A DNA stretch of 64,000 nt, from positions 7,858,408-7,922,407 of the forward strand of contig MU055609.1 in the NCBI GenBank assembly GCA_013239625.1, given 5' to 3'. Below, piece after piece: positions 1-64,000 of this stretch (within the stretch, counting starts at the first letter, position 1; each line of letters begins with the position of its first letter). Both the position numbers and the translations under genes were made by a program. This stretch comes from Lama guanicoe (lineage: Eukaryota). A model generated the notes under the pieces. The model was given only the letters and a program-made list of their open reading frames with translations, had not been told where the DNA came from and did not search any database.

Positions 1-37
1 ATTATAAATCAATAAAAAATGTTAAAAAAAAAAAAAA
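1..37 (+). mobile_element. 3' end and poly(A) tail of a young L1 (continues left of the window)
   Basis: attataaatcAATAAAaaatgtt followed by an A14 tail. Resembles the L1 tails at 17270-17336 and 61781-62005. Confidence 0.75.
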
Positions 38-147
38 GAAGTACATATCCTTGTGGGCCAAGTTGGCTCAGGCCACCTGGATCTGGCTCTACAGCTCACC
101 AGAGGAGTCCTGGCAGTTGTGAAAAGTGGCCATGTGATAGCCCATAG
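38..147 (-). pseudogene. DPM3: DPM3 processed pseudogene, 3' half
   Basis: Translates GYHMATFHNCQDSSGEL*SQIQVA*ANLAHKDMYF versus DPM3 [35 protein letters not shown]. Two nonsense changes (CAG>TAG, CGA>TGA). Confidence 0.92.
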
Positions 148-763
148 TGACACAGGAAGGGGGCAGGGCACAGCCATTCAAGGAATAACACAGCAATTAA
201 CACCAGAATGGCGAAAGATTCAACCCCTCAAGGTGGTGGGAGATTTGACTTCTAGAAAACCTTGAGCTACATTATATGCCTATTGTACTATATTAGCATG
301 GTGAATAGCATGCCCACAGGCTGCAGGCCTGAGGCTAGCCACAAAAGGTCAAAGAGTGGGAAAAGGCCAACTTACAGGGAATCCCAGCCCCTTCCCCAGG
401 CTAGTTAAACTGGTCCTTCCACTTATTAGCATATAAAGGTACCGAGCCCATGAAAACTGGCAACACCGAGCCTCGTGGCCCCTGCCTCTCTCTGTCCCTT
501 TCCGGAGACGACCTGCACTCTGTCTGTGGAGTGTGTACCTACTTTTACTCTAATCTGAGCACCCAACCCCCATACTTCGTGGCCTTTCTCTTGGCTTTTG
601 ATGCATCTCTAAATAAATCTACCTTTACTCAACTGTGGCTCGCTCTTAAATTCTTTCCTGTGTGAAGCCAAGGACCCACACTTCGCACGGCACGTCCCAG
701 GGGCTCAACTGAGGCCTGGGACACAGCCCTCCTCCATGCCCGACATCCATTGTTCCTGCATCA
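148..763 (+). mobile_element. Solo LTR, ERV1-class (616 bp)
   Basis: TG...CA ends with imperfect inverted termini TGACACAGGAA / TTCCTGCATCA. 4-bp TSD atag (144-147) / acag (764-767). TATAAA at 432-437, AATAAA at 612-617. Precisely interrupts the DPM3 reading frame. Confidence 0.9.
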
Positions 764-927
764 ACAGTGCCCAGGGCATAGGCGGACACCAGCAAGTAGG
801 TGGGCAGTGGCCACAGGTGCTCCCAGCAAGCCGAGGGCAGCTCCAGGCCCAGGGCTTCCATGGTCAGGGCTGCCCAGGTGGAGCCCAGGAGTGCCAGTCC
901 CCACAGCCACTGCCCTAATTTCATCAT
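764..927 (-). pseudogene. DPM3: DPM3 processed pseudogene, 5' half
   Basis: accATG at 927. [55 protein letters not shown] versus DPM3 [57 protein letters not shown], with a 6-bp in-frame deletion. Confidence 0.93.
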
Positions 928-954
928 GGTCACTCTGGCCCCCTAATTTGATCT

Positions 955-1088
955 TAAGAAGTCTGTTTCTTTACTGGTAAAAAGGGGGACAATTTTCCTT
1001 CAAAGGGTTTTGGTAAAGAATTAAGAGAACAGATTTAATGTGCTAGCACACATCTAGCATTTGGTATCTACTTAGTAAATATCATCAT
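955..1088 (+). mobile_element. MIR SINE fragment
   Basis: Degenerate core/tail: gtttctttactggtaaaaagggg...gtgctagcacac...cttagtaaatat. Confidence 0.55.
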
Positions 1089-2504
1089 GTGATGAGTCGG
1101 ACAGGCTTTCATGGGCCAGCCTGGGACTCTAGTGCCCACTGGGACACACCTTTCAATTTCACCACACAAGCAAACATCTGGAACACTACCAGTGACTGCC
1201 TATCAAATCACTCTCTCCTCTGTCAGGCCGGGGGGTCTGGATCATCTTTACCACTTCTCTGCGCTGAATTTCCTCTAGCACATTCCTACAGACTCCGCTG
1301 CTTCACATCCACAAAGCACTTTCTACTTTCCAAAGTGACTTCACAGGCTGCTCTCAGCGATTCTCACCAAGGTGGTAAGGCAGGCGTCGTCTGTCATGAC
1401 AGATGGGGCAGCAAGACCAGGGCTGGGGGCTGCCCCTTCCCACACAGCACCCCAGGTGCCTTCATGGTGCACAGTGAGGGCCTGGGCTGGGCAGGGTGGG
1501 AGGAACAGCATGGCCTGGGGAAAATGTTTCCTGAATCACCTGGCAACACCCTGGCCCTTGTCTGACCCATCACAGTACAGAAGGAGCGGACTTGGAAAGC
1601 ATGGTAAAGGCATGATCTTGGGTGCTACGAGGAGGGTGAGGTGAGAGGAAAGGCATTCTTCTCTGCCCTGGAAAGGTGCTTCTTTAGGAAAACACTGGTC
1701 TCAGAACATGAGAGTTTGTTCATTCCTCCGTTCTTGAACGTTACTGTGACCAGGTCCTGTGCTGGGAGAGTCTTTGCTTCAAGGAACCCATGGTGTGGTG
1801 AGGGAAGCAAACAAGTGAAGAGTGCAGTACAGAGGGCCACTCCTGGTGGGGAAGATCGTTCCTGTCCACGGGGAGGACACCCTCGGGGTAACAGTCCAGG
1901 CCTCTCTGTACCCCCATCCCTCTTTTCCTGGGAATATGGCTCTCAATAGGCTTCAATAAAGGAAATGAGCATGTGAGCCTCAGACACTGCCTGCTCCCTC
2001 CCTCTGGGAGCCAGATGCCAGCCAGAAGCACACTTTCTATTCCAGGCTCTAAGTCCTACAGGTGCAGGCTATGCTCTCACATGCAGAGGCCTGTGACCTA
2101 GCATGTCAGTCTGTCCGATTGTGGGGTTCGGTGTTAGGAAGCCCACTGTGTCCACGCAATCCATCTGGGCCTTAATCAGTAATAAAGATGAACTTAGGAT
2201 TCCATAAGCTTTTCTGTTTTTATCTCTCAACTGATTTAGAACTTGGATGTAGAAAACAGGGGTGTCATCAGTTGGGCCCCTTTGAATTACAAGGATCTCT
2301 ATCATTGACTGGACGTCTGCATGAGCTCCGCATTCTATCCACAATACCGCTAACCTCCACAACCCTAGTTCGTGGTAAGTGGAAACAAAGGTGACAGGTG
2401 ACGCTGGTGATCCCAGCAGAAAGCATCAGCCTTGAAATCTGTTTCACAGAAACTTGATGCTGGATGTGACCTCAGAAGTTCAGGGCAGAATCCAAGACGG
2501 ATTA

Positions 2505-2650
2505 TAATCCACCTTATACATCTCCAAGGTCAGGAAGCGCACTACCCCATGAGACATCCTGCACCATCACCACAACCCCTGGTTATTGGAAAGTTCTTCC
2601 TTCTGCTGAGTTCCAGCCTGTCTTCCCTGCAGCTTCTGACCTTCTCCTAT
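2505..2650 (-). mobile_element. L3/CR1 LINE fragment
   Basis: caggaagcgcactacc...ttattggaaagttcttccttctgctgag is typical of a reversed L3 3' region. Confidence 0.5.
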
Positions 2651-2834
2651 TTCTACTTTGGCTCCACAAAGTAGGAGCTTCCTTCCTGTCCAAATCACCC
2701 CTTATCTTGTGGGTCTCAATGAGGAGCTAGTTAGAGCATCAGGCAACTGTATTTTGAGACAGGCCACTCCAAGGAAGTTCTCATTTATGTTATTTTAACT
2801 GAAATGGAGCATTTATTCTGGAATGGAAAGGAGA

Positions 2835-3065
2835 CAGGGTTTAAGAGCAAGGGCTTTGGGGTTGGAGACATGTAGATTTAAATCCTAATCACTTGCTAGC
2901 TATAAATGGTAAGTCTTGGGGTAAGTCAATTGTGCTTTCTGAGCTGTATCACGTGAATAATCTAGAAGCTTTCTAAAGGAGCTGTTGTGGCCTTAAATGA
3001 GCTAACACATGTACGATTCTTAGGCACAATGCCTGGCACACAGTAAGTGCTCAGTAAATAGTGGT
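2835..3065 (+). mobile_element. MIR SINE
   Basis: ttaagagcaagggctttgggg...aatgcctggcacacagtaagtgctcagtaaat. Confidence 0.8.
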
Positions 3066-3579
3066 TTTGGATACAATGGTTATGTACTTATGCTTTATGC
3101 TCGACATGAGGCGGGAGATGACGACAACAGCCCCTCGCAAGTAGGGCTATCAGTCTAGCAGAGGAGATGCACTCATTTCCGAAGATCAGGCTGCAGATTC
3201 TCCCAATCTGTTGTAACACCCCACGCTCTGTGTGAGCACAAACTCTCCAGAGCACACGGATCCCTGGGGACATTTCCTCCAAAGAGACCAGGACGATGGC
3301 AGCAGGGAAGAGACTGGTGCTGCCCGGGCCTTCAAGGAGCAAACCCTCCTTGGGACTTCCAATCCTGCCTCCAGGAGCAGGGAGAGAAGAGAGAAGCCAG
3401 CTGCCTCCTAGAAATAACAGCTTTGTGAGGATCCACTTACCCCTGGGTGGCCGCAGGCAGGACAGGTGTCTGCTTCCGCAGCCGCACTCCTCATACTTCC
3501 CCTACCCATCACCTGATATATGACGTATGATTGATACGGTATTCTTTTATCAGGGGCAAGACCTGATGGTAACATGTCT

Positions 3580-4063
3580 AATGAGTTCTGATCATGCCAC
3601 TTCTTCCTGCTCCAAACGTTCAGCGTTTCTCCAGCACTTTGTGATGGAAACTCAAATCCCTTAACTAAGCATTCAAGGCCCTCTGGGATCTGGTCTGACC
3701 TTTCATCTCCTGCCAACCCCTCCATGCACCCTGTGCTTCAGTTCAAGCAAAATGTCTCTATTCTTGCTATCTGTTCATCATCATGGCAAAATGAACTCCT
3801 GCCCATCCTTCCAGGCCCAGCCTGAATGCCACCTCCTCCGTGAAGCCCAGGCACAGATGACTGCTCTCTCCGTGGACTCTACAGATGATACTCGTTTCAA
3901 TGGCAGCAGCTGTCACAGCCTGTCTCCCATCACAGCCATCTGCGCTAATACCTCATCTGCTCCAATGATCTGAGCATTCTGGTGGTCTCTGCAGACCCTC
4001 TGTAGCATCTAGTCTCAAAGCCTCACACAGGGCAGGAGCTCAGTAATGTTCTCCAAATTGAAA
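3580..4063 (+). mobile_element. L2 LINE 3' fragment
   Basis: tctgatcatgccact...gcattcaaggccct...ccttccaggcccagcctgaatgccacctcctccgtgaagcc...ctcagtaatgtt. Confidence 0.75.
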
Positions 4064-4707
4064 CAAAAACGTATAATACACTGTATGCACTGAATTTTAG
4101 CTCCTTTCCCAGGAACTAATTCTGATGTGGAGAAGAAGCTAGAAGGAATCACGGAGCTGAAGCGTATCCAAGAGTATCACGCGAGTATCTGGCATACAGT
4201 AGGCTGGATAAATATTTCATTAAAAAAATGGTGTGGTGATAGAATTCTTGTGCCTTCCAAATTGTTTTTCTAAGTCCACTAATTACTAAGGGGGATTACT
4301 TGGTATGAGGTCCTTGCTGTCTGTCTAGTGGCCCCCAGAAGGGAGAGACGTGCTAAAGGTTTCATGGCCTGGATAGAGGGAGAGCTGGTCTCAGGCTCGG
4401 GGTTTAGGACACTCAGTCTCCCAGCTAAACTGCAGCTCCTGATTCTTGCTTCACGGAAGACTGCTTAAGATCGCTGTGGTCACTTGGAAACTTCATAAGA
4501 CTTTCCACCATACAAAGCCTTTACATGTGCTCTCTGAGCTTTAGTAAGACTCAGACTCATTCTTTCCCTTCATATATATCCCTGAAACATGTAGCTAGAA
4601 AAAGTCTTCCCTTCTCCCCATGTAATTTTTCACCTTAGGGGTCACCTCGTTCACTGCCGTCTTCATTCTGGGGAGCACTGATCGAGCAGTCCACTACAAA
4701 CCATGAC

Positions 4708-4845
4708 TACCTGTAAGTGAGGTATTATTAGTGCCATTTTCCAGATGACAAACTCTGGCTCAATGAGATCAAGTACTTGTCCAAGGTCACACAGATGAAC
4801 TAAGAGCTGGATATGACTTGAGGTTCTGGGATCTTTCCACTACGC
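4708..4845 (-). mobile_element. MIR SINE
   Basis: ccattttccagatgacaaactctggctc...acttgtccaaggtcacacag. Confidence 0.7.
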
Positions 4846-5218
4846 CAGGCTAATGTGGACAGTGAAATAAAAGCCGTGTACTTGGCACAGACTGCTACTT
4901 TCCCTGGAAAGTTACCAAGCTGGAAAGATCATGCTATAATATTTTATTAGTTAGACTGTTAGAGCTGGAAGGAACCATTCTGCAGATAAGAGAATAAGCC
5001 CAGAGAAGTACACTAAGTTGTCCAAGGTCATCCTGGTAGTTTTTGAAGGGGGCAGACCTGACTCTCCATCTTAATTCAGAGCTCCTCTGAATGGACGAGG
5101 CAGGAAGGGAGAGAGTGTGGCTCTATGATCTTTGATAGACCAGCTGATTTATCCTGGGGCTTCCTGGTAACCATGGAGAAATGATCCTTTATTCCCCAGG
5201 GCTCCTGCTGTTCTAGGC

Positions 5219-5430
5219 CAGCATTGTCTAATGGAAGAAACTTCTGGGGTCAAGAAAATGTTCTAGAGCTGTGCTGTCCAATGTGATAGCTGCCAGCTAC
5301 ATGTGGCTACTGAGCACTTCAACTGTGCCTTGTGTGACTGAGGAACTGATATTTTCATTTTACTTAATTAATTTAAATTCATATATAAATAGCTATATGT
5401 GGCTAGTGGCTACTATACTGGACAGAACAG
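5219..5430 (+). mobile_element. MER3 (hAT-Charlie DNA transposon), near full length
   Basis: ctgtgctgtccaat...gctacatgtggctactgagcactt...gtgactgaggaactga...gtggctagtggctactatactggacagaacag. Confidence 0.88.
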
Positions 5431-5454
5431 CTTACGGCCCAGAAATGACACAAA

Positions 5455-5955
5455 GTTATAGCATCTAAGAGCCAGACGGGACCTTTAGGTCAGTTAGCCA
5501 GACTGCAGCCTGTTCCAGGAATCCCTTTTCCATCAGCCCTAATGATTCCGTTTGAATGTCTTCGGCAACCAGGGACTCAACCACCACCCAAGGCAAATGA
5601 TAGACATGTGGGTTCTCCTTCCAGGTGCTTGACATACAGGACTGAACTTCAGAGTCTCGGCAGATTTCTTTTTTCTCTAGAGGGTGGAAAACCAACCACC
5701 GTGGGGTGAGTACGTGAGTACAGCACCGTGTGGCCATCTTTCTCATTTGCCTCTGGACAACTCTTAGAGTGGGCGGTCTTTCCGAAACGCAGAGGAGCAG
5801 ACAAGGGGATGCAAGACACCAGAGATGGCCTGACCAAGAGTGGACAAGAAAGGACCACTATTTCCTGGGATCTAGAATCCACAATTCTCCTAACACAGCC
5901 GAGGTGCGCTGATTTATTTATTTATTTATTTAGCCACTCAAATCACGCTGTGGGC
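5455..5955 (-). mobile_element. L3/CR1 LINE fragment including degenerate ORF2 C-terminus
   Basis: ORF 5649..5882 SRSQEIVVLSCPLLVRPSLVSCIPLSAP resembles the CR1 motif [28 protein letters not shown]. Confidence 0.75.
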
Positions 5956-6472
5956 TTCTTTTACACTTGTAAACAGCTAAAGCGCCCAAGCCCCATTCCA
6001 CACCCTTCTGAAAACCTAAGTGTCCTTGTAACCTGTACCTGTCCAATTTTTTTTTTTGTAACCCAGACACAGGACACTGTGGATGACTTTTAAGATACTG
6101 GGACCATATCAGCCTCACTGGGCAGAGAGTACTGGGGGTTGTACTTCCATCTCGCAAACTCTCACACCTGTATCTGAAATTATTCACTCAAAGGAAGTTA
6201 ACAGGGCACTGAAAAGTAAAGCAGCCCAACAGAACCTCTCATGGGAGAGGCCGCCTGGTACAACTCAGGTTAACGAGTCTCCTGTTTCCCGTGGCGTCAT
6301 CAGTGCCCTCTCTTTGCTCCTTGGGGATACAGTGATCCAGTCATCCCTGCTGACCTTGGCAGAGAAGCACTCCCACATCAGCTCTGACTATAGCCATAAT
6401 GGGGGAGGAGAGAAAAATGCGTGTTTTATTATTAACAAGACTGGAGGAGGTAGTCTATCATTTCTGGGTGGG

Positions 6473-6604
6473 NNNNNNNNNNNNNNNNNNNNNNNNNNNN
6501 NNNNNNNNNNNNNNNNNNNNNNNNNNNNNNNNNNNNNNNNNNNNNNNNNNNNNNNNNNNNNNNNNNNNNNNNNNNNNNNNNNNNNNNNNNNNNNNNNNNN
6601 NNNN
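6473..6604 (-). CDS. ELAVL4: Inferred ELAVL4 exon 3 (rest of RRM1) hidden in N-run
   Basis: Sequence is not visible. The minus-strand upstream flank is a branch/polypyrimidine tract (cctcacttccctccctctgcctgcaacccac) ending exactly where AG is expected. 132 N can hold AG plus an exon of about 104 nt plus a donor. The [10 protein letters not shown] exon is not found elsewhere in the ORF track. Confidence 0.7.
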
Positions 6605-8559
6605 GTGGGTTGCAGGCAGAGGGAGGGAAGTGAGGATCCCTGATGACCCTTGGTGAGAGAAAGAAGAGGAGGGGCAAACTGGAACCTGCAAAACTCAAGT
6701 GTGGGAAGATCCCCTGGAGGCACCGTTAGTGCTCTTAGAAGAATGAAGCAAAGATGGAGAAACGGCTAAGCAGCATCACAGCACAGAGAGGCTGAAATAA
6801 AGGAGCGGCTCTCCTGCCCGGAGAAGGGAGGTTTTTTCCTTCTGAAAAGCCTTCACTCACACACCTTCCCTCCTCTAGTCCTGCTCCCTCCGGAACCTGG
6901 CTGCTGCCTGGTGATAAAGCTTCTTTCTTCCTCTCTCACCCCCTCTCCTGACAGAGTGCCAACCCTCCTGGGTTCACTCAGAGTGGCAGGAGCAGCCTTT
7001 TTGTCCCCTCATCCCAACCTAATCCTGAAATCACGTCTCCAGTTTGCACAAGAGCTGTGCTCTGGGAATGCTTTCTTTAAAGTCTTATTTTTATAATTTG
7101 TGTAATAGCTTAATGCAATTATTAGAAGAAGACAAGCCACAAAATCATTGGTAAACGTAATGCAATGAGAAAAGGAAGAAAATATATAAAAATGTCAACA
7201 GCACTAAGTTGGGGATGGCTGACACTGCCTTCATTATATGATAATGCATTTCCCAAATTATTTATAAATAAGCATGTCTTGCTTTTAAAATTAGTTAAAA
7301 ACTCCTAATATAACTGGTGAAAATCAATGTCTAAGACTGACAAAACCTACCATTGCAGCCTGCAAGCCACTGGTTTCATTCATCAAACACCTCAAGTGAC
7401 ACACCATTGCCAGATAAGCCTTCTTGGAGCTTTACTCTGGCTGGATCCCTCTCCTGCTCAAAACTTGCACAGCTCCCTTCTCCCTACTCCAATCAAATGT
7501 GAATTCCTGAGGCCCAGTGGCTGCCCCATCTCACTGCATTAGAGGTGCCCCTTGGCATCTTTCTGGCCCCCATGAGAGAGGAGCTCCCAGAGGCAGGGCA
7601 GTGAACGCTTCTCTCATTGCACTTCTCAAACTCAGGTTAAAATCCAAACAGGTGTGCCATTACGCTGAAAGGTTTAGTGGGAGTGATTCTAAGCCCTCAG
7701 ATTCCACTTTGGATCATTTTTAACTGAAGGCTCTTGGTGTAGCTTGCACATCAGCCCAAAGTTTTGGTAAACATACCCCTCTTCTGAAGGTACTGCAGAA
7801 CCATCCACCTTTGTTCCTAATCAGTGCGACACAAAGCTGAACCACTGCAGCTGCATCCAGCAGACGGCTTCTCAGTCAGAGGCTGGAATTACTGGGCAAA
7901 TTCCGAAGCCGCTACTGTAAAGCCCGTGGAGAGGCTCAGGATGGGGACAGGCATCCAGGGTGGGGCCAGGGAGCACTGGGGATCATTTTGCAGAACCCAT
8001 AGCCATTTTGCCCAGTGCTTCTCAGAGTCTAAAGTGATCTCCGTTGGAGACAAGTTGAGGGGAAAGGCTAAACAGCACTTTCAAAACCCTGAACAGGGCA
8101 AAGACTTTCCACTGAGTTTAGGGTTGATATGCTGAGAAAAGACCTAGTTTTGGGTCTTTGGCAGGTGAGACAGTGTAAGCCCATTGCCCATACCTGATGC
8201 CATTCTGACACATATGGATGGGAGAATCTCCAGGGCACTGCCGTCTCTGGGTCACCTACATCCTAGGACCTGGCACAGGGCCTAGAAAGCAGGGGTCTGA
8301 GAAGAAATGATTTGAAGTCAGGTTTGTCTCCAGATGGATGGCAGAAGACCCGAACCACAAGCCCTGGAAGAGCCATGCCATTCACTGTCTGCTTTTTGTA
8401 CCTCCTTCCCACACCAGGGGGTATAACCCTTGTGTGTGCAGAGACAAATACAGACCATACACTCTCACTGAATGCACGTGCTGCTGAGCAGACAGGCAGT
8501 GTGACATTCCAACACTGATGACCTATTGCCAGAGTTATTTTTAAAACATTTTTTTTCTC

Positions 8560-8700
8560 ACTCTAAATCTCACTGAGTGATCCTAGATAAATCTCTTAAC
8601 CTCTTTGGGCCTCAGTTTCCTCATATGTATAAAGGAGAAAGAGCTATTTTAAGAATTAGAGTTGATGTGTGTAAAGCATCTAGCCTTACAAATGCTTCAA
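8560..8700 (+). mobile_element. MIR SINE
   Basis: cttaacctctttgggcctcagtttcctcatatgtataaagg. Confidence 0.75.
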
Positions 8701-9018
8701 GGATTAAAGGTTATCAAGCATGCGAAGGGGTGAGAATACTATTAGACACAGAGTAAATACATAGGGTATCCTTACCATTAATAATAATTATTATTATTAT
8801 TTCCTTTTAAGCTCACACTCACACATTAAGTAGCTCCTCTTCTGGAAGAATCTTTCACAGAACCTTTGGGTGCTAACTCAGCTTGACTGCTGGCCACTTG
8901 TCTGCCTTTGGACAAGTCACTTCATCTCTGAGGCTGATCCCCAAGAAGGGGTGGGAGCCTACTACCTTCTTCCACTAAAGAAGTTATAATCCAAAGAACA
9001 ATTCCTCTGCAGTCACAT

Positions 9019-9886
9019 GTTTGCAAACATGTACTAGATGGTTCCAAGGAGATCTTTGTAATGCATGCTTCCAAAGCAGACACTTGGTTTTATACCAGAT
9101 AGGCAAGTTATCCGCATCGTCCACACTACTGGGAAGGGCTTATTTAATGAATTACATTCTTTCTCTGCTTTGATGCTGTGTCTGCACCTGGCCTTGCCCT
9201 CCAAGTGCCCTCAGTATTCGCACATGGTCACAGTACATCCCCCTAAATAAAGGGGAAATGAATATTTGTTAATAGGGAACCATCATTTGTGGGCACTTTC
9301 TACTAGCAGCCTAGTAATGAATCATTCACTTCCAACAGACAAAACAGTGCTTGTGCACTTAAATTTGAGTTCAGAAGCTGCAAACCACTTGTCCACAGGT
9401 CAACTATAAAGTTTAGTTTGGCTTGCCTACATAATGCTTTAAATTTTTTTAAGCTGGTTTTCAATCTTTTAAAATTGGGAGATTTGGCATTGAAAAAAAT
9501 CTAGATTTTGGTTTCTACTGAATAATTGGGAGATCTGACAATAATCTGCCCTTAAACAACCAGCAGTAGCTGAAGAATAGCTGCCCTTTTCAGGGCTCTC
9601 CAGCTCACCAGGCTCCACTGCCCCTCCAGGGCTTTCCAGAACTACCCAGGAATCTCCCTGTTAATCACTCACCTTCAAAGCTTCGGAATTAACTCTTGGT
9701 TTGCCTGCATCTATGCTGTACACTACACTTAAAGTTGCGTGCTTTTCATGAAGCACTCTAGAAATGTGAGAAGGAGGGACAGACTTGACCAAAGTTTGCA
9801 AACATGTACTAGATGGTTCTGAGGAAATCTCTGTAATGGATGCTTTCCAAAGAAATGCTTGTTTTTTTCCAGAAAGGAAAGTTATC
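9019..9886 (+). repeat. Dispersed diverged direct repeat of about 94 bp (9019-9112 and 9794-9886)
   Basis: Both copies begin with the identical 26-mer gtttgcaaacatgtactagatggttc and stay alignable to aagttatc. Confidence 0.9.
9372..9625 (+). mobile_element. MER102-like hAT-Charlie DNA transposon
   Basis: cagaagctgcaaac...taaaattgggagattt...aaaatctagatttt...gatctgacaa...gctgcccttt...gctctccagctcacca. Confidence 0.7.
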
Positions 9887-11063
9887 TATTCCTTCATGGG
9901 AGTCAGAGCAAAGAGGTAAATCTCATATCACTTATCAAAGCAAACTGAAGCAGAAGAAGTAAATAGTGGCCTGAAAGGCAGAAAAGCAATTTAAAAAAAT
10001 TAATAAATGATGAGACTATTAACAGCACACGGAAAGGGTTTGCTTTTTCCCTTCCCTTTAATATGATTTTTACCTTAAACACTGTGTCCCTTTAGGAAAG
10101 GGAAGAAAAGTTAATAAAGGAACCTTTCACTCAAACTTAATTTTCAGTATGGCAAATAAACTGCTTTAATGAAAGGGCCAAAATCCCCACGTTTGCACAT
10201 TAAATTTTCATTCGCTGTAGAGAATGGAAATTATTGATTCAGCCGTGGCATCATGCATTTGGAATCCTACAGTGGCTCGGAAGCCCACGTTACTGCTGGG
10301 TGCAAATGTGTTGGCAGCATTTTGATGCAGGGTGAGCATGGGGTGGGTGAGGGGGTGGGGAAAGGGATATAGAGAAGGGAAGGAGGCAGACTGACTCTTC
10401 ACAGAAAGAAAATAATCAGTGTTCCTCATCTCTAAGATCTACTTAGAAAAAACACTGCTTCTCATGGCACCATGGGCCAGGGGGTGCATTCTGAGATCAG
10501 AAAAGCCAGATGTACTTAGTGTTTTGGGAGTCCCCAATGGCTTCATGGAATACTTTCTTTAAAAATAGCAGAATGGATGGATGATGATGATTTGATTCTA
10601 AGCTCTTGGGAGGTTTGGGTTTTAAGAAAACTGCAGAGGAGAGAAAAGTATCTTTCTCAGTTCAAGGTCAGGGTGTTCATCAAGGGAAGAGTAAATGTCT
10701 GACATTCTAATGATGAGCTGGATAGCGCAGAAAAATCAATCAAACCCACAAATACAGCTCTCAACCTGGTGTGGCCTCATCAGAGTCAGGTGGCAAGAGC
10801 ACCCCATCCTAAAGCATGAAAATAGGTATGTTTTTCCTTTGAAAGAAATTAATTCTCCTGCCTCTCAGAGGACTACCCCATAATTAAACAACTCTCAATT
10901 ACTTCCCCCTTAGAGGACTCATGGGGACTGATTCTAGGCTGAGACTGAGGCAACCTGAATCAAGCCCGTTTTGGGGTCTTTGTGAAGTATAGGCTGCATG
11001 AGATTAGGAAGGTGATCACCTTTATAAATAAGCTAAACTAAACTGCAACAGTAGAGTTCATTA

Positions 11064-11190
11064 AAAGAAAGAAAGGAAAGAAGGAAAGGGAAGGAAATAA
11101 AGAAGGAGGAGGGGAAGGAGGGAGAAATGTAGGCAGAAAGGAAGGAAGGAAGGAAAAGAAAAAAATAGAAAAGAGAGGAAAAAAGAAGAC
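11064..11190 (+). repeat. GA-rich low-complexity tract
   Basis: (gaaa/gaag)n-like purine tract. Confidence 0.85.
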
Positions 11191-11946
11191 CACACAACAC
11201 ATTCCAGAAAAGAGAAGGTTTCTATTTTGTTTTGTTTCTGTTTTGATTACCTCCCAGCTAAGATTATCTCACACCAGTAGTCTCCTGTCAGTCTATATGT
11301 TGGGAAAGTGGCTCTGTTGAACTAAAAAGTTCTGGTTTTGTGTTTCCAGAGGATGAGAGCTGGTGCCATGTATAGATTTCCATTCTGGGAGAGGTTTCTC
11401 TTTGTCCTACTTTGCGTCAAATCTGCTGTCGTGAGGATAAGCGCGCCCAGGAGACACCTCCCTGTGGTTTAATAGGCTATGAAGGATGGACTCATTAATG
11501 GGCTGGCAGCTGCCCCCAAACAGGATGCTGCCTGGAGGTGGGGGAAGAACGGAAAGGGAGGCTGAAGAGGAGGCAGGCTCCATCCAGGAGAACGCCACTG
11601 GCTGTCACAGGGGGTGCTGAACGCAAACAGCACCACCTCCCGAAGGATCCCCACAAGGTGACGTCTGAACTGACGGTGACAATCCAGCTACAGAAACCTC
11701 CGACTGGAGGAGCAGGCTCTGGGTAACTGTTTTTCTTTTTTGATTTAAAACAACCCCTCCTGAGATATTATTACCCATCTGATGGTCTCATTATTTCTGG
11801 ATTTCTTAGAAAGTTACTTTTTCCCATCATTCCTTTACTACGTTCCCATCCATGTTATAGTATCTATCTCTTTTACATCAGCGTGTTTATTTATAATTGA
11901 ATTTTCCTTTTCAAGTCTTGGTTAGGAGGGTCTTCTTCACCTTTAA

Positions 11947-12030
11947 GTGAAACCAAGCTGCTTGGCCTGGCACTCGAGGCCCCTGCAAAGGTGAAACCAA
12001 GCTGCTTGACCTGGCACTCGAGGCCCCTGC
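11947..12030 (+). repeat. Tandem duplication, 2 x 40 bp (period 44), inside an L2 remnant
   Basis: gtgaaaccaagctgcttg(g/a)cctggcactcgaggcccctgc twice, separated by aaag, one mismatch. Confidence 0.95.
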
Positions 12031-14219
12031 CCACCTCCCATCCTCATCTTTTCATCGTCTCCCATTCAAACTTAGGCCATCATGTTCTATGTGCTGTTCC
12101 CCACTCACTATGTTTATATATTTTCACAGCTTTGCATGTGCTGGTCCCTCTGCCTGGAACAGCCTCCCTGCCTCAGCTTCTCCCTTGGCTCTGTTCTGAT
12201 GGTCTTTGCAGGCTTGGGCTCACAGGCCTTCTTAATGAGCTGGTCATCCCTAGCACCTTATCTGCCCTCTGAATTGGAGGTCTCACAGCTTGTGGTCCCC
12301 TCCCTCTACTCAGCCCTCACCTCATTCTTCTGTAATGACGTGAGTCCCTCACTTAGTACAGTGGATGGTAAATGTCTTTTAAATAATAAAGAACACCTCT
12401 GCCAGCTCCCTCATAGTCTGGATATATTAGATCAAAGGGATGAAATTTAACCAGTGCCTCCCAAATAAGGAGCNNNNNNNNNNNNNNNNNNNNNNNNNNN
12501 NNNNNNNNNNNNNNNNNNNNNNNNNNNNNNNNNNNNNNNNNNNNNNNNNNNNNNNNNNNNNNNNNNNNNNNNNNNNNNNNNNNNNNNNNNNNNNNNNNNN
12601 NNNNNNNNNNNNNAAAAGAAGAGAAAGAGAGCTCAGTATCTTTATAGAGGCAACACTTTCCACTGCAATGAGTCAAAACCCTCCTCTAGTTTACAGTTCC
12701 TTTTACACCAGGGTTTACCCCCAAGTGGAGAAGCTTCTAGTTCTTCCATATCTCACTCTGGCCAGCCATTAAACTCACAGGAGCTACCCCAGCTGGGAAT
12801 AATAAGTCTCTGCACATCCTCACCACCTATACACAAGTGTCCACTTCATTGAGAAAGGGCAGGGCAGGGTAGCGGAAAGAGAGCAGGTGTGGTTTGTTAG
12901 AAGAGATTTAGCTGGAGTCCTGGGGCTTTTCCTATCAGCTGTGTGATTTGCAGAGAAATCATTTAATCTCCTATTTTCGCCCATATTTCTTCTCTGGAGA
13001 TAACAGGACTTGCCACAGACAGGTGAGAGGGTTAATGAGATACTGTATATGAAACGCATACCTAGAGCACCAGTAGCTGCTCAACAAAAGACAGCTATGC
13101 TGTGCGCAGTCCTGTAAAGCTGGGGCAAGCACTGGACGTGGTAGCTGGTCTGCTGCCTCAGGCATGCCAGCCACACCCACGCTCACCCACACTCAGGAAT
13201 GGAGCAGGCGCGGAGCAGCAAAGACTGGAGACATTTATAGCAAAGGTGTGGCCAGAATTTAAAGCAGTTGCTACAAATCATTCATTACCCTCATCATCTC
13301 CCCCAGTCCAAGAACAATAAAGAAGCGGGGGTTCTACTGGAAAGAACTGGGGAGCTCCTAACACAAAGGGGAGAGTGCTAAGGCATTCTGCAATGAGGAT
13401 GGAGCTACTTAAGGTGGAGATGGCAACAATTTGTCTGAAAAGAGAGGTAGCAAGTCACANNNNNNNNNNNNNNNNNNNNNNNNNNNNNNNNNNNNNNNNN
13501 NNNNNNNNNNNNNNNNNNNNNNNNNNNNNNNNNNNNNNNNNNNNNNNNNNNNNNNNNNNNNNNNNNNNNNNNNNNNNNNNNNNNNNNNNNNNNNNNNNNN
13601 NNNNNNNNNNNNNNNNNNNNNNNACCAGCTTGAACTTCCCAGGCAATGTTATTGATTTGTGGGAGGCAGGAGCGCCAAAGGGGAGGAAAATGACAGGACG
13701 TCACATGTCAGGAAAGACTGATTACATAAAGCTCTCTTTAGAGTACCAGGGCCAGTGCTGGGAGGCAATACAGCAAAAAGCCTGCCATGTCCTGGTGACA
13801 GGAGCCCATTTCAGCAGCCAAAAAAATCTTTCCAACAGCTTCTGTTTTGCTGGTAAATGTCTGTGTGTGTGTTGGTTGTAGGAGGGAACCTGGGAAAACA
13901 AGTTGGGTTCCGGATCAGAAAATGGGTGCCTGTGTTACCCTTGATAGGTGGGAGTAAAGAGAACCATGAAAAACTCAATTGCATTTTTGTCCCCAAAATG
14001 GAAAATCCCAAATGACAATACTTTAGGATATTTCTTTCTGTTTTGGAATAACAGGGTCAAAATAGGAAAGGCAGGGGCAAACTTTGCCAGATATGCCCTT
14101 CACCAGCCAGAATTAGCAACTAAAGAAGCAGGAGAGAGTGTTAAGTAGACTTAGCTACTGGGGCCCTTCTTTTTCCATTCCACTGTGTCACGTGTGGTGT
14201 GTGAGCAGTGTGTATGCAA

Positions 14220-14220
<1 letters not shown>

Positions 14221-14252
<32 letters not shown>
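14221..14252 (+). repeat. (AC)16 microsatellite followed by a short (AG)n
   Basis: Direct read. Confidence 0.97.
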
Positions 14253-14254
<2 letters not shown>

Positions 14255-15082
14255 AAGAGAGAGCGAGAGAGAGGTGCATGTAAATTACCAGGCCCTGCAA
14301 CATGTTGCAGAAAGTTTCTGCAAATCCAGAAATACCTGAGCCTAATTCATTGGTTTAAAAATATTGTTTATCCTAAATTCAGCTCCACCTCATCAAGCCT
14401 AACTAAATTCACCTAATTAAATCTATTTTCATCATGCAAATTTATCAGTCCTATTTACCTTGTATATAGGAGAAGACTTAAAAATTGCTGTTAAATATTC
14501 TTACCATTATTTCTTTTAAACAGTCATGCACCAAACTGAGGGGCTTTAAGGGGCATCTTTAAATCAGTAATCTCCATGATAAACCTTATGTATGAGTTCT
14601 AGGAAACAGGTCAATCAATCCAGCTAAATTTAACCTGCATAAAATTAAAATGAAATATGAAAAATCAGATAAAACACTCACCACTCAACTGCAAACAGTG
14701 GACCTAAAGCCAAATACTTCGTGATTCACTGTACTGCTGGAATATATGTGAAAGAATTTATCGTGCCTACCAGTAGTGCATGTTCCCTGACGTACAATCT
14801 TTCTTTCTAATTATTCAAATACTTAACAGATATCTTAAATATACGTAATGGCTATGACTTTTATATTCTATATTTTATCTCTGTTTTGTCTTTGCTTCAG
14901 AAGGAAGGAAAACACTCAGGTCATAGGAAGGTTCTGAAGGTCAAGTGAAGGAAGGACTCCTGCCCAAAAAGATGTGCCATATATACCCATCTGCCTGAAT
15001 CAGTCCCAAACCATCACTTTAGTATTGGGTTAGCACAACTGTGTTATTGTCATCTGCTCTAGATTTAGAGAGAGATGCACTT

Positions 15083-15189
15083 GGGGGGCAGTTATTAAGT
15101 ATTTCTTCATTTTTAATGGAGGTACTAGGGATTGAACCCAAGACCTTATGCATGCTAGGAAGACACTCTACCACTGACCTATACCCTCC
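15083..15189 (-). mobile_element. tRNA-derived camelid SINE (vic-1 type)
   Basis: Minus strand GGAGGGTATAGGTCAGTGGTAGAG (A box)...GGTTCAATCCC (B box)...TACCTCCATTAAAAA. 16-bp TSD tttagagagagatgca at 15064-15079 and 15190-15205. Confidence 0.9.
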
Positions 15190-16413
15190 TTTAGAGAGAG
15201 ATGCATTTAACATCAAGAATGACGATGCTTTGGAGAAAACTAAAAACTAGATGAACATCGTTTCAGAAAGGAAGGGGAAAAAAAGAACGGAGGTTCTCCT
15301 TGATATAAAATAATGAACTGCCAACTTGAAAACAGAACACTTGTCTGAACAAGAGAAGGACAGAGGTGGAATTCAAAGGCTTGCCTATGAATTCAAAGAT
15401 ATGAGATAAACCGGCAGCACAATGAAACTACCTGTGGTTAGCCTTGTTCACAAATAAGCTTCTCCATGTGTTTCTTGGCATCCTAGAAGGAGGACAGCTA
15501 AGTCTCGTAAAAACATTCTGTGGGGCTGAAGATATTCTTTGAAGACTTTCTTTCAGATACTGTTTTAGTAGTAGGGGAGAATAAAGTGAGAAAAAAATTT
15601 ATATTTAAACATTGGTGGCCATATATTGGTGGTAGGTTCTGGATTTGCAATTCTGTATTTAAACTGTACACAGAACAGAGAAAAATATGGATAACACATA
15701 TTCATAGAGAATACCAACACCACTTCTGTGAGGATCAAGAGAGCGACTGTGCTGGGAAGGCCCAGGGGACTCAGTCTGAAGTCTTGAGCTACGTGTGTGT
15801 TTCTGCATCTCAGAAATAGACAGGGCCTTTTTCTTTTTCTTCTTCCTTTTTTTTCCCTCAGATAACTGAATCTTCCCCCTTTATCAGCAGTAGCAAGATT
15901 TGGCCACAGGTATGGTGTCAATACCTTCAGAACAGAAAATTAAAACAAAGTTTATTTTTGCTCCCGATTTATGAGCTTATTTTGATAGCAAGTTGAACAA
16001 ATAAAAAATTAAATCATTGAAGTTATGTTTATTGAATCATCAATAAAGAATAAACAAAATCATGAAAGAACAGATCAAAATATAAAAATGAAGATTATCT
16101 CCAAAATTTAGAAACTATAGTGAGTGCCTGGCTCCTTGTTGCCCAAGTAATGTACAATCCTTCCATGTGAACAGTCCTTAATAATCCTGTCCAGGAGCTT
16201 GGGTGAGAGGCCCCAGTGACCATGGATGGGCAGGAAATGCATTCTTGGCAATTTGGGATGGAAACTTAAAATTAGAATGGAGTTTCCAAGGGAAAACTGT
16301 TATACATAATGGCTACATTTTTAAGGCACTTCAGTGTATTTTGGATTAAACAGATTCTTGTTTCTAACAAGCTTCTCTTAAATCTGAACCTGAATACTTC
16401 TATTTTCTTAAAT

Positions 16414-16444
16414 CACGCACATGTGCACATGCACACACACACGT
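16414..16444. repeat. 31-bp alternating purine-pyrimidine tract
   Basis: cacgcacatgtgcacatgcacacacacacgt. Confidence 0.85.
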
Positions 16445-17015
16445 CCTCGTACTATGATGTGGCAATATCTCTCTTCTGTTACAATAATTTGTATACCTAA
16501 CTTCTCCCCTTAGAAACCAAGCACTTCTCCCTACAAGCACTAGTTTAGAAAAGTCTACATCCTTGAACATAGTAGGTACTCAAAAAACATTTGATAAGTG
16601 AAAGAACGGATGCACAGATTTGTACTAATTCTCTATTCCAGGATGCATATGACCAGAATATGTGCTTATGTCTGGGGGGAGAAGAGGTAGACAGGGGTAC
16701 CTGGGGAATTCATTTTGTGTTTGTGAGAAACAGAGGACAAGACCACAAGTTGACACCAGGGACTGGAAAACAGAATACAGACAAAAAATGTCCTGGGTGG
16801 ATGCCCCTCTAGCACAGATCAGGTGAACAATAAAAACCATCCCTGCCCATCCTTCCAGAGGGATCTGAGTTCCCAAAGTGCTTTCCCACCCACTCTGTCA
16901 CATTTAATTCTCACAACAACCCTGTGGGAGAGAGAATCATCATTTACAGATGTGGAACTGAAGCCCTGAGAGAGCAGTGATTTGCTCTGTTACAGAGCTG
17001 AAATTGAGTCTAGAT

Positions 17016-17234
17016 CAGGAGTCGGCAAGCTGTTTTTTGTTTAGGGTGAGATAATAAAGAGTTTAGGACTGGAGGGACCTCCGGTCTGTCAGTACATCCC
17101 TGACGCTGTCGTCTGAAGGTGGTCATGTACGATATGTAAACTAATGAGTGTGGCTGAGATCCAATAAAACTTTATTTAGAAAAACAGGCCGTGGGTTCAA
17201 TTTGGCCTTTAGGCCACAGTTTGCTGACCCCTTG
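17016..17234 (+). mobile_element. MER58A (hAT-Charlie), full length
   Basis: Termini caggagtcggcaag / tttgctgaccccttg. Internal gagtgtggctgagatccaataaaactttattta. 8-bp TSD gtctagat (17008-17015) / gtttagat (17235-17242). Confidence 0.88.
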
Positions 17235-17269
17235 GTTTAGATCTTTTGACTCCAAACCCAGTCCCTTTT

Positions 17270-17336
17270 TCTTTTCTTTTCTTTTTTTTTTTCTTTATTG
17301 CAGTATAGTCAGTTTACAATGTTGTGTCAATTTCTG
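17270..17336 (-). mobile_element. Extremely 5'-truncated young L1 (about 45 bp plus tail)
   Basis: T-rich tail plus ctttattgcagtatagtcagtttacaatgttgtgtcaatttctg. 12-bp TSD ccagtccctttt at 17258-17269 and 17337-17348. Confidence 0.88.
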
Positions 17337-18084
17337 CCAGTCCCTTTTGCCATAACTACGGTTACTCGATTTGAACTAGGATGTTATTGACAACTATTCT
17401 GAGGCCCTTAAGTTTTTTTGTCACCTGAGAAAAAGTAAATTACCTTCAACAGTTTGTGTTAAGCACTTTTATTGTATTAAGGAAGTGTCACCATCATAGC
17501 TGATTATAACCCTTCATCTTCTCAGTCATTCTGGATAGAAGTTGTTTTTCCTTGCCTTTAGGGTCCTGGGGTTTATGACGGCAGGACACCAAATGTGACA
17601 TCCTCGTTGCTGACGGCAGCAGCAGAGAAGCTGTCCCATTGCAGGGCTGACTGGAAGGAACCTCAGCATTTCTGCACTGCCAACCTGCACACCTTGCTCT
17701 TTCTTTCTTCAAAAATTGTCATCTCCAGAAACCTAACAGCGACCCCCCTCCTCTGCAAAGCCCCCAAGGGGGCAGCCAGATGGGTAGCTGCTGTTGATGA
17801 AAACTTCTGAGTTGAGTAAGGAGTTTTTGTGGATGTTAGAACCCCTAGCTCAGGCTGAAATTCCATTCTCAAAGCACATGATAAAATCCCCAGTCACCTC
17901 AAGATCACCTGCATGGCAGTAATCCACATTCTGGGTTAACCGCAGCCAACTCCAAATCCCAGGACTCCCTCTCTGCCAGTCCTGAGATGACTTTCCCTGC
18001 TGTCAGCTGCCTTGAAACCTACCTGAACATACCCTAAAGAGGGTCAGAGAGCTCTGAGGCTGTTACTGCATATATGTCTGTGTG

Positions 18085-18525
18085 TAGGGCTCAAAATCGG
18101 ACTTGTTGTATATCTGTGGTTAAGTCCTGGTTAAGCTTCACCAGCCTATTCTCTTATCTGGAAAAACAGGGATAATCCTTTATCCTCACGATCAAAAGAT
18201 CACTATGAGGATTAACTGTATTAACATGTGGACGAACAGCAGCTCCGATTTATTCAGTGCCTACTTTGTGCCAGGTATTCTGCTAAGTGGCTTACTAAAA
18301 TTACCTAATTTAATCCTATGCAAAATGGGTACCATCAGGCCCACTGTGAAGATAAGGAAAGTGAGGCGAAGAAATGTTAAATAACCTGCCCCATGTCAAC
18401 CAGGAAGGAGGCTGCGGGGCTGGGATCTGAGTGAACCCTGGGCTGTGTGACTTCCCAGCTCATGCCTTCTCCTCTGGTCTCTGTGCAAAGGTGCAGCAGA
18501 GTGCCTGGCATCAGGCAAGAACTCA
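18085..18525. mobile_element. Opposite-orientation MIRs (a + MIR interrupted by a - MIR at about 18235-18480)
   Basis: tttattcagtgcctactttgtgccagg...gataaggaaagtgaggc (-) lies between + core ttctcttatctggaaaaacagggataat and + tail agagtgcctggcat. Confidence 0.65.
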
Positions 18526-19649
18526 AGGGGACGCACAGCCCTTCCGTTGGGGGCTCTTCCCCTTCTTCACACTGATGGGGATGCTTTGAGATTCTGGAGC
18601 ATCCGCGTCCATGGCTCTGCCCCCTTCCATCCCACCTCTGTGGGTGTTTACACGTGTTGGGCAGTCTAAGTCTTGGCTTATCTCCTGCAGACTCAGTGTT
18701 AGCAGAGCCAACTAAGCAAAGGACTTATTTTCTTCTGGTAGTTCATACAATTCCCTCTAACTAAGGACAGTTTAAAGTCTTGTTACTCAGTCATCCTTGT
18801 ACCAGCATGACTGGCATCACCTGGCGGACTGGTAAGAACTGCAGCTTCGGCTTCTTGCTGTGAGACCCTGGCTAAGTTACATGAACCTCTCTGCACCTTG
18901 GTTTTCAAGAAAACTACATATCTAACTCACAGTCACAGGGAAGGGAAGCTCTGATATGAGCTCTCAGAACTTCTTAATATATGCTAACTCTTTTCATCTC
19001 CCAATTTTTCATTCCTACTTTGCCCTTTCCTATTGCAGTAATCTCATCTGTAAAATGGACTTACTACCTTTTTCATGGAGGTACCAGGAGGATTAAAAGT
19101 GATAATGCATGTAAAGTGCCTGGCACGTGACAGGTGCTCAACAGATGCTGGTTCCTTTTCTTTCTTCTCCCATGTTCCATGAGATACTGCCTATGAGGAT
19201 GCTGTCTCCTCAATGAGGCCCCAGCTTCCTCGAAGGTGGAGAGTGTTTCTAAAGCTTTTCTTCCACATTGGAGCACATAATATGCAACAGGCACACAAAT
19301 TCCACATATAACTGATACATCTTAGATAATATGAGTGGGTCCCCAATGACCAAGGACTTGTTCCTGCCTTTGGGAGGCTTATTATGTAGAAGGGAAAGAT
19401 AAATAAATACAAGGATTAATTATAGTCCAGCAAAAATAATAATATACTTGAGGTTTTTCTTTTAAAGTTACATACAGGAACAGAGAAGAGGTGAAGACTG
19501 ATTCTCACTGAGCAGAGTAGGGAAGACTTCCAGGAGGAGTGGGTGTTTGAGTTGGGTTTTGAAGAAGGAGCAGAATTTTGCTAGGATTGTCCTATTAAAG
19601 GGATGCAATTCCAACTTGAGGGTTGAATCTAAGCACTGTATTAATCTAG

Positions 19650-20090
19650 CCCACAGATATTTAGTGACTATCTATGATGTGCCAGGCATATGTTCACCGG
19701 GAACACAGAAGAGAACGAAAGACACTTGGTTTCTGCCATCAGAGAATTTATATTCTGACTGGGGATAAGGGAGTGAGAGGAAAAAAATATCCATAAAATA
19801 TAAAGTTTGCGAGATGACGGTGAGTTCTAGGAGAAAATAAATCAGAGAAGACAGAAAGGCAGTGTCAGGGGGCAGGGTGGCAATTTTTTAATAGGGTGGT
19901 CAGATGAGGCCTTGCTGCTAAAGAGACATGATAGCAGAGACCTGAAGGAGAGGAGGCAGCCAGTCCCCTCATCTGAGGGAAGGCCCTTCCAGACAGAGAG
20001 AGTCTCATGGGCAAAGGCCCTGAGGCAGAAGCATGTTTGGCATGTTGGAGCGATGGCACAAGTGAATGTGAGGGCAACGCACAATGCATT
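19650..20090 (-). mobile_element. L2 LINE 3' fragment
   Basis: atatttagtgactatctatgatgtgccaggca...agggtggtcagatgaggcct...ttccagacagagag...gcaaaggccctgaggcagaagcatgtttggcatgttgg. Confidence 0.82.
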
Positions 20091-20609
20091 CGTCAATGGC
20101 TGAAAAGAGGAAAGGGGTATCCCTGGTTTCTCCAAGCTCATTCTTAGGTGCCGCTGAGTAAGATGCATGTGAAAACCACGCCAGCCCCTTTCCCTTGGCT
20201 GTGCAGATCAAGTGAACACACTCACTGAAACATTTCTTCAAAACCATCTCTTAACGTGTACCTCTGTTCCCCTCTGGACTGGAGGTAACTTGAGGCCAAG
20301 ATGATATTTTATTCATCTCTATACTCCCAGGACCTACCAAAGGGTCTGTGACATTGTTGGATAGCTAGTAAATGTCTGCTGGGTGAATGAATGACTATCA
20401 TCTATTCACATGCATATTTACATCCTCCTAACCACCCTAAATCTCCCAAAATCCAAATAAAAGGGATCAGGAAGAGCAGCAAAATCTTTTACCAGGGCCT
20501 CACCTGTGTCCAGGGGATGGTGGTAAGAGGTATGGAACCAGATCCTATGAAACACATCTGCCAGACCTGTAGGCTTTAGTCTGAAGGAGAGCAGACTCTA
20601 GAGGTCCTC

Positions 20610-20910
20610 AAAGCCCCTTCCAATATTTGAAGGGCTGTCATGGGAACACAGGGGTAGACCTGCTATGTGGAGTCCCAAAGGAAGAATGGGGATCAGGCAG
20701 CAGAAGAAAGTGAGGGAGTAGGTTTTTGCCTTGATAAGAGGAAGAACTTTCTACTAATGATTTTATAAGAGTGTGTGGGCTGCCTTGTGATGTGGTAAGG
20801 ACCCCACGACTAGAACTATGCAGACAGAGGCCAGATCGACATGTCATCAGGAGCTGATGCAGCAGTTAGCAAGGTCAACTCATAAGATCCTCTCTAATGC
20901 TAAGATTCAA
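20610..20910 (+). mobile_element. L3/CR1 LINE 3' end
   Basis: gataagaggaagaactttcta...tgggctgccttgtgatgtggtaag...cagaggccagat...tctaatgctaagattc. Confidence 0.65.
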
Positions 20911-20989
20911 AGGTTCTACATTGTATTTATGCTTACAATCGTTTTCAGTTTAGCCTGATTTCTAGTTGAGAAAATAAAAATATTACAGG

Positions 20990-21200
20990 ATATTTATTAA
21001 GTGTCTACTGTTGGCTAAGCAATTTACATATATCATTATCTAAATCAATCTTTACAATCTCTGAAGTAGGCATTTCTCTCCCTGTTTGGCAGAAGGGGAA
21101 ACTGAGGTGCAGACAGGAGAAGTAACACACCCGAGGTTACCTGGCTAGAAAACAGGAGCCAGACCGATCTGACTCCTGAGCCTGTGCACTTCCTGCGGCG
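20990..21200 (-). mobile_element. MIR SINE
   Basis: atttattaagtgtctact...ggggaaactgaggtgcaga...tctgactcctgagcc. Confidence 0.75.
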
Positions 21201-22129
21201 CCCTGGTTTCTTGAATACGTGTCCATTTATGTGCCAGACACCTGCCCTGACACAGCACAGCGTGCCTGAGACTTTGAGAGGGCCTGGGTTTTCTAGTACA
21301 AAAGTCTTCATTCTTTTCATTTAATTCCAATATACACCCCAAAGTATCCTGTTCCCACCTTCTGAATTGGTTGCATCTGTCAAACTGGATCTGGTATGTC
21401 ACAGAATGACAATCTTGGAAAGGACTTAGGTATCAATCATCTTCAGGTCTTTTCTACAGATTTGGAAACTGAGGACCAAGGAAGAAGCAAGCAGTTCATG
21501 GTCTGGTAAGAAAGTTAGAACTGTGAATAAACAATGATAGTAGAGTGTGGTTAAGTGCTATGACAGTGAGAAGGAGAAAGGGTTTTCTGGAGGGTACATC
21601 TGAACTGAAACTAATTTGAAAAGATTGATAGGAGACAACCAGGCAAAGGACAGAGAAGGGCATTCCAGGAGGAGGGGACAGCTTGAGCATCGACACTTGA
21701 GGAGAGAGGTCTGTTACTCAGTTTACAGCTATCATCTCCAGGAGGCCAAAAGCTGTTGATATCAACCAGAACTGTCAACATCATTTCTGAGTTGAGTCTG
21801 TGCTCAGATGTACACATGAGATCTCCCCATACCTCTGGCACAGATTCAGGAATTATTTAGGCATCTGAAATTTTGACTCTCTGCTCTATGCCAACAGCAA
21901 ACACTATTAAAAAAGACAGGACTCAGCCTTTCTTACTCTGAATTCCCAAAGTATTTAAAATTACATTGAACCAGTACTTGGTTATTTCCAGAGGCTACAT
22001 TTTGGTTTTCTAAGTAGATGTAATTTCCCAGCGGTGAGAATTCATCATGTGGCATCAAGATGTTAACAAGCAAAGCACTTGTGCCACAGTAGGCATTCAG
22101 TATAAGCTTGTCAAGCTCAGGGTATTCTC

Positions 22130-22245
22130 AATGGACCTGAAGTTCCTCAGGGCAGGAACATGGGTCTTTTAAATCTTGGTACTACCAATATCTGGCACAT
22201 AGTAGGCTTTCAATAAATCTATGTCGAATAAATGAATGAATGAAT
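22130..22245 (+). mobile_element. L2 3' terminus
   Basis: tgaagttcctcagggcagga...tggcacatagtaggctttcaataaat...gaataaatgaatgaatgaa. Confidence 0.8.
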
Positions 22246-22330
22246 TCAATAAGCACATGAACAGTAATGAAGGCAGTTACCATTTTCTGAGTGCTTACTA
22301 TGTGTTAGTCACTGTACTGGGTACTTTATT

Positions 22331-22505
22331 TCTTTTTTACCAGCTTTATTGAGGTATAATTGACAAATAAGCTTGTTTGATATTTAAAGTGCCCATCACG
22401 ATGATTTGATATATGTGTACATTGTAAAAGGATTCCTCTCGTTTAGTTAACCAACACGTTTATCTTTTTTTTTTTTTTTTTTGGTGAGAACATTTAAATT
22501 CTACC
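22331..22505 (-). mobile_element. L1 (L1MA-like) 3' end inserted in a minus-strand MIR (about 22262-22660)
   Basis: cagctttattgaggtataattgacaaataa...atgatttgatatatgtgtacattgt...tttggtgagaacatttaaattcta. Confidence 0.82.
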
Positions 22506-22959
22506 TGACTGCTTTATTTTTATCAGCTCACCTACTCCCTAAAACAATCCTAACAAGGTAGGCATCTTCACTGCCATTTACAACTGCGAAGGCTGATGTC
22601 CAGAGGCCTCAGATCCTAAGACATAAACCCATCTGTCTCTAAAGCTCATACAGGCTTTCAGTAGAGTTTCCTGATTTCAGACACAATATAAACCAGACTG
22701 TTCAAGTGGATGTAAAATAATGCCTCTGTTACTGGGGTGAGGTACATGGAAATTCAGAGTATATATGATGATTTCCAGGAGTCCCCAAAGCAGGAAGGAC
22801 CAATTACAAAGCTATACTATTTTATAAAGATAGCCAGCCAACCAATTCTCAAAGGAGTTTTTTATCTTTTTTTTAACTTACTCTTTCGGTTTGTCCTATA
22901 AAATAAGTTGCTCCAAATGACAGATCATCAAACATACATTTCAATAATAAACCTCAATA

Positions 22960-23626
22960 GGGAGCAGTCCCTCAGAGTGATCTGAGAGGCTGTCATCCCA
23001 GCCCGAGCCATTCTGCCCAATAAAACATAACTCTCAGCTTTTAGGCTGCACATTTATTTTAGTCAACAATTACGGTGACCACGATGAGGGACCCAGAGCA
23101 GACTTCTCCCCTTCGCCCGAACTCTATGAGGAACCGCAGCCTTGGTACCAGCAGAGGCCCTTTGTGCCCATCCGCCTCCTCGGGGAGTCCAGATGAATCT
23201 GGGAGACCATGAATCCACTGGCCTGGTAAAGCTACAGTATCTCCCACCTAGTGCTTTTTCTACATGTTCAAGTGGCCCCCAATCAGATGGCTGATTAGAT
23301 TTTCAATTTCTTCTGGAGCAACTGCTACCTGGAACTAATGTGTAAGATGGTAACTTCAGTTTGAGCACAAAATTCCTGGAACACAACCCTGTTACATCAC
23401 CACCAACCAATCAGAAGAAAGTCTGCACACAGTGGAAGATACAGAAGACTCTGTCCCCCTCCTCAAATGATTAAATGTGGTTAATATCCCCCTTTTCCCT
23501 TTAAAAACTTCCATGGACAAGTAGAATCTTCAGAGTTGGTTCTTAGACAAGAGACCACCTTCTCCCCAGGTCGCTGGCCTCCTGAATAAAACAATCTTTT
23601 CTTTACAAAAAAAAAAAAATTATAAT
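22960..23626 (+). mobile_element. L1-mediated processed copy of an ERV/LTR-derived transcript (R-U5, PBS, leader ... U3-R, poly(A))
   Basis: Perfect 17-bp TSD aataataaacctcaata (22943-22959, 23627-23643). AATAAA at 23585-23590 then A13 at 23607-23619. The 5' part has AATAAA at 23019-23024, LTR end ...gtcaaCA at 23068, and PBS-like cggtgaccacgatgagggac at 23073-23092. The 3' part has CCAAT at 23407 and TTTAAAA at about 23500. Confidence 0.85.
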
Positions 23627-26229
23627 AATAATAAACCTCAATAAATGAATAAACTAAACTAATCTGAACCCTATTTTTCTTCAGTCTGTTCAGGAAAGAA
23701 AAGTAATTCATAAGATTAAAAAGCTAGTACCAAGTACTGACACTTTGAAAAAAACCAAAAGGAAAAAAATTCTAGGTAGTGTACCAGGGACAATAGAAGC
23801 CTCAGTGACAACTGTCTCACCTTCAGCATTTATCACACGAAAAGAAGTGTTCAGACTGATGAGCCTGGCGCAATAAAAGATTCTTAATCGAAGCAATATT
23901 AAATTAAATTATGTTCAGAATATTCTTACAGACAGGAAAGAACAGTCACATATTTAAGTATTTTTAACAAGGGTTAAAACAAAAAGGAGGAATCTGGCAA
24001 ACTCCCAGCGAGCCAGAGACATGAACTGGAATTCTTAACTCCTGACTGGCTTACTCTCCCATGAAACAAAGGTCTGGATGTCAGACAGACAAGGCTTCCC
24101 TCCCGGGATGGATGTGAACCAACAGGTGATTCCACAAACACTGCTGATGTTGCTAGGGTTTAGCAACAAAGGAAGAGAGAGAAAAAGTGATCAGGTTAAT
24201 AGGAACTGCATACACTGTAATCAGCCTTTGGGCAAAATGAGACTGTCTGTGGGTGAATGTCTGTTGGGTGGAAGGATGTGCTGTGTGCAGGCAGTAAGAC
24301 AATGGCTTTCAAAACTCCCACCACACACTACTCCTAGAAAGGGCTCCTGATGCCATATTGGGATTATAATTAATTGACATAAGTTACGTGAGAGGAGTTG
24401 GCACAAAGGAGATGCTTTGTAAATATTAACTGAATATAAATCTACTAAAATTGCCTGTATTCAAAATAAAAGAAAATTCAGGGCTCTCAACAAAGGAGGT
24501 GAGATAAATAACTTTACTGTGCTGAGATCAGGCAGGATGTCATATATGAGTTGGAGAGGAAGGCTGTCTGAAAATCTTTGCCAATGTGTCTTTTTTGAAC
24601 TAAGGGCCTGGGGTTCTCTGGCGTGGACTTACCACTCCCAGCTGTGTGGAAGTCCCTGGCCCCATCATCAAGTTCACTGATAGTAGAGTACCATCAGGGT
24701 GCTCACCCTGCGGTCTGAGAGCTCAGTTCGGTTCCAACAAAGGTTTAGAAAGAAAGAAATTCCCCAGATGCATGGAAAGGAAAAGAAAGAAGAAACAAAA
24801 GTCCATTTCCCCTTTCCATCACCATTCAGCTTGCAAGTAAGAAGCAAAAGAAAGAAAGAAAAACCCAAGAACAAAAGAACTCACACAGAAATGGGTCTGC
24901 AGGGTGAAAATCGAGGAGGGATGCCATCTCCTTTTGTTATTATTATTTCTTTAAGCTAAGGGCTTCTCTGGGGATGGCTACACGAGGCAAGTGTGGCCAG
25001 CCTCACTACATGGAGTCAAACACCTGGGAGAGGAGAAAATGACGGAGGGTCTGGAATGTGTGAGACTCACAAATGTAAACACCGTCGAATGGCTCAGCTC
25101 TTTCGGGTGATGGAAAATGAAATGCCACCCTGACAATCGGGAAACCAAACAAACTCATACTTTAAATCATGCCCAGAACATGCTCAGTAATTTTCAACAA
25201 AAATGCCTAGTATATGATGGGACTATGCTGGTGCTAGAGGGATGGGTCCACACACTAGAGGGATGGCGCCACTTTCTGCTCTGCTTGGGAGTTGGTGAGA
25301 CTTTCCTAGGAGACCAAAGCCTCCATGTGCCTGCCCACATGCAGCAGAGGACCCCACCTCTTTCTTAATAAGGAAATGAGTTCATCATCAGTGGTAACTG
25401 TCCCAAATTGCCTTCTTCCCTTCTACCCTCAAACTTATCCCTAATGAAGCTCCATTCCTCCCTCCTGGCTTAGAATGTACAGTTCACAAAATGCTGGAGA
25501 AGAAAAGCTTCCCTGGGTAATGTTATGTATCACATCGTTCCTTTGAAGATGTATAACACATATTAGCACAGACTCGGAGAAGCAGTGATACAAAGAAACC
25601 CCTTTCTAACTTGGTTCATTTCAGTTTCCCAAACTCAGCTGGTCACAGAAAACTGGTTTTAAAAAAATATTATCACCTATTAAATATCTTTGGGAAAGAC
25701 TTTGAGATGGGATTCCAAAATGAACATTACTCTTTAAAACAGGACTGCATACTGTCTCAAGATAAAATTACCCTAAGGTTGGGGGGGGTATGGGCCTCAA
25801 CTCTGAGCTATGGTTCCTAAGATACCAGGGAGGGTAGCAGAAAACAAGGAGACCAAGACAGAATATTTCTCAGGTCTCTTCACTGCAATAGTCTATGATT
25901 CTGTTTCTCAGAAAACATCATTCAGACTTGTTTCTGGGATTATCTAGACAGGACAGAGATGCCCAGTGGGATGAGGGTCAGACATCTGTGTACATGTTTT
26001 CATGGCAGTACACGTTGTACAAGTCTGCTTCTAGCTCACTGTGTGTCAGTAGTCAGCGTGCAGTGAGCTTAAGGAGTTTCACTAGGAGAACCAAAGATCC
26101 AGAGGGAAAACACAATTGTGTGTGGCTGTATGGACACACCCAAGCAGGAGTACACACTTACAGGTATGTATACAGGCACATATGTGGACACTATCTATTC
26201 TTAACTAACTAGGCATATGACCCTGGGAG

Positions 26230-26595
26230 GTAGTACAGTATTGTAGGTAAAAATAGAGGTTTTGGAGTCAAACAAACGTGGCTTCAACTTTGTTCTGCCA
26301 CTTAAAGGCTGTGTGACCTAGGACAAGTTACTTAACCTTTCTGAGCCTGTTTCTTCACCTGTTAAATAGGGCAAACAATACCTACACCTCACAAAATTGC
26401 TGTGGAAATTATATATGTCAGGAATGTTCTGAGTTTTACATATACTGATACAATAATCCTGTGAATAGCTCTATGTCACAAATGAGAAAACCGAGGCACA
26501 GAGTAAGAATTTGCCTGTTATACAGCTAGTGAGTGGTGAGGCTGGGATGCAAATGCAGGCAGTCTAGCTCTTAATCACTAGGCTATCCTGCCTCA
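26230..26595. mobile_element. Adjacent inverted MIR pair (+ 26230-26420, - 26420-26595)
   Basis: ctgtgtgacctaggacaagttacttaacctttctgagcctgtttc, then caaatgagaaaaccgaggcacagag. Confidence 0.8.
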
Positions 26596-27689
26596 CATAA
26601 TTCTGGATTATATTAGGTCCATGATCTTCCCCTGGAAGACACAGACACACGTACACAAATAAACACTCTACACTTTCTCTTCCTCTCTGGCTTTTAAAAT
26701 CTGCTGTTTTTGTCATTAATTTATTACATGGTGCAGTTCAAGTGGGCAGCAGGCAGACACCAGCTTCCCAAACACAAGGATCCTATGTGGCTGCTCAAGG
26801 AACAGAAGAACAAATTTCAACCCTGAGAAATGTTAGTTTGCTCTGAACGATGACTCAGAGCCGCTATTTTCACAAACAGCCTGCTAATTAAACTTTCTTA
26901 TGAACTCTGCTAACCAATTTTTCCAATGCATGGAGAAAAATCATTCATTATAGACCGGAATCCAAAATCTAATATTAAACCACAAGTAGGATCTGTGGCA
27001 TTGTAATTTGATCAGCTGGAGCATTAATAACAGTTACACACTGATGTCTGAGAGAGGTAATCAGCTTTCGTTGAGATGTACGTAGATAACTGAACAAAAC
27101 ATCTGGAAGGCAGGCTAGAAAGCAAAGCAAGCTTATCACAGGGGTTTTAGTATTTACTTTACCCTCACAAATCCCCTGCTTAAAACGTCCTATTTTCCAG
27201 GTGACCACAGTAATATTCTGAATTGGTGTAGCACTTTAATGACTTCCTGACACTAAATTAGCAGCTCATCTGATGTCACAACACACAGTAAGGTGGAAAG
27301 AGCCAGTGTTATCCCCATTCTATGCACAGCAACCTGAGGCACAGAAGGGCTTGATCCACTGTGCGTCCCAGAGCTGAAGCTAGAATGAGACTTGGTGGAT
27401 CTTTCTGTTTCATCACATTGCCACTCATAAAAGTGGCCTGATTTTCAAAACAATCTCAGAAACCATCCTGACATTTTCAAATACTGAACTAAACACTTTC
27501 ATTTACAATCCTCCAGAACCACTGAAACTGTTGTGCATTATTACTGTAGCTATTTCTGAGGCTTACTGGAATACATCCTACAGCCACGTTCACGACTCGG
27601 GGTAAAACAGCAGAATGTGGGGAACCCTCTCCGTGAAGGTCTCCTGTCCCAACTGGCAGCAGCATGTGGGCAGACAGGCACAAGTACAC

Positions 27690-27865
27690 AAGTAGCTCGG
27701 CCACCTGCCAGCTGAGTGACCTCAGGTCAGTCATTTTAAACTCCATGAGCCTCGGTTTCCTTATCTAAAGAACGGGGCCACCATTACCTCTTGGGGGTGA
27801 GGTCAGGGTTAAATGAGATAAACATCAAGTGACTGGCATCCAGCAGTACTTAATAAATGTAAATT
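27690..27865 (+). mobile_element. MIR SINE
   Basis: gagcctcggtttccttatctaaagaacgggg...ttaaatgagataa...cttaataaatgt. Confidence 0.75.
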
Positions 27866-29839
27866 CCCAGCCATTAGCCTGCCTTCTCATATGCTGTCTC
27901 CTAAGTGTTCCTTGGAATTATGTAATTGAGGACCCAATCAGAAACAGATATCACCTTTCCTCCTCCTCTCCCTTTATCAGTCTGCTGGCCCAGTGGCAGA
28001 GCCTTTGGAGAGAAAAGGGAAGGAGTTATGAGAGAGAAGGGGCCCCTTCCATTTACAGGTTGCTTTAGTTTACAAGGGTCTTCATGTGCCACCTGGTTTG
28101 AACTTGCAAGTATCATCCAATGAAGGTAGGGTAAGGATTTACCTTTTTACTATATATTGAGAAAATGGAAGTCCAAGGGAAAAAAGTGACTTATGCAAGG
28201 CCACACTCACGTCTATTAAGTGTGTGTGTAGGGGCTGTGGTGCAAGACTTTGATTAACATCTGGCTCACTTCTGGTTAGCCCAACACACTGCATTGTGTT
28301 TCTGACCAGGAAGTATGGGGGGGGGGTGTCATGTGTGTGTTGGGGGGAGTACAGAGCTCTTGGGCAGGGCTCACTTCTTCTGTACTTCAAGGTGGTCTGT
28401 CTCATTGGGAAGGCTCCACTGACTGGTGAGGGCACTGGGAAGAGAAAAGGCAGCCGAGGACTTGTTGCAGTTTCCAGGGACAGGATCAGGAAATGAGAGT
28501 GACATTTGTTTTTCCTGTTTGCTGTCCAGCTCAGGGTCCTGGGCAACGGGGAACCTGCCAGAACTCAGAACGGGAACCCTCACCAGAGAGATGGAAGCCA
28601 TATGCCCAACCATGGGGTGTGAGTGGGAGGGGGAAGCTGCAGACACTCAGAATCCACTGATACTCGGTTCAGGGCAGCAAGCAAGGAAACCCGCTTCAGG
28701 CACCCCCTCTGGCACAGTATCTACACCTGAAGTTAATGAAAACAGGGACTGCACTCAGGCAGCTTCTCTATGAGGCTTCCTGCCCCTGCCACAAGAAAAC
28801 CAGACGATCGATCTAACATGCATTCAATTTGAGAAAAGGAAAACTCTCCGTATGTGATTTCAGGCTTCATATTCCATCTTACAGCATAGCTGGCAATAGG
28901 CTCCACAATCAGAAGCTCCAGTGAGTGTGGTGGAAAGGGGGAGAGGGGCTGGGGTCCTGATCATCACTTGAGAATGGCATCAAGGCGTCACCATCCATAT
29001 TTCCTTGTTGTGAAGAAAACTCAGACTAGGTAGCTAGGTACCAGTCAGACTAGTCATTTAGCCACATTTAATTTACACATTTTCTTTTTGGTCTCCTTTT
29101 ACCATTCCACACCCATTTCCCTTCTATCTTGTTTTCTTTTCTTTGCTTTGCTTTTTTCTAAATCTATAGCTATTTTAATTTTAGTTCTTTCCCATCGTAT
29201 AAGCCAATTCAAATCCTTTTTGGATCAAATGGCATACAGATGAATAAGAAGTCAGAAAGAAGAGGCAGGATAGGAAACAAGCAAAGAAAAGAAAAAAGGG
29301 AGGAAGAAAGAGAGAGGAAAATAAGAAGCCAAGTGCTTCTTCTTTGGGCTGCACTGGCCTGCTCTGTAAAGTGAGTACGGACCTTGCCTATCTTGGCTAC
29401 TCCAACAGGATCAGAGGAGGTCCTGAATATAAAAGCCTTTGAAAATAAACATAAAGGGCAAATATGAGGGATTATTAAATATACATTTTATGCTCATACT
29501 ACCAATAAAATGATTTAAGATGTTTGTGATGAGAAATTCTATTAGTGGCCACAGGAGTTAGAGTAATTACCCTAATTAGCTGTATCCACTTGTGTAGATG
29601 GGGCCCTGTCTCACCAGACAGCCAACTGCAAAACAAGAGCCATGCAGAAAACCAAACTCATAAATCAGCAAGAAATTGAAGTCGGTGGAAAAAAGAGTCA
29701 CTGAGAGAACACGGCCCTGACCTGAGCGAGAAAAACAACGATTCTCAAATCACAGGGGCCACGGGAAGTCTGCAAACTTTCTGTCCACCCCTTTCTGTGT
29801 TAGGCCAGGTTATTTATCAGCAACGTAGAAGGAGTCTGA

Positions 29840-30345
29840 CAGGCTTGGGTTCAAATCTCAGCTCCACTACTTCCTAGCTGTGACCTTGGACAAATTACTT
29901 ACCCTCTCTGAACTGATTTCATCAACACAAGGAAGCACTAACATTTCCCCCACCGGGTAGCCCTGGCTGTTCTATTCACAATCCCTTGAAGCTGTCTGTG
30001 AAGCTTGGCTCAGCTGCTTTCTCTGCATCTCCTACAATCTGCCATTTAAGGCTCACTTCTATTTGATACTTGCTCTGAGAATCCCAGCCCTCAGCGATCT
30101 TCTCCTCCTTTGAACACCCACAGCTGATGCTTTCTTCACCTTCATTCAGCAGAGGTAGAGCGGTGAGGTAACAGAAAGACCAGAGGCTTTGCACTCCCCA
30201 GCTAGCTGATTCTAAACCTTGGCTTCCTCATCCTTAAAATGGGGATAATACCATGGATCATGTATGACTGAGACAAAGCTTCAATGAGGTAACATAGGTG
30301 ACACGCCTAGCACTGTAGCTGACAGACAGTAAGCATCCCATCAAG
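29840..30345 (+). mobile_element. MIR fragments (29840-29950, 30200-30345)
   Basis: gggttcaaatctcagctccactacttcctagctgtgaccttggacaaattactt; cttcctcatccttaaaatggggataata. Confidence 0.75.
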
Positions 30346-32429
30346 CTTCCAGCTTCATTGTATTTTATGAATCAGGGTCAGGAAGGGTGGGTTTGGGCCT
30401 TAGTGAAAAAACAAAACAAAACACCTCATAAAAGAGCAAAGGTGGCATCACCTTCATGCGTCATAAGCAGGCTCTCAGCTGCGCCCAGACCTGCAGGGGG
30501 CCACAGGGCCCTGTAATTTTTCCCAGCTTCCCCCACTCATTGGCCCTGCTAGCAACAACATGTGGGCACCAACTATGTCTTCCCCTCTTTCACTCCCTCA
30601 CAGACCCTGATACAGAATTTAAGGGAAGAGAGGAAAGGAAATAACATTCATTTGGTCTGAGAGAGCAACACTAAATAAATAGAGTTGGCTGATTGAAAAC
30701 GTTTTACAAATGTAAAAGCCTTATACAAATATATGGTTTCCACCTGAATTTTATCTTCTTTCCAAACTAGAAATATCTTCTCCCATCAAAGCTCAATTTT
30801 GGGGCTGTAGGAAAAACAAAAAGGCAACTTAAAGATCTTTAGTTCTGACAAGGAATAAAGGCACATGACAGGATTCATCAGTTAAGAGCAGTAAGGGAGA
30901 TGCGGAATGGGGGCAGGGTGGGGGCAGACTGAAAAAGGAAACCACCACTACCACAGCTCACAGAGGACAAGAAAAAAATGAATTTCCCATTAACACATTT
31001 CAGAAAAGCACTTTCCTCCTACCCTGAAGCTGATGAATTACATTTTTAGATAATGTGTGGAACTTTCAGCTTGACATTACCTTCCTGCTTAGTTCCTAGT
31101 CTCAATCAACCAGATCATTTTATAGAGAAGGGGGGAGCCAGTGAGTGAGTGTGTGTGGCGGGGAGTGTGTATGTGTTGAGGGAAGGAGGGGTGGCTGGGT
31201 GAACAGGGAATTGGTCTTACGAACCAAACAGTCAGCTAAAGCACAGAAATAGAAAATCCTTAAAATACCCAGGCCTGATTCACATCCTAGGTAAAAATCC
31301 TTTGAGACAGCTCTCCTGGGACGTGAGAATATTTTCCTATGGTTATCTGAGTTTGGAAGCAGGGCAGAAACGTCTGATTTGGAAGGGAAGATGAAGGGAA
31401 AAATAGCCAGGGGGCAAAGGGAAAGCATACCTGGTCTATAATCCTGACTATTGCCGTCCTGGGAAAAAAATGTGTCAAAAGAAGCAGAATGTACCTGTAC
31501 GAACTCTAAGCCTCACAGCTCCACTCAATTGCCAAAGTGTCCTAATTAGAAAGGATGAGGGGTCTCCGATTGCCCTTGATGGGGGTGTAAGAGGCACAAT
31601 GATTATATGGCTTACGGTTTCCACTTAATGTTCTAACGCTCTCCAAGTTCCCCTTAATAAGGCAGACTCCCTATTCTCCTGTTTGGTAACCCCATTAGTC
31701 TGCCAAGTCTTTTCCATACCTAAAAATTTTCCATTCACCCCCAACAATAATCAGCCGCCCTCCCCAAATCAACAACTCAAAATTCTTTTATTCTTCTTTG
31801 TGGAATATGTATAAAATGACTGCAGGGAGGTGATAAATAAAATAACAGATGCAAATTTGCCTGATTTTCCTCTGAATTCAGGAGGTGCATTGCACTGTAC
31901 CAAGCACATTTTCAAAATCAGCAGCAAAATATGCTGATAAATGCGACTATTTCCTCTACCCTTCCCATCACTAACGAATATCCCTCTGATGTGCATGTAG
32001 AAAAGTTCATTTAGCTAATCAATATCTTGGGATTTTCTTGGATATGCATAATTGAGGCTGGGTTTTAACTATGCTTAAATTTAAGGCAGCATCCATTTCA
32101 ACACAGTGCTTGCAAGATAAAGAAAAGGCGAACACAGTGAAGGTTACTTTGTGAAGAAAGAATCTGAGGGTAAAAACCACTCCACATCTATTTTTCCCTT
32201 GTTCAGGTAAGCAGTGGCCTGTTTAATTTTAAAATATTGGTATTTATTTATTTATTTATTTTAATGCACAGCATTCTATTTTCCAAAACAAAAGATTCTG
32301 AACTCTAATTATTAGAGTTTTGCCTGCACTAAAAGTTTTCATTCCCTAGGTTATATAAGCTGAGTTGGTTTGTAAAGGGGAGAAGCCAGTTTAGTATTTT
32401 TAGGGAAACTGCCAGAGAGAAACTACCAT

Positions 32430-32645
32430 GGGATAACTCACAATTAGTCAGAGAGCCAAGAGTTCAAGTCCCAGCTCTTCTGCTTGGAAGCTAAGTCACC
32501 TTGAGCAGATGACTCAGTTGTTTCTAAGTCCAAATTCCTTCAACTGCAAAATGACTGTCTTGGGGATTATATGCAATGCCCTTTATTGACCTCAGCACAA
32601 TGCTTAGCACACAGTAAGCACTCAATAAACACTGGCTATGATTAT
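32430..32645 (+). mobile_element. MIR SINE
   Basis: gagttcaagtcccagctct...aatgcttagcacacagtaagcactcaataaac. Confidence 0.78.
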
Positions 32646-35122
32646 GAATCTCTAAGAAGTCCCAATTTACTATTTAAATGAGCAACTATATTTAAAGCTT
32701 TTAATATAGTGCCCAGAATACACAGAAAGCACACAAAAACATACAAAAGCTGCTGCTATTATTTTTATTCATCTTTGCCGGGTGCTGTCAGAGATTATAC
32801 CGATAAAGTTACCCTAGGGCTGAATTCACATTTCAGGAGTGAATTCAAAGCACTTTCATATTTTAGGATTTTTTTAGAGCCTCTTGAGGTTTATAAAGTT
32901 ATCTCAGAAGCAAAACTTCACTAAATTCCCAGTGTCCCCATCAGTCCAGTTTCCTGTAAGTACATGCAGTAACTTAAAGCAACCCACAACCCTCACTCTC
33001 CTCTCCCTCTCAGCCCAAGACTGTATCCCTTGTAATGCCTCTTGGCCTAAATGCTCTAACAGACATTGCCCCCCTTCCCCCACTGCTGTAGTCCGTGCCC
33101 CACATCTCACCTCCTGAGAAGGACATACAGGATTATTAGCACTTTCACAAATCTGAGAAAGAACAGAAGTTACCCAATGTCACTGAATCAAAACTGAGTT
33201 GGTTCCTTTAATTAGACATGTATTTCTAGACACAAAGTCTGTGGCAAAGAAGTCATCCAGATGTCCCCCAGTAGCAAAGCGTCTTTTTTGCCTTATTCTG
33301 CTTTTTCCACTGAACGATAGCATTAATAAAGCCAAAGATATGTGCTATAAAGGAAGAAATGGGTTAGAGGTGGGGCTTAGGAAATGTGTTTGTCCACTGG
33401 GGTGCAACTCTGACTTAAAGGTTTGGTATGCTTAATTTCACTTGGCAATGCTGCCTCATATCAAGACTACTGCTTCCAAAGAGGCACGTCCCAACTCTGC
33501 TGCCTCTGTCCAAAGCACAGAGGAATAAACAAAGGCTTTTATTCTTAGACTGGAATTTCAGCTCTATTCCTTTGCTTTTCTTCCCTCTACCTAAATCCTA
33601 ACCCTATCTTTCAAATGCCCCCCAATAGCTCCAGCTAACACAAACCTCACTCTTTCTCAACCATCCACAGCCCATGTGGTCTGTTCCACACATGGGTCAC
33701 TCCACATATTCAGTTTTACAATCGATAATGTTCAGTTTGGACCACCCTGTCCTCAAAACACCCCCTCCCCATCCCTTAGAGCTCTCACTTGCCTGAAATG
33801 GTTAGAAAACTACCCTTAAAAACTACACTGCATGGGCACATGGAGCGTGACATCAGAAAAAACAGAACTCTTCTTTATCACTATGATGCAAAGAATCACA
33901 CAATCTAGATAAGCAGACCAAAACTGTTTGTTATTATACAGTGATTTATTTCTGGGGATTTTTCTTTGTTACTTTCCCCCCTCCTTTCTCTATTCCTTTT
34001 GGAGAGGGGTGATAACAAGAGAGACAATTATAAAAATGCAATTTAGCATTCCAGCTGTGCTGGCTTTAAGACAGACCCTGAGTCACCTAACTCTATCCCA
34101 GCTAAGCCATATGTTTCCTCCCCTAAAACACTGATCATCTAGGAACCTGGCTTCAGAAATGCAGTCTCAAAGTCTGAAAAACAAGAAGGCAACAAAATAA
34201 AAAATAAGAAACAAATTCAATTGTCTTCAGTCCACAGGAATAGCAGAATTTCTACAAGGGGCTTGGGATTGTTTGCCCGAGTTTCTGAGTTGCACAAAAA
34301 TCCTTGCAGGCCGTGTACCACTTTCTCTCCCCTCCAGCAACAGAGGCGGAAGGTGGATGGAGGAGAAAAACAAAGGACATAGCTTCCAGAGCCACCTCAC
34401 GTCCACAACTGCACACAAAAGCAACTTGGGACACATGTTTTCTCTCCCTGGTACCTAGATTATCCTGATAAATGTCCTTCCCCAAATGGGGAAAGAAAAT
34501 CTAATATCTCTGAGAAGATAAGTAGCAGAGATGTCCAAAAGCACTGTAAGGGAATCTTAAACTTGGCACTTTCAGTAAATTTGGCTCTACATCGAAGACT
34601 GAGTTGTATCCTCGGAGGATGATAAATATTATCTTGCCTCTCTTTACACACAAGAGTCTTGTTGAAAGCCATGGTGCATTAGGTACTCTCCAGAGGGTGG
34701 TCAGTAACTGCTACTCAGAGGAACACAACGTTTCACTGGGTTATGGGATTAGGGCTAGGCAGAGGCACCCTGCACATGCTTCCACATAAGATCATGCTTT
34801 TGGAAATGGGGGTGGGGGGCTGGGGCGGTGGGGTGTCAGGTGTGGTGAAATCCGCTCCATCACCTGCTAATTATTGTGCTCCCTTAACCTCACTAAGCTT
34901 CAGTGTCCACATGTAAGGAAATGGAGATGGTTTTCAGAGTTCAATGAAATAAGGTACGTCCACTGCCTACCAAGTACCTGGCACAGAGTAAGTACTTGAT
35001 ATATGATAGCAATTATGCCCTCAGCACCACAACACTTAAGTCCACGCCCAAATTCAAATGGAGAATTCATCAACAGTCCTCAGCTAAGAGTGAATCTAGC
35101 CTCTGGCAACATCATCAATGAT

Positions 35123-35240
35123 TTCTCTTTTTGTCTTTCTCTCTTTCTCTCTCTGTTCTCCTCCCTTCCTTCCTTCATTCTTTTCTCCCTCCCTCCCTCC
35201 CTTCCTTTACTTTCTTTCTGCCTGTCTCTCTCATTCTCAA
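35123..35240 (+). repeat. CT-rich low-complexity tract
   Basis: Direct read. Confidence 0.85.
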
Positions 35241-36589
35241 TTTTAGAAGCCAGAACTTTCTAAGGGGATCTATATATCCTCTCACAGAGTGGTTTGGGTA
35301 GAAAATCTTCATCTTGGATTCTTATCTCTTTGCCACTTCCCACCCCTCAATCCTCCCACTGGATATTTAGAACTTCTTGTAAACTTCACAGGATCAAGAT
35401 GCATTGAGATCTGTAGGAGGTGTTGGAGGAAAAGGGGGGACTGGGATGGTAAAAATCAGGGCAACAAAAATACCTATGATGTCATTTACCCCGACTTCTG
35501 AACCAGCAGCAGCAGCCTTTCAACTTGCCTGGCGTGATACCTCAGCTCTCCTAGCCCGTATTATCACTTAACCCCAAATGTAGGCCTCAGAGGGTCTCCC
35601 ATTAGAGCCATCCCCAATTCTTCCCCACCTCCCCACAGCCCCATCTCTTCCTCCTNNNNNNNNNNNNNNNNNNNNNNNNNNNNNNNNNNNNNNNNNNNNN
35701 NNNNNNNNNNNNNNNNNNNNNNNNNNNNNNNNNNNNNNNNNNNNNNNNNNNNNNNNNNNNNNNNNNNNNNNNNNNNNNNNNNNNNNNNNNNNNNNNNNNN
35801 NNNNNNNNNNNNNNNNNNNNNNNNNNNNNNNNNNNTAAACACTGCTACCAAATGAGGGCAAATATCTCTGGTCTCTCTATATTTCCCTGCCTCATTCCCA
35901 TAAGTTCTCTGCAAATAAAATTCTTTTTCCCCTGAATTAAAAAAATAGATAATTATAAATTTATGCCTGAATTGTATTTCTGCTCTCAACCCATAAGCTT
36001 ATTCTTTAAGCTCAGATGNNNNNNNNNNNNNNNNNNNNNNNNNNNNNNNNNNNNNNNNNNNNNNNNNNNNNNNNNNNNNNNNNNNNNNNNNNNNNNNNNN
36101 NNNNNNNNNNNNNNNNNNNNNNNNNNNNNNNNNNNNNNNNNNNNNNNNNNNNNNNNNNNNNNNNNNNNNNNNNNNNNNNNNNNNNNNNNNNNNNNNNNNN
36201 NNNNNNNNNNNNNNNNNNNNNNNNNNNNNNACTCTAGTTCTAAAGGAACTCTTTTGAAAAGGTGATTAATAACATTCACTAATATAGCTGGTAGAGTCCC
36301 TATTTAGAAGGTAAGGCTACACCAAAAATATATTTTCTATACAAGAGTGGGAGGAAGAATCATATGGTTAACTGGTTTTAATTTGGTTTGAATTATCATC
36401 CTATTATATAAAGATTATTCAGGAATCTAAATATTGGCTTTCTGAGAGCACATGCAATTCTGTTAAAGGATGGATGATCCGGGCTCTGAGATAAGATAAT
36501 CAAAGCCCTGGTCCTATTTGGAGACCTTGATAAAATTTCTCTGTTCTAGCTACTCTCCTTGAAACATACTAACTGTACCTATAAAAATA

Positions 36590-36760
36590 ACACCCCGCCT
36601 CAATTACTGAGAGACTGCTATGCTAGGCATCACGCTAGGCAGTATACATCCAGTCTCTCATTTAATCCTCACAATAAGCCCTGGGAGATAAGTATTATTT
36701 TTCAATTTTACAGAAGAGGAAATTATGTTTGAAGGGTTACGTGACATATTTTCAACAGTT
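36590..36760 (-). mobile_element. MIR SINE
   Basis: tctcatttaatcctcacaataagccctgggagataagtattatt...ttttacagaagaggaaa. Confidence 0.78.
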
Positions 36761-37637
36761 ATTTTAGCTTTATGATTTTGCAAAATACTTAATATACATG
36801 AGGGGCAAATTTGCAAGAGAATTAGAAGAATTGGAGAATATATATAGATACATGCACACAAATACACTGGATCCTATGATTTAAAATCAAGATAATATAT
36901 CTCCTCATTTTAATTACAGAATTTCCTTTTTTCTTATTTAGGCCAGCTGCTCTTCAATTAAACCATCCAGAGACAGGGAAACAAAAGCCAACACTCAAAA
37001 ATGACAAACACTCAAAGTTGAGCATGAACGACTTTAGGAGTGCAGCATCAGAGAGCAGTAGCTTCACTGCCATCAGGAAGTAGTCCAGCGTTCTTCCAAG
37101 AAAACATCCTCACTTCCAGAAAGGTTACAGGGAAACACCCGCAGCACCAGCCCCAAAGAATTACAGCGTCAGCATCTGGCAAACATTAGGTCCTCAATGA
37201 ATGGCTATCGGTTAGAAAAAAAATCAGAACCTAAAAATTTCAAGTATGAAGTATGGGGTTCTGTTTCACTTTCAAGTAAAAAGTCTCTGACTTCTCAGAG
37301 TATCTTCAAAACAAACAAATAAATAAAATAAAATACCTTCATTCAGCATCTCCCTCCTATTGCGGTGTAATTTTATTTCAGGATAATCTGCTATCCTTAG
37401 GCCTATTTCTCCCCAGCGACAATGGGGCAGTTGTGACCTCCTTTCACAAGTCCACAATGGCCCCCTTTAAAACACTGTCTCAGACACATGGAAGAGCATT
37501 GGACACACACAAACCAAATGTTTGAGAGGGAAGGAATACATAGATAAAAGGGCAGAGGGCAGAGCTGAGAACTAAAGAACAAAGGGTAGAGATGGCTGAT
37601 TAGGAATAAAAGGAGATACAACCAAAGGATCATTTCA

Positions 37638-38108
<471 letters not shown>

Positions 38109-38839
38109 CTAAATAAAAATAAAAATATTAAGCCTTTTGATATCTCAAAGATACAAAGTCTCTTTCAAGATTTTATTTTATTTTTTGAACAGAAAGAGAA
38201 CAAGATAAAGCAAGATGGAGCAAAAGAGACGGGGTTGTGANNNNNNNNNNNNNNNNNNNNNNNNNNNNNNNNNNNNNNNNNNNNNNNNNNNNNNNNNNNN
38301 NNNNNNNNNNNNNNNNNNNNNNNNNNNNNNNNNNNNNNNNNNNNNNNNNNNNNNNNNNNNNNNNNNNNNNNNNNNNNNNNNNNNNNNNNNNNNNNNNNNN
38401 NNNNNNNNNNNNNNNNNNNNNNNNNNNNNNNNNNNNNNNNNNNNNNNNNNNNNNNNNNNNNNNNNNNNNNNNNNNNNNNNNNNNNNNNNNNNNNNNNNNN
38501 NNNNNNNNNNNNNNNNNNNNNNNNNNNNNNNNNNNNNNNNNNNNNNNNNNNNNNNNNNNNNNNNGACATTAAATTAAGGGGGGCTGTTCCATATGGGAAG
38601 GATTTAGATTTTCACTGATGCTGAATACTGATCAAACTTCAGATTTCATAAGCTCATGCTGGGGAGCTACAAAGTTATCTAATGATTTTTCTCCCCAGCC
38701 ACTCTGTTGTTTTTCCTGGACCTCTAATAAAAACTAAAAACACAAAGGAAAGGTTCCCTCTAGGTCTCTACCTTAGGTCTAGCACAATCCCAGGTTGTCT
38801 TCTCACACATTACTCAAAAAGGACTTCCTCTGTACTTCA

Positions 38840-39180
38840 ATAGTTAATTAAACAAACATATACGAATGTGTGAACTGCCCTAGGCAGCACGCATGGGGAT
38901 AGAGATAAGTCTTAGTCTCTACCCACAAGAAGCTTACAGTCTGTAGAGGACACAGACAGGCAAATGATTATATTAGGACAGCGGGCATGTGGTGGGGGAG
39001 CAACTAATTCTGCTTACAGTATAGGGGCAATCAGGGGAAGTCCCGAGAAGATGATGCCAGAAGGTTTTACATGAAAAATGGGTTTAAGCTCATGGAACCA
39101 GGTCATAAAGATGTCCTGCATTGTACGACCAACAGAGAATCACGAAACTGCAGAGCACAGAGGCACTTAAGGGAATAAAA
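38840..39180 (-). mobile_element. L2 fragment
   Basis: aacaaacatatacgaatg...ctaggcagc...gtctctacccacaagaagcttacagtctg. Confidence 0.6.
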
Positions 39181-39419
39181 TTCAGTTCAAAATCCTCATG
39201 TTTGAGATGAATTTCAGAGACATCCAGCAACTTCTTTGTCACCACAGGAAAGTAGGGCAAAGTCTGGGCCTGCACCTGGTTTTCCTGGCCCCAAATGCAG
39301 CCCCAAAGTCCCAATTTTCCATTCTATCCTAGCACCACCCCTTATGTGTCCCTCCTGATGTGGCTTCTGCTGCCTGTGAAATCGATCATCAGTGCCTTGG
39401 AAATGCAATCGTGCTCTGC

Positions 39420-39720
39420 CATTCCAGAGTTGTGTGACCTTGGGTAAGGAACTTGAACTCTCGGAACCTTAGTTTTCCTCATTTGAAAAGGGAGAACAAT
39501 ATGCTGTTTGCCTCGCAAGATGGTAAGAAGGATCTGATGTCATGATGTATGTGAAGTGCCCAAACAGCAGTGGGAAGACAACCATGATCAGAGATACTTA
39601 TTAAGGTCACTCTGCCAATCACGTGATGTGACTTCTCTCACTGACTCCCCGCAAGAAGGCATATTCTAATATTCTCTACATTTTGTAGACGATGAAACCA
39701 AGGTTTAGCAGATATCTGAT
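39420..39720. mobile_element. Adjacent inverted MIR pair (+ 39420-39570, - 39580-39720)
   Basis: tgtgtgaccttgggtaaggaacttgaactctcggaaccttagttttcctcatttg; cattttgtagacgatgaaaccaaggtttag. Confidence 0.7.
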
Positions 39721-39779
39721 TACTAGTAGCTTCCATTATTATTATGATTTGGCTGCTCAGAGAATTTGGGGGAGATAAG

Positions 39780-40435
39780 TATTTTTATTTAATATGTATG
39801 TAGTACAGTGTATAAATCTTAAGGGTACAACTCAAGGAATGTTTACAAAGTGAGCACAACTCACACCTGAGTGACCTTTCAGATCACGATATAGAACCTG
39901 ACCAGCACTCCAGAAGCCCTTCTTATGTCCCCACCCCAGTCATTCACACCACCCCCCAAAGGTAACCACTCTTCTGACTTCTCATCCACAAATTTATCTG
40001 ATCTGTTTTTGAATTTTATATACATGGAATCACACAACACGTACTCTCTCATGTTTTTTCACACATTACGTCTGGGTGTCACCCATGCTGTGAGATGCAG
40101 GCTGTTCTCCACTGCTGCAGAGAATTCCACTGTATGCAAATACCATGCTTTATTTATCTCTTCTACCTTGATGTGTATTTGGGTTCTTTCTAGTTTCTAA
40201 TTGTGATAGATATTGCTGCTATGAGCATTATCTATACACACGCAGTTCTGCTGGGAATACTCCTGGGTGTATTCTGCTTTAGTAGACACTGTCAAAAGTT
40301 TTTCTAAGTAGCTGTACCAACTGACACTCCCACCAGCCGAGTATGAAAGTTCTAGTTGTTGCTCATCCTCATCAACATTCAGAGACTGGTTTTGTTTTCA
40401 TTCTGTTTTGTTTTCTGCTTATTTTCTCATCTGAA
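39780..40435 (-). mobile_element. Old L1 (L1MC/MD-like) 3' UTR
   Basis: aatcttaagggtacaactcaa...ccagcactccagaagccc...ggtaaccactcttctgacttct...tttgaattttatatacatggaatca...cactcccaccagc. Confidence 0.82.
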
Positions 40436-40700
40436 GCATAGTGGTATTAAAAAAAAAAAGGAATGAGTTTTTAGTCAAGGGAACAGCTGATCTAAAATTC
40501 TAGATCTATTACTTACTAGCTCTGTGATCTCAAGCAGGTTCTTTCAATACTCTTAAGCCTCAGCTTCCTCTTTGTAAACTGGAATAAGGCCTATCGCAGA
40601 AGGTTATAAGGTTATATCTATCTATCTATCTATCTGTCTGTCTATCTACCTAAAGTGCCTAGAACATCAAGTGACTGTAAGTATCATTACTATTATTCCT
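40435..40700 (+). mobile_element. MIR SINE containing a (CTAT)n/(CTGT)n microsatellite at about 40617-40650
   Basis: acttactagctctgtgatctcaagcagg...aagcctcagcttcctctttgtaaactgg. Confidence 0.75.
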
Positions 40701-43700
40701 CATCATGCCCTACACAGGTGACTGTTACTCTAACTGTTTTTCCTTCTGATAATCACAAATGGGAAACGAAATCAAAATAAAAAAGAAGTCTCAAGAGGAG
40801 GCAGGGAAATAAGGTAGACTGAAGAGGGTGGGGAGCTTCTATGATTCTTTACCAAGAACCATCTTGGCTTCAGGTCAACTGTGGGATTGTGTTAGGCTGG
40901 CCCAGAAAGCAAGGCGAAAGCAAAGAGATCCCTGGAAGAAGCTTAAATCAAGCTGCCCTCAGCACTGATAGAAACTGCACCCAGTAATGCCTATTCAGCG
41001 GCTCTGCCCTTGAGGCCAGGGTCCAGGAAAGAATGAGGGCGACGGGCCCAGGGGAGAGGGTCATGCTAATGGAGATGTTACAGAGCATCTTCCCCACTCC
41101 TGGCTGGGAGGCAGGTTTCTGCCAAGCCGTCGGGCCTCCTGGGTCTGCAGGGCCTCCACTCGCCGTGTTGCCTCTCTGCTTCACTGAGTTAGGTGACCAG
41201 GCAACAAACACAAGAAGCACTGCCAACTCAACAAGGAAGCTGAAAGACAGAATCTATCCACTTCAGGAGGCTCGGCTGGCAGAACCACAGAGCTGCCCAA
41301 CTACTACATTTCACCTTAATGTCAAAAAAGCCCATCCCACAATCTACAGAACACGTTCCCTGCTCCACCTTCTTAGGTTCCCCTTCTTGCAGCCCCTGGT
41401 CAAACACCTAGAAAATATCCAGCACTGAGGCAGCTATGGGTGTTAATGATGGGGTACAAAGAAAGTCAGTCGTACCTAACCAAGCACGCTGAGTTCTGTG
41501 CAACCAAGACTATTAAAGGTCACTTGACAGCTGGGTTCATTTTGTTTGTTTGTTTGTTTACTGGATGCTTGACTCATAGACACAGTGGTGAAAGTCAGCA
41601 CTTGTCCTTGCGAATGTTTCACAGGTCTCCCTGCTCTGGAAGACCTAGGAAGTATCAAGTCTGCAGCAAAGAAATTTCAGTTCCCTAATCAGCTTTCTGG
41701 ATCTCCTTATATCCTATGTGGATTTCCTAATTTATGTGGACTCCTGGAGTTGAGCCCCATCTGAACATCAGACAACCCAAAGTGGCCCAAACCTTTGAAA
41801 AGGAGCCATGAGATGCAATGTTCAGTAGTGGGCCACTTCAACAGACCAAGCCTATAATTTAGGTCGAGTCATTCTCGTCCCGTGGAGATGGAGCTCTTCA
41901 CACACACTACCCAGTTATCCTTCTGTGGCCTCAGAAAGAACTGAGGAAGATGCACAGAGTTTTCTCAATAAAAATGTACAGCTCTAAAGCTGAGAAACAT
42001 TTGCCAATGTGTTAATATACATCGTGCAATAAGACCCGTCGCTAGTCTTACTGATGCATCCCAATATGCAAGACAGGCTTAAAAAAAGAATCAGAAATGT
42101 AAAATGTCAGAATCAAATCCGACATACAAGTGAACCAAGAGGATTTTAAAACATTATTTGGAAAATAAGAGAAGTTGCCGAGATGTAAATATATCAAATC
42201 CAAGAATAGGAAATGACAGCATTTAAAGTGATGTGATAGATCTTAAAGAGAAGACACCTGTAATCTCTACTTGGGAAACAGACCAGAGTAAACATGAGTA
42301 TTAGACAGAACAATATCCTCCAGTAAGTTCTGAGGTGGCTCAGCAAATCAGAACACTTGCTTCCCAGGCTAAGGCCTTTAATATTGTAACAGCACAATGT
42401 TCATTGCAAATAAATATATCAGTTACTCAAGTGTACACATGCACTTTAATGAAACATTCTGTGTGGGTCTCACAGCCAACTTCATAGCTGACCAGGTTTC
42501 AAACCCTTGACTTGCCTTCCTTCCCACTTATGAATGGCAATTCAGAACAGAATTACAGTCAGCCTCCAGGATAGAGCACTGAGGAGGTTCAGTTGACTTC
42601 AAACTCTAATGGTTGTACAAAGCACTGCATTAAATCTTTTATGTTCCCATGATATATTTTAAGAAACATTATACAGGCAGAAAATTTCAGGGATAAACTA
42701 TTAGAGCAGTGCACAATAATGGAGGCACTCAAATCCTGTCATTGTAAATGTCGATGGTTTGAATGACTAATTACTCACACTCAACACATTAATCTCACCC
42801 CTCCCACTATATTTTTTTTTTCTGCAAAATATACAACAAAAGCAGGAGGGAAGGCCTCAGGCAAGCAGCTGCTGGATCAACATTCAGGGTCATTTATCTC
42901 TGCAGAGGGTGAGCAGGGTATGATGCAGAGGCTGGGTCCGCCTCTTTCTCAGGATGCTCCTGAAAAAAAGAGCCAACCCTCTCTGCCCTTCATGGCAACT
43001 CCATTGCCAAAATCCTGGGTTCTAAACAATGGTCCTAATTAGCTGTTCAATCACATCTTTGTTATTGCCCGCCCAAGGTATCTGTTATTCCACTTCTTGG
43101 GCATGCCAGGTCATATGCATAAAAAGGATTTATTTCCACAATGGCTAGATCTGGGAACCTTAGACGAACAGAGATGGAGCCCTGGAGTGCCAGGCACTGT
43201 GCGAAGTCCTGGGGATACAGAGACAACAAAGATGAGAAGCTGGCCTTCATGAGTTCACAGTGTGGATGCATGACAGGTAACAGAGAACATGAGGGACCAC
43301 AGAGCCCAATCCCCTGTCATTTTAATGAGGAAACTGAGGACCAGAAAGGAGAAATGACTTGCCCAAGGTCATAGTGCTAATAAGAGGCAAAAATGGGACT
43401 TGAGCTCAGGCCTACAGACTACCTCACTTTAATATTCTTGTGACAATGCAGATATGAACATTTGGATGAAGGTTTACTTCTACTTCTTTTCAGGGAGGGT
43501 AGGAAGGTGGCCATATCATAGAAGTGCATTTGAATATAGGTGTGGAGGCCTATTTCCTTACTTTTCTGAGTACAGTACTTTACAGTCCACAAAGAATGGC
43601 AACCTGAACTCTGAGCTCCATGGTACAGAGACCACATCTGCTTTGTTTATAACAGTATCTGTATATAGGACAGGGCCTGAGAATTGGTAGGTTCTGCATA

Positions 43701-43914
43701 GAGAATTGTTGAATAAATGAAACTCCTCGGAGGTCCAATAGTTTGCTAGATCCCTCAAACAACCCTGTGAAGTACAAGCCAAAAAGGTATTAATGTCATC
43801 CCCATGTTACATACAACAGAAGAGGACAGAATACTTACTGAGTACCTATTATATGGCAGGCATACGTTTAGATGTTATTTCAAATGCAGATTTTAAGAGG
43901 CATTCATTTAAGTA

Positions 43915-44055
43915 GGAGGGCTGAAGCTTTGGCTGACATGGATCCTGTAGAGAACCTGGTGAATGCCTTTGCCCTTTCTCCCCAGAAAAATTTACATGCG
44001 CACAAAATTTTATGCACACTAAAGTCAATCCTTTGTCTCAGGTTGAAATCCCCCA
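43915..44055 (+). mobile_element. Charlie4z-like hAT DNA transposon
   Basis: catggatcctgtagagaacctggtgaatgc...tctccccagaaaaatttacatgcgcacaaaatttt...caggttgaaatcccc. Confidence 0.65.
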
Positions 44056-47000
44056 ATTGATTCTAGTAGTAGCCATATAATCAAAGAGCAAAAATTTCCC
44101 TTCCTTCCCAAATCACTCTTTTCATGTAATTTCTTGTCCTCAGAATTCATTCATTCATTAAAACAAATATTTATTGCTGAAGGGTCCACATGTCAGAGGA
44201 CAGACCAAGCACGTCCTGTGGCTAGAAAGTGTATTAAGTGAGACCATTCTAAAATTCTAAAAAGTACTTAAAGCCTCCTTTAATATTTCTTCCATTGGCT
44301 CATGAATCCCTTACAGCTCTGTCTTCACTAGGCTTCCATGTGCTGAAGTTTGGGGTAAGTCAGGTTAGAGTTACAGGACTGGTCCTTCTCACAACCGAGG
44401 AAATCATTATTTGGGGCCCCAGAGAGCCCCAACAGAGGTCCTACCATAGCCCCCTCACCCATCCTGTCCACCACACCACATCATGGCCTTGCTCCAGTAT
44501 TATCCTCAAAAATGAAACTCTGACAATAAACTGTATGGTCTTGCATTTCCATAAGTTAACCTAGTTTACACTTTCAGTATTTACTTCACAAGGCAAATAA
44601 AAGTTTATGACTTTATACTACAGGAACCTGCACCAATGTAGGAACTCACTACTGACATTCATCATCCCAGAGCCCAGCGCAGGGCCCTGTACGCCCAGCC
44701 CGCCGCTCTAGGCTTTCCTCAACTTGTGATTTTTCTAGGGGAGGAGTGTCCTCGATACTCAATTCAGGCAAAACGATCAAGAAAAAAGAACCTGGGGGGG
44801 GTCATAGGAATACGATGTTTCTTTTCCAAATTCCCTCCCCTCTACTTTCAGTACCCTCAAATGTCAGCATTCCCGGAAACTAGAAAAGATGCTAAAGGAA
44901 TGAATTGATTGCAAACATGTCTCAGGTGTGCACATCCGAGACACACACATGTATTTTATTAAATATTTTAATAAGTATTTACAGGTGTTTTCTTTTACTA
45001 TGTTGGAAGGACTTTTGAAAATGTATGTATAAAGGCTAAGCCTTATGTAATAGAACAAGCNNNNNNNNNNNNNNNNNNNNNNNNNNNNNNNNNNNNNNNN
45101 NNNNNNNNNNNNNNNNNNNNNNNNNNNNNNNNNNNNNNNNNNNNNNNNNNNNNNNNNNNNNNNNNNNNNNNNNNNNNNNNNNNNNNNNNNNNCCCTTATA
45201 AAATCCTGACATGCAGTATGTTAGACTCTGGTAGAGCAGCCCCGACTACTGCATCTCACCCGCTTTTCAAAAGCCTGGAAAAACAAATCCCCAAAGTTAG
45301 AAAATTACACAGCAGGCTCTGTGTTCCTGAAGACAGACATTATTTTTAGGAATAATTCCTCACTTCTCTTCTTGCTCCTTGAAAGATACTAAAAATGTCC
45401 TTACAACCCCCCAATTTCATATTTCTTTAAAGTTTTGTCCATCAGCTCATAAAATCCATATTCTTCCTTCCTTCTTTTCAAAAGGCTTTAATTTGCTCAA
45501 GTCCCTTCAGATTAGCCTTTTTTTTTTCTAAGTGCAATGCTTTCCTGGTTATGATTCAACTGGGAAGGAGACACATGTTATTAACAGGGCCCAAGAGGAG
45601 AGGCTGAGATCTATGATCTGATCACTCTAGGAAAAGGGAACTGGGTAATACACCCCACCCTCAACCGAATTACAAGTAATGACTCACAAAGGTCCGCAGA
45701 CCAGGGGAATCTGTTGGAAGACTGCACTCATGTCTCTAAAAACCATTTGCACCAAGTTTCTGTAGATTCTGCTAGAAGGTAACTAAAAAACCCTCTGGAA
45801 AAAAAATTTAATTCCAACTGGGGAAAACATGTTGACAGTTTAATAATACCTTTGGGCAGATGCACAAATAACCTGAAAGACCTATTTACTCTAGGAAGTT
45901 ACATGGTAATAAATTCTCAGCATATCTTTAAAACAAGTGTATTCAATTCAAGATGAGTTTATTGAATGCCATTATAGACCAAGGCATTGTTCTAGGAATT
46001 GGGGAAACAAAAATAATTTGGTCCCTGCCCTTAAAGGGTTCAAGTTGAGAGGCTGGGAAAGGAGGGGAAGTAAACAAATAATTAAAATCAATCATATACA
46101 CACCCTTCTTTTAAGCAATTTCCTACAGAGTTTCTCTAATGATCCTCCTCCTCACCAAAAGCAAGTAAATGAAATTACACTCAAACTAGTCACTCGCCAT
46201 TCTGATAGTGAACTGACGGTCCTGTTTCTGGTCTAAATGCTTACGTCCTAAATGAATGACTATTTGTAACAATGAAGTAAGCTTGAGGCATTACTCCTTT
46301 GAAACAGCATCTTCTTTACTGGAGAGGAACACCAGGCATGCCAAAAGTATTCTCAGTGGTGGTAGTCGGGGCTTTTAAAAAATCAGCAGCCGCTGCAGAG
46401 AATAAGAGGTATTAATACTTAAAATAGCAGGGCCAGCGTTTAAATGAAAAGCATAATCAAAGTTTAATTTCTCTTAGGCATTATTCTCAAATTCACAGAA
46501 ATTCAAGCTTTTAATCTTCTTCCCCAGACACATCACATACATTTCTCCTCCTAAGTAAATACTGGCCTCCTTTATATCTTACAGTGTTTCTTCAGGGATT
46601 CAGCTTGGGCCTAAAATGATCTCCTGTTGTGCCCATCTTGGGGCAGTCCTGGTATAACCTCTGAATATTTGGTTTTAACAGATTTTTACAGCAAACTCTC
46701 CAAAGCTGAAGGGATTGTTTGATCATCCAGTTCATTATAAAGATGGGAAATCTTCCAACCGCACCCCCTCCACCTCCTATTCCATCTTCTTTTCTAAAAT
46801 GGCCAATAAATAAATACAACCCCAAACTTTCAATAAGCTTTCTTTGTTAAAGGCATATTTGAAAAAGATAAATGTTTTCATTTTTATGTAAATACAATTT
46901 TGTGGGCAAGCTCTCAGGCTTCCTGTAAAAATATCAGCTCTAATAAAAAAAAAATCAATTGGAAAACAATTCCTTTCCCATTCTACTCCCTAAGGCCCCA

Positions 47001-47959
47001 AACTCTGAATGTTTAATGTAGACAAAATAACAAAAATGCCTAATAATAAGCTACAGGTATCTGCTGGGATGGGAACCAGTTGTGATGGTATATATGTATC
47101 TTCAACTTCCATACCAAGAACATTAATGAACCACTTATTAAACTGCCCACAGACTCATTAAGTAAGACTTATCTTCTGATTAAATGCATAAACAACAGCC
47201 AATGGCACAATTCATGTAAACTAAATACTGTATATTTATAAAATGCCTGGCTAGTGGCTCAGAATGTGAGCGAACTCACTGAGATTCAGCTGTAAACAGC
47301 AACATGTTATCTATATGATGATCTAAAGAATTTGGGTGTCTCTGAATTTAAGTTTTGTGCACACTCAGATTAAATTCTTCAGAAATCTACATGAAATACT
47401 TTTTTATTTTAAAAATTAATACTTGTTTCTTAACAGAGCTAGAGTGGAGATGAGGAGAAGAGCAGAGGGGAGTAGACGGAAGCAGTACCTAGAAAAATCT
47501 ACATCCAGCAACCTTCTCTTTGTTAAGCAGAATTGTATAATGCCAACGGCGTTTCCAATTCAAAGGAGAATTATCTGGGGACATTCTGAAGCCAAAGATA
47601 GTGCGAGAAACAAAACAGTTCTCAGCATCTCAGTGTACGTGTAAGTGGCCAATGTTTAATTAGATCCATGGACAATTCACACAGCCTCATATTATATTTA
47701 TATGTTCATTAGTGAAAAGATCCTGAACATCAATCTGACAGAGCAGTTTTAAATTTGAAAATTACTTTATTACACTTGAAATTTTATTTTTAACCTCTTC
47801 CTTCACTGACTTCCTGGTTTTTTGTTTTTTGTTTGTTCTGTTTTTGTTTTTGTGTAAGAAAGAAATCTTAGAAAATAGGACTTTTTGACTGACAGAGGAG
47901 AACTTTATTCCTCAAACTACTTCAGAGAAGTAGTCTAGACTTCTGTTGCTCCTGGACAC

Positions 47960-48745
47960 CCACTGGGAAGGCAGATGTAAAACTGGACGTTAGCAAACCA
48001 GTGTTGGTGAGAATGCAGACCTGGGCTGGGAGGAGTGTGGCTTTGAATTATTTGTGGAGAAAATATTTACAGAGAACACAGATAGAAATTCAAGGCGGGA
48101 GGGTATAGCTCAGTGGTAGAGTGCATACTTAGCACGCACAAGGTCCTGAGTTCAATCCCCAGTACCTCCATAAAAAAAAAGAAAGAAAGAAATTCAAGGT
48201 TTGCAAGTGTTAAACATTAAGGTGCAGTGAAGTAGTCTCTTGTATCATTATTGATGAAAATATAAATTGGCACAAAATTTCTGAAACTTATGTTCATATT
48301 CTTGGACCCAAAGATCCGTTCAGAAGCTCAGAAAAGAATCCAAAATTCTGTAGATGAAAAGTATGCACAATAAGGTATACCAAGAAAAGTGTATCTAGAA
48401 GAATAAAAAAATAGAAACAACCTGAGGGCCTAGCAGGGAGGATGACTAAATAAGTTATGGTATAATTCTGATATAGTATTCTGCAACTGCTAAAATTATG
48501 TTTATAATGGGTTTTTATAACACGAGAAAAATGTTTGTAATCAATGTAGAAAAAAGGTAAAATAAAACTGATTATGTCAATTATACAAACATGCACAGAG
48601 GGAAAAATTAAAATGCTAATAATAAATGGTAGGATTAGAGGTGACTGTTATACTTGTCTCCATTTTTATTTTCCAAGTTTTCTGATGTTTTGTTTTACAA
48701 TGAAAATATAGCACTTTTATAATCTGAAAGGAAGTGATTTTTTGA
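47960..48745 (+). mobile_element. Old L1ME-like 3' region, interrupted by the SINE at 48096
   Basis: ccagtgttggtgagaatg...aaatataaattggcacaa...gaaacaacctga...aaataagttatggtata...ttttccaagttttct...tagcacttttataatctgaaa. Confidence 0.7.
48096..48187 (+). mobile_element. tRNA-derived camelid SINE (vic-1 type)
   Basis: gggagggtatagctcagtggtagagtgcatacttagcacgcacaaggtcctgagttcaatccccagtacctccat plus A-tail. TSD agaaattcaagg at 48084-48095 and 48188-48199. Confidence 0.92.
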
Positions 48746-50704
48746 AAAGGAAGAAAATGTCAAGTCCTTCAAACCAATCTGAAGCCACAGTATTAAAAAT
48801 GATTCCACCTCCTTCCCAGAGCCATCCTGCAGCCATCTCTCCTTGGTCACACATTGTTCCTACATAGAAGCCCAAGTGAATAAAAATCGCATTTTTTGAA
48901 ACAGTCTCTGGTTCAGTCTCCCGTTCACCTAAATCATCGTGTATTAGCAAGGTTACAATCTAAGTCTGCCTTATTGCCTGGCAGCAACCTTCACGAGGAC
49001 AGCAAGGAGAGAAGATGATTTATAAGAAAACTGTTCCCTGGATCAGGGAGTGAAAAGTACTGATCCGTTCTAAAAGCTCCTGCTGACAAATTCTGATATT
49101 ATGAACATTCTGCACTTGGACAAAAGCTCCCACTTTTCTTAATTACATGGTTTNNNNNNNNNNNNNNNNNNNNNNNNNNNNNNNNNNNNNNNNNNNNNNN
49201 NNNNNNNNNNNNNNNNNNNNNNNNNNNNNNNNNNNNNNNNNNNNNNNNNNNNNNNNNNNNNNNNNNNNNNNNNNNNNNNNNNNNNNNNNNNNNNNNNNNN
49301 NGCCACGCTTTTAGAGCTTCTCTCTCACTTTCCTGCATACGGAGATCCTTCTAATACATATTTATAAAAATCTCATGAACGAGAAGCAAAGAGGAGAGGG
49401 AAAAAAAATCACAAATACGAGGTATCAGAATATTTCTGTCTGCTTTGAGGCAAATACTTTATTATGGCAATGAACCACTAATATCCTCTATCCTCTACAT
49501 GGTGGATTTACTTTTATTTTATGAACTCTGCATCTTGTAATACATTGGGTCCCCTCTTTGTAACATTGCTAGGAAAATGAATGTCAAATCTGTAGTCCTC
49601 TATGTGTAGAGAAAAAGCATAGGACCTCAATGCAAACCTGATTTTTTTGAAGCACAATTACCTCTGAATTTATCTTATTTTTTAATTCTCTTAATTTTCC
49701 GTCATCTCAATTCCTCATTGCTATATTTTTTAAAAATCCCCTACCATATGCATTTTTTATGATTTGCCTCATAACAACAGAATTTTGGATTAGAACAGAG
49801 GATAAATAAGTTACTAGTTCTGTCTTTACAATCTTCTGTCTTTATCAAAATACACTTCTAAAATCTCACTAATTCACACTAACTAGGCAAGAGCGAAACC
49901 GGCATTTTAAAACTTGAGAAATAATAAGCCTTTTAACAACACACGACAAAGGTCCAAAATTATTACCTTTATACTAAAATTCAAACTGTGTAATATGTAA
50001 TTCTCAGATAAGGTGTTTTTAGGTCTAATTTAATATGCCACTAAGAACAATCTGGATATGACACATGTATATACAGTAAGTTTATTGAAAATAGTTTACT
50101 CCTTTGAGTAGGGTAACCATGGCCTTTGAAATCACAGAAACAAAGTAAATTTGCTTGGCAAACTCTTCCAACTCCTCATATATTCTTTTCATCACAGAAA
50201 TTTACCTTTTAAAAAAGTGAAAGGCTACCAAATATTTAGAATCAGCTGTTGTAAAATTAGTGCAACCTAAATTTTCCTTATTTAAAGGCATTTTTTTAAA
50301 GCAAGTTACATGTCACAATTGAATAATGATAATGTGGTGCTTCATTTGAACAGTCCCTCCCTACAACCGAAGTTAGCTTTTAAAAGAAGAAAAGCAGTTT
50401 AAAGGAACAAAGCCAAGCTCACTTCCTTAACCTTAATGAATTCCTTCGATGGGCCAGAAGCCATTATGTTAAATACTGGGATATGAAGGAAATAAAAGAG
50501 GTTCCTGCCTGCAAGGTAGTAAATAAATAAGTAAATAAGTAATTACTACATAATGTCATAAATGTGGTAATGGAGAAGCACATACAAAGTGCCTAGAAAA
50601 GTCCCTGCCTGGAACACGGCAAAGGCTCAATAAACGGAGATCCTGCCATAATGCTGGTTAAAAGTACTGTGGGTCACACAGGACTGTGTCCAGGCAAGCA
50701 GTTA

Positions 50705-50980
50705 CAGTGAACTCCATCCAATACCACCAACAGTTAACGCACAAGAAATCGTGCTAGGTGTCTCCACCTACATTACTTCACTTAATTCTCTCACAGCTTT
50801 GCAAAGTAGGTAATTGTCATTCCTCTCATTTACAGTTGAGAAAACTGGGACTTGAAGAAGCGAAGTCACTTTACACATGACAGAGAAATGAGGCTTCCGG
50901 CAGTGTTCACTGTCACTCAGTCGGAACCACAACTTGAACTCAAGTCTGAAATCAAATTCTGTGCCCTTTCCTAAGCCTCC
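50705..50980 (-). mobile_element. MIR SINE
   Basis: cacttaattctctcacagc...catttacagttgagaaaactgggacttg...cttgaactcaagtctg. Confidence 0.72.
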
Positions 50981-51139
50981 AAGTCTTGAGGAAAGAATTC
51001 CTATTGGCATAAAATACAACCCAGTAGTCTTAGAGAAAGAAAATGATCTAATCCAGTTAAAACAATTCTAGGATGTATATATGCTATTAGTCGGTAAATA
51101 TTGCCCAATAAATGGATGGAAGGGTCTTAATTCAAAATT

Positions 51140-51390
51140 CTGCACAGTATAATGGTAAGAGCATGAGGTTTGGAGTTGATCTGATCTGAGTTTGAAAACC
51201 AGCTCCAGCCTTGACCTTGTCTTAGCCACTTAAGACTCTCTGAGGTGCAATTTAAATTTACTCATCTGAAAAATGCGAACAATTTTCTGTCTGCCTTGTA
51301 GGGTTGCTGTGAAGACTGAAAATAGCAAATTTCAGGCTTTTGGCTCGGACCTCAGCACACAGTAAGCACTCAATACATGTTCATTCTTCT
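51140..51390 (+). mobile_element. MIR SINE
   Basis: cagtataatggtaagagcatgaggtttggagt...ctcatctgaaaaatg...gcacacagtaagcactcaatacatgtt. Confidence 0.8.
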
Positions 51391-52399
51391 TGTCCAAAAT
51401 GTAACATACTGAAAATATATGCCCATTAAAATGTGTTGCAGGTGGCAAAGTTGATTAATCTGACCGCTGGTAAGATTTATCCTTGGAATTTAATTTCTGA
51501 AATAGAAAAGAACACTTAAAAACGGTACTACTCATCATCTATGTCAATAGCTATTTCCATTTTCAAAATGCTTCACAAACAGTAACTAATAAGTTCTCAC
51601 AATAATACCAGTCAGAAAAACATAATGCAAAGGGGGAAGAGATTAAGTGAACTTTAAAAAATGAATAATGAAAGCAGCATTTTTAACACTTATAAACACA
51701 ATTTCTGGTACACTCTACCCTTTAAAAAAAACTCTACTGTGAATGGGTTAAAGTTAGACACTTCAAATGCAATAAGCACAGTCATTAGGGTTCGTGATTA
51801 CTTGAAACGAAAACCCTCTTGTTTTCAAGGGATATTTCAGGGAACTGCCACAGTATGCTCCGTATACTGAACGCGGTCAGGGTGGAAGAGCAGGGGTTGT
51901 TCTTGGCCCACCCTCACTTGGACTGCTCCTTCCTTCCTGTGGACCCCAAGGGGCAGCTACACGGACCAAGTGCACTTCTGGAGGCCTTTCTAGGGCTCTG
52001 TCAGAAAGATGTGATGGCGAGTGCAGAGAGGGATGACACAGAGAGTGTCATCTCCCTGCAGCAACCAGACGAACCTGCACAAAGCCCTGGAAAGAATTCA
52101 TTAAATCACATGCTAGACTCAGGGGAGTTGTAAGCACATTCACACCCAACACCCCGTTTATCTCCATGAAGACCCTGAGAGATGGATGGGATTGTCTCCC
52201 CTCCCCCATTACTTGCATTTTACAGGGAGCAAACTAAGAGTTAAGGAACAATCGGAGGATACAGTGACAAGCTCCTGTTCACAAGCTGCAGCGGTGGGAT
52301 CTGAGCTGAGGTCTTCCAGTTACTAACTCCCATTTTCCTCCCTTACCCACCACAACCGCAGTAAGCTCTCGGAAAGCGCACTCTGGGCAGCACTGTTCT

Positions 52400-52725
52400 G
52401 CAGCCAGCAATGAGAAACCAGAGCACAGCGTACTCTGTCCCGAGCCATACTCTGCAAAGCACTCCTGTTGGCCCGGAAAGCCCTCCTCTCTCAGCATCAG
52501 GCCTTACATGGCCTTCCCTACTCTCCTCTCCCCACTCGCGGCTCCCACCTCCATGCCTCGTGCACACGTCCATCACAGACATTTACCACACAGCATCGAG
52601 GCTCTCCATCTGCCTGTCTCTGTCTCTGGACTGCGAGCTCCTTGAGGTCAGGGACCGTGTTTGCTCATGTGTAATCTCAGGGTCCAGCCCCAGGCTTTGC
52701 TGGAAGAGCAGATGAGTGAATGGAT
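52400..52725 (+). mobile_element. L2 3' fragment
   Basis: ctggactgcgagctccttgaggtcagggaccgtgt...gatgagtgaatggatgg. Confidence 0.7.
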
Positions 52726-53314
52726 GGCTCTCTGGGGCGCGCACCTGCTCTCCACAGCTCAACCTGCTTTCCTTGCTCTGCGCCCCACCATTCCGCTCTT
52801 ATCATAAACCTCTCCCGACTCTCTCTCACTCCTCTTCAAAACCAATTTAAAACTAGGGCACTTTCATGTTTTAAAGCTATCTGTGCTTACATTATTGTTT
52901 CTCTCAACTTCTTTCAAACTATCTCAAAAGACTGTATTTTTAAGGCCAGGGGTCTTCCATTTTCTGGGCAAGGCCATCATTACAGCCTCTGTTTCTTTTT
53001 CACCTCCATATTCCTTCGACCTCTGATCTCCTCTGTCTCAGGCCTAAACTATTTCATTTTCACTTTGGGTTTGAATCTAGCTAAAATCTGGAGATTAAGA
53101 GCCCACAGAACATTTCTACCTGTGAGAGTTTCTACAATCACATAAGCCAAAGCCAAAACCACGGCCCTTGATATTTTGCTGCAATAACTATCAAAACTGG
53201 GCATGCCTGGCATGTTATTCTCTTTTTAGACAAACGAGTGAGTACATTATCATGTAACTACTTCTACATCCATTCAATTCAAATCAATTCAAACACTTAT
53301 TAAATATTGATTGC

Positions 53315-53480
53315 ATAGCACAGTAGTTAAGAACACAGGCACTAGAGCCTGAATGCCTAGGTTCAAATCCCTGTTCAGCTGGGTGACCTTGGGCATGTTA
53401 CTTAACAGTTCTATGTCTCAGTTTTCTCAGTGTTGATAGGGTTCATAGGAATGTGGCAAAATAATAAATATTTTATTACT
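53315..53480 (+). mobile_element. MIR SINE
   Basis: atagcacagtagttaagaacacaggcactagagcc...gcctaggttcaaatccc...gtgaccttgggcatgttacttaac. Confidence 0.85.
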
Positions 53481-55019
53481 GTTAGGTAACTGAGTTCCAA
53501 GGCATTTGATACCCGCCTTCTAGGAATTCAGGTCTTGGGAGGCGGTTAGTAGATGGTCTGTAAACAAAGCTCCAAAATGCAGTAAGGCAAGTGCCACATT
53601 GTGAATGCCTTCTGTGGTATGTTCCTTCCATGTCTGTCCCTTCCCCGTCTTTGTATGTGTGCTCCCGCTCTCCCCACTAAAATGGTTCTCCCGCCACCAT
53701 CTAAATAGCCTCACCATTTTGCAAAGTTCAGTTGAAGCCAGTCTCCCACCCACACAACCTTGGGCACCTCCTCTCTCTGCGCTGTCGTGACACTCACCAC
53801 CCTGCATTTAGTCACGGTCTACCTGCCTGTCTCGCCACAGACTGGAAGCTCGTTGAGAGCGGGGCCAGAATTCTGGGTGACTTCCTGCTCCCAACATGCA
53901 GTACACAGAGTTTAACCAAAGTCTGTCGCGTGACTCCGTTATCAGCGGCAGAGGCAGGGTGCTCGGAGGGTTTAGAGGGAGAGAGCACGAGGACGTTGGA
54001 AAAGACTTCCTTTTTCCCAATCCACCAGGCTCTGCAGCGAGCCGAGAAAACCAAAGCAGGAACGTGTGGGTCTATATTTAAGATCATTTTCTAAAGCCTC
54101 TTCTTCACTCTTCTTGCTCTGTTTATTTTAGACGAGTCAGGTATCAAGATCATAACAAATGTGAACTAATGGCTGAGGGGGTCAAATAAATTCTCCGAGA
54201 ATCACAATACTAACATGCCACTAACCACAAGAGGAAGAACATATTTAGGGCTTCATCCATTGCTCTGCACAAAAGTTGTGCTATCAGATGCTCGGACAAA
54301 TGTTTTTCTGCTCTTAAAAGTGTTTAATGGAGAATTTGTATAATTGGAGTAATTTTAAGTCTACACATTGCTAACAAAAACAAAGGAGCTTTGAGATGAG
54401 AATAAACTATATCTCTCTTTTTGTTAATCTTAAAATTTTGATCTAATTTTATGCAATACAGAAGGGAGAGAGAAGATAAAAATATACAGAAGTTTATACC
54501 TATATTTTAAAACTAATTATTTCCAGTTGCTGAGCATCAAGTAAGATTTATTTTCAATTCCAGTTAGTACAGGAGCCTTTGCCTGAATAATTTTGACCTA
54601 TGAAAATACACACTCAGAAATAAGTACTCTAACTTAAAACTGGAAAGTAGCAGACTCAAGAACTGAACTCAGGATTTTGGACTCCAAAGCTCTTTTACCA
54701 AGTGCCTTTTTCCCCAGAGCCTCAGGCCTCTAAGGGTCTGTGACCCCAGAAGGATGTAAGCTAGCACAGCTCTGTGACACAGACTGCTGTTCCAGTCTCT
54801 AACACACCGTACGGAGCAAATCAAATCTTCCTCTGGCTCCACAATCCTTTTGGGATGATACATACTTGGTTTTGAGGTTACCTGCTTTTCTTTTTGAAGA
54901 CTAGGCAATGGGAAGTAGCTCACATATTTCAGTCTAAATCTTTCCCTGTGAGCCCTGCAATAAATGACCAATATATAAAATGCACACTCTAAGGGGACTG
55001 AACTTAAAATATATATATA

Positions 55020-55260
55020 CCTTTTATTAAAAGCCTAGTACAAAGCCAGGCCCTGAACCAGGCATATGTAAAGATACATATGCTAACAATTAATCCTCTG
55101 AACAAGCCTTTGAAGTAGGTATTATTAGCTCCATTTTAATGACAATAAAACTGAGGCTCAGATAGGTTAGCGACTTTACAAGACCCACGGGAAGTGAAAA
55201 AAAAAAACAAAACCCCTCGATTTCTCTGACTCCAAAGCTCATGCTCTTAACCATTACAAC
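55020..55260 (-). mobile_element. MIR SINE
   Basis: gtaggtattattagctccatttta...aaactgaggctcagataggttag...tctgactccaaagctcatgctcttaacca. Confidence 0.85.
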
Positions 55261-55769
55261 AGTCTCATGAACATGAAGAATCCTATGACAGTGCAATGAC
55301 TACTGCACTTTCTAGGTCCAGGCTCCTGCAAATTATTATTAGATCTTACAAAATTACTTGACAGAACATCCCAGCTGACCCTGACTGTAGCTGAATGATT
55401 GGCCAAAACTTCCTTCTGAACTTCTTGGGATGTTTATTCCATTTTCCAGCCGCAACTATAGGGAAATAGAGTGGAGCCTCTCCCCCATGGCCTGGAGACC
55501 CCTGGCCTATTTATGAATTCTCTATGTTGGGTTCTCCTGAGTCCCAGTCATTTAATTTCCTGACATTCCGGGGATGACCATCCCGCACTGGGTGCAGGTG
55601 AGGCAAGCCTATCACCCCAAGAGTTAGCTGTTGGACATATAAAGCCCAGCCTTTCAGAGCAGGGCACGAACTGCTCCACCTCACCAAGCAGAAGCAAGAC
55701 ATTGGCTGAACGACTGTGGCCTCACTGTATGTGCCACTCTCAAACCCATTATCTCATTGTATTTTTTAG

Positions 55770-55978
55770 GTAGCATTCCATTATGTGAAATTATAAAGTA
55801 TCACACAATACATATTACCTACTAATGGCCACTCATTTGTTTACTCTGTGGTCTGTCTTCCCCCTCTAAAATGGAAGCTCCATAAGGGCAGGGACTTGTC
55901 TTAGTCACCACTGGATCTCCAGCACCTAGAACAGCGCCTGGCATACAGTAGGCACTCAATAAATATTTGAATAGTTGG
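55770..55978 (+). mobile_element. L2a-type 3' terminus (well preserved)
   Basis: aatggaagctccataagggcagggac...tctccagcacctagaacagcgcctggcatacagtaggcactcaataaatatttg. Confidence 0.88.
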
Positions 55979-55989
55979 ATACAAATTAA

Positions 55990-56500
55990 TATTGTATGAT
56001 AATAATAATGATGATGATCATTAGCAATTTATATGACAAGCACTGTTTTCAGTCCTTCATATATATTGGTCCATCAAATCCTCACAAGAACCCTAGTTTA
56101 CAGATGAAGGAATTGAGGCATAGGGAGGGGAAGTGATTTTTCCAGTCACAACTGGTAAAGCCAGGATTTGAAACTTGGCAATCTTGATGGAAAGTCCCTA
56201 TTGATAACCACTAGGCTAAATGCCTCTTATTAGTCCCTACCTTTTTAGAGGCGAGCAATAGAAAATGGGAGACAGAACATAGGCTTTGGAATCAAACAGA
56301 CTAGGCTTGAAATCTCTCTCATGTCTGACATTTCCTAGCCATGTGACTTTGTGTAAGTTATGTAAGCTGCATGGTGCTCTTTCTTCTAAATGGGAATAAA
56401 GATATCTGCTTCCTAGAGTTGTTGTGAAGTTTAATGAGATAACCTCAGTAAAGTTCTTTTTGCAAAGCCTGACACATACACTATAAAGGGCTGCTATTAT
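55990..56500. mobile_element. Inverted MIR pair (- 55990-56230, + 56260-56500)
   Basis: tttacagatgaaggaattgaggcataggg...ccaggatttgaa; ggctttggaatcaaacagact...tgtgactttgtgtaagtta. Confidence 0.75.
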
Positions 56501-56799
56501 TTTGATATATCATTGCTAACTGCATGGTACTGAGAGCAAGCAACATAAAGGAGTCTACAAGAAAGAAGAATTACTGAGGAATCACAGGTGAGTCATGGTG
56601 ATCAGGAAAAGCTTCATGTAAACAGACACACTGAAGATCTTGAACTTAAAGTTACAGAATTGTGGCTGGTGAGCAAAAGTACTGTCAAAACGAGTCTTCA
56701 TGACACGGGGGCTTTGGGTCCAACACCCCTCTCGTAGGCTATAGGTTAACAGGGCACCTAGTAAGAACCCATTTGTGGACAATCTAACTGACATTCAGC

Positions 56800-57250
56800 T
56801 ACATCATTTAGTTAACAATTACTGAGCCAGGCACAGAGCCAGGCACAGAGCCAGGCACAGAGGTAAACCCAGTCTTGACTGCTGAGGTGATGGTGAAACA
56901 GAGACAATTCAACAACTGATTATGCAACGTGGAAGACCAACAATAGAAGGACGTCGGCAATGCTAACAGAGGGGGCTTAAGCCAGCATCAGTCAGGCAAT
57001 CTTCCCTGGGTGAGAAGTCATCTCTCATTCGTCTCATGAAGTCAAGTGAAGAAAAGCAGAGGGATGCTCGAGACCAAGGGATCTGTTTGGGCACAGGTAC
57101 AGAACAACACGGTCCGGTTCCACAGTGGAGGATGAACGGAAGGCAGAGAGCTGCAGGGTGGGAGGCTGGAAACGAGGGCAGGGGCCAGGCCATGGAGGGT
57201 CTCCTGGGCCTGGGGAAGGTGGCTAGGCTTGGTCCCAAGCCACAAATCTA
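56800..57250 (-). mobile_element. L2 fragment containing a 12-bp x 3 tandem repeat (gagccaggcaca, 56824-56862)
   Basis: aacaatttactgagccaggcac...tcaggcaatcttccctgg...ggcaggggccaggccatggagggtct. Confidence 0.7.
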
Positions 57251-57899
57251 TTAAGTAGTCATCTCCTTGATCATATCTCAACTGTGTGCCCACAGCAATG
57301 CACTGGATCCCCATGAAATACAAACAAAACAGCAGTGAGAAAAAGAATACATTACTTTTTTTTTTAGGCTTGTGGCCAAATTTTCTTTGGGGCCCTATTT
57401 TCTTCCTGAATAGATCACAAGCATTTTTAGCACTACTGTAGTTTATCACCACCTCATGATGCTGTTCCCCTTTTGTATTCTCAAGTCATTTTAAACTCAG
57501 CTCTGCTCAGCAAATGATACTCTCCCTTCCCCAGCACAGTACCCTGAACAGCTTGGTAAATATTTGCTGAATTGGGCTGGATTCACTGAGTGACAACTAC
57601 ATAAGGTAGCACTGTACCACCGGGCAAGTCTGGGTCCCAGGGGGACGAGGGGATAAAAAGATGAATATCACAGCACCTTCATCCTCAATAAAGTTGAACT
57701 TTTAATGATGCAGATGAGGCATGCATGACCATGATACGCACACCCCAAGCAGACTGCTGGGCACTGCGTCCTTCTGGCGGTGGGAGCCTGAATACACTCT
57801 CACCAGACACTCAGCTCCTGGAGGGCAGGGGCTACGTCTCCGTTATTACTAGATCCGCAGAGACCACCAAACAGTAAGTGCTTAGTAAGTATTTATCAA

Positions 57900-58020
57900 A
57901 TGGGTCTATTTAATCCTCACAAGAACCCTGAGAGGGATAAATCATTTTAGAAATGTGGAAACTGAGGCTCAGAGAGGTAAAGTGACTTGCTTGAGGTTAT
58001 AAGGTTAGTAAGTGATGTAG
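57900..58020 (-). mobile_element. MIR SINE
   Basis: tttaatcctcacaagaaccctgagag...ggaaactgaggctcagagaggtaaagtgacttgc. Confidence 0.88.
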
Positions 58021-58629
58021 AAACAACAACAACAGCAGCAGTAATTATTAGTTTTCATTCGAAGGAAGCCTGCCCTCCATTTCTCATTCTCCAAATGTCT
58101 CTGCCACGGGATTCTCTTTTCACACTAAGATGAAAAAGATTCCTTCCACCTAAATGAAACTCGAAGTTTCTAGTTTGAGTTCTTGAACTCGGGTTGGCTT
58201 TTCCCTGCTGCCGTTCTAGGAGTTCCAAAAGGCACCGAATGACTTTAGGACAGATGGATCTGCCACACTGCAGGTAAAGACACTCTCTAGCACAAAGGTT
58301 CCCCAATCCTCTCACACTCTCTCCCCAGTCACCAGGTAAGAATTAATCCAATTTCAATTCAATGTAATAAATCTTTATTGAATACCTACCATGTGCCAGG
58401 CACCTTTCCCAGTACTTACAAAATAAAATACTTAGTAAGAGTCTTTGTGCCTGTCCTCTTGTGATTAAATCAAATCATACCCACTTTCATGCACAGAGAA
58501 TTCTCAAGGGCAGCTAGTAAACAGTCAAGGGCAGGGACAAACTGACCTGTCTATCTTTGCTGAGGAGTACAGTACTAACACAGAGTCGGCGTCTTCATAT
58601 ATCTTCATGGAACTGAATAGATCTTTAAA

Positions 58630-58860
58630 CTTTTGCTCTGAAAGCAGACAGACTTGCTTCAAATCAAATCTTGGCCAAATCAATTATTGGTTATATAAGC
58701 TTAATTTACCTTTCAAAAATCTCAGTTAGCTCACCCATAAAACAGGAAAATTAACATTTACCTTTTAAGGTTGTTCTCAGGATTAAGAGGGATGCTCTGT
58801 GTAAGGCATAGTGCCTGAGTCATAGTAAGAACTCAAGAAATGAAAGCTAATTTTATTATT
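58630..58860 (+). mobile_element. MIR SINE
   Basis: ctcagttagctcacccataaaacagg...aggttgttctcaggattaa...catagtaaagaactcaagaaatg. Confidence 0.7.
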
Positions 58861-59181
58861 TCTAGCGTCACCTCTAGGTCACCTCCATTACTTATTATTG
58901 TCATTATCATTATTACTTTGAAGGTTCAGCTAAACAGCACAACCAAAGAATGAGATTTGCTAGCTAATAAATATTTTGATTAATAAAAAGCTCAAACATA
59001 CACCATGCAGACATTAATTTCCAAAGATTTAGGATACAATATTCCACATTAAATTTAAAATAATCAGAAGTCATCCTTTCTTTAATAATTTGGAAGATAT
59101 TAAAGAACTTGCATTGCATAGCTCTGAAAAAAGTTGACTGTTATTTCCTTTGGATAATTAAGAGCTCTTTATTATCTAGAA

Positions 59182-59405
59182 CAATGTTTCTCAAACGTTA
59201 CTAACCATGATCTAACAGAGTAAAAAAAAAGTAAGAAATATATTGAACACAAGAACTTCATACATATCACAACTTAGTAACTGAAGCAAAAGTTTCATGA
59301 AATAATACTTACTCTTACTAAGAACCAGCCATTAAAGTTTTCTTTTCTATTTCATTTATTGTTTTAATTTTTTAAAATTCTGGTCAAGACCCAGTAAAAT
59401 AATTG
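59182..59405 (+). mobile_element. hAT-Charlie DNA transposon (MER112-like)
   Basis: caatgtttctcaaac...agtaagaaata...taactgaagcaaaagtttcatgaaataatacttactcttacta...ctggtcaagacccagtaaa. Confidence 0.65.
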
Positions 59406-60179
59406 TAGGCAAAACTAGAACCTAGTAATTCACTAACATTGTTACCCTGTCTGTTCAAGTGTACCAAGGATATAATGTAACTGATCCTCTCTCATCAAGC
59501 TATGAAGTTGTATTAATTCTATTTTACAAATTAAGAAATTGAAATTCAGAAAGGTTAAGTGACTTAGACTAAATAGACTCACAAACTGATGACACAAACC
59601 CCAAATCTACAAGTTTTCTAACTCTGCAGTTCAGGCCTTTCAAAAAAAATTATAACTCAATTCAATAAACATGTATTGTACCTACCATGTGCCCAACCTT
59701 AAAATAAGAAAGCATTTGACATGATCTCCACCCTCCAGGGCTCACAGTACATGAACTTAGAAGTCTTAAGTGGGTATTTTTCTATTCTGGAGGAAATAAT
59801 TTTATTCCCAAATCACCACCATCCTCTCTCTGGCCACAGATTATCCCATAAAACGAGCACTGGTACCTTTTGGTTAAAGAATGCAGTGAATTCCTCTAAT
59901 GGCACATTTCTTTAGGATCTGAAATAAAGCTGCTATTTTCCTTCCTACTGTTTTTTGGCATTGTAACCCTACCAGCAATATTCAGTGCGACGGTACCAAT
60001 GAGCATCACCATTATAATATCACACCATGACCAGACAATGCTTTAATGCCGATTTGCTCTAAATAACCAATATCTAATTTAGGAGCATCCTTATGGTGAC
60101 TTCAACTTCTGAGAAACCGTGACTCAATAAAGACAGGTCTCGACCCTGCTAAACAATCAGGAAACTACAGTCCTCTGAT

Positions 60180-60540
60180 CTAAGACATGCCCTAGCTACC
60201 AATTCAAATAAAGTCAAAACCAAGTCAAACTATCCTAAAACTTCCTAAAACATAGCTTTTACCTGTCTTTCTAGCTTTATCATTACACATCTTAGCAGCA
60301 CTCACACCAGACTACTGATCATTCCTTAAGCAAGTTGCCATCTCTGTGCCTTTATTCATATTTTCCCTCCACATGGAAGTCCCTTTTCTCCTAATTTTTC
60401 TGCCTATCCATTTTTCCTGGTTTCACTCAAATGGCATTTCCTCTACGAAGCCTTGTCTCCTTCCTCCAACAACAATGAATGTCTCCTTCTTCCTTATATT
60501 GTACCTCCTCTCCTGAGATAATTTTCACACTCTGTCATTG
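60180..60540 (+). mobile_element. L2 fragment
   Basis: tctctgtgcctttattcatattttccctccacatggaagtccctt...ctcaaatggcatttcctctacgaagcctt. Confidence 0.65.
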
Positions 60541-61780
60541 TCCTAATCCACTATATTAGAGCATGTTTTAAATACTATGACATTCCAGGAGGCACCTAGA
60601 ATGTGGTTTATATGCTAGACACATGCAATTGTATTTGCTAATTCCACATTGAAAAACTTGATCTAGAAAAGGAATTGTTCCCCCTCCCAGAGAAGTAAAC
60701 TTTGGCCAAGCTGGATGTATTTCAAACACTTTGGATCTGGGACTTCTAATATTGCTAAACGTGTAAACTAAGGCAGGTGGCTGAGCTTTATTTTCTATAA
60801 AAAAAAGGGTTAACATGCCTGCCCTAACTACGTTAAAAAGATGGAACTGACACCATAGAGTCAAAATTCTATAATATTAAATAAATATGAGAAATGGTCT
60901 CCATGGTCACAGATCCATTACAGCAGAACTGTACTAGGAACAGCTGAACCTTAAGAAATGCAAACTTGCTCCGCTGTTCTTGAACAACCGCTAAGTTCAG
61001 GAGGAGTACTGTCAAGATTATCCCAACTGCGTGCCCGTGTCTCCAAAGTTCACCTGCTTCAGAGTTCTTACTAAAGCTCTTCTAAGCTAGAAATCTTCCA
61101 GCAGATAACCTTAAACCAGAGATATAAAGCAAGAAGAAACTGAGAGTCAAATATTGGCTTAAATATGGGTCACTTAAAAAAATAATGCAAATATTTATCT
61201 GGCAAGGAGATCCTAAGAATATCTACCTGCCCCTCCCCTACCCATTCACCTGCTCAAATCACTCACCCAATCATTTCTTTTTGGTCTTTCATTAATAGGT
61301 ATGAGATTTTCTAGGCCAAAATATGCAGAAACATCTTCTATTCCACCTTTCTCAAATTCAAATCCCTTTCTTCCACAGATACATTTCTGCCCATATAAAC
61401 ACATTCTAAAAAATCAACCAAATTCTTCCAGAGAGCTTGCACATCGCATACAAGGCTGCTCACAAAATCTTTAGAAGGACCTTGGTGAAGCCTTGAAACA
61501 GATACATGTGGAAAAAGAAAAGTTCAGTTGTCTGTCTGTTTTACAATAAGGGTCTTTTTCATAAAAACATCAGGCCTATAAAATGGCACTTGGGGATCAG
61601 ATCAATTTATAATCCCTTCCCCTAATTTTAAGGGTTAAATTGAAGGAAAGAAAATTACTCCCTTCACATCCTTCCTGTGATCATATGAAGTGGAATTCAA
61701 AATCCATGACATTACAACAGTGTTCTAAGGTTATGTTTTCAGTTTACGTCTTGAGTCCCCTGAAGGGACTACCTGTATTC

Positions 61781-62005
61781 TTTCTTTGTTTTTTTATTGA
61801 AGTATAGTCAGTTTACAATGTTGTGTCAATTTCTGATGTACAGCATAACAGTTCAGTCACACACATACATACATATACTCATTTTTGTATTCTTTTTCAT
61901 TATAGGTTACTATAAGACATTGAATATAGTTCCCTGTGCTATACAGTAGGAACTTGTTGTTTATCTATTTTATACATAGTAGTTAGTATCTGCAAATCCC
62001 CAACT
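61781..62005 (-). mobile_element. Young 5'-truncated L1 3' end (cetartiodactyl/camelid type)
   Basis: tttttattgaagtatagtcagtttacaatgttgtgtcaatttctg...ttgaatatagttccctgtgctatacagtagg...tatctgcaaatccc. Confidence 0.88.
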
Positions 62006-62559
62006 TGTGTTAATCCTCACTGGTGACAGCAACAGGTTCCAATTTAAAACAATTTGTAAATTTATTTAACGTGCCTATTTATCTCCCCCTTCAGAGTCTT
62101 GGGAAAATGTATAAAATTAGGCGTGGCCTAACACCAGTCCTGACACCACCCACTACCACTTCCCAAGTGTGTGTGATCAACAACTCAAGGCCTTTGGGGT
62201 GATTTTCCTCCTTTCTCTTTTTTTCCCCTTCAACTGGGAGGCTAATAAATTCAGGGCCAGCCTTCTGCTCCCATCTCCCACTCTTCTTCAGTCAATATGA
62301 TCAGTTCTAGAGCTGCTTACACTGCCACAGCCATCCATCATCCTGCCTCACTGAGCAGGAGAAGGAAAACTGATGGCAAGTTAGAAAAATCTCATTAAGC
62401 CACTTTTTGCCTCAACCTCTTCCCCCTCCTTGAGAAATAGACCTTCAAAATCAGCCTATTGGGAAACAAGAGGGATAGCGAAAAAAAAGCTGATGTGGTG
62501 AAGAGGGAAAAACAGGTCCAAAGTAAGTTGGTTTCTGGGCCAAATTTAAATTACTCATC

Positions 62560-62632
62560 TTTCCTTCCTTCCTTCCATCCTTCCATCCATCCTTCCTTCC
62601 TTCCTTCTTTCCTCCCTCCCTCCCTTCCTTCC
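62560..62632 (+). repeat. (CCTT)n/(CCAT)n/(CCCT)n compound microsatellite
   Basis: Direct read. Confidence 0.92.
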
Positions 62633-63079
62633 TATTTTAGATAGCAAAGATGAGACCATGTCAATTGACATTAACTTCTTTTGATTTTCTTTTTGGTGGA
62701 GTTCTGAATTTCCTAACAGACTCTTTCATGAAATGGATAAAACAGCACCAATTAAAATTAATTTTATGTTCACCCTTTTTTCTAATGACTAAACCCCAAG
62801 TTAATTCTAATTCCAAAGAAGATCACAGATGTACCTTGCAAAACCGTAGAATACAGAAAACTGAATAAAGCCACACAATTCCAGGGAATAACTTGAGGGC
62901 TTGACTGTGTGTCAAACACAACCCTCCCAGCCCCATGAGTTCTGGGGGGAGGATGGAGACTGTGAGGGTAGCATACGATGTCACTTCTTCCCAGGACACC
63001 TGGCACGGATAGAATGACTGACAGATTGAAAGAGAGCTAACGTCCTCTAAGCACCTTTAATTTTCAGATCATGTGCGTA

Positions 63080-63280
63080 ACTGGTGCCTTCAAATACTGT
63101 TTCTCATCCAATCTTCACAGAAACCATGTAAGTCAGGCATTTTCATCTCCATCTGAAAGATGAGGAAATTAAGACTCAGAAAACTGAGGTACCTCATCCA
63201 AGATCGCCCTATTACTTATCAGAAAAGTCAGGATTCTAACCCAAGTTCACCTGACTCTGAAATCCTCTGCACTTCCTGGC
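63080..63280 (-). mobile_element. MIR SINE
   Basis: aatcttcacagaaaccatgtaag...agatgaggaaattaagactcagaaa...cctgactctgaaatcc. Confidence 0.75.
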
Positions 63281-64000
63281 TTCTTAAGACAAAGAGCAGT
63301 CTTTCCAGAGGCTTGCCTGTACAAGCTCACTGTGTAGGTCCTCTGAGTCCAGAGGCAGACTCATGGGTCCAGGGCCTCGGAGCTGGCCCTGCCAACAAAG
63401 ACATGGGAATAGTGGTATCTAGTTAGAAACAACTCTCATTTTTCCACACGTGTACAAGTCAATGTAACCTGTTTTTAGCCCCATCTGTACGCTGGCCCTC
63501 TGGTTTCTAATCACAATAACCAGGTTGATTTCAGGCCTGGAACCTTTCCTACCACAGAGACAATTAAAATATAATCAAGCTAGAAAGTTATCCTCCCCCA
63601 AAGCCACCTAAAACAGAGCAACTCCAAAATAAAATCAATTTACATATTTTAGCCCAAATTAAAAAGTAAAAGCTAAGGATTCCCATTTAACATCCTGAAT
63701 AATAAGTGCATATTTATGTAAAGCTTCCTTTGGGGAACGGTTACGACAACTTTCCCAATATTATTCACAAATATCAGTTTTGTTTTGGTGTTACAGTAAG
63801 AATCTGGACTTGTGGGAATTGGACTGTACCCAGTGCATCAACAGAAATAATTAATATTGAAGATATGCACAATATCCAGAATTTTAGATGTGTGTTTGGC
63901 TGAATTACAAAAAGTAACATAAGAAAGGATGAGTCAAATCTGGTCAAAATCACAAATTACAGGGACTTAGTCATTTACTCCATTTTAAGTGAGTACTTTC

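Follow-up and report, generated by a model that had tools for sequence, protein, structure and literature searches.

In Lama guanicoe, an intron of a neural gene carries a 667-base insert that is very probably a single LINE-1 (L1) retrocopy of a four-exon non-coding RNA that was started by an endogenous retrovirus (ERV) and terminated in an unrelated LTR. The window, meaning the whole stretch analyzed, comprises 64,000 nucleotides of the forward strand (GCA_013239625.1, contig MU055609.1, positions 7,858,408 to 7,922,407); all positions below are counted from its first letter, and all features of the insert are on the + strand. For a germline RNA assembled from repeats, roughly 11-25 million years old, the insert preserves the start site, all three splice junctions and the poly(A) site to the base, and it has apparently outlived the promoter of that RNA. 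It has no open reading frame of note, and the frame opened by an ATG in exon 2 stops after six codons. A literature search, with subscription papers outside its scope, found no description of this locus.

The insert lies between two copies of a 17-bp target site duplication (TSD; 22943..22959 and 23627..23643) that are identical at 17/17 positions, as a first, sequence-only reading of the window had described. Exact 17-mer pairs spaced 100-5000 bp apart occur three times in the readable window, and one of them brackets the insert exactly. This TSD length falls within the range of roughly 5-20 bp of L1-made processed retrocopies. The nick context at the 22943..22959 side, TTTC|AATAA, is a loose match (TC|AATA, 4/6) to the L1 endonuclease motif TT/AAAA, as this motif is given for HERV-W copies in excerpts of PMC5016936. 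At the other end, the poly(A) tail (23607..23626) consists of 13 A residues (23607-23619) followed by 7 nt of AT-rich drift. The A13 run begins 16 nt past the AATAAA at 23585, exactly the ending that had been proposed, whereas the parent LTR has no A run at this place and runs on into U5. The insert also contains a second AATAAA (23019), a CCAAT box (23407) and TTTAAAA (23500). It is likely that it was pasted once by L1 target-primed reverse transcription.

The host gene belongs to the ELAV/Hu group and is, judging from its protein sequence, presumably ELAVL4-like. Its RRM1 exon was located within the window at approximately 37860..38030 on the - strand, and later exons were found outside it, 7-14 kb ahead of its first letter; the insert is therefore intronic and antisense to the gene.

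Sequencing runs were compared with the insert and its flanks, the 3' flank being covered to 23780. Fourteen runs of DNA or unstated kind, from five organisms, contained 0.47-0.82 of the sampled words. One of them, X12, gave contigs over 22600-22989 and 23040-23167 with no differences; X12 may be close to the source of the assembly. Its first contig ends after 30 bases of insert sequence and misses the bridging threshold by a single base. Run X18 yielded repeat-family contigs only, with none on the flank and no empty-site piece among those listed, and the RNA runs X15 and X17 likewise yielded only repeat-family contigs, with no junction piece among those listed; these three runs are no evidence either way.

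A genome search with the insert gave 41 matches (the best 40 of 3076 candidates were scored), most of which span insert bases 1-247 at 83-87% identity. The matching loci are the 5' LTRs and leader of one ERV family, here called LTR-A, with an LTR of about 476 bp bounded by TG..CA. The insert begins with the R region of this LTR (22960..23035), its first base lying 28 nt past the family TATA box as counted from the start of the box, and continues through U5, ending in CA (23036..23068), a tRNA-Arg primer binding site (PBS) with two substitutions and a 2-nt insertion (23073..23092), and the ERV leader down to the major splice donor (23093..23202). The end of R was placed by the poly(A) site of another retrocopy, L025/L077. 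The U5 end at 23068 and the PBS-like segment had both been recognized from the letters and are borne out. The first LTR-A poly(A) signal, at 23019, was read through. A TATA-like U3 precedes this start in 41 of 44 other distinct loci; of the remaining three, one has it deleted and two have no U3. U3 is absent also upstream of 22960, in agreement with the proposal that the insert begins without U3. Similarity to the proviruses ends at GG|GTGAGT, where the proviral copies continue, and GT is present there in 22/24 proviral loci, a count that leaves out L012 (the same place as L011) and L025 (a retrocopy). Since similarity stops where the proviruses have a GT donor, exon 1 as a whole corresponds to 22960-23202, and the junction tentatively suggested at 23202 proved to be exact.

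The PBS of the LTR-A family is complementary to the 3' ends of genomic tRNA-Arg genes (6/6 pattern matches were tRNA-Arg), and the 2-nt insertion is a trait of a small subfamily, being found in four other proviruses. One provirus of the family (L245) has a perfect 4-bp TSD. Together, the TG..CA LTRs, the 4-bp TSD and the tRNA PBS would make LTR-A a class I (ERV1)-like element. It looks non-autonomous: when two copies were translated in their three sense frames, read through with X, no Pfam match was obtained (0/6), and the ORF pieces of the internal region gave none either. The Pfam-less copies fit the ORF-less ERV1 clusters of alpaca that are described in excerpts of PMC8605555. The first base of exon 1 is G in the insert and in two other retrocopies and C or T in their closest proviral relatives. 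It is possible that this G was copied from the RNA cap; however, the cap reading is only suggestive, because G also stands at position 1 in 15/42 proviral loci.

The middle 136 bases of the insert match as two pieces about 4 kb apart on contigs C2198 and C1075, and also on small contigs (8/8 candidates scored). These pieces are exon 2 (23203..23251), 49 nt of unique sequence with parent copies on C2198, C1075 and C6238 (42, 43 and 44 of 49 bases identical in the three), and exon 3 (23252..23331), 80 nt of unique sequence with parent copies on C2198, C1075 and C5159 (71/80 in all three). In both cases AG stands before the exon and GT after it. The 3' part of the insert matches C2198 at 90%, 3 kb past exon 3 and on the same strand; this is exon 4 (23332..23606), 275 nt of the U3-R of a solo LTR, here called LTR-B, whose C2198 copy is identical at 248/275 positions. 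Thus, of the layout that had been proposed, the junction at 23202 stood, whereas 23203-23331 turned out to be two separate unique exons, with LTR-B starting only at 23332. AG or GT was found at all five testable intron ends (3/3, 3/3, 3/3, 3/3 and 1/1 parent copies), and the introns on C2198 measure 3864 and 2935 bp, N gaps included. Three AG and two GT would arise together with a naive chance of 7e-7, which makes the case look stronger than it is, as short microhomologies let each joint slide by a few bases. Exons 2-4 and their introns are present at the source. The proposal that the insert is an L1-made cDNA fossil of an RNA started in one LTR and polyadenylated in another is therefore upheld by a source locus that holds exons 2-4 in order with AG/GT introns. 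An intron-split source was what the sequence-only reading had asked to look for; it was found for these three exons, and the exon-1 provirus was not located.

C2198, C8455 and C6947 match C1075 at 93-98%, which marks the parent block as a segmental duplication. On the strand opposite to exon 2, and 105 kb upstream of it, the block contains a kinesin-13 (KIF2B-like) gene that has no introns. In this assembly the region is duplicated and rearranged, and it is fragmented, with paralogues in contigs of a few hundred bases. Exons 2-4 are about 89% identical to the parent block and the insert is about 11% away from all of its copies; the retrocopy thus predates the duplication of the block.

An alternative is that the insert is a deleted or recombinant provirus, either a single contiguous element or a reverse-transcriptase recombinant of two ERVs, that was integrated by an integrase. 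With a retroviral R-U5-PBS as its beginning and U3-R as its end, the insert looks as such an element might. However, its 5' end lacks U3, its 3' end lacks U5 (a U3-R end without U5 had been noted, and the parent LTR-B itself continues into U5), it carries a poly(A) tail, and its TSD is 17 bp as against 4 bp for the family provirus. In addition, its middle consists of unique genomic exons and its two LTRs are unrelated, the best blastn E value between LTR-A and LTR-B being 0.97, which also confirms the dissimilarity of the two ends remarked on before. The intron-split parent locus refutes this reading, and we consider its probability negligible.

The parent of exon 4 is a solo LTR of about 400 bp, and the exon starts about 60 nt inside its U3 and was cleaved 16 nt past its AATAAA. 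In a tree of 29 rows, which omits the short copy L050, a single clade is starred, that of the insert with the C2198 LTR, with a bootstrap of 100/100 that is not fully settled; its stem measures 0.092 and its tips 0.053 and 0.055. The two share 17 rare states and also a deletion of about 11 nt that is absent in 12/12 other aligned copies. The acceptor AG is kept in 11/12 other aligned copies, so LTR-B represents a ready-made last exon. LTR-B may resemble the MER41 group (MER41_Vpa).

It might then be asked whether the retrocopy was kept as a regulatory element of the ELAVL4-like intron, as an antisense promoter or an interferon-responsive enhancer. Exon 4 contains a GAS-like 9-mer (23373-23381) besides the CCAAT and TATA-like boxes, and MER41-group LTRs of camelids and ruminants, MER41_Vpa being named among them, are described as interferon-inducible enhancers in excerpts of bioRxiv 10.1101/2021.10.01.462810, which would favor such a role insofar as the presumed kinship of LTR-B holds. 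However, since their split the branch of the insert has changed as fast as that of the parent LTR (10 versus 12 changes), and the GAS-like motif, being present in 11/29 rows of the family, was simply inherited. A regulatory role is therefore highly unlikely, and the insert is likely to be inert today.

The sequence-only reading had offered, as an alternative, an undescribed short non-autonomous retroposon family. Such a family would be an SVA-like composite that was amplified by L1. SVA elements are composite and L1-mobilized, end in an ERV LTR poly(A) signal and are present in thousands of copies. The insert is similar in that it is a composite mobilized by L1 with an LTR poly(A) end, and it is not the only retrocopy that begins at this LTR position: two of the 44 other exon-1 loci are retrocopies of independent origin that start at this very base. 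In contrast to SVA, however, it is a single copy with no sign of re-mobilization. The join of exons 2 and 3 is contiguous in one copy only (8/8 candidates scored), and a join that occurs once does not make a retroposon family. Exon 4 reaches 90% only in the parent block, all matches elsewhere being at or below 83% (best 40 of 1133 candidates scored). Furthermore, the insert is a copy without a promoter, having no U3, and the other retrocopies have different downstream exons. In one of them, L025, the viral donor was spliced to the 3' part of the provirus and the copy ends at the LTR-A poly(A) site with a TSD of its own; in the other, L137, the acceptor used lies antisense in a sister LTR family. 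When non-GT donors were searched for by pattern, only the insert and two mutated proviral donors came up; L025 and L137 were both missed, so the search provides no count. The retroposon family is already largely refuted, and we regard it as very improbable.

To return to the single retrocopy, the provirus that would have supplied exon 1 was sought upstream of exon 2. No same-strand LTR-PBS-leader was found on C1075 from there to the contig end (762.9k-1,398k, 635 kb with N gaps), and none on C8455 (97 kb), C6947 (55 kb) or upstream on C2198 (11 kb); C8455 spans most of the 3-kb gap nearest upstream of exon 2. The provirus was not found in C6238, C4201 or C8523 either. Opposite-strand solo LTRs of another subfamily occur at 814k and 1,349k on C1075 and at 55k on C8455, and a 50-bp scrap of U5 lies on the same strand at 921k. 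Among the 44 loci, the best sharing with exon 1 was 4 of the insert's 18 rare states, and in a 27-mer search allowing up to three mismatches the insert was the sole match. One provirus, on C5617, was considered as the parent and rejected: it has the PBS insertion in common with the insert, but only 2/18 of the rare states, and exons 2-4 do not occur in the first 150 kb.

It is conceivable that exon 1 was joined in trans, either by splicing of the leader of an abundant ERV RNA made at a different locus to exon 2 of an RNA from the KIF2B side or by a template switch of L1 between two RNAs. The missing cis provirus over 635 kb and three paralogous contigs could be seen in this light, as could the four other proviruses with the same PBS variant, which sit on other contigs. 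However, the join is exact at both donor and acceptor, which a template switch would not favor, and those proviruses share at most 4/18 of the private changes, so that a trans donor is not present either; moreover, duplication, rearrangement and fragmentation affect this part of the assembly. Joining in trans is thus highly unlikely, and the same low probability applies to its corollary that the insert is a trans-splicing fossil, i.e., a product of an ERV leader and unlinked host exons in the germline that was frozen by L1. The likelier of the two readings is that the retrocopy is the one record left of an ERV-driven gene that is now extinct, its promoter having been deleted later, with LTR-A RNAs copied repeatedly by L1 as a second such ERV group; we give this an even chance. 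We infer that exon 1 stood upstream of exon 2 in cis; the provirus behind it has probably either been deleted or been missed by the assembly.

The history may be reconstructed as follows. A non-autonomous, class I-like LTR-A provirus with an Arg PBS would have begun transcription at its normal start, as the position of the first base shows. The RNA would have passed the poly(A) signal of the 5' LTR, the viral major donor being spliced to two cryptic flanking exons and from there onward to the acceptor that lies in U3 of a solo LTR-B of greater age; the AATAAA of this LTR terminated the RNA. From this capped, full-length RNA, L1 would then have made a copy and placed it antisense in the ELAVL4-like intron, and the TSD, the tail and heritability place this step in a germline or early embryonic cell. 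Later came at least three duplications of the source block, and the provirus was probably lost or escaped assembly. Branch lengths give this order, in changes per site: about 0.15 for LTR-B, about 0.09 for the provirus (the terminal branch of exon 1 in a tree of 31 rows), about 0.054 for the retrocopy and about 0.02-0.03 for the duplication. At a slower mammalian rate, the retrocopy would be about 25 My old. At the rate of 2.5e-8 per 5-year generation given in excerpts of PMC8605555, its age is about 11 My. CpG retention was uninformative for dating, with 8 CpG in the insert and 3-15 in 14 copies.

Ordinary processed pseudogenes have lost their introns at the splice sites, carry a tail and a TSD and are promoterless. 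The insert resembles them in exact intron loss, tail, TSD, absence of a promoter and antisense intronic position, but its parent is a young, repeat-built non-coding gene rather than a protein-coding one. As to the parent RNA, excerpts of Franke et al. 2017 (PMC5538554, Fig. 6C,D) describe LTR-initiated chimeric lncRNAs of oocytes and embryos, with 5' exons derived from MuERV-L or with an MTA first exon joined to an ORR1F exon. Here, too, an LTR gives the promoter, the start, the first exon and the donor, and later exons are exonized flank or another LTR. Those lncRNAs, as shown there, belong to ERVL and MaLR elements and are seen as living RNAs, whereas the present RNA comes from an ERV with an Arg PBS, uses a donor in the leader and is known from its retrocopy alone. 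Two interchangeable parts are seen in the insert: the ERV provides start and donor, and the LTR family brings an acceptor of its own together with a poly(A) signal. Taken with the two other retrocopies of the same start site, it suggests that the extinct LTR-driven transcripts of a lineage could be catalogued by retrocopy mining, with no need for RNA data from oocytes or embryos.

The mechanism, L1 processing of an LTR-driven lncRNA in the manner of HERV-W, is already known. HERV-W processed pseudogenes, as described in excerpts of PMC5016936 and PMC5537654, extend from R-U5 to U3-R and have a poly(A) tail and TSD. The insert shares with these the L1 copying of an ERV-started RNA, the 5' R-U5 without U3, the 3' U3-R, the tail and the long TSD, and its nick context loosely matches the TT/AAAA site. 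In the HERV-W copies of these excerpts, however, one provirus supplies both ends and the body is viral, whereas here the 3' end is an unrelated solo LTR and the body consists of two host cryptic exons; the TSD is 17 bp as against the 5-15 bp stated for HERV-W. The mammalian lineage and the ERV family also differ. Thus, the insert works like a HERV-W-type processed provirus but is not one. The retrocopy L025, with the 3' U3-R of the same LTR and a viral body, fits that type.

Retrocopies also exist of other RNAs that begin in LTR-A, the ERV family with a tRNA-Arg PBS that supplies exon 1 of the insert. In the retrocopy L025/L077 (G000:C7292:4973938-4975700, forward strand), L1 copied a subgenomic, spliced LTR-A ERV transcript independently of the insert. 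It starts at the same base as the insert, is spliced from the LTR-A donor to the 3' internal region of the ERV and stops where the LTR is polyadenylated; a separate TSD of ~12 bp, with a single mismatch, flanks it. The structure matches that of the HERV-W processed pseudogenes. In another retrocopy, L137 (G000:C55231:51671410-51671890, reverse strand), LTR-A exon 1 is spliced to a 305-nt exon lying in antisense orientation within the U3 of an LTR from a sister family, which has at least 40 copies, the majority with a polypyrimidine-AG acceptor. L137 ends in an A run that has no clear AATAAA.

Among the LTR-A proviruses, L011/L012 (G000:C7146, 18.82 Mb) and L022 (C2417, 120.7-121.3 kb) carry tandemly duplicated LTR-leader units, with periods of ~1.0 kb and ~0.34 kb. 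Three others, L243-L245, are ~7.4 kb long with AT-rich internal regions in which no gag, pol or env was detectable by Pfam; the family appears to be non-autonomous.

The KIF2B-like kinesin-13 gene (G000:C1075:867400-869800; also on C6947, C8455 and five small contigs) has been amplified to at least three copies inside a duplicated block that spans 130 kb or more. Four of the five pieces that extend over one particular codon have an in-frame TAG there, and the fifth (C31910) reads TAC.

Within the window itself, a DPM3-like piece at 649-942 on the reverse strand (Pfam DPM3, E 5e-7) is probably a processed pseudogene. Besides the TSD of the insert, two exact 17-bp direct repeats, at 9019/9794 and 56077/57912, might be TSDs or repeat copies.
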